Virus record (IMG/VR): IMGVR_UViG_3300043429_000320
Location: 1-30,946 of that record
Reading direction: 5' to 3' (one strand)
Source: a virus
Lineage: Duplodnaviria > Caudoviricetes
Length of the DNA: 30,946 nucleotides
In this document: in pieces, positions 1 to 30,946 of the stretch
How the letters are laid out: each line of letters opens with the position of its first letter
Position numbering within the stretch: the stretch's first letter is position 1
Notes under the pieces: model-generated
Told to the model about the DNA's origin: nothing
Databases searched by the model: none
What the model saw: the letters and a program-made list of their open reading frames with translations, nothing else
Position numbers and translations under genes: made by a program

Positions 1-128
1 TCCTGTGGAAGGAGGAGTTCTTGACCACTGGCGAGTCTACTGGAGCGGTATTGGCTCCATGTGTCGATGCGCTTAGTCACGAGCGGCCATCGCCTGATGT
101 GCTTTGTGGTCTGCGCTGTTTGGCGTGT
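1..128. repeat. Terminal direct repeat, left copy (assembly circularisation overlap)
   Basis: 1-126 is identical to 30819-30944; position 127 is G versus A at 30945, then 128 matches 30946. The ORFs continue across the junction. Confidence 0.95.
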
Positions 129-333
129 TCCAGCTGTGAGCCATCGCACACGCCATCCATGTAACCATCACGACCAGGACGAATCCTCCGAGTGTCTGGA
201 TGCGTCGCTGTGTCTTCTTCCGGCGCTCACGCTTGAGCTCACGCTGGGAGCAGATTGTGCAGATGCGATGACCACGACCATAAGGCACAGCGTTCGGGCG
301 GTTGCATTCGATGCAGGTTACTTTGATGTCCAT
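73..333 (-). CDS. Hypothetical Zn-ribbon protein with C-terminal transmembrane helix (86 aa)
   Basis: Likely ATG at 333 (MDIKVTC...) after AGGA. CIEC...CTIC motif, basic stretch, then hydrophobic LGGFVLVVMVTWMACAMA. Its TAA overlaps the GTG of the sigma gene across the circular junction (GTGACTAA). Confidence 0.7.
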   Translation of the reverse strand: MDIKVTCIECNRPNAVPYGRGHRICTICSQRELKRERRKKTQRRIQTLGGFVLVVMVTWMACAMAHSWNTPNSADHKAHQAMAARD

Positions 334-359
334 TTGAGTTTTCCTATTCCTTATTGTTG

Positions 360-557
360 TTATTCGGGGAGTGTTTGTCCCATGCGTTTGCACAGGATCC
401 ACTGAGCGACTTCGTATTCAGTCCGACCGATGGCATCAGCGATGCGCTTGATGGTCGACTGCCTGACAGCATGTCCACCGGAGAGCATCCGACAGACGGC
501 TGATTTGTGGATGCCGAGCTTCTCAGCGATTTCCACTTGTGTATGTCCGTAAATCAT
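360..557 (-). CDS. Small XRE/Cro-like HTH transcriptional regulator
   Basis: TQVEIAEKLGIHKSAVCRMLSG...TIKRIADAIG is a typical HTH_3 pattern. First gene of the leftward arm. ATG at 557 preferred over GTG at 575. Confidence 0.85.
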   Translation of the reverse strand: MIYGHTQVEIAEKLGIHKSAVCRMLSGGHAVRQSTIKRIADAIGRTEYEVAQWILCKRMGQTLPE

Positions 558-563
558 GACCTC

Positions 564-606
564 AATATTCCACACGTTGACACATTATGTCAACCCGTGC
601 TAGGAT
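564..606. promoter_or_regulatory. Overlapping divergent sigma70-type promoters on a GTTGACA-N5-TGTCAAC palindrome (probable operator)
   Basis: Plus strand: TTGACA 577-582, 18 nt spacer, TG-c-TAGGAT 598-606. Minus strand: TTGACA 593-588, weaker TG-g-AATATT ending at 564, 6 nt before the HTH ATG. Confidence 0.75.
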
Positions 607-645
607 GTTTGTGTAGTTGGACGCTACATCGGAAGGATTAGGACA

Positions 646-1128
646 ATGAACCAGGAACGGATTGACCTGAAGTGGAAGTGCGGACACACCGCCTTCATCA
701 TGGTCGGATTCTCACAGGCTGACCTGCGCTACAAAATGGCCATGATGGCCTCGACGCTCGAGATCTGTGCTAGTTGCGAGAACAAACTTGCAATCGAACG
801 CGCATGGAAGGTCACGCAGATGATTCTCCAGCCGACACCAGTCGCGCTGAGCGGGTCAGAGAAACAGATTGAGTGGGCACGCTCGATTCGCACCACGAAG
901 TACGAAGCACTCGCACATGTGCTTGACTGTCTCCGCCATGCATACGAAACACGCCAGGACGAATGGCCAGCAATTGCACAAGCAATTACACACGTGGTCA
1001 ATGACGTGTCTATTTGGCGGTCTTATACACAGTCTGGCGCCATCATCGACAGACGGAACATCAACTGGATTTCATCGTTTAGAAATGCGCTGAGTCGGGC
1101 AGGATTACATCTGGGAGGTTTGGTATGA
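646..1128 (+). CDS. Hypothetical phage protein (CGH...CxxC; LSGSEKQIEWARSIR motif)
   Basis: RBS AAGGATTAGGA before the ATG; ATGA overlap with the next gene; GSEKQIxWA is a motif I recognise from uncharacterised phage proteins. Confidence 0.75.
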   Translation: MNQERIDLKWKCGHTAFIMVGFSQADLRYKMAMMASTLEICASCENKLAIERAWKVTQMILQPTPVALSGSEKQIEWARSIRTTKYEALAHVLDCLRHAYETRQDEWPAIAQAITHVVNDVSIWRSYTQSGAIIDRRNINWISSFRNALSRAGLHLGGLV

Positions 1129-1673
1129 CAATGTCGGAAACAATCGGTGCGATTGCACCAGCGCTGGTCAAGGCACAGGCCGAGATCAAGCCAATCGTAA
1201 AGGATTCCACGAATCCTGCGTTCAGAAGTAAATACACTTCGCTCGATGCCATCATGGAGGTCGTGAGGCCAGTGATGGCGAAGCATGGCCTTTTCGTCGT
1301 GCAGTCGGTGCTTGACACCATCGATGGCGAGCATTCGACCAGCATCACCGTCGAGAGTCGTGTCATCCACAGCTCAGGTGAGTGGATTGCTGGTGTCGTG
1401 CAGGTTCCTGTGATGCAACAGACCAGCCACGGATTCGGCAGCGCACTCTCGTATGGTCGACGTTACAGCCTCAGTGCGCTCCTGTCGCTGGCATCTGACG
1501 AGGATGATGATGGCAATGGCGCGATAGGCCAACAGCCACAAGCACGGCCACAAATCAAGCCAGGACCGCCACAGACCACGACGCTTCGCAAGCTTGCACC
1601 ACAGGCCAAACCGATACCTGGTTATCACAACGGCTCACACTTTGTCCTGGGCGAGGAAGGACCGACAGAATAA
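1125..1673 (+). CDS. ERF-family single-strand annealing protein (recombinase)
   Basis: ALVKAQAEIKPIVKDSTNPAFRSKYTSLDAI ... HSSGEWI ... GSALSYGRRYSLSALLSLASDEDDDGN are ERF signatures; GGGAGG RBS. Confidence 0.92.
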   Translation: MTMSETIGAIAPALVKAQAEIKPIVKDSTNPAFRSKYTSLDAIMEVVRPVMAKHGLFVVQSVLDTIDGEHSTSITVESRVIHSSGEWIAGVVQVPVMQQTSHGFGSALSYGRRYSLSALLSLASDEDDDGNGAIGQQPQARPQIKPGPPQTTTLRKLAPQAKPIPGYHNGSHFVLGEEGPTE

Positions 1674-2128
1674 TGGCTTACATAAACGAAGTTCGCGAAA
1701 CATCAAGCATCCCTGATTTATTCAGGGATGCAGCACGGCATAAGCTCACAGAGATAGAGAATTATTCAAACGGAAGAGATTTCAAATCTGCTTGCATTTT
1801 GATTGAACCAGAGTCTTTTATTCGTCAAAACTTTAGCTTTACACATCCGATGAGGTTTTCATTTGGTGCGTTTGACTTGTTATGGATGGGTGTAAAAGAA
1901 TTCGACGAAAAAGAATATGGATACTTTAACGGTACAGGTCGATATCAAGACAAACGAAGTTTCTTACATCCAGATTGGCTTGAAATGGATGAGTCTGAAC
2001 TCATGTGGCAATGTGCTCAAGCATTGATGATGGTATCTGAGCAACTGAGAAATGGTGAGATTAAACCTTTTGAAGACGATGAAATCACCGAACCGTGGAA
2101 TATGGAAGAAGAGGACTCTGACGCATGA
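1673..2128 (+). CDS. Hypothetical protein (AT-richer accessory gene)
   Basis: 151-aa ORF coupled by TAATG overlap. No recognisable motif. A later start near 2125 for the next gene overlaps its stop. Confidence 0.7.
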   Translation: MAYINEVRETSSIPDLFRDAARHKLTEIENYSNGRDFKSACILIEPESFIRQNFSFTHPMRFSFGAFDLLWMGVKEFDEKEYGYFNGTGRYQDKRSFLHPDWLEMDESELMWQCAQALMMVSEQLRNGEIKPFEDDEITEPWNMEEEDSDA

Positions 2129-2829
2129 GGCCTTATATTGACGATGAGTGGCAATGGCTCCTGAGCAATGGTCGTGTCATGATTGATGTAGAAGGCACTC
2201 TCCTCGATGCGCTGAAGCGTGTCGGGGAGGAGCTTTTCTACGATGCGAATGACATTCGACGTTATAAGACCACAACCATCAAACCAAGTAGTCATGTCTA
2301 CAAAGACATCCCATATCAAACGATGAACATCGAGTTTGAGGGTGGAGTGTCTATAAAAGCTGAAATGCATCCATCGGAGATTTTCATCGGTGGATACAAG
2401 GATTACATGCATAGACTGACACACCTGTTCAATGTCAAATGTCTATTCCATATTGACTGGATGGACACCACTGTCACGACATGCAGTTTGATGGAACTGC
2501 ATGAGGATGCGTTTGCACTCAAACGATTCGTGGAGCAGCTGCACGAGAAAGACATTCCACCGCAAAGTCCACGTATGTACACCGGCGATCAGGTCATCAC
2601 CATGATGGAATCCGGATTGATATCGTCTGCTTATCGATGGCTGGAGCCTAACATTCGCATCAATTACGAATGGCAATCAGAGTTCAAAAAGCGAGTCGTT
2701 TTGCCATCGTGGACATGGAACGCTCGGAAGCACATTGAATCGATGACGCAATGGGAGCGCACGAATCACATCGAAACCGAACTTGCACGACCTGACTGGG
2801 CAATAGGAAAGTATGGTCTTAACGGATGA
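2125..2829 (+). CDS. Hypothetical protein
   Basis: 234-aa ORF with ATGA overlaps at both ends and a GAGGA RBS. Confidence 0.75.
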   Translation: MRPYIDDEWQWLLSNGRVMIDVEGTLLDALKRVGEELFYDANDIRRYKTTTIKPSSHVYKDIPYQTMNIEFEGGVSIKAEMHPSEIFIGGYKDYMHRLTHLFNVKCLFHIDWMDTTVTTCSLMELHEDAFALKRFVEQLHEKDIPPQSPRMYTGDQVITMMESGLISSAYRWLEPNIRINYEWQSEFKKRVVLPSWTWNARKHIESMTQWERTNHIETELARPDWAIGKYGLNG

Positions 2830-3140
2830 AATTTGAACTCGCCTTTGAAGCCATGCGCCATGGCTACTGCATCACTGTGCAGGAAAACAAAGCTCTCTGG
2901 TACAGATACGATCAAGGGATGCAGGCCATACGTGCATACGTGAACAGCCTGTTTATGTCATACAAGCTTGACTTCCCTACTGATCGCATCATGACCGATG
3001 GTTGGCAGGTTGGTGTATACATCGAAGGCAATACACCACTATGGCTTGACATTCCAGACGCCTACGACATCGAGCAGATTATGCAGTATGCCGAGGTTGC
3101 ACTGGAAGAACGAGAACAACGATTAGCAGGTATCAAATGA
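2826..3140 (+). CDS. Divergent DUF2829/Tad2-like protein
   Basis: MKFELAFEAMRHG ... DRIMTDGWQV matches the family pattern MxFxxALxxLxxG ... DxLAxDW; carries a C-terminal extension. Confidence 0.5.
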   Translation: MKFELAFEAMRHGYCITVQENKALWYRYDQGMQAIRAYVNSLFMSYKLDFPTDRIMTDGWQVGVYIEGNTPLWLDIPDAYDIEQIMQYAEVALEEREQRLAGIK

Positions 3141-3385
3141 CAGGTATTGAAGCACTTAAGGCACTAACAGAAGGCAAAAAGATTCGCAGAGAAAACTGGG
3201 ATAAAGACGAGGCAATCTGTTATTCAGCGGCATGGAACTCGTTTCCAGAAACTGCCGGTCCAACAAAAGCTTTTACGATGAATCGATGGAATCGAATCAA
3301 CAAGAATAAACCACGAGATCTTGATTCGGAATTCAACAGAATTTACACCGACTTCCTTCAAGATGATTGGGAGGTAGTCGAATGA
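3137..3385 (+). CDS. DUF2829/Tad2-like protein
   Basis: MTGIEALKALTEGKKIRRENW ... TDFLQDDWEVVE is the canonical N- and C-terminal signature; 82 aa. Confidence 0.72.
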   Translation: MTGIEALKALTEGKKIRRENWDKDEAICYSAAWNSFPETAGPTKAFTMNRWNRINKNKPRDLDSEFNRIYTDFLQDDWEVVE

Positions 3386-3504
3386 CGTGGAAAAAGTGGC
3401 TTTATGATTGTGCCAGGACAACATTGAAACTTACAGCAGTAGGCATTGGTGTACTGATTGGCAAATGGTTATGGCATCTAATTATTGAGAGGTAGTCGAA
3501 TGAC
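3371..3504 (+). repeat. 16-bp direct repeat GAGGTAGTCGAATGAC (3371-3386 and 3489-3504)
   Basis: Exact repeat read from the sequence; each copy contains an RBS and an ATG. Confidence 0.9.
3382..3495 (+). CDS. Small (37 aa) hydrophobic/membrane peptide, absent from the ORF track
   Basis: Hand translation gives MTWKKWLYDCARTTLKLTAVGIGVLIGKWLWHLIIER*. GGGAGG RBS, ATGA overlap with the upstream gene, fills the gap before thyX. Confidence 0.7.
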   Translation: MTWKKWLYDCARTTLKLTAVGIGVLIGKWLWHLIIER

Positions 3505-4129
3505 AAAGCTTGTATGGATAACACCAGATGCCGAGAAGGTCATTGGGTATTGCGCTCGAGTCTCGAACCCATCGAACCAGGACAATCCGGATGTCTCCCG
3601 ACTGCTTCGGTATTGTGTCGGACACGGACACTGGAGCATCTTTGAGCAGGCATCGATGTGCGTCGAAATCAAAACCACGCGTGCGATTGCAGCTCAGATT
3701 CTCCGACATCGTTCGTTCTCGTTCCAGGAGTTTTCCCAGCGGTACGCGACAGTGGTCGAAGACATCGAGGTCCCAGCAATGCGCCTCACTGGCGCTCACA
3801 ATCGCCAATCTAGCCTCCCATTACCAAAGGTGGAAGAACTGACCAAAGAACAACAGGACGCGCTGTATTTGGTCGGTTCTGCCATCGAGTTTTGCACCGA
3901 TGTATATCGTGATCTGATGTCGCACGGCATCGCTGCGGAGACTGCTCGCATGGTGCTTCCGCTTTGCACTCCGACCACGATGTACATGTCGGGGACCATT
4001 CGTTCCTGGATACATTATGTGCAGCTGCGAACAGGTGCAGACACGCAGCTCGAGCATCGCGATATCGCACAGAGCATTCAGAACATCATGCTCGAACATC
4101 TGCCGATAACGATGGAAGCATTGTCATAG
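3500..4129 (+). CDS. thyX: FAD-dependent thymidylate synthase
   Basis: GHWSIFEQ, QILRHRSFSFQEFSQRY (RHRx7S motif), AETARMVLP, RSWIHYVQLR, TQLEHR; ATG at 3500 after GAGG. Confidence 0.96.
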   Translation: MTKLVWITPDAEKVIGYCARVSNPSNQDNPDVSRLLRYCVGHGHWSIFEQASMCVEIKTTRAIAAQILRHRSFSFQEFSQRYATVVEDIEVPAMRLTGAHNRQSSLPLPKVEELTKEQQDALYLVGSAIEFCTDVYRDLMSHGIAAETARMVLPLCTPTTMYMSGTIRSWIHYVQLRTGADTQLEHRDIAQSIQNIMLEHLPITMEALS

Positions 4130-4155
4130 CACCATACTGGTATGGAGGTATTTAC

Positions 4156-4374
4156 ATGGCACGAAAACCAGCAGTGGATAAAGAGATCGAGCGCGTTCCG
4201 GAGAAGCCTGAAGGACTCCTGTGGTTGCTCAAAGCGAGCGAGCACGAGATTCTCGAGCGTCTACATCAGGATGGCGCAATTATCATGATTCATCCTGCGC
4301 TCGATGGCATCGTTTCCTATCGCATCGAAGAGAATCCAGCACACGAACAAAAAGTGGTGCACGTCTGGCGTTAG
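4156..4374 (+). CDS. Hypothetical protein (72 aa)
   Basis: ATG at 4156 (MARKPAV...) preceded by GGAGG; last gene of the rightward arm. Confidence 0.75.
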   Translation: MARKPAVDKEIERVPEKPEGLLWLLKASEHEILERLHQDGAIIMIHPALDGIVSYRIEENPAHEQKVVHVWR

Positions 4375-4386
4375 ATGTATAAATCA

Positions 4387-4505
4387 TTTGCCACTGCCTC
4401 CCACAGTGGTAAACCAAATAAGTAACAACACCAACAGAAGACCACCGGGTCGCATAGCCCCTGCTTGCAGGACGAAGCCTATGAGTTCGGGTGGTCTTTT
4501 GGTTT
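4387..4505 (+). ncRNA. Candidate structured RNA: hairpin with CCTCCCA loop plus long terminator-like stem
   Basis: Stem TTTGCCACTG/CAGTGGTAAA (4387-4413); long stem AAGACCACC...CATAG / CTATG...GGTGGTCTT with inner hairpin CTGC-TT-GCAG. Confidence 0.35.
4436..4505 (+). terminator. Probable intrinsic terminator where the two arms converge
   Basis: AAGACCACC/GGTGGTCTT outer stem running into TTTTGGTTT, between convergent genes; the enclosed region is unusually long. Confidence 0.6.
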
Positions 4506-4506
4506 G

Positions 4507-5052
4507 TCAGAAATTCACGAAGCCGAAGCCGCCAAACTTGCCGAGCTCGTGCCAGTTCCGCTTTTTCGCGTACAGACCATCACCATCACGCTCGACTGAT
4601 AGTTCATCGGATGGTTCAGGCGATGTGTTCCCCTCGACTGTGTATACGCCCCATTCCTCGACTCTGGTCACGATGCCGATGTGAGCGATGCGAGACAGTG
4701 CCGAGAAGTAGAACAGCGCGAGATCTCCACGCCGTGGACGCTTCGTGGTCGTACCGTCGCGGATGTGCTGGACAGGTAACCACAGGCTGTTTGCCTTGAA
4801 CCATCTCGACCAGTCTGGACAATATGCAGAACGAGGAAAAGTCTCGTCGTACACGATGCCGAGCTGTGTGGCTGCTTGCTTGTGGCGGAAGCGAACGTGT
4901 GCCGCACACCACGGAGATCCAGCAGGGACAGGCGGTTTGCAGGATGCTTGATACGCTTCGACTGCCTTGCCACGATTCTCTCCGACTTCCTGAACGCCAA
5001 TATTCGCGATGGCCAGTTCAGTCGATAACAGTGCTATTCGGCGTTCATCCAT
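4507..5052 (-). CDS. CHAP-domain endolysin (peptidoglycan amidase/peptidase)
   Basis: IGVQEVGENRG...PWCAAHV (catalytic Cys) ... GDLALF ... HIGIV (His) ... TVEGNT; AGGAG RBS. Confidence 0.9.
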   Translation of the reverse strand: MDERRIALLSTELAIANIGVQEVGENRGKAVEAYQASCKPPVPAGSPWCAAHVRFRHKQAATQLGIVYDETFPRSAYCPDWSRWFKANSLWLPVQHIRDGTTTKRPRRGDLALFYFSALSRIAHIGIVTRVEEWGVYTVEGNTSPEPSDELSVERDGDGLYAKKRNWHELGKFGGFGFVNF

Positions 5053-5096
5053 GATGTATACTCCTAACGTCCAACCGGGTTCTAAACCTAATCCTC

Positions 5097-5133
5097 ACGC
5101 CTCCAGACCCCTTCCTGGAGGCGTTTCCTTTTT
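5097..5133 (+). terminator. Intrinsic terminator oriented on the + strand (antisense to the late arm)
   Basis: Perfect 10-bp stem ACGCCTCCAG/CTGGAGGCGT, 8-nt loop, then TTCCTTTTT. Confidence 0.7.
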
Positions 5134-5134
5134 C

Positions 5135-5235
5135 AGCAGTCAAGCATTCCTTGACAACTCACAAGGATTCCTTGTCACATCAACTTGTAAGAAAACCTTA
5201 CAAGTTCACCATTTTGTTGACGTCACCAAAAAGGT
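5135..5235. repeat. Array of four abutting palindromes
   Basis: GTCAAG-N5-CTTGAC (5139-5155); ACAAG-N5-CTTGT (5161-5175); AACTTGTAAG-N5-CTTACAAGTT (5182-5206); 28-bp ACCATTTTGTTGAC/GTCACCAAAAAGGT with 2 mispairs (5208-5235). Confidence 0.9.
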
Positions 5236-8168
5236 CAGGAGAACGTCTCAGCATCGTCGCTTGATGACACGATGGTGATTCCATTCGTCGTGTGTGTATA
5301 AATCAGATACACGACTCCCAGGCGCCAGTAGCACGCGATCTCATCATCCGAAACATTACCTGTTACCACGTTCGACGCAGATGTGATGACGTTACCCATC
5401 GGGTCACGCTTCACGCGCTGGATGTTCGACGAGCTCGTGCGGAAGAAGATATATTCCATTCCATTCGGGGAGACACAGACTGTTCCGTGTGCCCCGGTCC
5501 CAATCGTTGTAGCCACTGATACTGTGTTCCCTTCGTCGTCGGTTGTGTACCGCTTCACTTCACCGCTGGTCGTATCCACGATGATGATAAGACTCATCGC
5601 ACCACTGTGCTTCTGATACGCCAGGCTGAGACATTCCGCGTTCGTGATCGGTGTCGTGACCTCGTCCCAGTTGGTTCCGTTATGTGCTCGCGAGTGGTAC
5701 AGCTTCACGCCACCAGATGCAGTGATGACACCATAGGTCGCTTGCTGTGCCGGTGATACGTCCGCAGCGGTACAGTTTCCCGCGAGAGTTTCTTCACGGA
5801 ATACAGCTCGCTGACGCTTCGCGGAGTACATCGGATTGACACCGACACTCGATGCTCCGATGACGATGGAGTGATTCGCTTTGCCGAGTCCGTATGGTGA
5901 GCCGGTCTGGTAGTTTCCAAGCGCATCGAATGTCGAGTCTGTTCCCCTGGACGAGGAATCGCTCGAGAGCTGAAGCGTCACGGTTCCGGATGTCGCCGGG
6001 TCTCCTGACGTATCGAAAACAATTCCATGCGCCGGTCCACGAAGGATGGCGCCGAATGGAAGGTACAGCGCTGAGTCTGTCCCGCCATTGACATCGAACG
6101 GGTCGTACAGATCAGGAATAAAGTCGCCATTGATGGAGTCAAACAGAGTCTGCGCCGTGATGGTGCCTGTTCCGATCTCGAAGCCATACGCGAAGTCAGT
6201 TCCAGATGTTGCGTTCGGCGTTGCGAGGATTCCACCGCCATAAAGCCATGTGCTGATACCAGTTCCACCATTCAGGAAACAGTCGCGCAATGGCGGTTGT
6301 GACACGCTACAGGTACCACTGCCCGGGTACGCCACACTGTTCGTTGCAGTCCAGCCAGGATGTCGAACAATGCTGTCGTCGGACCCGTTGACTTGACCAG
6401 CGAGGTCGCTGATCGAGAGCGGCGTGACACTGTATGTCGTGACACCAGTCGCACCGCCGACAGTCTTCTGCCACCAGTAGTCGCTCTCCTCTTCGTCGCG
6501 CCCATCGTTCTTCTGTTGCCAGAAGCGTCGTGAATAGTAATACGTGGTTGTGTCGACTTCGGCGACAATCGCTGGCGTGATGCGTTCGTGCTCGTATCCC
6601 AGACCACTCGGAACATAGTGGCTGTTCGTGAAGCCGTTGGTCGTGTCCTGCTTCAGTGTGGTGGTGCCGAGGTCAATCGCCCCTGTAGCGATGCGAAGAC
6701 GTTGGCATGACGTAACACCCCAATATGCCGAATCGACGCTCTCTGAGCCAGCGTACGAACTGCTAGAGGTATTCTTGCGCGGGTATGGATTGTCCTTCCC
6801 ATCAGTAAGCGGAAGCGCAGACACAGACCATGCATCAGGACTGCACAGGTCGATGGTCACTGTCTGATACGACGTCGTTGCAGCTGTGATGTTCCACGTT
6901 TTTGTGTTGCCATGGTAGTCGGTTATGACGAAGGTCCCTGCCACACCTGTCCCGCTTTGCGCCTTGATTTGGATGTCAAGATATCGGTATCCGGACATTC
7001 CTTCATAGGGAGCGAACAGTCGGTCGTTCCCTGTGCCTGCGATGCTTCGTGTCGTGGCATACGCGAGTGACCAGCCATTGAAGCGGAATCCACGGAACAT
7101 GCACCTGGTCTCGCTTGATGCTTCACCGACAGCTGTAAGTGATGCGCCAGTGATCGCGACTGACACACTGACTGGCACACTATCAAGTGCAGTGGTTTTT
7201 GAATCATTCGTGCTATTCTTGACGATATCGCTGACCGCTGAATAAAGATAGAAGGTGTCAGACGATGAGATTGAACCAGTACCAGTAACGTCCCTGTATC
7301 CAGTCGTCTCAGCATCGAATCCAGTGATTCGACAAGTGAGGCTGTCAGGATATGAAGCAGACCAGGCACGGATGCGACCAGCCAGAGCACATACAGCCGC
7401 TATGCGAGCATAACTGGTTAGGTCAACTGTAATGACGTCATATGTTGCTGCTGACATTGTGACTGACCAGTTTGTCGCTGACTGTCCGCCAAACGTATGA
7501 CTATGTGATGCGGCATAAGGTGCCACGCCATTGACCAGGTAATTTGTAATTGCTGCCGATGCTGTTGCTTCGTCCTGACATACACCAGCGAGCGATGCGC
7601 CAAAGATGTAGGTCATCCTATGACGAGCTCCAGATGCATATGCGCCGGTTGCTGTGCACGCGGTGCCACCAATAGTCAAGGTACATGATGGCGTGCTTCC
7701 ATACCTTGACAACTCATACCACTCGTATGATGTAGATGGTGGGAACACAGTCGGAGCCGTCGAGATTGAATATGCTGTCTCAGTAATGTTCCAAAGTTTG
7801 TCGGTGCCAACAGTACACGACCATGATCCTGTAAGTGTGGCGGCAACATCGACCCACTCAGTGGCGAAACTCTCAGTACCACTAGCGACAGTTTTGACAA
7901 CAGTTGTCGAATGACCATAACCATCATTCGATGTCATAGTCAGGTATATAAACCACTGCCAGTTTGGCGCGTGTGGTGTGCTCGTCCATGACCATGTCCA
8001 TGTACTGTAAGCAGCAGTGTGTGTGGCTGCGCCTCCGATGCTTCCATCCACATAACCGAGTTTTAGTGCTACAAAAGGAACCAGATCATTTGGATAGACG
8101 AGGATGTTGTAGCTCAGCGATAGATCACATTGAGCGGTAGCACTTCGTGTGCCATCGATGTAGGCCAT
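5235..8168 (-). CDS. Large minor tail / tail-tip protein (977 aa), possible C-terminal beta-propeller
   Basis: Last gene of the tail module; Thr/Ser/Gly-rich beta-type composition; BNR/Asp-box-like SRAHNGTNW, TTDDEGNT and SSDDAETF near the C-terminus. Confidence 0.7.
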   Translation of the reverse strand: MAYIDGTRSATAQCDLSLSYNILVYPNDLVPFVALKLGYVDGSIGGAATHTAAYSTWTWSWTSTPHAPNWQWFIYLTMTSNDGYGHSTTVVKTVASGTESFATEWVDVAATLTGSWSCTVGTDKLWNITETAYSISTAPTVFPPSTSYEWYELSRYGSTPSCTLTIGGTACTATGAYASGARHRMTYIFGASLAGVCQDEATASAAITNYLVNGVAPYAASHSHTFGGQSATNWSVTMSAATYDVITVDLTSYARIAAVCALAGRIRAWSASYPDSLTCRITGFDAETTGYRDVTGTGSISSSDTFYLYSAVSDIVKNSTNDSKTTALDSVPVSVSVAITGASLTAVGEASSETRCMFRGFRFNGWSLAYATTRSIAGTGNDRLFAPYEGMSGYRYLDIQIKAQSGTGVAGTFVITDYHGNTKTWNITAATTSYQTVTIDLCSPDAWSVSALPLTDGKDNPYPRKNTSSSSYAGSESVDSAYWGVTSCQRLRIATGAIDLGTTTLKQDTTNGFTNSHYVPSGLGYEHERITPAIVAEVDTTTYYYSRRFWQQKNDGRDEEESDYWWQKTVGGATGVTTYSVTPLSISDLAGQVNGSDDSIVRHPGWTATNSVAYPGSGTCSVSQPPLRDCFLNGGTGISTWLYGGGILATPNATSGTDFAYGFEIGTGTITAQTLFDSINGDFIPDLYDPFDVNGGTDSALYLPFGAILRGPAHGIVFDTSGDPATSGTVTLQLSSDSSSRGTDSTFDALGNYQTGSPYGLGKANHSIVIGASSVGVNPMYSAKRQRAVFREETLAGNCTAADVSPAQQATYGVITASGGVKLYHSRAHNGTNWDEVTTPITNAECLSLAYQKHSGAMSLIIIVDTTSGEVKRYTTDDEGNTVSVATTIGTGAHGTVCVSPNGMEYIFFRTSSSNIQRVKRDPMGNVITSASNVVTGNVSDDEIACYWRLGVVYLIYTHTTNGITIVSSSDDAETFS

Positions 8169-10408
8169 TATTCAGGTCCACCGGATAAGTACACGCCACG
8201 ATAGACAGCCTTCCGGAACTGGACCGCGCCATTCTCCACCACGAACTCGATGGTCGGAATCGCGATGATTCGATAGACACCCTTCACCGTTGTTCCGTCC
8301 GGTTGCATGATAGTCACAACATCACGCACCCACAGAGGTCGGTTGTTCGACGACAACACCAGGAAGTCGCTCTCCCACTCGATGAGGATGCGACCAGTCA
8401 TCAATCGGTCCTTAAGCGCAACGGTTGCCTGATAGGCCACGCTGGAGTTTGTGATGGACGGATCAGACAGAATGTAAGGTACAGGTCGACCGCGCCAGTT
8501 ATACGGTCGGTCTGCTGGGAGTGTGTCTGCTGTCTGACTCGCCGAATCAGCATCGTAGGAATAGAGCAGGTCGCCATTCCTCGGGTCCTGCCCGATGACT
8601 GTTACCTGGTTACACTCTGGAGACTCATAATGCGCGGTCATACGACGCACCACACGCTTGTTCTGCAATGCTCCAGACACACCAGCGGCAGCTGCAGCCG
8701 CCACACTTTGGTACAGAGTCATCGCGCTGGTCGTTGTCAAGTCGATAGGATTCGCCCACTGGAACTTGTACCCAGAAGTCGTCGGACTCCAGCCCGTGAT
8801 GAAGTTTGCACAATAATCGGTCTTGAGTTTCTGGAGCATCGATGCGATGGTGTCGCCACGCTGTGGAACGAAGGACGAATAACCACGAGCGATGTCTGGA
8901 CTTCGCGAGATCTCTGTCCCTGTCGCGTCGTTGTACTCGAGGTACGTGGCCGGCGGGTAACCAGCCAGTGTCATCATGTCGCCGATTGCATCCTCGCCTG
9001 TGTACCCGTCGTACAGGATTCCGTCCTGGAAGTAATACAGCTCGAAGTCGCGTGAGCGGTCCTGTCCTTCGAACTGGAGTTTTGAGAAGTTCAGCGACAG
9101 GTCAGCCTGCTCATACTGAATCTGCGGAGGAGCGAGCGTTCCACGGAAGATGTCGATGTATGTGGGTGTAGGCGTCGCGCTGTTCGAGAGTGCCACACGA
9201 ATCGGTCGGTCGCTTGTGATCTGTGGCTGTTGAACTCCTGCCTCTAAAAGAGCAGCTCGCCTCGCTGTCATGCGAAGCGTGGTCCGCGAAGTTTCATCGA
9301 CCGACAGCGTAAGGTCATCGATGTACTGCGTGATGTCCACAGGTTCATCTGCTGTCGCTGTCGCGTCTGGCGTGTACGTTGCCATAGCTGCAGCCACACC
9401 AGATGTGCGCGTGTATGGCGATGGAGTCGTCACAGTGAGTTTGAGGCGCACTGTATCGATGATTCCATCTGGCGTGTACGGTGAGTTTCCAGCATCTACC
9501 AGCGTCACTGCTTCGGTGATTGTCCCTGTCGAAGTTCCAGCCACATCAGACCAGACAGTGCCCGTGAAGGTCGCTCCAGTCGGAGGCGCATACCGGAGTT
9601 TGATTGCCTTCGAGTAAAAGACACCAGTCTCCTCAAATGCAATTGGTGCAATCTGGACCGTTGGTCGACCATATGGAACACGCCATGCGAAACTTCCGGA
9701 TGGCACGATAGTTTGTCCAGGTAAGTCGTTCACATCCTCGAACAGGTGGCTGAAGTTTGCTCCGAATGTCGATGTCACCAGCAGCTCGCGACGCTTGAAT
9801 GGAATCATCATCAGCGCGATGTTTCGCTGCCCTACAGCACTCGCGCTCGCGACGCTTCGTCCTGGAGTCTTATTCGTGTCTGACTGGTCATAGACGCCCT
9901 TCTGGATTCCATTCTTGTAAACAATGCAGGAACCATTCGCACGGAATACCAGCTCAACAGTGGACGCTCCACCATAGCCCCACTGAACGCGAAGGATAGG
10001 CAGTGGACTAGCATCGACCCAGTTCGGGACATAGGCGGAAATATACCAGCCTTGATTGACGCCATACGAAGCCGTGGTCTGAACCCACTGCGTGTTTGCT
10101 GTTCCGAGAGACGTTGCAGTCAGGTAATAATCACCTGCCGCGTTTATCTCCATCTGCTTCCATATCGAGCCTGTGATGAGCGTGTAGGCGCTTCGTGGCA
10201 CACGAGCATAGAGTCCAGCGTAATTACTGGACCATGCTTCAGTAACAGGGAGAGGCGCAGGCATGCACGTGTTCGTCACATTGTCAAACCATCCAGTCGA
10301 ATACTGGCGGTCCCAGCAGGTTCCATCAGCACCGACACACACGCGTCCGAGGTCAGGACGTGGCTCAGGACAGTCGACTTCGACCAACAGTGGCCAGTTT
10401 GTCGCCAT
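8168..10408 (-). CDS. Minor tail / hub-type protein (746 aa)
   Basis: Directly follows the tape measure gene (TAATG coupling); C-terminal NQVTVIGQD ... LWVRDVVTI ... YRIIAI resembles tail hub proteins. Confidence 0.65.
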   Translation of the reverse strand: MATNWPLLVEVDCPEPRPDLGRVCVGADGTCWDRQYSTGWFDNVTNTCMPAPLPVTEAWSSNYAGLYARVPRSAYTLITGSIWKQMEINAAGDYYLTATSLGTANTQWVQTTASYGVNQGWYISAYVPNWVDASPLPILRVQWGYGGASTVELVFRANGSCIVYKNGIQKGVYDQSDTNKTPGRSVASASAVGQRNIALMMIPFKRRELLVTSTFGANFSHLFEDVNDLPGQTIVPSGSFAWRVPYGRPTVQIAPIAFEETGVFYSKAIKLRYAPPTGATFTGTVWSDVAGTSTGTITEAVTLVDAGNSPYTPDGIIDTVRLKLTVTTPSPYTRTSGVAAAMATYTPDATATADEPVDITQYIDDLTLSVDETSRTTLRMTARRAALLEAGVQQPQITSDRPIRVALSNSATPTPTYIDIFRGTLAPPQIQYEQADLSLNFSKLQFEGQDRSRDFELYYFQDGILYDGYTGEDAIGDMMTLAGYPPATYLEYNDATGTEISRSPDIARGYSSFVPQRGDTIASMLQKLKTDYCANFITGWSPTTSGYKFQWANPIDLTTTSAMTLYQSVAAAAAAGVSGALQNKRVVRRMTAHYESPECNQVTVIGQDPRNGDLLYSYDADSASQTADTLPADRPYNWRGRPVPYILSDPSITNSSVAYQATVALKDRLMTGRILIEWESDFLVLSSNNRPLWVRDVVTIMQPDGTTVKGVYRIIAIPTIEFVVENGAVQFRKAVYRGVYLSGGPE

Positions 10409-11973
10409 TAGATTCTCCTCATCTCAGTGACCAGATTCTGTCGTCCAGCCTGAATCATCATCTTCCGCATTGAACGCTCGAGGTCTGTGCTTGCAGGGAT
10501 GAGCGTCTGCGGAATGATTCCCACACCACCAACGTTCGTCGGGTTGTTTCCAGCCGTCGCGATCTCTGACGCCGTGACACCGATGGCGCCTAGACGTCCA
10601 CCGCCGAATGTTTGCTTCCGGAGGTCGAGAAGGTCTCGAGTGGACCCAGTGTTCTTCGCGATCTCGAAGAGGTGTCCCTCCATCGACTTCGCCATGTCCA
10701 CGAATGCGGCCTGCATCCTAGCGGCGTATTCAGCGATGGCGACCATCGTTCCAATGAGTCCGCCTCCACCCTTGCCTTCGGTAGACTTTGCTGCACCAGC
10801 AGCTGTGTCTGCTGCTTTACCAATATCAGTGACGGCAGGTGGAGTCAGTTCACCCGCTTTCCCGCCAGTCGCTTCGACTGTCATCTTGCCAGCCTTGCCG
10901 GCCTTGTCAATTTCTTCGAATAGTTTATATGCACCAAATCCAGCAATTGCAGCAGCAGCCATCGCCGCTATTCCAAGTGCAGGATTTGCCGCAGCCTTAC
11001 CAATCAGGACGGCCACATTCAATGCTCTCATCGCTGCCACTGCACCCATCACAGCTTTGGCAACAACATTGAACTGAACAGCCATGTCAGCAAGGAACGA
11101 AACAACAGCGAGAGCGATCAATGCTTTCATTACGTTGTTAAGTGCGGTGCCTTCGGTCGCCATCACTTTTAAAAGATTGGTTGCCTGTTCCAGTTTCTTG
11201 ATAATCTCTGGCCCGAATGCCGCAAGGAATGAAGCGACAATATTGCCTAGTGCCACATTAAAACGGAACGTCGCATCACCAACATTGTCCATCGCAGTCT
11301 GGATACCAGCCGATGCTTGTGGCAGTTTTCCGAGTTCGATTGCAATCTTGCGAACAGCCTGTGCGCCAGTTAATCCCATTTTAGAAATCGCTTCACCACT
11401 TCGTGTACCGAATGCCGCCTCGATGGCGTTTCCTGCGACAGCACTGGCTTCCACGAGCTGATTGATTTCTTCCTGTGAAACGCTCGTCTTCCCAGCCATG
11501 TCGGTCATACCCTTGGTCATTTGAGCAAGTGTTTCAGCAGAACCACCAGTAGAGGCAATGGCGTTTGCCATACCCTTCAATGCTTGTTCGGCTTCTGATG
11601 CACTTAGTCTTACGGAACGAAGACCGACGAATCCACGAATAGACTGTTCGAGGTTAATGCCTGGAAGTGCCGCGATTTGTTCCAGTCGCGCCATCTGTGC
11701 ATTTAGTTCGTCAGTGGTACTGACAGTTGTCGCTACAGCGCGTGACAGTGAATCGTAAGTTGCAGCTGCATCCAGTGCACCTTTAGCAAATCCAATGACT
11801 GCGCCACCTACGAGCAGACCTTTGACCTGACCTGCGAGAGCGGCTGTGCTGTCCTTGGTTTTGTCCAGACCATCAGCCGCTGACTTTGCTTCGGTCTTGA
11901 TGTTCTTCAGTGCCTGAACAGCATCGCCGGCGCCTGTAACTTTGAAAACGATGTCGAAGATGCCGAGCGCCAT
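10408..11973 (-). CDS. Tape measure protein (521 aa)
   Basis: Ala/Gly-rich helical sequence; MAGKTSVSQEEINQLVE is a typical tape-measure domain motif; follows the tail chaperone. Confidence 0.9.
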   Translation of the reverse strand: MALGIFDIVFKVTGAGDAVQALKNIKTEAKSAADGLDKTKDSTAALAGQVKGLLVGGAVIGFAKGALDAAATYDSLSRAVATTVSTTDELNAQMARLEQIAALPGINLEQSIRGFVGLRSVRLSASEAEQALKGMANAIASTGGSAETLAQMTKGMTDMAGKTSVSQEEINQLVEASAVAGNAIEAAFGTRSGEAISKMGLTGAQAVRKIAIELGKLPQASAGIQTAMDNVGDATFRFNVALGNIVASFLAAFGPEIIKKLEQATNLLKVMATEGTALNNVMKALIALAVVSFLADMAVQFNVVAKAVMGAVAAMRALNVAVLIGKAAANPALGIAAMAAAAIAGFGAYKLFEEIDKAGKAGKMTVEATGGKAGELTPPAVTDIGKAADTAAGAAKSTEGKGGGGLIGTMVAIAEYAARMQAAFVDMAKSMEGHLFEIAKNTGSTRDLLDLRKQTFGGGRLGAIGVTASEIATAGNNPTNVGGVGIIPQTLIPASTDLERSMRKMMIQAGRQNLVTEMRRI

Positions 11974-12526
11974 TAGATAGTCCTTTTCGCCAGCACCGAC
12001 ATCACGGCCTTGACGATTTCAACAATTTGATTTTCCCAGACTTCGCCAGCCCATGCGACTTCGGCGAACTCGTCCAGGCTCAAATCGGTCTCGCTGGGAT
12101 GGCGCTTCAAATGCCTCACTGAACAGTAGAGTATCTTCTGCGCCACCCCGCCTAGTCGTTTGGGACTTCGTCCACCGCTGCTTCGATGTCAATCGGGAAT
12201 GCTTTGGCAAACTCTCCGACCACGTAGAGGTAAATGTCCGAGCGGTCTCGAGCGAGCTGTGCAAACCGACGCGATGGATTGATTTCACCGTCTCCAGGCT
12301 GAATCACATAGCATCGTGCCATGATCATCAGAATCTGGAGCATCTGGTCCGGGAACTCCGGGAATGCAATCTTCAACGCCTTCTGGACTTCGGGTCGAGG
12401 AAACAAATCAGCGGCCTTCGGTTCACGGAATGTGAATGAACCAGGTGCACCGATGAAGCGCTCGATGTCGACTACGTGATTCGGTCGACCTTCTGTTTTA
12501 GGAATGGCGTCGAAGATTGAACTCAT
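11973..12526 (-). CDS. Tail assembly chaperone, long (-1 frameshifted, gpGT-like) product
   Basis: Slippery C CCA AAC at 12164-12158; the -1 frame is open for 61 codons (RLGGVAQKIL...VLAKRTI) and its TAA overlaps the tape measure ATG. Confidence 0.85.
12152..12526 (-). CDS. Tail assembly chaperone, short (gpG-like) product
   Basis: 124 aa between the major tail and tape measure genes; ends ...EVPND* just after the slippery site. Confidence 0.85.
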   Translation of the reverse strand: MSSIFDAIPKTEGRPNHVVDIERFIGAPGSFTFREPKAADLFPRPEVQKALKIAFPEFPDQMLQILMIMARCYVIQPGDGEINPSRRFAQLARDRSDIYLYVVGEFAKAFPIDIEAAVDEVPND

Positions 12527-12978
12527 TATGATCCTGACAGACCAGTGATTCCGCTCACACCGAGTTTGATGGTCGCGGTCTCGGTCTGTGTCTCCTCTGG
12601 GGTTAGACTTAGTCCTGCCTCAGTAACCATTCCGAAATACTTGATGACGTTACCGGCAACAGATGCAGCACCATCCAAGTCTACATCAATCTCACAACCG
12701 AATCCGACTTTGGTCGCGAACAGAGGACCAGTGGTGTTGTCGATGTACAGTTCGAGGTTCACTGTTCCGGTTTGTGTCGTCGGCAGGGATGCTTCGTAGA
12801 CCGCGCACAATGCCGTGGCGTTGACCATGTTCTGTGAAACAGTCGAGGAGAACGACTTTGCCAGACAGACGATGCTGGTTGCGGTCGTTGTCGGAAGTAC
12901 AGTCGTGTCACCCGTGAGTGCAGCTGCGGTGAAAGTGATCGTCAGTGTGACGTCTTTTGCGAGTAGTGGACGAGCCAT
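12526..12978 (-). CDS. Major tail (tube) protein
   Basis: 150 aa, Thr-rich beta-sandwich-like pattern; GAGG RBS; canonical position before the chaperone. Confidence 0.75.
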   Translation of the reverse strand: MARPLLAKDVTLTITFTAAALTGDTTVLPTTTATSIVCLAKSFSSTVSQNMVNATALCAVYEASLPTTQTGTVNLELYIDNTTGPLFATKVGFGCEIDVDLDGAASVAGNVIKYFGMVTEAGLSLTPEETQTETATIKLGVSGITGLSGS

Positions 12979-12990
12979 TGATAGTTACCT

Positions 12991-13467
12991 CTATGGAGTT
13001 ATTGTGGCTGTGTACAGTTGCACTATGCCATTATCGACGCGACCATCCTGGCTCACGTCTACCGATGAGCTCACGCTCGTTCGATTCAGGAAAAATGGAG
13101 GCGTGGTCGAATCGACTGTCTGCTTGTTTAGAAGCGTGTCGATGCGGTCCACGATGCCCTTGATACGCGCCATCGAGACAGCGCCTGACTGTGTATCCCA
13201 GCACCACACTTGATGGCTTGATGTTGTCACGATACGGCCACCACACATCGACTGTTCGTCAGTCTGACCACCATCAGTGTGACGAACCACGATGTATGGC
13301 ACTTGTGGCTGTCGAAGGGATATCGGGTCCTTCTCAGGAGCGAGGTACAGGTAGATGCCCTGCTGATAGTTCGGTGCGCGATTGTCCACCGCCAGCAGTC
13401 CCTGGAGCGTCGTATCTGCTGTGAGCGTGTCATAGATCCACTCGTCGACGACTAGACTCTCAACCAT
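12991..13467 (-). CDS. Tail terminator/completion protein (DUF3168-like)
   Basis: IYDTLTADTTLQGLL ... IY ... APE ... PYIVV ... IVDRIDTLL pattern; synteny. Confidence 0.75.
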   Translation of the reverse strand: MVESLVVDEWIYDTLTADTTLQGLLAVDNRAPNYQQGIYLYLAPEKDPISLRQPQVPYIVVRHTDGGQTDEQSMCGGRIVTTSSHQVWCWDTQSGAVSMARIKGIVDRIDTLLNKQTVDSTTPPFFLNRTSVSSSVDVSQDGRVDNGIVQLYTATITP

Positions 13468-13846
13468 TGAAGTATCTCCTCACGACGCTCGTGAATGCCG
13501 CCCACGCCTTATCGGATGCAGGAATCGCGAATGGTCTGTTCTTCACGAACTCGAGAATCTTGCCGTATGGCGCGGCGATGCTCACGATGTACTCATAGTC
13601 ATTGACGCGACCGACAGTGATGGACGAACGCAACGCTCCTGTGAGGACCGCTGGTGCTTGTCCTGGCGCGGATGCCTGATGCGTCCTGTTCTTCCCGATC
13701 TTGTAAACACGACCAGACTTCTGCCCGGTCATGCTGGCAATCATCAGACGCATAGCCTTCGCCGCCGTCTCCTGTAGCCAAACAGATAGCACACGAAAAC
13801 GATGCTCAGCATCGTCGAATCCAGACAGGTCGACCTTGACTGTCAC
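13460..13846 (-). CDS. HK97 gp10-like neck/tail completion protein
   Basis: HQASAPGQAPAVLTGALRSSI ... APYGKILEF ... RPF motif. Confidence 0.85.
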   Translation of the reverse strand: MTVKVDLSGFDDAEHRFRVLSVWLQETAAKAMRLMIASMTGQKSGRVYKIGKNRTHQASAPGQAPAVLTGALRSSITVGRVNDYEYIVSIAAPYGKILEFVKNRPFAIPASDKAWAAFTSVVRRYFNG

Positions 13847-14199
13847 GGAGCGAGGACCTCGATGAGCAGTGGACCGAAGCGTCGCACCGTGGTCGATACC
13901 GTGAGCGACAATGTCAAGCGAATCACAGCTGCTGTCGGGTATGCAGCCGGGTTGAGAATCGTGACGATACCTTGTGACGACAATGACTTTGTGAGCGTCA
14001 CGGAACCAGTCACGAAGGAATACGCCACGCCTGTCGCTGCGTTTGTGTACGTTGCGCTGAGCGTGCCTGTCGTGATGTCAATCGGTGAGCCATTCTCATC
14101 GACCAGACGCACGACGAATGTGTGCCAGTCACCGACCCATGCCGCGACCTGCACGACCTGTTCAGGGTCTTCGGTGATGTTGATTATGTTCACACTCAT
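13843..14199 (-). CDS. Virion structural protein, Ig-like/BppU-N-like domain
   Basis: GDWHTFVVRLVDENGSPIDIT; paralogous to the C-terminus of the upstream 700-aa protein. Confidence 0.55.
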   Translation of the reverse strand: MSVNIINITEDPEQVVQVAAWVGDWHTFVVRLVDENGSPIDITTGTLSATYTNAATGVAYSFVTGSVTLTKSLSSQGIVTILNPAAYPTAAVIRLTLSLTVSTTVRRFGPLLIEVLAP

Positions 14200-16298
14200 A
14201 CTGGCCTCACGTATAGTCTCAGCGGTCCAAATATCTGCGTATCCGTCGCACCCGTTGTCCTGGTCACAGTCACCGTGTACGTGCCTGACGTGGCGGTCAC
14301 TGTAGTCGTAAGACCGAAGGACAATCGACCATTGTCGGCATACGTTGCAGTTCCATTGTAGGTCGCCACAAGCGTTCCACCGCTGTTGTATACCTTCGCC
14401 GATACTGTCGCACCAGTGATGTCGATTCCGGTTCCGTTAGCGTCTGTTACCTGGACATCGATGGACGTCGCTGTGCCGACATTAACATCGAGCGGCTGGT
14501 CTGCTCCAAGGCCATCAGCCAGGAGTTGATAAGGCCCGATGTGTACGCTCGTTGCAGCTGACACTGGCGTCAACAGATCTGCGGAGATGTAGTCTGTGCC
14601 ATTGTGAAGGAGCGCACCCTTGAGTTCCGTGGCGGCGTCGGTGTCGTTCGCGATCGCATGTATGTCAGCATCCACACGAGAGACTCCACCAGACTGATGC
14701 AGTGTGACGAGACCTTCCTTCGAGTCCTGATCTGCACGAAGGACGTTCCATCCGAATGTCCCGTGAGTCGTGTGGTCGTTCGTCAATGCACCCCAGACAG
14801 CCGATGCCGTCTGTGCAGATGTCAAGCCACCAGATGACAGCGTGACCGTCAGCACCGCGCCGTTAGTACCAGAAGCACCACGTACAACAATCGTGACATC
14901 GTCAGCACCAGCCGCAAGTGCAGCATCGGGTACGTCAAGGCGATACACGCCCGGCATATTGGTCGCGTCTACCTCCGCAAAGCCACCAGCAGTCCACGCC
15001 TGAGCGATTGTACGAGCTACTAGAGGGATGCTTACAGATGCAGTCCTTGTGCGGTTGTAGCGGGCTGACAGACCGCTTGTGGAGGCTGTAAGACCTGTAG
15101 CACCGAGATACAGTTCGATGCTTTGGGATGTGCTTCCGGGAGCGATGGTAATCGTGCTGGCGTTCCGCTCGGTTGGTAAGTAAACGCTTGATGGCGTGTA
15201 GCTTTGATATTCAGACGCACCTACTGTAGGAGTGCTTGGACTTAACCAAGTAGTGCCGTAGATATCTGATGCAAGGCTATTTGTATTGATTCCGCCATTT
15301 ACACCTGCTTGATTATTCACAAGTGCGGAAATAAATGGGTAATCTCCCCAACCTTGTATCTTGCTTAGTGATCCGTTTATACAAGCAAAACCATTCGTAA
15401 TAGTAGTGACACTTGAAGCCACGTTTGTCAAAGATGTTGATGATTGCAATACATTATAAGACTGTGTAATTTGTCCATTATTACTTTGTGAAAAGATTCC
15501 AGTGGGTGCTTCAATCAAACAGTTTTGTATGATTGATGGAAATGATGTACTCATTTGACTCACCCCGCGTACTCCAGTTGTTCCAGACAAATAACAGTTT
15601 ATTATTTTTATTCCGCCGTTCTGCCCACCTGTTTGTGACTGAAGTCTAATGCAATCACTTGTTGTTCCAAATGTATTTGGGTTGATTATTATGCAGTCAC
15701 GCACAGTTGTTTGTGAATTCCAAGTACCGGAGTGTGTCAATCCTTGCAAAGTTATTCCACCGCCTAAAAAAACACATTGGCTGATGGTTGGTCCAATAGA
15801 TCCGGCTTTAGCTGCGAAATAACAAAAGTACATTTCTGTACTTGCTGAAGGCTGATACATCAGACATCGATTGATTATTTGTGCTATTCCTGTCGATGCG
15901 TACGTATTGAAATAATTTGGGAAACCTCCTAAGTTGTAACCAACAATAGATAAATCTTGAATAGTGACATAGTCTTTATCAACAACAAAAACATTACCTG
16001 CGCTTGTTGTCGTGTTAGTCAAAAAGTTTGTTATTACAACTGGACCAGCTGTAACACCAGTAAATTGTGATGCAGTAGGATTGCCAGCAATCGTAACCCG
16101 TTGACCTTCACTGGCAGGGTTTGTGAATGCAGCACTGAAAGTTCCACGATAAACACCGGGAGCGATATATAATGTGTCACCCGGAGCAATACCAGTTGCA
16201 CCAATAGCCTTGGTTATCGTCTGCCACGCTTGATTTGTGGCAGGACCAGTCCCGGCATTTAAATCACTACCGTCAGTCCTGACATAATAAGTTGCCAT
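14196..16298 (-). CDS. Virion appendage / receptor-binding protein with N-terminal right-handed beta-helix (pectin-lyase-like) domain
   Basis: ATYYVRTDGSD..AGT....WQTITKA....PGDTLYIAPGVY is a beta-helix N-cap, followed by Asn/Cys/Ile ladder repeats; Ig-like C-terminus. Confidence 0.75.
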   Translation of the reverse strand: MATYYVRTDGSDLNAGTGPATNQAWQTITKAIGATGIAPGDTLYIAPGVYRGTFSAAFTNPASEGQRVTIAGNPTASQFTGVTAGPVVITNFLTNTTTSAGNVFVVDKDYVTIQDLSIVGYNLGGFPNYFNTYASTGIAQIINRCLMYQPSASTEMYFCYFAAKAGSIGPTISQCVFLGGGITLQGLTHSGTWNSQTTVRDCIIINPNTFGTTSDCIRLQSQTGGQNGGIKIINCYLSGTTGVRGVSQMSTSFPSIIQNCLIEAPTGIFSQSNNGQITQSYNVLQSSTSLTNVASSVTTITNGFACINGSLSKIQGWGDYPFISALVNNQAGVNGGINTNSLASDIYGTTWLSPSTPTVGASEYQSYTPSSVYLPTERNASTITIAPGSTSQSIELYLGATGLTASTSGLSARYNRTRTASVSIPLVARTIAQAWTAGGFAEVDATNMPGVYRLDVPDAALAAGADDVTIVVRGASGTNGAVLTVTLSSGGLTSAQTASAVWGALTNDHTTHGTFGWNVLRADQDSKEGLVTLHQSGGVSRVDADIHAIANDTDAATELKGALLHNGTDYISADLLTPVSAATSVHIGPYQLLADGLGADQPLDVNVGTATSIDVQVTDANGTGIDITGATVSAKVYNSGGTLVATYNGTATYADNGRLSFGLTTTVTATSGTYTVTVTRTTGATDTQIFGPLRLYVRPV

Positions 16299-16525
16299 TA
16301 TTCAGCCGTTCCCGCTACAATTTGTTGCGCCATAATCACCGCAAACTGATTGACGATACCTGATTGAAATTCTTCATCCTGCTGAACCCACCAGATGTTG
16401 ACAGATGTACCATCCTGACCAAACGTGCCTAGGATATTCCCGTTGTCATCTTCGATATCACCAAATACACGCCAGTCGGTAGAAGGTGCAGGTTCCTTTT
16501 CAATACGGAAGTTTTGTAGGTTCAT
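16298..16525 (-). CDS. Hypothetical protein (75 aa)
   Basis: ATGA and TAATG coupling to both neighbours. Confidence 0.7.
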   Translation of the reverse strand: MNLQNFRIEKEPAPSTDWRVFGDIEDDNGNILGTFGQDGTSVNIWWVQQDEEFQSGIVNQFAVIMAQQIVAGTAE

Positions 16526-16773
16526 TTACCCACCTTTAGCGCATTCATACCCGTACCCTTAAACGGCATCGTCAAGAACGCCAATACACTAGACACCGCA
16601 GCGGAGACACCAGCCGCTACAGCCTTGCTTCCGTACAGTGCCATCACTGCTCCCAGCTCGGCGAGCGTGTCTGCTTCAGCGGTACGGATGCCGTCACCGA
16701 ATACAGTCGAGAAGCTCGCAACGAAGGCGATCAGGACAACCACGACCAGCCGACCGATTGATATTGAATTCAT
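16522..16773 (-). CDS. Putative holin / small membrane protein (about 2 TM helices)
   Basis: LVVVVLIAFVASFSTVFG and AVAAGVSAAVSSVLAFL are hydrophobic segments; basic C-terminus; 83 aa. Confidence 0.5.
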   Translation of the reverse strand: MNSISIGRLVVVVLIAFVASFSTVFGDGIRTAEADTLAELGAVMALYGSKAVAAGVSAAVSSVLAFLTMPFKGTGMNALKVGK

Positions 16774-16997
16774 CTTTGCAAACTCCCCTCGATCATAGCG
16801 ACACGACTCTCGAGTTTACCGAGGCGCTCCTCGATGCGTCGCACTTCCTGTGCCTGTCCGGACAATGTGGCATTCACGTTCTCGAGCTTCACTGTCAGCA
16901 CGTTGATGCTTACCTGCAGTTTGGTATAGGTTCCAATGACGGCCCCCAATACCAGGACAAGTTGTCCGATCAGCGCTACAACGACCTCTAATGTCAT
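16770..16997 (-). CDS. Small protein with N-terminal TM helix and coiled coil (possible lysis accessory)
   Basis: VVVALIGQLVLVLGAVIG followed by heptads (VRRIEERLGKLESRVAMIEG); GGAG RBS. Confidence 0.6.
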   Translation of the reverse strand: MTLEVVVALIGQLVLVLGAVIGTYTKLQVSINVLTVKLENVNATLSGQAQEVRRIEERLGKLESRVAMIEGSLQR

Positions 16998-17067
16998 ACC
17001 ATCACTCCACTGTACATCTTCACTCTAATATGGTGGCACAGTCGGATATCTCGCATCACGCAGTCGG

Positions 17068-17448
17068 TTAACCGTTTGACCTCGAGCGGAGCGCGATTGT
17101 TTGACTGACTTCGTTCGAATGTCCCCAATCGCTTCCGATCACTTCGTAGTATGGCGCGAGGTTCTGCGGATTCCCGGATGTGTATATCCTGTCATCTGCC
17201 TTGACTTCGACTTCTGGTGAACAGGTGAGCGTCCATGTACCAGCCTGCTCAATCATGCCTCCGACAATGCCTTCAGAATCGCCTGTATTGGCGATTGTGG
17301 CGCGAATCTCAGCCACCTGTATCCAGTGTTGGCTAATGCCTCCGATACCGTCAGACTGGTTCACGTTTCGCCAGATCTGCACACGGTCACTGTAGGCGTA
17401 GTTCGCGAGCGCGACTTTGAGCGCGGTAACGTATGGCGCCGGAATCAT
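17068..17448 (-). CDS. Head closure / head-tail joining protein (SPP1 gp16-like)
   Basis: DRVQIWR...DGIGG....W...AEIRA ... VKADDRI ... YEVIG pattern; synteny. Confidence 0.75.
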   Translation of the reverse strand: MIPAPYVTALKVALANYAYSDRVQIWRNVNQSDGIGGISQHWIQVAEIRATIANTGDSEGIVGGMIEQAGTWTLTCSPEVEVKADDRIYTSGNPQNLAPYYEVIGSDWGHSNEVSQTIALRSRSNG

Positions 17449-17933
17449 ACGAACACCATTGGGCTGTATCGCTTAGCCTGGTCGAGACAATGCTCGCGGA
17501 GTGCGGACATCTTCGCGTCGACTTGACCATCCTTCACATCGATGAGATGCGTGATGCTCGATGCTTTGCGAATCCATCCCTGTCGCGCAGCTGCGCGGAT
17601 GTCATAGCGTTCGTTATTGGCTGGACCGATGTCCTGCCACAGAAGGTCTCCGCTTCCATCGTTCACTGTGTAGTTCAGCGTCTGCGTCCACTGTGGAAAC
17701 TGTGGCTCAGTGGAATCAGATGTCCCTGCGATAACGCACTGGTACAGTCGACCATTCGCGACGGTTGGAATCACGATGTCGCCAACCACGTAGGCAGTAG
17801 AAGCAGTCCAGACCGACCAGCGTGCGTGGTCGTCGACGAGCTGCTGGAGCGCAGTGGAATCCAGCTGTGGATATTGGTCAGATGCGACCATCCATGCGAG
17901 GCGTTCAAGTGCTTGTGTCCGTGTGTATGGCAT
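17445..17933 (-). CDS. Head-tail connector/adaptor with inserted CBM5/12-like segment
   Basis: First gene after the capsid gene; YDIRAAARQGWIRKAS adaptor-like C-terminus; internal WTASTAYVVGDIV...GRLYQC...GTS..EP module. Confidence 0.65.
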   Translation of the reverse strand: MPYTRTQALERLAWMVASDQYPQLDSTALQQLVDDHARWSVWTASTAYVVGDIVIPTVANGRLYQCVIAGTSDSTEPQFPQWTQTLNYTVNDGSGDLLWQDIGPANNERYDIRAAARQGWIRKASSITHLIDVKDGQVDAKMSALREHCLDQAKRYSPMVFV

Positions 17934-17946
17934 GAGCGATTCCTAG

Positions 17947-17986
17947 TAAAACAAAAAGGGAACGGGAATGGTATCCCGCTCCCCTT
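17947..17986 (-). terminator. Intrinsic terminator after the major capsid gene
   Basis: Minus strand GGGAGCGGGA-TACCAT-TCCCGTTCCC followed by TTTTTGTTTT. Confidence 0.85.
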
Positions 17987-18005
17987 GACTGCGAAGTCAG
18001 ACAGC

Positions 18006-19301
18006 CTACGAAGCGGCAGCCTGGAGAACGATGATGGAACCAGGAACCTGATCGGCCACGGTTGCGGTGACGTTTCCGACGTCGAAGCAGTTGAACGCAT
18101 AGCGCTCGGTCGCCTTGAACGTCAAAGCATCCTCGACGAACTTCACCTGATCGGAAACTTCGACCGTGACGCCACGACGATCACCGAACGCGACACCCTT
18201 GGAGAGGTCTCCGAGGACTGCGAGCGTCTTGGATACACCGGTTGCGGACGGCATGTTCTGAACGAAGCTGATCGGGATACCGAACAGTGTTGGTTCAGGA
18301 CCGTATGCATTCTGGATGTCCATAATGCTGTTTCCGGAGAGTGCAATCAACTTGTCTGCGACAGCGTTGTAGAACACGTTCTTGTGCATGTACCAGCGTG
18401 GGTTCGTGGCGTATGGCTGAAGTTTGCCGACCATGGACTGGAAGTTCGCGAGCGTGAAGCTCGAGAGGTTGGTCTGTGATCCGGATGGTCCAACAACCAT
18501 GGAAGCGATGCTCGAGAATGTTCCGGAGAGAGCCTTGATACGAGGCATGATTCCAGTGATGGAGCCATAGGTGGAAGTACCGTCGCCCTGGAATGCAGCT
18601 GCATCTTCAGCGAGTGCGAGACCGTATGCGAAGTCCTGTGCCAAAGTAGCACCGAAGTCGATGACGGTATCCTCGTTCAGTTCCTTGGACACGATGGTCA
18701 GGATGGCGAGTTTCTTGGCTGCGAGTGCGACCTGCGTGAATGCGATGTCGGATGCAGTGATTGCAGTGGCTTCACCAGGATAATAAGTCGTGGTCGAAGT
18801 CGATGCATTCGGGACATTGAGGACATCGGATGTCATCGGGTAGATGCGGCTGAAGCGACGTGCTACACCGTACTCGTTGCGGAGCCAGATCAGGCTGGAC
18901 GAAACGATTTCAGGAACAGTGTATCCACCCTGTCCGTTGTCGCCTTCGGTCTGTGACTTGACGCCATTCTCAGCGCACCATCGTGCAGCCTTAGCATTTC
19001 CAAGGACTTCGCCACGGACCCACTGGCCGAAGGCGTATGCCTTGAAGTTTGCCTCTTCACGAGTACCAGGGAATGGGTTACGGGTTACACCGCCGGACTT
19101 CCATGGCTCAGACTTTGGCGCTTCTGCTGCGACTGGTGCAGGCACGTTGCCGAACTCCTTGAGCATCTCGATGCGCTCAGAGAGGGACTTTGCATTTGCA
19201 TGGAGGCGAGTGGCTTCGGCCATATCTCCACCGTTGATGAGGACTTCCTTAGCGGCAGCGATTGTAGACTGGCGCTGTCCTTCGAGTTGTTCGATTGTCA
19301 T
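18006..19301 (-). CDS. Major capsid protein, HK97 family
   Basis: Helical N-terminal delta domain; GGYTVPE, KKLAILTIVSKELNED, EDAAAFQGDG, WYMH, TLFGIPI, GDLS motifs. Confidence 0.95.
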   Translation of the reverse strand: MTIEQLEGQRQSTIAAAKEVLINGGDMAEATRLHANAKSLSERIEMLKEFGNVPAPVAAEAPKSEPWKSGGVTRNPFPGTREEANFKAYAFGQWVRGEVLGNAKAARWCAENGVKSQTEGDNGQGGYTVPEIVSSSLIWLRNEYGVARRFSRIYPMTSDVLNVPNASTSTTTYYPGEATAITASDIAFTQVALAAKKLAILTIVSKELNEDTVIDFGATLAQDFAYGLALAEDAAAFQGDGTSTYGSITGIMPRIKALSGTFSSIASMVVGPSGSQTNLSSFTLANFQSMVGKLQPYATNPRWYMHKNVFYNAVADKLIALSGNSIMDIQNAYGPEPTLFGIPISFVQNMPSATGVSKTLAVLGDLSKGVAFGDRRGVTVEVSDQVKFVEDALTFKATERYAFNCFDVGNVTATVADQVPGSIIVLQAAAS

Positions 19302-20290
19302 TGACTTAACTCCAAGATCATGAGCTCACGAAGGAGAGCGGACTTCGCTTCCTCGATATCGCTCGAGTATTCGACGATGGTTTCTTCCGTCTCGACCGCT
19401 TGCTCTCCAAGCTCAGCCCAGATGGTCTTTGCGAATCTTGTCGACTCGCTACGTGAGAGACGGACTGCATCCCGCAGGCGTCGCTCCACTTCGCGGATGG
19501 ACGTAGGACGCTCGAGCATAGCCTTCAGGCTTTGCGCTTCAGCGACCGGGTCCTTCACTTTGCTGTTCAGTTCCTTCGCACGGTTGGCGAATGCATCGAT
19601 GATGGCATCCACATGTCCACTGCCGAGTCCACTGTCATATGCAGCTGTTACACCAGCACACAGACGCTCGTAGAGCGCCTCAAGTCCTTCGTGGACCATC
19701 TCCTTGTCAAGGTCGCCATAGACTGACTCGACGAATGTCGCCACGTCTTCTCCTGGCGCGACAGGGATAATCATCTCTTCTTCTTCCATGCCTTCTCCAT
19801 CCATCTCGCCGTACATGTCCTTCAAGGACTTGACCATGTTCATCGGTTCAGCCGGCGTCGGTGTGAGCGATGCCTCACCGATTGGCCAGCGTGTAATTTC
19901 GTATCGGCCATCAGCAGACTTCTTACGCTCGACCATGTGACCAGTGGCGCCGGATGAATATCCGAGCTTGCCAGACTTCGCGAGGTCGGCGATCATCTTC
20001 TGATATTCATCAGCCATCTCGACCTGTGCTTCGTACCAGAGACCCTTGTCATCCATGGTGATGTAGCCCGTACCGATGCGAGACTTCCCGATTGTTCGGT
20101 CCTGTCCGTGATGATAGTAGAGGTTCATCGGGACACGATCTCCGGACTTCATCGGTCGACCGAAGTCGGTCTCCTTCGTGAAGTAGTCGCCCTCGAGGTC
20201 CTGACCGCCGAAGCGTACCAGGTAACCACGCACACGACCGGAGTCGTCCGCTTTGATTGCACTCCCGAAGTTCACCAGTGTCTGCATCAT
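19298..20290 (-). CDS. Prohead maturation protease (HK97-type) with acidic/helical C-terminal extension
   Basis: VRGYLVRFG..DLEGD, YHH, DDKGLW, GYSSG, EASLTPTPAEP; ATG at 20290 gives an ATGA overlap. Confidence 0.88.
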   Translation of the reverse strand: MMQTLVNFGSAIKADDSGRVRGYLVRFGGQDLEGDYFTKETDFGRPMKSGDRVPMNLYYHHGQDRTIGKSRIGTGYITMDDKGLWYEAQVEMADEYQKMIADLAKSGKLGYSSGATGHMVERKKSADGRYEITRWPIGEASLTPTPAEPMNMVKSLKDMYGEMDGEGMEEEEMIIPVAPGEDVATFVESVYGDLDKEMVHEGLEALYERLCAGVTAAYDSGLGSGHVDAIIDAFANRAKELNSKVKDPVAEAQSLKAMLERPTSIREVERRLRDAVRLSRSESTRFAKTIWAELGEQAVETEETIVEYSSDIEEAKSALLRELMILELSQ

Positions 20291-21312
20291 AAATCCCTCA
20301 GTGGCACAACGACTGCCTGTGGACCCCATAGGTCGTTTGGAACAACCTTACCGAAGTCCGACAGGCTGGTGCCTGTTTCCCACATCCTATACCGTGACGG
20401 TCCGAGCACCTGTCGACGTTGCGCTTCTGTCAACATCATAAACTGCTCATCGCGTGTCGGTAGTTCCGGCGCTTCGTCGAACGCATCCGGGTCAAGCCCA
20501 GCGAGTTCAGCATACGTCGGAGTGATTGGGACTATCGTACACCTACAGTTTGGATGCGATGGAACGATTGTTGCAACAGGGTTCGGTTGTCCATGCAATG
20601 CCCAGCATACGGGACACACGTTAACATCACCAGCAGACACGCGAGACCAGCCACGCACGATGGACAGATTCGCTTCGAATGTCTGTCGCTGTGCTTCGCG
20701 GTTGGCTCGAATCATCTCTGTTCGTGCGATGGTTGCAGCTCGTGATGGTGCCAGCGTCTCATACGTCCGCGCCATACGACGAGCGACCTGTAGCGGATTC
20801 ATTCCCTGGGCGACACCGATGGTGACATGGTCGCGTGCAAATGGTCCGATGGCTTCGTAGAGTGCCGCCAGCGGTGAACCATCAGCCGCGAAGCCGACCA
20901 CGTTCGTGATGGCTTCGACCGGTAATCTGTTCCAGTTGAGATCGATGGCCATTGACACGGAATCAGGAATACCAGCGACAGCACGCACGAGGTCCTCCTG
21001 CATGTCGAGCGAGAGCTGGATTGCGCTTCGCTGTCCGTTGCTGGCGATGTCGGTCGCTCGAGGAGCGAACTCCGTGACCTGTCTGGCCATCTGCTCGTTC
21101 AATGCCGCGAGTCGCACCTGGTAGTCATTCAGCGCCGTGACATCTTCGCCTGCTGCCTGTGCTTCCTCAATCGCCTGAGTTATCTCCTCGAGGCGCTGGA
21201 GGTTGTCTGCTTGCAGAACGCCATACGTTCTCCGCATCTCAGCGAGCGCGGAATCTTCGCGAGCACGAAGCCTGTTTCGGTATCGCTCATTGACTTGATA
21301 GATGTCAGGCAT
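20287..21312 (-). CDS. Minor head protein (Mu gpF / SPP1 gp7-like)
   Basis: RAATIARTEMIRA ... VCPVCWALHG ... HPNCRCTIVP. Confidence 0.9.
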   Translation of the reverse strand: MPDIYQVNERYRNRLRAREDSALAEMRRTYGVLQADNLQRLEEITQAIEEAQAAGEDVTALNDYQVRLAALNEQMARQVTEFAPRATDIASNGQRSAIQLSLDMQEDLVRAVAGIPDSVSMAIDLNWNRLPVEAITNVVGFAADGSPLAALYEAIGPFARDHVTIGVAQGMNPLQVARRMARTYETLAPSRAATIARTEMIRANREAQRQTFEANLSIVRGWSRVSAGDVNVCPVCWALHGQPNPVATIVPSHPNCRCTIVPITPTYAELAGLDPDAFDEAPELPTRDEQFMMLTEAQRRQVLGPSRYRMWETGTSLSDFGKVVPNDLWGPQAVVVPLRDL

Positions 21313-23191
21313 CGGCGTCTGTCAGCTCGTAACCATAGTACGGATGATAGGACTTCCCGTTTTCCTTCGGCGCCATGCGCTTCAGAATCTCTTTGCGTGC
21401 AGCTGTGGCCCAGCGATATCCCGCATCACCGCCCCATGCAGCCCATGCTACGCGACCAGCGGACGGATAACCTTCCTCACCTGGTCGGAATCCTTCCGCT
21501 TCCTTGTCTACTTCGTGACGTCGGAAAAACGAATACATCCGAAGGACAGTAGACTCACTGAGTTTCTCGCCAGCGATGATCTGATTCGCCCTGGCCCATG
21601 CCACAGCAGTTCCACCATCAAGACCAGCATCACGCCACTCGATGGCGCGTTGTGCTTCTTCCTTCATCTCTTTGGACGGGAAGAACTTCAGCCCGGGTTC
21701 GGATTCATCATCGAATGCTTTGGTCTCTTCTCGTACCGTGACAGGTAACAGACCTAGGTGCTGAATCGGGTCGAGTCCAACAGCCTGAAGTGCAGCAGTC
21801 GGTTCGAATCCAGCACGAATCAGGGAACCAGCAGCACTCACGAGTTTCGCAGTCTCATCAGCTGTACGTGCCGTTGAAACAGGCGCTGCATCAGGGACCA
21901 GGAGTTCCTGTCCGCCGATCTGTACAGGCACAGCAGTCGGATGATAATAACCCTCATCGTCGTCAGATGGCGTCACACCTGCGACACGCTTCGCGGTTGC
22001 GAGGTCCACGATACCAGCCTTATACAATCGCTCAGCACGCTCAGCGTCTTCGTTCAAGTCAGCCTGGAGCGCCGGCACATTCGACACATCAAACTCGAGG
22101 TAGTCGCCAGGCTGTGTTTCTTCGTAGTCTGGAAGAAGCGCGATGGTCAACGCTTCGGCCATCTGACGCATCAGCGGAATCATTCCGTCAGTCCATGCCG
22201 AGCGCGTCGCCTGCTCGAGGTTCGAATAGGTCGCACGCTCGAGACCACTGCCGAGCTGGAGGACGAGAGGATTCAAACCGAGTGCAGCGCAGACACGCTC
22301 CTCTGGTTTGCGCCGAATCTCATCGAACGCCATCTCTGATGGTTTGTGGCTGACCTGCTCGACCTTGAATGGTCCAGTCATTACCAGGACAGAACCAGCA
22401 TTGTCGCCTGTGAAGTCCTGTTGAAGTTTGCGCTTCGTCTGGCGTGCATCGTCTTCGGACAGGTCCTCGACTCCACCCTTGTAGTCTGGTCCGACCATGA
22501 TCGATGGCATGCCACCGTTGCGAACCATTCCGAACGCAGCTGATGCAGCGACGTTGTCAGTTGCGATCTCACGAAGGACAGACGTCACAGGAGAACGACC
22601 GAAGCGAGAGTCCTGCGGATCTCGACCATACCGGATGTGAATCATGTCCTCGAGCGGAATATCGTACGACGTGCCATCGACCGTGTACTGATACTTGATG
22701 AGAGGATTCACCTTGTTTCCGACTGGCCTCACCATGTCAGCCGCGAGGTATTGAAGACCAACGACACGACCAGCGACACGCACTTTGCGGAAGTAGGCAT
22801 TTCCGAGGAGTTGATAGTCTGGCAGAATCCACGACCAGACGAGCGAAGGTGGAACATTCGGTGTCGGTTGCGTGAGGAGTTGGAGAATCGGATGGTCTGC
22901 GACGGTCTCGACCTGTCCGTCAGGCATCGGTCTCCGGACAGCTGGAACACCTTGTGACCAGTTTCGAATATACCAATCCATACCAATCGCGACGATGCTG
23001 TTCAGCATCAAGTCGCCAGCCTGATTCCTCCAGTTGAAGCTCGAGCCTGGAAGGTTGCGTGTCAGTAGACTCCAGAAGTCTCCGTTTCCTGTGCCAGTGA
23101 AGTAGGACGTCTGTCGCTGAATCAGTGGAGGCGGAAGGAGTGCGGATGGTGCGGCAGTTGCTTTGCCTCGCAGGCGGTCAAAGAGTCCCAT
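21305..23191 (-). CDS. Portal protein (HK97-like) with C-terminal fused domain
   Basis: HPILQLL..P, LLGNAY, MIHIR, GRSPV, NAGSVLVM, ATYSNLEQA; about 200 additional C-terminal residues. Confidence 0.93.
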   Translation of the reverse strand: MGLFDRLRGKATAAPSALLPPPLIQRQTSYFTGTGNGDFWSLLTRNLPGSSFNWRNQAGDLMLNSIVAIGMDWYIRNWSQGVPAVRRPMPDGQVETVADHPILQLLTQPTPNVPPSLVWSWILPDYQLLGNAYFRKVRVAGRVVGLQYLAADMVRPVGNKVNPLIKYQYTVDGTSYDIPLEDMIHIRYGRDPQDSRFGRSPVTSVLREIATDNVAASAAFGMVRNGGMPSIMVGPDYKGGVEDLSEDDARQTKRKLQQDFTGDNAGSVLVMTGPFKVEQVSHKPSEMAFDEIRRKPEERVCAALGLNPLVLQLGSGLERATYSNLEQATRSAWTDGMIPLMRQMAEALTIALLPDYEETQPGDYLEFDVSNVPALQADLNEDAERAERLYKAGIVDLATAKRVAGVTPSDDDEGYYHPTAVPVQIGGQELLVPDAAPVSTARTADETAKLVSAAGSLIRAGFEPTAALQAVGLDPIQHLGLLPVTVREETKAFDDESEPGLKFFPSKEMKEEAQRAIEWRDAGLDGGTAVAWARANQIIAGEKLSESTVLRMYSFFRRHEVDKEAEGFRPGEEGYPSAGRVAWAAWGGDAGYRWATAARKEILKRMAPKENGKSYHPYYGYELTDADA

Positions 23192-23216
23192 GGTCTTATT
23201 GTGTTCCTATCATGTC

Positions 23217-24611
23217 CTAAACTGCACCCCAGCCACCACCACGACCGACGAGCTCGTCGTAGGCATCGGTGAGCGCGTCGACGATGTCGTCATTCTTGCC
23301 GAGTGGAAACACTCGGAGTTCATCCAACAGTGTACGGTTCCAGTCGGCAGTGACCATGTACACGTTTCCACCAGCGACCTGTGAGGCGAATGGTTCAGCG
23401 CGAACATCCTTCGCTCCAGTGACAGGCAGGATGTTCACCGCGCTTCCGTGCAGGAGTCGAAGCATGTGCATCGCTTGACTCTTACCAGCCTGCCCCGGGT
23501 CCTGTGGAAGGCGCACACGCACACCACGTCCATCAAGTGCAGCTGTCTGTTTGATGAGTTTGTCTCGCTGATCTGTTTCATACTGTCCTCGAACGACGTC
23601 GAGAATCCAGATGCGACCATCAGCATCACGACCCATTTTCACACCGACTGTGAAGTCTCCGCTCCCAGCTGTCGCTGCGAGGTCCCAGGCGCGTGACATC
23701 TTCGCACAGTTTGGTGTGGCGGCATCGATGGTAATGCGTTCGGTCCGGAAGAAACTTCCCTCGCGTGGAGTCGGTCGTTGCTGATACAAAGCGGACCAGC
23801 CATAGTCTCCGGAGTTCGCGACCATGACCTCCTTGATACGTCCGAGTTCCTTCGTGTCGTATCGCTCTGGCCACAGAGCTTCGCCAGGCATTCGCCCGAT
23901 CTGGTCAGACTCCTCCGCAATGGCCGGAAGGTTTAGCACTGTCCATCGATGCGGTTCACTCGAGATTGCACGGCTTGTGATGTCGTCGTGGTGCCACCTG
24001 GTCGAGACGATAATGAGAGCGCCCTTCGGTTCGAGGCGCGTGTAGAGGTCGTCCGTGTACCAGTCCCACGCTTTGTCGCGGAACAATGCGGATTCTGCAT
24101 CCTCGCGACTTCGAATCGGGTCATCGATGATAATGCGCCTGAAGCCCACACCAGTTGGAGGAGAGCCCACACCACGCGCCATGAAGGTTCCTCCCTCCGG
24201 CATACTCCATTCGTCCTGAGCTGTGTTGTCCTTCGAGAGTTTAGTCCTGGACGAAACAATCTGTCTGGACTTCCTGCTGAAGCGTCTCGCGATGCGCTCA
24301 TTGTAAGCAGTAACCAGCACGTTCGCGAACGGGTCTCGCTCGATGCAATAGGCGCCATAGCGCACCGTGACTGTTTCAGTCTTCCCGTGGCGCGGTGGCA
24401 TGTGAATCGCGAGTCTGTCAATCTCTCCGCGCTCGACTGCGTCCAGATGCGAAGCGATGGCGATGAGATGCCTAGCTGTGTACGACCAACCATTCGGAAG
24501 CGTGTCGCGAAGGTAGTCGAGATAGCAGACAGCTGTCTGTGCGCTAGTTACTGTCCGGAGGTTCGGCAGCTGCGGTGAGAAGTTGAATCGAGAAGTTCGC
24601 AATGCGCTCAT
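23217..24611 (-). CDS. Terminase large subunit (start uncertain: 24611, 24644 or 24659)
   Basis: Walker A MPPRHGKT, Walker B IIIDDP, STRWHHDD, RNase H-like AWDLA ... NDDIVDA. Confidence 0.95.
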   Translation of the reverse strand: MSALRTSRFNFSPQLPNLRTVTSAQTAVCYLDYLRDTLPNGWSYTARHLIAIASHLDAVERGEIDRLAIHMPPRHGKTETVTVRYGAYCIERDPFANVLVTAYNERIARRFSRKSRQIVSSRTKLSKDNTAQDEWSMPEGGTFMARGVGSPPTGVGFRRIIIDDPIRSREDAESALFRDKAWDWYTDDLYTRLEPKGALIIVSTRWHHDDITSRAISSEPHRWTVLNLPAIAEESDQIGRMPGEALWPERYDTKELGRIKEVMVANSGDYGWSALYQQRPTPREGSFFRTERITIDAATPNCAKMSRAWDLAATAGSGDFTVGVKMGRDADGRIWILDVVRGQYETDQRDKLIKQTAALDGRGVRVRLPQDPGQAGKSQAMHMLRLLHGSAVNILPVTGAKDVRAEPFASQVAGGNVYMVTADWNRTLLDELRVFPLGKNDDIVDALTDAYDELVGRGGGWGAV

Positions 24612-24930
24612 GGAGAGCTGCAATTTGGGCAGCTGATTGGCCATTGATGTAACGCTCACTTTGCGCTGTGCGTGCTATCGCCTGTAGCGCCTTCAGGCTG
24701 TCCTCGAGCACAGATGTCAGAAGGTCATCGAGTGACTTCGTTGGAAGTATCGTCGAGGTGATGTCGTGTCGACTGCCTTCGACAGGTGCCTTCATTCTGT
24801 CCCGAATCGAGATGATGGTCGTGCGTGGCAACCCACACGACCGTGCAATAACCGAAGGACTTTGACCAGCAATCAAAGCCGACTCGACCTGTGCGAGAAT
24901 CTCTGGATCTGTTGTGTTACCCCGTGCCAT
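24544..24930 (-). CDS. Probable terminase small subunit (N-terminal HTH)
   Basis: ATG at 24930 (MARG...); LIAGQSPSVIARSCGLPRTTI HTH; lies directly before TerL. Confidence 0.7.
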   Translation of the reverse strand: MARGNTTDPEILAQVESALIAGQSPSVIARSCGLPRTTIISIRDRMKAPVEGSRHDITSTILPTKSLDDLLTSVLEDSLKALQAIARTAQSERYINGQSAAQIAALHERIANFSIQLLTAAAEPPDSN

Positions 24931-24934
24931 GATT

Positions 24935-25291
24935 CTATTCTGCCTCTTCCTGGCGAACTCTGCGCCGGTAGTGCATCTGTCCGTGGCACAGATAACACAA
25001 CACCTGGACATCCTCCATCTGTTCGCCACCCAATCGGATGTACGTCAGGTGATGGACATCGAGCTTGAATCCATCCTCCTGACGCTTCCCACACTGCTCA
25101 CACGTCCGACCAGAGCGCTCGAGTGCTTTGGTTCGAATATCCTGCCATCGCTGAGAGCGCATGTACTTGCGACGATAGTCGCGCCATGTCTCATCGATGA
25201 CCGCGCTGGAGGCGCCTATGGCCTTCAGGAGAGAGTAAGTGTTCGCCCATGGCTTCGCCATGACCGACGTTATGATTTTGTCTGTGTCCAC
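24935..25291 (-). CDS. HNH endonuclease (terminase-associated)
   Basis: YMRSQRW...CEQCG...LDVHHLTY...LCYLCH. Confidence 0.9.
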   Translation of the reverse strand: MDTDKIITSVMAKPWANTYSLLKAIGASSAVIDETWRDYRRKYMRSQRWQDIRTKALERSGRTCEQCGKRQEDGFKLDVHHLTYIRLGGEQMEDVQVLCYLCHGQMHYRRRVRQEEAE

Positions 25292-25515
25292 TTGATCTCG
25301 TCCTTTACAGGATGAAACTCACCGAACATCCAATCGTCAGCGAGCATCCATTCCGGATACATCGTCAGTCCCTGGATTGTCTTCGACTCACCATCAGCGT
25401 GCATGACGAACGCCTCGAATAGGTCGCTATAGCGCACATACACTGAGTGTTCCCACGATGCGCGTGTTATCGGTTTGCCATACATCAATGGCTCGATTAC
25501 ATCTGCAAACTTCAT
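25270..25515 (-). CDS. DUF2829/Tad2-like protein
   Basis: MKFADVIEPLMYGKPITRASW ... EWMLADDW; ATG at 25515 after GGGAGG with ATGA overlap. Confidence 0.65.
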   Translation of the reverse strand: MKFADVIEPLMYGKPITRASWEHSVYVRYSDLFEAFVMHADGESKTIQGLTMYPEWMLADDWMFGEFHPVKDEIKWTQTKS

Positions 25516-25763
25516 TCGAATACCTCCCAATCGTCTCGCAAAAACAAAGATGCATCTACAAAGTTGCCGTACTCATAAGTTGACGGGTTGGTAATTACTC
25601 GTTCACCTGTTGTGCTTAACCAGACCATCTCCGGATCCCCACGAACAAACTCACAAACCTGAATGTAAAACTCTTCTTCAGAATCTACATCCATTTTCCT
25701 AATGTCAGGAATCGTCAATTTCTTGCCATCCAATAGAGCCTGCAATGCTTCATGACCGGTCAT
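25512..25763 (-). CDS. DUF2829/Tad2-like protein
   Basis: MTGHEALQALLDGKKL ... LFLRDDWEVFE; ends closely match those of 3137..3385. Confidence 0.6.
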   Translation of the reverse strand: MTGHEALQALLDGKKLTIPDIRKMDVDSEEEFYIQVCEFVRGDPEMVWLSTTGERVITNPSTYEYGNFVDASLFLRDDWEVFE

Positions 25764-26323
25764 TCGACCACCGTCCAATCTCGCGCCAGGACATCGGTCC
25801 CTGTCAATGTTGCGAATCCCTTCGAGATCCATTGGTTGCTCCCAGTGAGCTCATAGCGCATCAGCGCACCTTCGACGAGTTTGAGTTTCCACCGTGCTCC
25901 ATCACGCTGCACAGCTGCACCAGCGCGAATGGAATCCATGATGGTGTCGAATGTCTTTCGTGTATAGCCGACGTTCACACCTTTTCCGCAGATCAGGAAA
26001 TAATCGACGCGAAGCGATGGCTCAGTCGATAACCACTTGTTGAAGCGTCGTGAGTCAATGCCATGTGATTCGACAGCCTCGCGACGGTCGATTCCCTGGA
26101 CAACCATGTCTGCGACTTTGGCAACGATGTCTCTCTTCTGGTCGAGCGTGTGCATGACGTCTCGTGGTGTCGATTCGCCACCATGACCAGCTTCGTTGAG
26201 CCATTTCGAGATGATGGCCCGTGGCATTCCGATTTGAGCTGCTGATTTGCTGATGCTGTGTCCTTCAGCCATCAGTGCGATAACCTTCGCCAGCATCTCA
26301 GCCTTCTGTTCCTTTTTGTACAT
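25760..26323 (-). CDS. Two HTH repeats fused to a C-terminal DUF2829/Tad2-like domain
   Basis: ATG at 26323 after AAGGGG. HTH1 EGHSISKSAAQIGMPRAIISKW; HTH2 QGIDRREAVESHGIDSRRFNKW; then TFDTIMDSIRAGAAVQR ... TDVLARDWTVVE. Confidence 0.65.
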   Translation of the reverse strand: MYKKEQKAEMLAKVIALMAEGHSISKSAAQIGMPRAIISKWLNEAGHGGESTPRDVMHTLDQKRDIVAKVADMVVQGIDRREAVESHGIDSRRFNKWLSTEPSLRVDYFLICGKGVNVGYTRKTFDTIMDSIRAGAAVQRDGARWKLKLVEGALMRYELTGSNQWISKGFATLTGTDVLARDWTVVE

Positions 26324-26339
26324 GTTTACCCCTTCAAGT

Positions 26340-26378
26340 AAAACACCAGGCACTTCATAGCGGGCGAAGTGCCTGGTG
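26340..26378 (-). terminator. Intrinsic terminator after the SSB-like gene
   Basis: Perfect 13-bp stem CACCAGGCACTTC/GAAGTGCCTGGTG followed by TTTT on the minus strand. Confidence 0.75.
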
Positions 26379-26404
26379 CGACAGCGAGTGTGAAAGCGCA
26401 GAAG

Positions 26405-26905
26405 TTACTCGCTGGCGTCTTCACCGAATGGATCTTCGATGTCGTCGGTCTTGATGGTTGGCTGTGCGATCTTCGTGAGTTTCTTCTTTGCACTCACTGG
26501 AGCGACCGACACGATGGCATTCGTCATGTTGCCGCGTGTGTTTAGTTTGGCGTCGACCGTGACCATCCACTGCTTTGCGAGCATGTCGTCAACGTCGAGC
26601 TGGTGAAACTCAGCCTGTGTCAGGCGGCGCCCGAGCATACCGTCAAGAAGCACTGTGAGTGACTGGCGGTCGTTGCCGTATCCCTGACGAGTGTACTTGA
26701 AGAAGCGGTAGGCGTTGCCGTTGCTGTCGCCATACTCTGTCGTTTCGAACGTGAACTTGAAGTTCGGAAGCATGACGTTCGGGTCATCGTACGAAGGACG
26801 GTCGACCGACTCGAGGTTCGCCAAACGACAGACGTATGCACCTGCTGGTGCTGCTTCAAACTGTGAGCTGCCATCGCTGAACGATGCAGATGAAAAGAAA
26901 CCCAT
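26405..26905 (-). CDS. Putative phage single-stranded DNA-binding protein (DUF669-like OB fold)
   Basis: FEAAPAGAYVCRL ... FKFTF; acidic tail DDIEDPFGEDASE; AAGGAG RBS; follows the helicase. Confidence 0.65.
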   Translation of the reverse strand: MGFFSSASFSDGSSQFEAAPAGAYVCRLANLESVDRPSYDDPNVMLPNFKFTFETTEYGDSNGNAYRFFKYTRQGYGNDRQSLTVLLDGMLGRRLTQAEFHQLDVDDMLAKQWMVTVDAKLNTRGNMTNAIVSVAPVSAKKKLTKIAQPTIKTDDIEDPFGEDASE

Positions 26906-27002
26906 ATCTCGATACTCCTTTGGTCATAAGACCACTCTGTTGATGACAGTGCTGGATCAATCACCAATCCAGTAAGTTATTCTCCCAGCACCGTCACGGT
27001 TG

Positions 27003-27031
27003 ACATTACCAAACATCGAACCACTTGTCAA
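27003..27031 (-). promoter_or_regulatory. sigma70-type promoter for the SSB-like gene
   Basis: TTGACA (27031-27026), 17-nt spacer ending TG-g, TAATGT (27008-27003); a second, inverted TTGACA at 27000-27005. Confidence 0.75.
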
Positions 27032-27045
27032 ACAAACTGTCGATG

Positions 27046-27224
27046 CTGTTCCGTGTGCCAGCGTTAGCGCCCGGCACGCAGGAACAGTTTCGACTTATAC
27101 CCCTAAGCGAGCAACATCCAACATGCTCGCAGGGGGGTTTCCAAAGGGGGGATTTTCCTGACCTGTTCCCGTTTTCTTATCCTTAAGGGCGGAACAGGTC
27201 GGGAACAGGTCGCGGGAACAGGTC
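27046..27224. other. Putative replication origin (iterons, hairpins, G-tracts)
   Basis: GGAACAGGTC at 27191, 27202 and 27215, inverted at 27160-27169; hairpin 27046-27087; G6-TTTCCAAA-G6 at 27132-27151; immediately downstream of the helicase. Confidence 0.65.
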
Positions 27225-27230
27225 AAACGC

Positions 27231-28538
27231 CTAAAGTAGACCAGTCGGACGGTACAGTTTTGCGTTCCTCGGACCCTTGTCAAACGCGACTATTCGACTC
27301 GCTTCAAGGTCCGCAAGTGTCGCAGCCACAACCGATTTTCGACCACCACATAACTCAGCCAGACGTGCCTGAGAGATGCCTGGTGAATCACTGATGAGCT
27401 CGATGAGTTTGGCCCGAACTTCCTGTGTGATGGCTTCGGACCGCGCACCAGCGTCGAGCGTCCTGACCTTCGTGAGCCCTTCCTCGTCGCGGATCTCGAA
27501 TGTCACATCGATCGCATCCTCGTCACTGATGAGACGACCCTTCGTGACGTACATGCGATACAACCCGTTTGCCTGCTTCTCGACCGAATACGCCATGTCA
27601 GCAGCTGCGACAATCTCCGCAGCGCCTCGCATACCTTCATGCTTGACTGTTCCATCGGTGCCACCCTTACGGTTGTGGTGTGCGATGAGCACAGTGATGC
27701 CGACGTCCAGGAGTTTCTTGAACGAATCGTAGAGTCGACGCATCTGACTGTTGTCGTTTTCATCGAGGCCATGAACGCGCACCAGGGAGTCAATCATCAC
27801 CAGCCCGATGTCGTTCGCTTGACAATGTTTCACGATTCGTTCGACATCGAGCACATTGTCGAATCTGATGCCGACACGGTTGAGGTAGCCCATTCCTTCA
27901 GCCGAGCGCATTCCGAGCTTCCTGAGGCGTTGTAGGACCTTCTGGACGCCCATCTCTTCATCGATGTACAGGACTTTGGTCTGCGGAATGTCAAACTCGT
28001 TCAGCCACTTGTCACCGTAGACAGCTGCACGAATGAGATCGCACATCACCCAAGTTTTTCCACTGCCCGGAGGTGACGACAGGTAGTGGAGTCCACCAGT
28101 CGAGAGGATGTTCGGAATCAGCCAGGACTGAGCACCGAGTTTGCCCTCCTCGACTTCCATTCGAGTCCAGTCCCACACCTCCCATGGTGCGATGGTCTCA
28201 CCGCCCGGAAGGTCGTCCGGGACATTACCCTGCGCCCATTGAACCCAGAATCGTCCAGTCGTCTCGAGGATGGTCTCGTGCTCGAGTGCTGGTTCACAGT
28301 AAGTGTCAGACCACCATGTGCTGAATACGTTCGCCTGGTCAATGCTGAAGCGCTTTGCGCGAAGGAATCCGAGCAGTGTGACCAGCGCATTGTTTCGTCC
28401 ACCGAATGGTCCACCTGATGCTGGATGGGGCTGGAACAGTCTGTCCCAGTGATGCTCACCGTGAGCTACGACGCGAGCATGCGTCGACATGTCTCCGGCC
28501 ACCATGAGCCGGAGATCGTCTAGTGAAAGTTCTTCCAT
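27231..28538 (-). CDS. RepA-like (AAA_25) helicase with N-terminal PriCT-1-like domain and C-terminal winged helix
   Basis: GGRNNALVTLLGFL ... PAL (PriCT-1); WLIPNIL, SPPGSGKT, VLYIDEE, LVMIDSL, IAHHNRK, MRGA; PGISQARLAE. Confidence 0.9.
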   Translation of the reverse strand: MEELSLDDLRLMVAGDMSTHARVVAHGEHHWDRLFQPHPASGGPFGGRNNALVTLLGFLRAKRFSIDQANVFSTWWSDTYCEPALEHETILETTGRFWVQWAQGNVPDDLPGGETIAPWEVWDWTRMEVEEGKLGAQSWLIPNILSTGGLHYLSSPPGSGKTWVMCDLIRAAVYGDKWLNEFDIPQTKVLYIDEEMGVQKVLQRLRKLGMRSAEGMGYLNRVGIRFDNVLDVERIVKHCQANDIGLVMIDSLVRVHGLDENDNSQMRRLYDSFKKLLDVGITVLIAHHNRKGGTDGTVKHEGMRGAAEIVAAADMAYSVEKQANGLYRMYVTKGRLISDEDAIDVTFEIRDEEGLTKVRTLDAGARSEAITQEVRAKLIELISDSPGISQARLAELCGGRKSVVAATLADLEASRIVAFDKGPRNAKLYRPTGLL

Positions 28539-28546
28539 CTAATCCT

Positions 28547-29383
28547 CTATTCCGAAAAGTCCTGCGTGTCCAGCGCAGTCATCAACAATACACTGACATC
28601 TCGAGCATGGTCAACCATCCCCATGACTCGCATCTGTTCGACACCGATGACAGCGTGGTTGAAGCAATAGAGCAGGTAGTCGCCGTGCTTGTATCGACCC
28701 AAACTCCAGTTGCCCCGCTCGCGCTTCGGGAGGTCTCCGGCTTTGGCAGCGATAAGCAGACGCGACCACTCATCACCCCATGGATGAGCGGTTTGTGTCT
28801 CCTTGACGATTCTGGAGGCTTCTGAGGGGAACTTCGCGAGTTCGACCAATCGTGGCGCCTCGCGATTCTTCCAGTTTAGAGTTCCAGGGACTCGTAATAT
28901 TCGCGACGGGTTTTTACACTTGATGTCTGCGGCACTCGAGAGCGACAGCATCCATCGCTCGAGCAGCTGCACGAACTCGCGTTGTTCTGTTGGCTTAGTC
29001 CCAATACCAGCCACTTTGAGTCTTCGGTAGCAGTGGAGTCCCTTGCCTGATCTGACAGCGACTGTGACTTTATCAAGCGTTGCAGTCTGGTCCAAACCAG
29101 TAAGGTCATCGATGTCACACCAAAGTACACCAGCAGTATGGACGTCATTGTCCCTTCCTCCTTTGCGCCAGCGTGGAAGCACACCGACGTACACGTCATT
29201 TCCTTCGTCGCTCCATTGGACGCACGCCTCGCCGATTCCAGTCCAGTCGTCGACTGTCCGTGGAAGCTTATAAAAGCGCATCTGATTTCGTCCTTGATTC
29301 AGACATCGAATCTCGACGAAGCCATCAGGATATGGTTCGAACAGCCATGACAGAAATGTCACGGCCTGTGAAACTCTATTCAT
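28547..29383 (-). CDS. RepB-type (AEP superfamily) DNA primase
   Basis: DVYVGV.PR, LWCDIDD (DxD), VRSGKGLHCY, D...NPSRILRVPGTLNWK. Confidence 0.88.
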   Translation of the reverse strand: MNRVSQAVTFLSWLFEPYPDGFVEIRCLNQGRNQMRFYKLPRTVDDWTGIGEACVQWSDEGNDVYVGVLPRWRKGGRDNDVHTAGVLWCDIDDLTGLDQTATLDKVTVAVRSGKGLHCYRRLKVAGIGTKPTEQREFVQLLERWMLSLSSAADIKCKNPSRILRVPGTLNWKNREAPRLVELAKFPSEASRIVKETQTAHPWGDEWSRLLIAAKAGDLPKRERGNWSLGRYKHGDYLLYCFNHAVIGVEQMRVMGMVDHARDVSVLLMTALDTQDFSE

Positions 29384-29405
29384 TTTTACCCCTTACAATG
29401 CCTGC

Positions 29406-29657
29406 ATGTCCAAGCAGGTCCCAACACATTACCGTAACCAACCGATTCAGCCCATCGAGATAATCGACGCGTATGGCCTCGACTTCAAGCGTGGCAATGC
29501 TCTCAAATACCTTCTCCGCGCAGGTTCTAAACATGGCGAGGAAAAGACCGACGACCTACAAAAAGCCATCTGGTATCTCGTCTGTGAACTTCACGGCATC
29601 GAGCTCGCAGACGAAATCAATCAGCATCTGTCAGCTCATCCCGCTTTGGATGCCTAG
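29406..29657 (+). CDS. DUF3310-family protein (T7 gp1.7 nucleotide-kinase-related), opposite to the operon
   Basis: PTHY....IQPIEII...LDFKRGNALKYLLRAGSK......DLQKAIWYL is the full family signature. Confidence 0.88.
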   Translation: MSKQVPTHYRNQPIQPIEIIDAYGLDFKRGNALKYLLRAGSKHGEEKTDDLQKAIWYLVCELHGIELADEINQHLSAHPALDA

Positions 29658-29993
29658 ATACTGGCATGTGGCTTCGACTGCTTCCTCCCACGAGTAAGCA
29701 ACGAACCAGAGGTAAGCATCACCGACAGACTCACGGAAGGCGATTTGTCCTGGCGTGAGTTTGTTTTTGCCTGCCTTCATCTCGATCCACATTCCACAGT
29801 GCTGTCCCATCTGGACTGGAATGAAGATGTCCCACACGCCAGCCTTGAGTCCTTCGGACTTCAGTCGACCGGCAGTCGCCTTGCTTCGGTATCCACCGTT
29901 TGGAATGGCGTGGATAGTGTCGAGGCGTGGATGTCGTCCGCCCATCACTCGGCACCAGTTGAAATAAGCAATCTGATGTTCTGATTCGTTCAA
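29631..29993 (-). CDS. VRR-NUC domain nuclease
   Basis: ESEHQ ... HAIPNGG.R....GRLKSEGLKAGVWD ... WIEMK...NKLTPGQ; TTG start with TTGA overlap. Confidence 0.9.
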   Translation of the reverse strand: MNESEHQIAYFNWCRVMGGRHPRLDTIHAIPNGGYRSKATAGRLKSEGLKAGVWDIFIPVQMGQHCGMWIEMKAGKNKLTPGQIAFRESVGDAYLWFVAYSWEEAVEATCQYLGIQSGMS

Positions 29994-30898
29994 AGTTCTA
30001 TTCCTTCCAAAGTCTCAAAGAGCACTTGCGCTTCCGGAAGTCCGCGAAGTTTTTCGAGCGCCCTCGACTGTATCTGCCTGATGCGCTCGCGTGAATATCC
30101 GACCAGGAGACCGACGTCTTCGAGCGAGCGTCCATCGATGAGACCATCGAATCCGAAGCGCAGCCGGATGCACGCCATCTCGCGGTCCGTCAGATGTTCC
30201 ATCAGTTTGTACAGCTGCGCGTAGAGTGCTTCGCGGTCGAGAGCATCACCAGGCTGAGGAGTATCGGTGGCGACGTACTCACTGAAACTCTGACCGTATG
30301 CGTTCGGTTCATCGAGTGACTTGATATCGACACGCTCCATCGAGGTGATGTCAGACAGATACTGGACGTCGAGAGTTTTGAGCTGATGGCGGAGATACTT
30401 CGGAAACTCATCGATGCGCGACTGTATCCACTCGAGCAGTTCCGGCATCGATGGCGATTCACCGTGTTTCAGGACGTATGCCTGGCGCGAGATGCGGATG
30501 TGAGTAATCTTCGCGATGACGTGCGATGGTAGTCGAATCTCGCGACCACGATTCTCGACTCCTCGACCGATGGCCTGTCGAATCCAGTTCGTGGCATAGG
30601 TCGAGAAGCGATAGCCCTTGTTCGGGTCATACCGCTGAATCGCGTGGTGAAGTCCGAGCATTCCGTCGGTCATCATGTCCTCGTGAGTGCATCCACGGCC
30701 CTTGAAGCGTTTCGCGATGATGGAGATCAGGCGCTGGTTGTACGTCATCAGTTCTTCGGTCGCACGCTTGATGTCTCGCTCGGTCCCTGCCTGCACCATG
30801 CGACCTAAGAAAAACTCCTCCTGTGGAAGGAGGAGTTCTTGACCACTGGCGAGTCTACTGGAGCGGTATTGGCTCCATGTGTCGATGCGCTTAGTCAC
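29990..30898 (-). CDS. Phage-encoded RNA polymerase sigma70-family factor (RpoD/RpoS-like regions 1.2-4)
   Basis: LLLPQEEFFL (1.2); NQRLISIIAKRF, DMMTDGMLGLHHAIQRYDPNKGYRFSTYATNWIRQAI (2); SLDEP (3); LTDREMACIRLRFG...SLEDVG....SRERIRQIQSRALEKLR (4). Confidence 0.95.
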   Translation of the reverse strand: MTKRIDTWSQYRSSRLASGQELLLPQEEFFLGRMVQAGTERDIKRATEELMTYNQRLISIIAKRFKGRGCTHEDMMTDGMLGLHHAIQRYDPNKGYRFSTYATNWIRQAIGRGVENRGREIRLPSHVIAKITHIRISRQAYVLKHGESPSMPELLEWIQSRIDEFPKYLRHQLKTLDVQYLSDITSMERVDIKSLDEPNAYGQSFSEYVATDTPQPGDALDREALYAQLYKLMEHLTDREMACIRLRFGFDGLIDGRSLEDVGLLVGYSRERIRQIQSRALEKLRGLPEAQVLFETLEGIEL

Positions 30899-30946
30899 GA
30901 GCGGCCATCGCCTGATGTGCTTTGTGGTCTGCGCTGTTTGGCGTAT
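30819..30946. repeat. Terminal direct repeat, right copy
   Basis: Matches 1-128 with one mismatch (30945 A versus 127 G). Confidence 0.95.

Follow-up and report, generated by a model that had tools for sequence, protein, structure and literature searches.

In a tailed phage, the 101 nt between the stop codon of a tail-block gene (5235) and a terminator-like hairpin (5097–5133) consist of four abutting palindromes of the types that lie within the coding sequences of rhuM and dinD genes. We propose, at a probability of about 0.6, that this array is a DNA mimic, which would offer the likely sites of three RhuM types and of DinD and keep these candidate defence proteins bound and inactive. The window (the whole stretch of DNA analysed, 30,946 nt) is a tailed-phage genome encoding an HK97-type capsid and a terminase, and is probably complete, because its first 100 nt recur near its end. 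Near-identical DNA occurs in freshwater sequencing runs; it was assembled as one piece in two of the four public runs examined, which, given the near-identity, may be where this DNA came from, and RNA runs contained only small shares. The phage encodes an RpoD-like sigma factor (29990–30946), which is widespread among its relatives. Sigma factor homologs, cluster names and a terminase search yielded no clue to the host, and plasmids and phages gave only weak, partial BLAST matches to the array.

Three of the units are RhuM-type sites with the core AAG-N5-CTT. P1 (5135–5159, centre 5147) has the inner arm TCAAG and 8 of 10 arm pairs. P2 (5156–5180, centre 5168), with ACAAG and 7 of 10 pairs, overlaps P1 by 4 nt and is, like P1, imperfect, and P3 (5182–5206, centre 5194), with GTAAG, is perfect at 10 of 10. 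P4 (5208–5235) is a 28-bp even palindrome of the DinD type with 12 of 14 pairs, and the upstream tail gene has its stop codon among the last bases of this unit. That gene (5235–8168, minus strand, 977 aa) is labelled by position as the last of the tail block; the downstream flank (4507–5052, minus strand) has a CHAP-like motif and presumably encodes an endolysin. Neither matched an NCBIfam model. A preliminary description of this DNA had reported four palindromes between these genes, three of the AAG-N5-CTT kind and one of another, and all were found in that place. Four such palindromes per 110 nt occurred in none of 1000 dinucleotide shuffles and in none of 561 half-overlapping window tiles, and the only RhuM-type sites in the 31-kb genome are the three inside the array.

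The codon strings VKHSLTT, STCKKTLQV and HFVDVTKKV, given for the palindromes in the same description, are correct, but they stand in different frames; P2 reads as THKDSLSH. The region had also been said to hold no credible ORF. An 89-aa ORF (5009–5278) crosses the array, and we rejected it as a gene because its frame is broken in close relatives by a 1-nt deletion in P4. As had been stated, the units have no U-tails. Intrinsic terminators were accordingly rejected as an account of them: the T-run is absent from all units, and the one present belongs to the separate plus-strand hairpin that adjoins at 5097–5133, flanking the insertion point and outside the array. This hairpin is kept, with paired changes, in relatives both with and without the array, and its T-run faces the plus strand, antisense to the tail and lysis genes.

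Pattern searches of genome collections returned about 2500 stretches for P1, about 1700 for P3 and about 560 for P4, compared with about 70, 9 and 0 expected by arithmetic with even base use. In samples of these matches, 79 of 121 sites (P1) and 103 of 120 (P3) lay in frame in one RhuM protein cluster each, and 106 of 126 (P4) in frame within one protein cluster. All 20 scanned members of the P1 and P3 clusters matched Virulence_RhuM (PF13310), two of them as Fic fusions; in the P4 cluster, all 10 members matched Bro-N and all six tested passed the DinD model NF008573. Two rhuM genes (L812 and L815) agree with P2 in the left arm as well as in the arm mismatch, and its counterpart in one relative (L055) shows no arm mismatches to a gene site. 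The TKKV variant of P4 is carried by a dinD gene (L943). Arm differences to gene sites amount to one base for P1, two for P2 and none for P3, and sites matching rhuM gene arms were absent from 20 shuffles of the window. The suspected resemblance to RhuM- and DinD-family motifs is thus borne out by strong in-frame enrichment, and the proposed motif scan of genomes led to rhuM or dinD coding sequences for P1, P3 and P4; P2 was identified later from the two rhuM genes. Gene-free sites made up 40 of 121, 14 of 120 and 15 of 124 of those in cellular genomes, prophage and host being pooled. Several DinD-type palindromes lie within a few kilobases in each of three Bacteroidota contigs.

To avoid selecting for the palindrome, RhuM domains were gathered by protein search. 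The first set, for which the 80 loci most similar to a single query were taken from each collection, comprised 240 loci with 208 unique domains; a second added 95 unique domains from 106 loci in four phyla. Every rhuM gene examined carries a palindrome of 25–27 bp about 60 codons into the domain, and at this codon none of the 303 domains has fewer than 8 of 10 arm pairs; in the first 208 the mean was 9.6, and synonymous recoding lowered it to 6.4. Arm sequences are diverse, with 44 inner hexamers, and follow the residues of a predicted recognition helix that sits 20 codons upstream of the palindrome. The types of P1 (TCAAG), P2 (ACAAG) and P3 (GTAAG) go with the helices KQN(I/V)SLH, QQN(I/V)SLH and xN(I/V)TxH, and the types TAAAG, TCAAC, TTGCA, TCCGG and TTCGA go with KQNIGQH, KQNISKH, KSTISRH, VRTINEH and xxTINYH, respectively. 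Where a genome had more than one fetched rhuM copy (three genomes), each copy was of a different type. The C-terminal partners of the N-terminal domain vary and include Fic.

The correspondence was quantified in 301 domains, two having been dropped for a shifted register. Of 93 held-out genes tested, 65 had a residue pair that occurred in the training set, and in 62 of these 65 residues 40 and 44 correctly predicted bases −5 to −3; a baseline that used the nearest relative, judged on the remainder of the domain, was correct in 24 of 93. With one wing subtype used for training and the other for testing, 84 of 89 and 158 of 162 were correct. Residues 39 and 43 predicted the next bases more weakly (56 of 71; across subtypes, 46 of 70 and 104 of 172). 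Four of six pair rules passed sign tests on independent pairs (median p, 0.008–0.03), and the remaining two, with too few pairs, were not significant. Mutual information reached 1.0–1.6 bits at residues 37, 38, 40, 41 and 44 for the inner bases and at 39, 40 and 43 for the next bases; it fell to 0.04 at residue 42 and did not exceed 0.4 across the variable residues 46–58 that separate the helix from the site, a pattern that speaks against simple block linkage. The predicted recognition helix of RhuM predicts the inner bases of the palindrome, a relationship that is new here. In an AlphaFold model the domain is a winged helix with this helix at 39–51, and the palindrome's codons fall in the first wing strand; the nearest folds, all weak, are pSK1 Par, Mbp1 and Xis-type domains (Z 4–6). 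Arm mismatches among 3010 pairs (36 G-T, 25 A-C and 54 other) reveal no RNA wobble bias. From these sequence patterns, each RhuM variant is likely to read a double-stranded site within its own gene. A second cognate site 150–600 nt upstream of rhuM was found at 0 of 280 loci, and we rejected the ordinary promoter operator of an autoregulated factor on this ground. A literature search that missed most subscription papers returned no description of the palindromes, the helix code or the phage copies.

A search with the putative endolysin gave 74 viral loci, 59 of which span the whole junction. Thirty-three of these relatives have no unit, 5 have one, 8 three and 13 four, so the variation that had been set as a test is present; P3 is the unit most often kept (25 of 26 arrays). 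In the array-less relatives the stop codon of the tail gene abuts the T-run of the hairpin directly, and array presence switches at least five times on the endolysin tree (57 rows, two distant rows being excluded). The array is an accessory cassette that is gained and lost, and any benefit that it brings is conditional, given the 33 relatives without it. One copy per site type is the rule in arrays. P1 alternates between TCAAG and TAAAG, both arms changing together, and two relatives with 70% endolysin identity have a further unit type, TTCCA-N3-TGGAA. The spacers of the units vary freely, and some are flipped (CATTC/GAATG and GATTT/AAATC). Programmed inversion was discarded as an explanation of these flips: they need no invertase, and in the accessible part of one paper RhuM appears only as a gene next to type I systems and to invertible hsdS (PMC9881135). 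On their own, spacer flips do not indicate a switch.

In four complete relatives, sites of these kinds are missing from the whole genome, and an essential cis-element for packaging or replication was rejected on these grounds. Two other relatives carry extra RhuM-type sites outside the array, one at position 6131 (G721) and two at positions 29428 and 30817 (G727). It had also been claimed that the phage encodes neither RhuM nor DinD, and this holds: neither gene was found in the window, and RhuM was found in none of 29 relatives. The array as a site for a phage-encoded RhuM or DinD was rejected accordingly.

Gene-free copies of the sites recur widely in other viruses. The P3 pattern matched about 260 viral stretches, and 112 of the 119 returned lie outside rhuM (48 flank clusters); 97 of 114 viral matches to the DinD pattern (52 flank clusters) and 72 of 120 to the TTGCA pattern (46 flank clusters) were likewise gene-free. 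Two shuffled-palindrome controls gave one viral match each, versus about 260 and 160 for the real patterns. RhuM is encoded in only 1 of 48 virus records with gene-free sites, many of these records being fragments. The viral units are trimmed to the site, and no trace of flanking gene sequence remains. Most viral sites are single; among 51 P3 clusters 7, and among 52 DinD clusters 2, have a further RhuM-type site within 200 nt, and 56 kb of flank farther away contained none. Mixed RhuM or RhuM-plus-DinD arrays are present in five viruses unrelated to the phage. Gene-free copies are a virus-wide pattern, with about 50 unrelated virus groups for each site type.

Enterobacterial phages allow the site type to be compared with that of E. 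coli rhuM. Among 5426 genomes, 843 have a TCCGG-type gene next to selC, and 3 have a rhuM of the GTAAG type. One viral segment, identified by a GTAAG site, has a TCCGG site adjoining it and matches 525 phage records, mostly from Escherichia and Salmonella and often in EaA, Ea22 or DUF551 genes. Among six enterobacterial records hand-picked from the 40 listed of these 525, five have a TCCGG-type site, one arm of which is identical or near-identical to that of the E. coli gene, and two also have a GTAAG site; the GTAAG match arises by construction, but the TCCGG match does not. Shuffles contained no TCCGG-type site in 178,780 nt. Unlike the array, the sites in these six records are located within genes. 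At five loci the adjacent GTAAG and TCCGG sites fall within the codons of a variable gene, in a frame unlike that of rhuM. An imperfect GTAAG-type site also lies in the Jerseyvirus helicase-primase gene (L1088:1501-1527; about 56 Salmonella phage records), one arm being equal to that of an enterobacterial rhuM. A short pseudogene remnant of the 3′ part of rhuM is present near setC at one of our loci (L1091) and in about 3600 E. coli genomes, including E. coli B, the strain background of a preprint's PDC-S05 test (10.1101/2024.09.26.614923).

Both gene families that hold the original sites are PADLOC candidates, with RhuM matching PDC-S05 and PDC-S23 and DinD matching PDC-S13. E. coli DinD is an SOS-induced modulator of RecA. 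In four phyla sampled, the genomes with RhuM matches numbered 59 of 151, 65 of 201, 29 of 151 and 10 of 201. The evidence for a defence role of RhuM comes from one PDC-S05 gene with a RhuM domain in one preprint, which in its accessible part reports plating of T7 and T5 reduced about 1000-fold and that of T4 about 10-fold (10.1101/2024.09.26.614923). In the available text of another paper, RhuM is put forward as a toxin domain of restriction-modification islands (PMC3710099). Palindromes, binding sites and phage mimics go unmentioned in the accessible parts of these two sources and of PMC9881135; 'decoy immunity', as far as its available text goes, is a host-side protein system and unrelated (10.1101/2023.04.06.535777).

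In comparisons with solved structures, the C-terminal part of RhuM had no effector homolog and no catalytic fold (best Z, 7.2). In a full-length model (md473d79c098c, L800:1324-2307) the C-terminal part is helical and cannot be recognised as any enzyme fold, and the model's best Foldseek match, weak overall (E 8e-4, TM 0.24–0.33), is Deinococcus DdrC, a DNA-binding dimer composed of a winged helix and a helical bundle. Such weak Foldseek and VIA matches of RhuM show neither likeness nor novelty.

T4, T5 and T7 degrade host DNA. If the array is a mimic, RhuM would sit on the palindrome in its own gene, probably as a dimer to judge from the symmetry of the palindrome, and the bound state would be the quiet one; the intragenic site would work like a DNA antitoxin inseparable from its gene. 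If an infection destroyed the host DNA or stripped it, RhuM would be released and the antiviral response would begin, and cognate sites on the phage, multiplying with replication, would bind the freed protein again. One site would be needed per specificity type, hence a mixed array whose units are swapped among relatives. A benefit would require either that the off state lies on DNA or that the site is a mark in cis, because titrating a mere repressor would raise defence and harm the phage. More tentatively, we extend this reading to the families as a whole: RhuM, and probably DinD, may be one-gene sentinels with a codon-embedded DNA off-switch, a helix-to-base code and dozens of non-cross-reacting types, in which loss of the host site on infection releases the protein and which phages from freshwater lakes to P22- and lambda-like coliphages counter with matching sites, whether single, within genes or in mixed arrays.

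Four other explanations were weighed against the mimic, and we consider each of them unlikely. The sites might be self-marks in cis, so that DNA bearing them is spared or helped by RhuM or DinD with no release-and-kill step, much as Chi marks DNA for RecBCD. The helix code and the phage copies fit such a mark equally well, the rule of one copy per type suits it better than a sponge, and the best Foldseek match of full-length RhuM is a DNA-binding dimer; yet a single 25-bp gene site is a thin mark for a whole chromosome, and the RhuM-Fic fusions suggest use as a sensor and effector. Slightly less likely again is that the phage borrows host RhuM and DinD as regulators, without neutralising them, for instance to set a roadblock between the tail and lysis genes or to maintain its genome. 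In favour of this, the array lies next to a terminator-like hairpin, with the tail block on one side and the putative endolysin on the other. Other viruses, however, place the sites very differently, 26 of 51 clusters lying outside any long ORF and 25 of 51 under one; the 33 of 59 relatives without sites keep the same spacer, and a single roadblock needs no several types side by side.

We judge it improbable that the units are neutral relics or selfish palindromes derived from rhuM and dinD DNA and perfected by template switching. Hairpin errors would produce spacer flips such as those seen, and the presence of the array is patchy on the endolysin tree, but the trimming of the units to the site, their spread over about 50 unrelated virus groups per type when control palindromes do not recur, and the concerted shift of both P1 arms between two gene types all argue against it. 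Least probable of all is that a third factor, such as a recombinase or a general hairpin binder, reads the palindromes in genes and phage, or that they serve as RNA hairpins. The array does fold stably as RNA (z = −4.5), and rhuM N-terminal domains are fused to differing C-terminal domains; the arm sequence nevertheless tracks the helix residues of the protein itself, G-U bias is absent, and Rfam had no match anywhere in the window. The last two observations bear also on the ordinary RNA leader that had been named as a refuting alternative, and nothing points to one.

Among known systems, the array appears to work most like the pseudo-ToxI mimic of PhiTE, yet it is not a member of that class and probably acts as DNA. 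According to the accessible text on PhiTE, pseudo-ToxI repeats counter ToxIN and are likewise a non-coding copy of a defence system's nucleic-acid element in a phage without the system, and they were gained by expansion or recombination, as the array may have been; they differ in being an expressed RNA antitoxin of homologous tandem repeats (PMC3475682). The units of the array are, by comparison, of different types from two families, likely function as double-stranded DNA and have their originals within the codons of a protein. Intragenic sites are familiar from lac O2, an auxiliary operator within lacZ, and in LacI-type families the helix-turn-helix residues covary with operator bases, as the RhuM helix residues do with the bases of a palindrome inside coding sequence. 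Unlike lac O2, the only site found for RhuM lies in the gene of its own presumed binder, with none upstream (0 of 280), and viruses lacking the gene carry copies. Chi (read by RecBCD) and parS-type centromere sites are, similarly, short DNA marks read by a host protein, and the RhuM winged helix resembles the pSK1 Par domain (8csh, Z 5.8–6.7); RhuM sites, in contrast, are of many types, each paired with one gene variant and one per gene. REP and BIME elements are short extragenic palindromes grouped in mosaics, as in the array, but its sites are not multi-copy, no transposase is nearby and the originals are intragenic. Membership in that class, with its many dispersed copies, was rejected: the array is the only instance here, and 10 relatives have 0–4 sites.

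RhuM is a widespread family that carries the label 'virulence protein' and has no known mechanism. The helix code assigns each rhuM gene a predicted DNA target, making its function directly testable, and helix-site pairs would supply orthogonal DNA binders from nature. Should the phage copies be mimics, they would constitute a protein-free and RNA-free form of counter-defence that gene-centred screens overlook, and would account for a variable stretch in the EaA/DUF551 genes of well-studied enterobacterial phages; in that case, the site content of a phage could help to predict the hosts that it meets.

Follow-up and report, generated by a model that had tools for sequence, protein, structure and literature searches.

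A conserved and recurrent fusion of HTH repeats to a predicted minimal Tad2 fold heads a variable Tad2-like gene array in tailed phages

Results and Discussion

Genomic setting of the locus

The window, by which we refer to the whole stretch of 30,946 nucleotides analysed here, represents a tailed phage with a completeness of 100; its first bases repeat its last bases, and the genome is therefore circularly permuted. The upstream part of the minus strand encodes a sigma-70-type factor, a VRR-NUC-like gene, primase-like and AAA genes and a 166-aa replication-type gene, and the strand continues with three small genes, here termed ORFs A, B and C, followed by an HNH endonuclease, a candidate terminase small subunit (TerS), the terminase large subunit (TerL), the portal and the head and tail genes. 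The original prediction had the operon of A run into HNH-TerS-TerL, and this is indeed the order found, with the portal gene following.

26405..26905, minus strand: 166-aa replication-module gene, between the promoter and the terminator-like hairpin described below
25760..26323, minus strand: ORF A, 187 aa, HTH1, HTH2 and predicted Tad2-fold domain (Pfam HTH matches and structure models)
25512..25763, minus strand: ORF B, 83 aa, divergent Tad2-like gene in a swappable slot (E 1.5e-8 to a paralogue profile from which B-type rows were left out)
25270..25515, minus strand: ORF C, 81 aa, Tad2-like core gene, extended C-terminally by a tail of 18 residues (PF11195 E 1.2e-4; 23 bits against a cut-off of 25, hence not passing)
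24935..25291, minus strand: HNH endonuclease, first gene of the packaging module (PF01844 above cut-off)
24544..24930, minus strand: TerS candidate, HTH-like, assigned by position (weak HTH and phrog_756 matches only)
23217..24659, minus strand: TerL, start codon uncertain (Terminase_6N and 6C above cut-off)

A relative of A is encoded by 104 viral loci, the best 80 of which were kept, many of them near-copies. Wherever the contigs of these best 80 of 104 extend far enough, A lies immediately after the 166-aa gene and ahead of C, HNH and the terminase genes, and most loci have three genes between A and TerL. The 166-aa gene itself matches NCBIfam NF046043 (NGO0469 family) weakly, with an E of 4e-6 that is below the cut-off. 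The phage encodes a sigma factor of its own. No close cultured phage relative was found in the host search, and the sole match in the genome collections, a contig in a bin labelled uncultured archaeon (L109), is probably a mis-binned phage contig and was not used for host assignment.

Tandem HTH repeats of ORF A

ORF A starts with an ATG behind GAAGGGG and is composed of the following elements:

26329..26335, minus strand: ribosome-binding site GAAGGGG (sequence; the purine run is retained in an alignment of relatives)
26192..26314, minus strand: HTH repeat 1, residues 4-44 (HTH_23 and HTH_28 above cut-off; three helices, pLDDT 83-87)
25988..26146, minus strand: HTH repeat 2, residues 60-112 (second HTH_23 stretch; pLDDT 84-93)
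25763..25963, minus strand: predicted Tad2-fold domain, residues 121-187, a minimal core that lacks helix alpha2 (model and structural alignment)

The protein matches HTH_23 in two stretches (29.6 bits, cut-off 24.6) as well as HTH_28 (25.9 bits, cut-off 25), and its AlphaFold model contains two three-helix units, H4-44 and H60-112, so that the three-helix HTH unit of DNA-binding regulators is present by Pfam and in the model alike. The repeats also align to each other, with 26% identity and an E of 2e-5; the two tandem HTH repeats originally proposed are hence confirmed by the Pfam matches, the model and this self-alignment. Comparison of the HTH part to PDB sequences and the ESM Atlas returned generic HTH leads only. 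The best PHROG matches are terminase small subunits (phrog_1482, E 6.6e-5, phrog_4102 and phrog_3218), complemented by a weak match to Sf6_terminase (E 0.048); these terminase small-subunit matches cover the generic HTH only.

The gene is under purifying selection, with a dN/dS of 0.13-0.20 in all segments of A as calculated from 21 unique gap-free sequences of the window and the closest loci. Within the module, divergence is greatest in the HTH repeats, with a mean identity of 56% and 63%, compared with 79% in the Tad2 domain and 88-89% in the two flanking genes, the 166-aa gene and HNH.

The C-terminal domain is a predicted minimal Tad2 fold

Tad2 is a phage protein that soaks up bacterial immune signal molecules, and its family is catalogued as PF11195, formerly DUF2829. 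The C-terminal domain of A matches PF11195 with an E of 0.021 and 15.8 bits, below the gathering score of 25. Its profile reached E 0.13 and 0.006-0.09 against PDB sequences in two profile searches, and the domain matched paralogue profiles built without A-type rows at E 0.1-0.26. Sequence evidence alone for a Tad2 identity is thus weak. The best ESM Atlas matches of the domain are Tad2-like at 0.86-0.88, which we took as a lead only.

The fold of full-length A was rejected as a source of domain identity, its C-terminal part having a pLDDT of about 50-68 and Foldseek giving no match with an E of at most 0.001. Considering this weak C-terminal model, we instead folded the domain alone, which solved the problem: the isolated domain, modelled solely from A-type sequences, reached a pLDDT of 96.3. 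In Foldseek, ranks 1-24 among the matches listed all belong to Tad2 (TM 0.64-0.71), with the best-ranked other fold at E 0.44. Congruently, structural re-alignment of Foldseek's top 1000 chains superimposed the model on ten Tad2 entries with Z 9.5-10.7 and an rmsd of 1.5-1.7 A over 61-63 of the 67 residues, the next fold following at Z 6.3. Solved Tad2 structures include SPO1 gp34.65 (8SME, 8SMF, 8SMG and 8WJE), HgmTad2/AcrIIA7 (8KBI), MoTad2 (9EIB and 8V3E) and SptTad2 (8WJD). The model contains the elements that define the fold, alpha1, an antiparallel five-strand sheet and alpha3, and the C-terminal domain of A is therefore predicted to be a minimal Tad2 fold. Structure prediction and Foldseek hence support the Tad2-like C-terminal domain of the original prediction; the model did not come out as non-Tad2-like.

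A search of 1.84 billion protein representatives with the A-domain profile yielded 12 matches, two of which were dropped as spurious giants (3,613 and 7,449 aa) and two more are fragments. Six of the other eight have N-terminal extensions, with Pfam HTH matches in P0043, P0044 and P0050 and HTH-like by eye only in P0047, P0048 and P0049, and two stand alone. One of the latter, the 66-aa P0046, matches the A-domain profile at E 5e-14 and, with 26.9 bits, also lies above the PF11195 cut-off. Lengths of 150-270 aa are common among Tad2-like viral models.

Pocket residues and predicted self-association

According to the available text of 10.1101/2023.05.01.538930, SPO1 Tad2 binds gcADPR via W25, W73, N26, D79 and T78, and in the accessible part of PMC10680739 the W21A/N22A form of HgmTad2 is described as markedly reduced in binding. 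The same source assigns a second, cyclic-dinucleotide (CDN) pocket of HgmTad2 almost wholly to an insertion between beta2 and beta5, spanning 32-72 in HgmTad2 and 36-59 in SPO1 Tad2. In A, the equivalents of W25, N26 and W73 are Ala143, Arg144 and Ala171, as counted from sequence anchors (the conserved Arg and the DW motif, using the 8SME sequence) rather than from superposition. These positions are Ala/Gly/Ser, Arg and Ala, never W or N, in 80/80 loci (best 80 of 104), and W25, N26 and W73 are also absent in 34/34 rows of the wider A subfamily. The equivalent of D79 is kept in 80/80 loci and that of T78 in 35/80 (again the best 80 of 104), and only a short turn remains in the A model of the CDN-pocket insertion, which forms the intradimer pocket of CDN/cUMP sponges such as HgmTad2 and MoTad2. 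Judged by these aligned pocket residues, A is outside the gcADPR-sponge class, and it is probably not gated by gcADPR or cyclic dinucleotides. The idea that A senses host second messengers thus found no direct support, with W25, N26 and W73 absent throughout and the CDN insertion missing, and the sensor reading is weakly supported. On the other hand, R140, Y157, D177, D182 and W183 are invariant in 34/34 rows and R144 is present in 30/34; these residues could form a ligand surface.

When four copies of the domain were modelled together, a score of 0.64 was obtained, versus 0.00 for the best of three controls. The pairing mark is reached by 20/30 proteins solved as pairs and by 1/23 single chains, counts that apply only roughly here, and the pass of the A domain may derive from likeness to solved Tad2 complexes. 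The runs agree in at least 96% of contacts, with a partner pLDDT of at least 86. A confident interface was predicted between two of the four copies only, through alpha1 and the beta4-alpha3 segment and including the small residues Ala171 and Gly175. In Tad2 the very same elements form the gcADPR pocket; as the pocket sits in this interface, the corresponding surface of A may be a plain dimer surface or may have changed ligand.

Recurrence of the fusion

From 112 candidates, a protein search retained 34 proteins, namely the window's own cluster, one fragment and 32 relatives of the same layout, three of them with a third HTH. A second phage lineage (34 loci) harbours a one-HTH A-type fusion in the matching slot, after the equivalent of the 166-aa gene and upstream of TerS/TerL. 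In L126 of this lineage the fusion gene overlaps the preceding gene, leaving no intergenic room for a terminator, and a typical TerS-like gene is present alongside the fusion. A third group (11 loci) has HTH-less A-type domains; examples of the domain type without an HTH are P0046, P0036 and L152:2959-3204. The A-type domain consequently occurs with 0, 1, 2 or 3 HTHs.

In a tree of 37 local Tad2-like domains, which are short and divergent, include no solved Tad2 and are rooted only for drawing, the A-type domains form one supported branch (95/96). The protein L152:3718-4116 combines an HTH with a Tad2-like domain outside this branch, which suggests, from sequence, an independent fusion. The HTH-Tad2-fold fusion is real, conserved and recurrent, and it heads a variable array of Tad2-like genes. 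The repeated joining of the Tad2 fold to DNA-binding domains points to its reuse in phage gene control.

Paralogues and a swappable slot

The genome encodes a fourth Tad2-like gene apart from A, B and C:

3137..3385, plus strand: ORF D, 82 aa, Tad2-like gene of the early region (PF11195 37.5 bits, above cut-off)

ORF D retains the equivalents of W25, T78 and D79, with N26 replaced by Asp and W73 by Phe, and is the best sponge candidate of the genome. ORF C keeps W25 only and B none of the pocket residues, both being without T78 and D79. No Pfam match was detected for B; a relative of C passes PF11195 at 29.6 bits. Among 28 representative local paralogues, W25 is present in 16 and the WN pair in 2, and W73 in 0/27 by ungapped count. 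Two neighbouring reading frames were not counted as Tad2-like: ORF 2826-3140, of Tad2-like appearance but with E 0.004-0.2 and no PF11195 match, and ORF 2125-2829, without any match. Ten whole or near-whole records contain 2 to 6 Tad2-like domains each, the sixth in G001 being weak, and five further records have 2 to 4 PF11195 matches each. The Tad2-like domains of these phages, 2 to 6 in each genome, are very divergent, and almost none of them keeps the known pocket.

ORFs A and C co-occur in 80/80 loci, and B is present in 6/80 (best 80 of 104 in both cases). HNH is reached in 76/80, the other four stopping at a contig edge. Within the 76, 58 have C only after A (57 by pattern and L030, with a C identified individually), and the slot between A and C is filled in 18, by a 66-aa Tad2-like gene (10), B (4), another paralogue (1), two paralogues (1) or an unrelated 97-aa gene (2). 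Slots differ between near-identical phages. Of 24 expression runs listed, 4 were aligned to the window, all in the form of contigs, which are silent on transcription, strand and read-through; one contig omits 25517-25769 and thereby equals the B-less form known from DNA loci. Every insert begins at the stop of the preceding gene and the DW-coding ends are alike, hinting at exchange by recombination.

These data modify the three-gene operon initially envisaged. The coupling stands, with A/B and B/C overlapping as ATGA, and the DW motif occurs in all three proteins; it is terminal in A and B, but C extends 18 residues beyond it. B, found in so few loci, is not a fixed part of the operon. B and C both lack the full pocket, and B, as an accessory gene, is unlikely to be an obligate partner of A.

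Transcription elements around ORF A

Three elements are located upstream of A:

27003..27031, minus strand: host-type promoter by prediction (TTGACA-17 nt-TAATGT), located before the 166-aa gene and the closest candidate promoter for the A operon
26379..26390, minus strand: ACTCGYTGWC motif directly 5' of the hairpin (73/74 loci; one exact copy in the window)
26343..26379, minus strand: intrinsic-terminator-like hairpin, 15 pairs, interrupted U-tract (sequence and covariation)

The promoter element is situated about 680 nt upstream of A. TTGACA-17/18-TAnnnT is present in 65/65 loci that include 170 nt before the 166-aa gene, and was missed by the consensus scan. The hairpin ends 19 nt before the ATG of A, and its U-tract is interrupted (UGUUUUACUU). 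A 12-pair stem is 99.5% paired in 18 aligned relatives, chosen for diversity from 40 distinct intergenic sequences, versus 29-47% in slid controls, a comparison biased in favour of the hairpin as the structure was derived from the same 18 sequences; 4/12 pairs show compensatory changes on both sides. Rfam has no match in the window. The strong terminator initially placed about 17 nt before the ATG is thus retained as a covarying hairpin, with a gap of 19 nt and an imperfect U-tract. Likewise, the absence of an evident promoter holds between the hairpin and the ATG, where no promoter-like site was found, but not further upstream, where the conserved TTGACA element lies at 27031-27003. Since A lacks a promoter immediately upstream, transcription likely enters the operon by read-through of the covarying terminator or starts at a promoter recognised by the phage sigma factor, of the kind that consensus scans would miss. 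The ACTCGYTGWC motif is a candidate site for a read-through factor.

Co-variation with the HTH alleles of A was not specific for TerS, sigma, the hairpin, iterons or promoter palindromes among the rows listed, the hairpin pattern missing 6/74 rows. Hairpin loop types, iteron types and promoter palindromes are common to very different HTH alleles, and a binding site of A was not found among the hairpin, iterons and promoter palindromes. Two sites previously suggested for A, 26340-26400 (the hairpin) and 570-600 (a palindrome), accordingly do not track its HTH alleles. The palindrome, at 575-594, is common to the A alleles and adjoins a conserved Cro-like gene (360-557), whose product is the more likely binder. 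The divergent HTHs without a co-varying site are the main unexplained point of A.

Comparison with known systems

ORF A shares with Tad2 sponges the predicted core of alpha1, five-strand sheet and alpha3, the D-x-L-A-x-D-W motif, its nature as a phage gene and a predicted self-association. It differs in being fused to tandem HTHs, in lacking the alpha2 insertion, in the replacement of W25, N26 and W73 and in scoring below the Pfam cut-off. Moreover, the Tad2 sponge is a homotetramer (a dimer of dimers), whereas the model of A has a confident interface between two copies only. Tad2 fusions described in the available text of 10.1101/2025.07.12.664507 are Tad2-Acb4 and Tad2-Sequestin (PF21825), where the partners are other sponges, in contrast to the DNA-binding domains of A; 'HTH' occurs 0 times in the main text of that paper. 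In the accessible part of a 2026 review (PMC13712596), the words 'fused' and 'transcription' are absent. The comparison further included PMC13299392 and 10.1101/2025.06.06.658234, each available in part. No HTH-Tad2 fusion was found in print among the papers covered, few of them from subscription journals; homologue tables in bioRxiv supplements may contain uncommented cases.

By analogy, the nearest functional analogue of A is AcrIIA15, which likewise has an N-terminal HTH and a C-terminal domain from the anti-defence repertoire (PMC10901769, available text). AcrIIA15 however dimerises via its N-terminal domain and binds its own promoter (same source), whereas A is predicted to pair C-terminally and has no promoter with an operator directly upstream. 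The weak HTH similarity and the HNH and TerL neighbourhood are also reminiscent of the N-terminal HTH of Sf6-type terminase small subunits (phrog_1482). Unlike these, A has no recognised oligomerisation helices or TerL-binding tail, its C-terminal domain is a predicted Tad2 fold, and it is not the gene next to TerL, where a separate TerS candidate resides.

Proposed role of ORF A

Set beside the observed domain architecture, conservation, loss of pocket residues, gene order and swappable slot, and the predicted self-association via alpha1 and the beta4-alpha3 segment, the reading we favour, with a probability of roughly 0.5, is that A is a dimeric DNA-binding regulator that uses a remodelled Tad2 core and heads the late operon of packaging and virion genes. 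The Tad2-fold domain would pair the subunits. Transcription would start at the host-type promoter at 27031-27003 and mostly stop at the hairpin, with A, the Tad2-like genes and the packaging genes reached by read-through or a later switch, in which A may take part. B, C and the other slot genes would likely constitute a fast-changing array of anti-defence cassettes, with recombination exchanging genes at their common DW-coding ends, which overlap the start codon of the following gene. Counting against a late regulator, no binding site of A emerged among the nearby elements compared, L126 leaves no space for a terminator, and the phage sigma factor could explain late transcription without A; in addition, the invariant residues could belong to a ligand surface, and the existence of the domain type without an HTH points to some use beyond the pairing of DNA-binding domains.

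Another reading, which we regard as unlikely, is that the Tad2 fold has acquired a new nucleotide pocket (R140, R144, Y157 and D177) for a host nucleotide other than the known Tad2 ligands, which would switch DNA binding and so adjust the timing of the packaging and virion genes, or the terminator read-through, to the immune state of the host. Sensing of such a non-canonical nucleotide is conceivable, if doubtful, because the domain type is conserved irrespective of its HTH number. The supported A-type branch with invariant R140, Y157 and D177, the second fusion built on a domain of another type (L152:3718-4116) and the predicted interface formed from gcADPR-pocket elements are consistent with this reading, as is the broad ligand range of Tad2: in the available text of 10.1101/2025.08.24.671296, homologues bind gcADPR, His-ADPR, N7-cADPR, cUMP, cCMP and CDNs, 19/84 tested sponges, spanning Acb2, Tad1 and Tad2, blocked none of seven systems, and sponges were used to capture new immune signals. 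It is opposed by the loss of both pocket tryptophans and the asparagine in every one of the best 80 of 104 loci, by the missing second-pocket insertion, and by the lack of a target site among the nearby elements compared.

Quite unlikely, in turn, is a protein with two jobs as in AcrIIA15, with an anti-defence Tad2 domain and HTHs that serve solely to autorepress the cassette operon or to anchor the protein on DNA, devoid of allostery. Such a combination of HTH and anti-defence domain with autorepression is established for AcrIIA15 (PMC10901769, available part), and the position at the head of a Tad2-like array, the stand-alone A-type domains and the freely varying HTH number would all fit; yet there is no promoter directly before A to repress, the upstream promoter is common to all HTH alleles, and the known Tad2 pocket is lost. 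Improbable, finally, is an accessory role in packaging or replication, in which A, oligomerised by the Tad2 fold, would bind phage DNA with little specificity in the manner of a terminase small-subunit HTH, since despite the PHROG and Sf6_terminase matches, the location between replication and packaging genes and an HTH divergence that low specificity would explain, those matches are generic, the TerS candidate adjoining TerL has alleles that vary independently of A's HTHs (Spearman 0.15), and in the L126 lineage the fusion coexists with a TerS-like gene.

Sponge folds are known as passive sinks. Should A still bind a nucleotide, the phage would possess a transcription factor able to read the immune signals of its host, a kind of protein for which our searches found no described case, and if the new-pocket reading were true, the swappable Tad2-like array would be a sponge library for uncharacterised signals. 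Aside from the regulator that we favour, the 67-residue domain of A, its stand-alone relatives, C and D could serve as small baits for the capture of new immune signals.

Further Tad2-like genes and variable slots

Three genes of the early region are Tad2-like by score or by eye:
3137-3385 (+), ORF D, a fourth Tad2-like gene (82 aa), scoring above the Pfam cut-off
2826-3140 (+), resembling a Tad2-like domain by eye, E 0.004-0.2 to local profiles
2125-2829 (+), a visual resemblance to a Tad2-like domain, with no score at all against the local profiles

Genes 98-100% identical to ORF D are encoded by other viral contigs, among them one (L084) of the second phage lineage, in which a single-HTH relative of ORF A precedes TerS and TerL. 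This identity suggests that ORF D has been exchanged between phage lineages with a common host.

Tad2-like genes are also clustered in related loci. Four very divergent ones lie side by side at L088:1263-3428 (record G001), downstream of a stand-alone domain of the ORF A type. Within 1.4 kb, L152:2959-4366 combines a stand-alone A-type domain, two genes passing PF11195 and one HTH-Tad2 fusion, the latter of another domain type than its stand-alone neighbour.

In two relatives, the slot after ORF A is occupied by a 97-aa gene without Tad2 signature (L003:6561-6854 and L004:1490-1783), by position a candidate anti-defence gene. The interval between HNH and TerS is a second variable slot, with an additional gene inserted in L005 and L059-L061 (30-33% identity to window 2826-3140).

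Regulatory and intergenic sites

564-606, divergent TTGACA promoters, overlapped by the palindrome GTTGACA-N5-TGTCAAC
26906-27230, conserved intergenic region (325 nt) after the AAA gene

The promoter site adjoins a Cro-like HTH gene (360-557), and the half-site TGTCAAC is found again at 27003, where it overlaps the promoter. The intergenic region contains three short direct repeats, one inverted copy and several hairpins, with two repeat types among relatives; it has no Rfam match and looks like a replication origin or a structured RNA.

Other genes of the window

24544-24930, TerS candidate
29406-29657 (+), DUF3310 gene within the replication operon, reversed relative to the minus-strand genes around it
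29990-30898 (-), complete sigma-70-type factor with regions 2 and 4, encoded by a phage of 31 kb

The TerS candidate falls into two allele groups (about 60% versus 85-100% identity to the window), which assort independently of the neighbouring genes. The opposite orientation of the DUF3310 gene is retained in most relatives, the gene being absent from L023. The sigma-70-type factor is about 60% identical in many relatives, the neighbouring genes of which are 80-90% identical.
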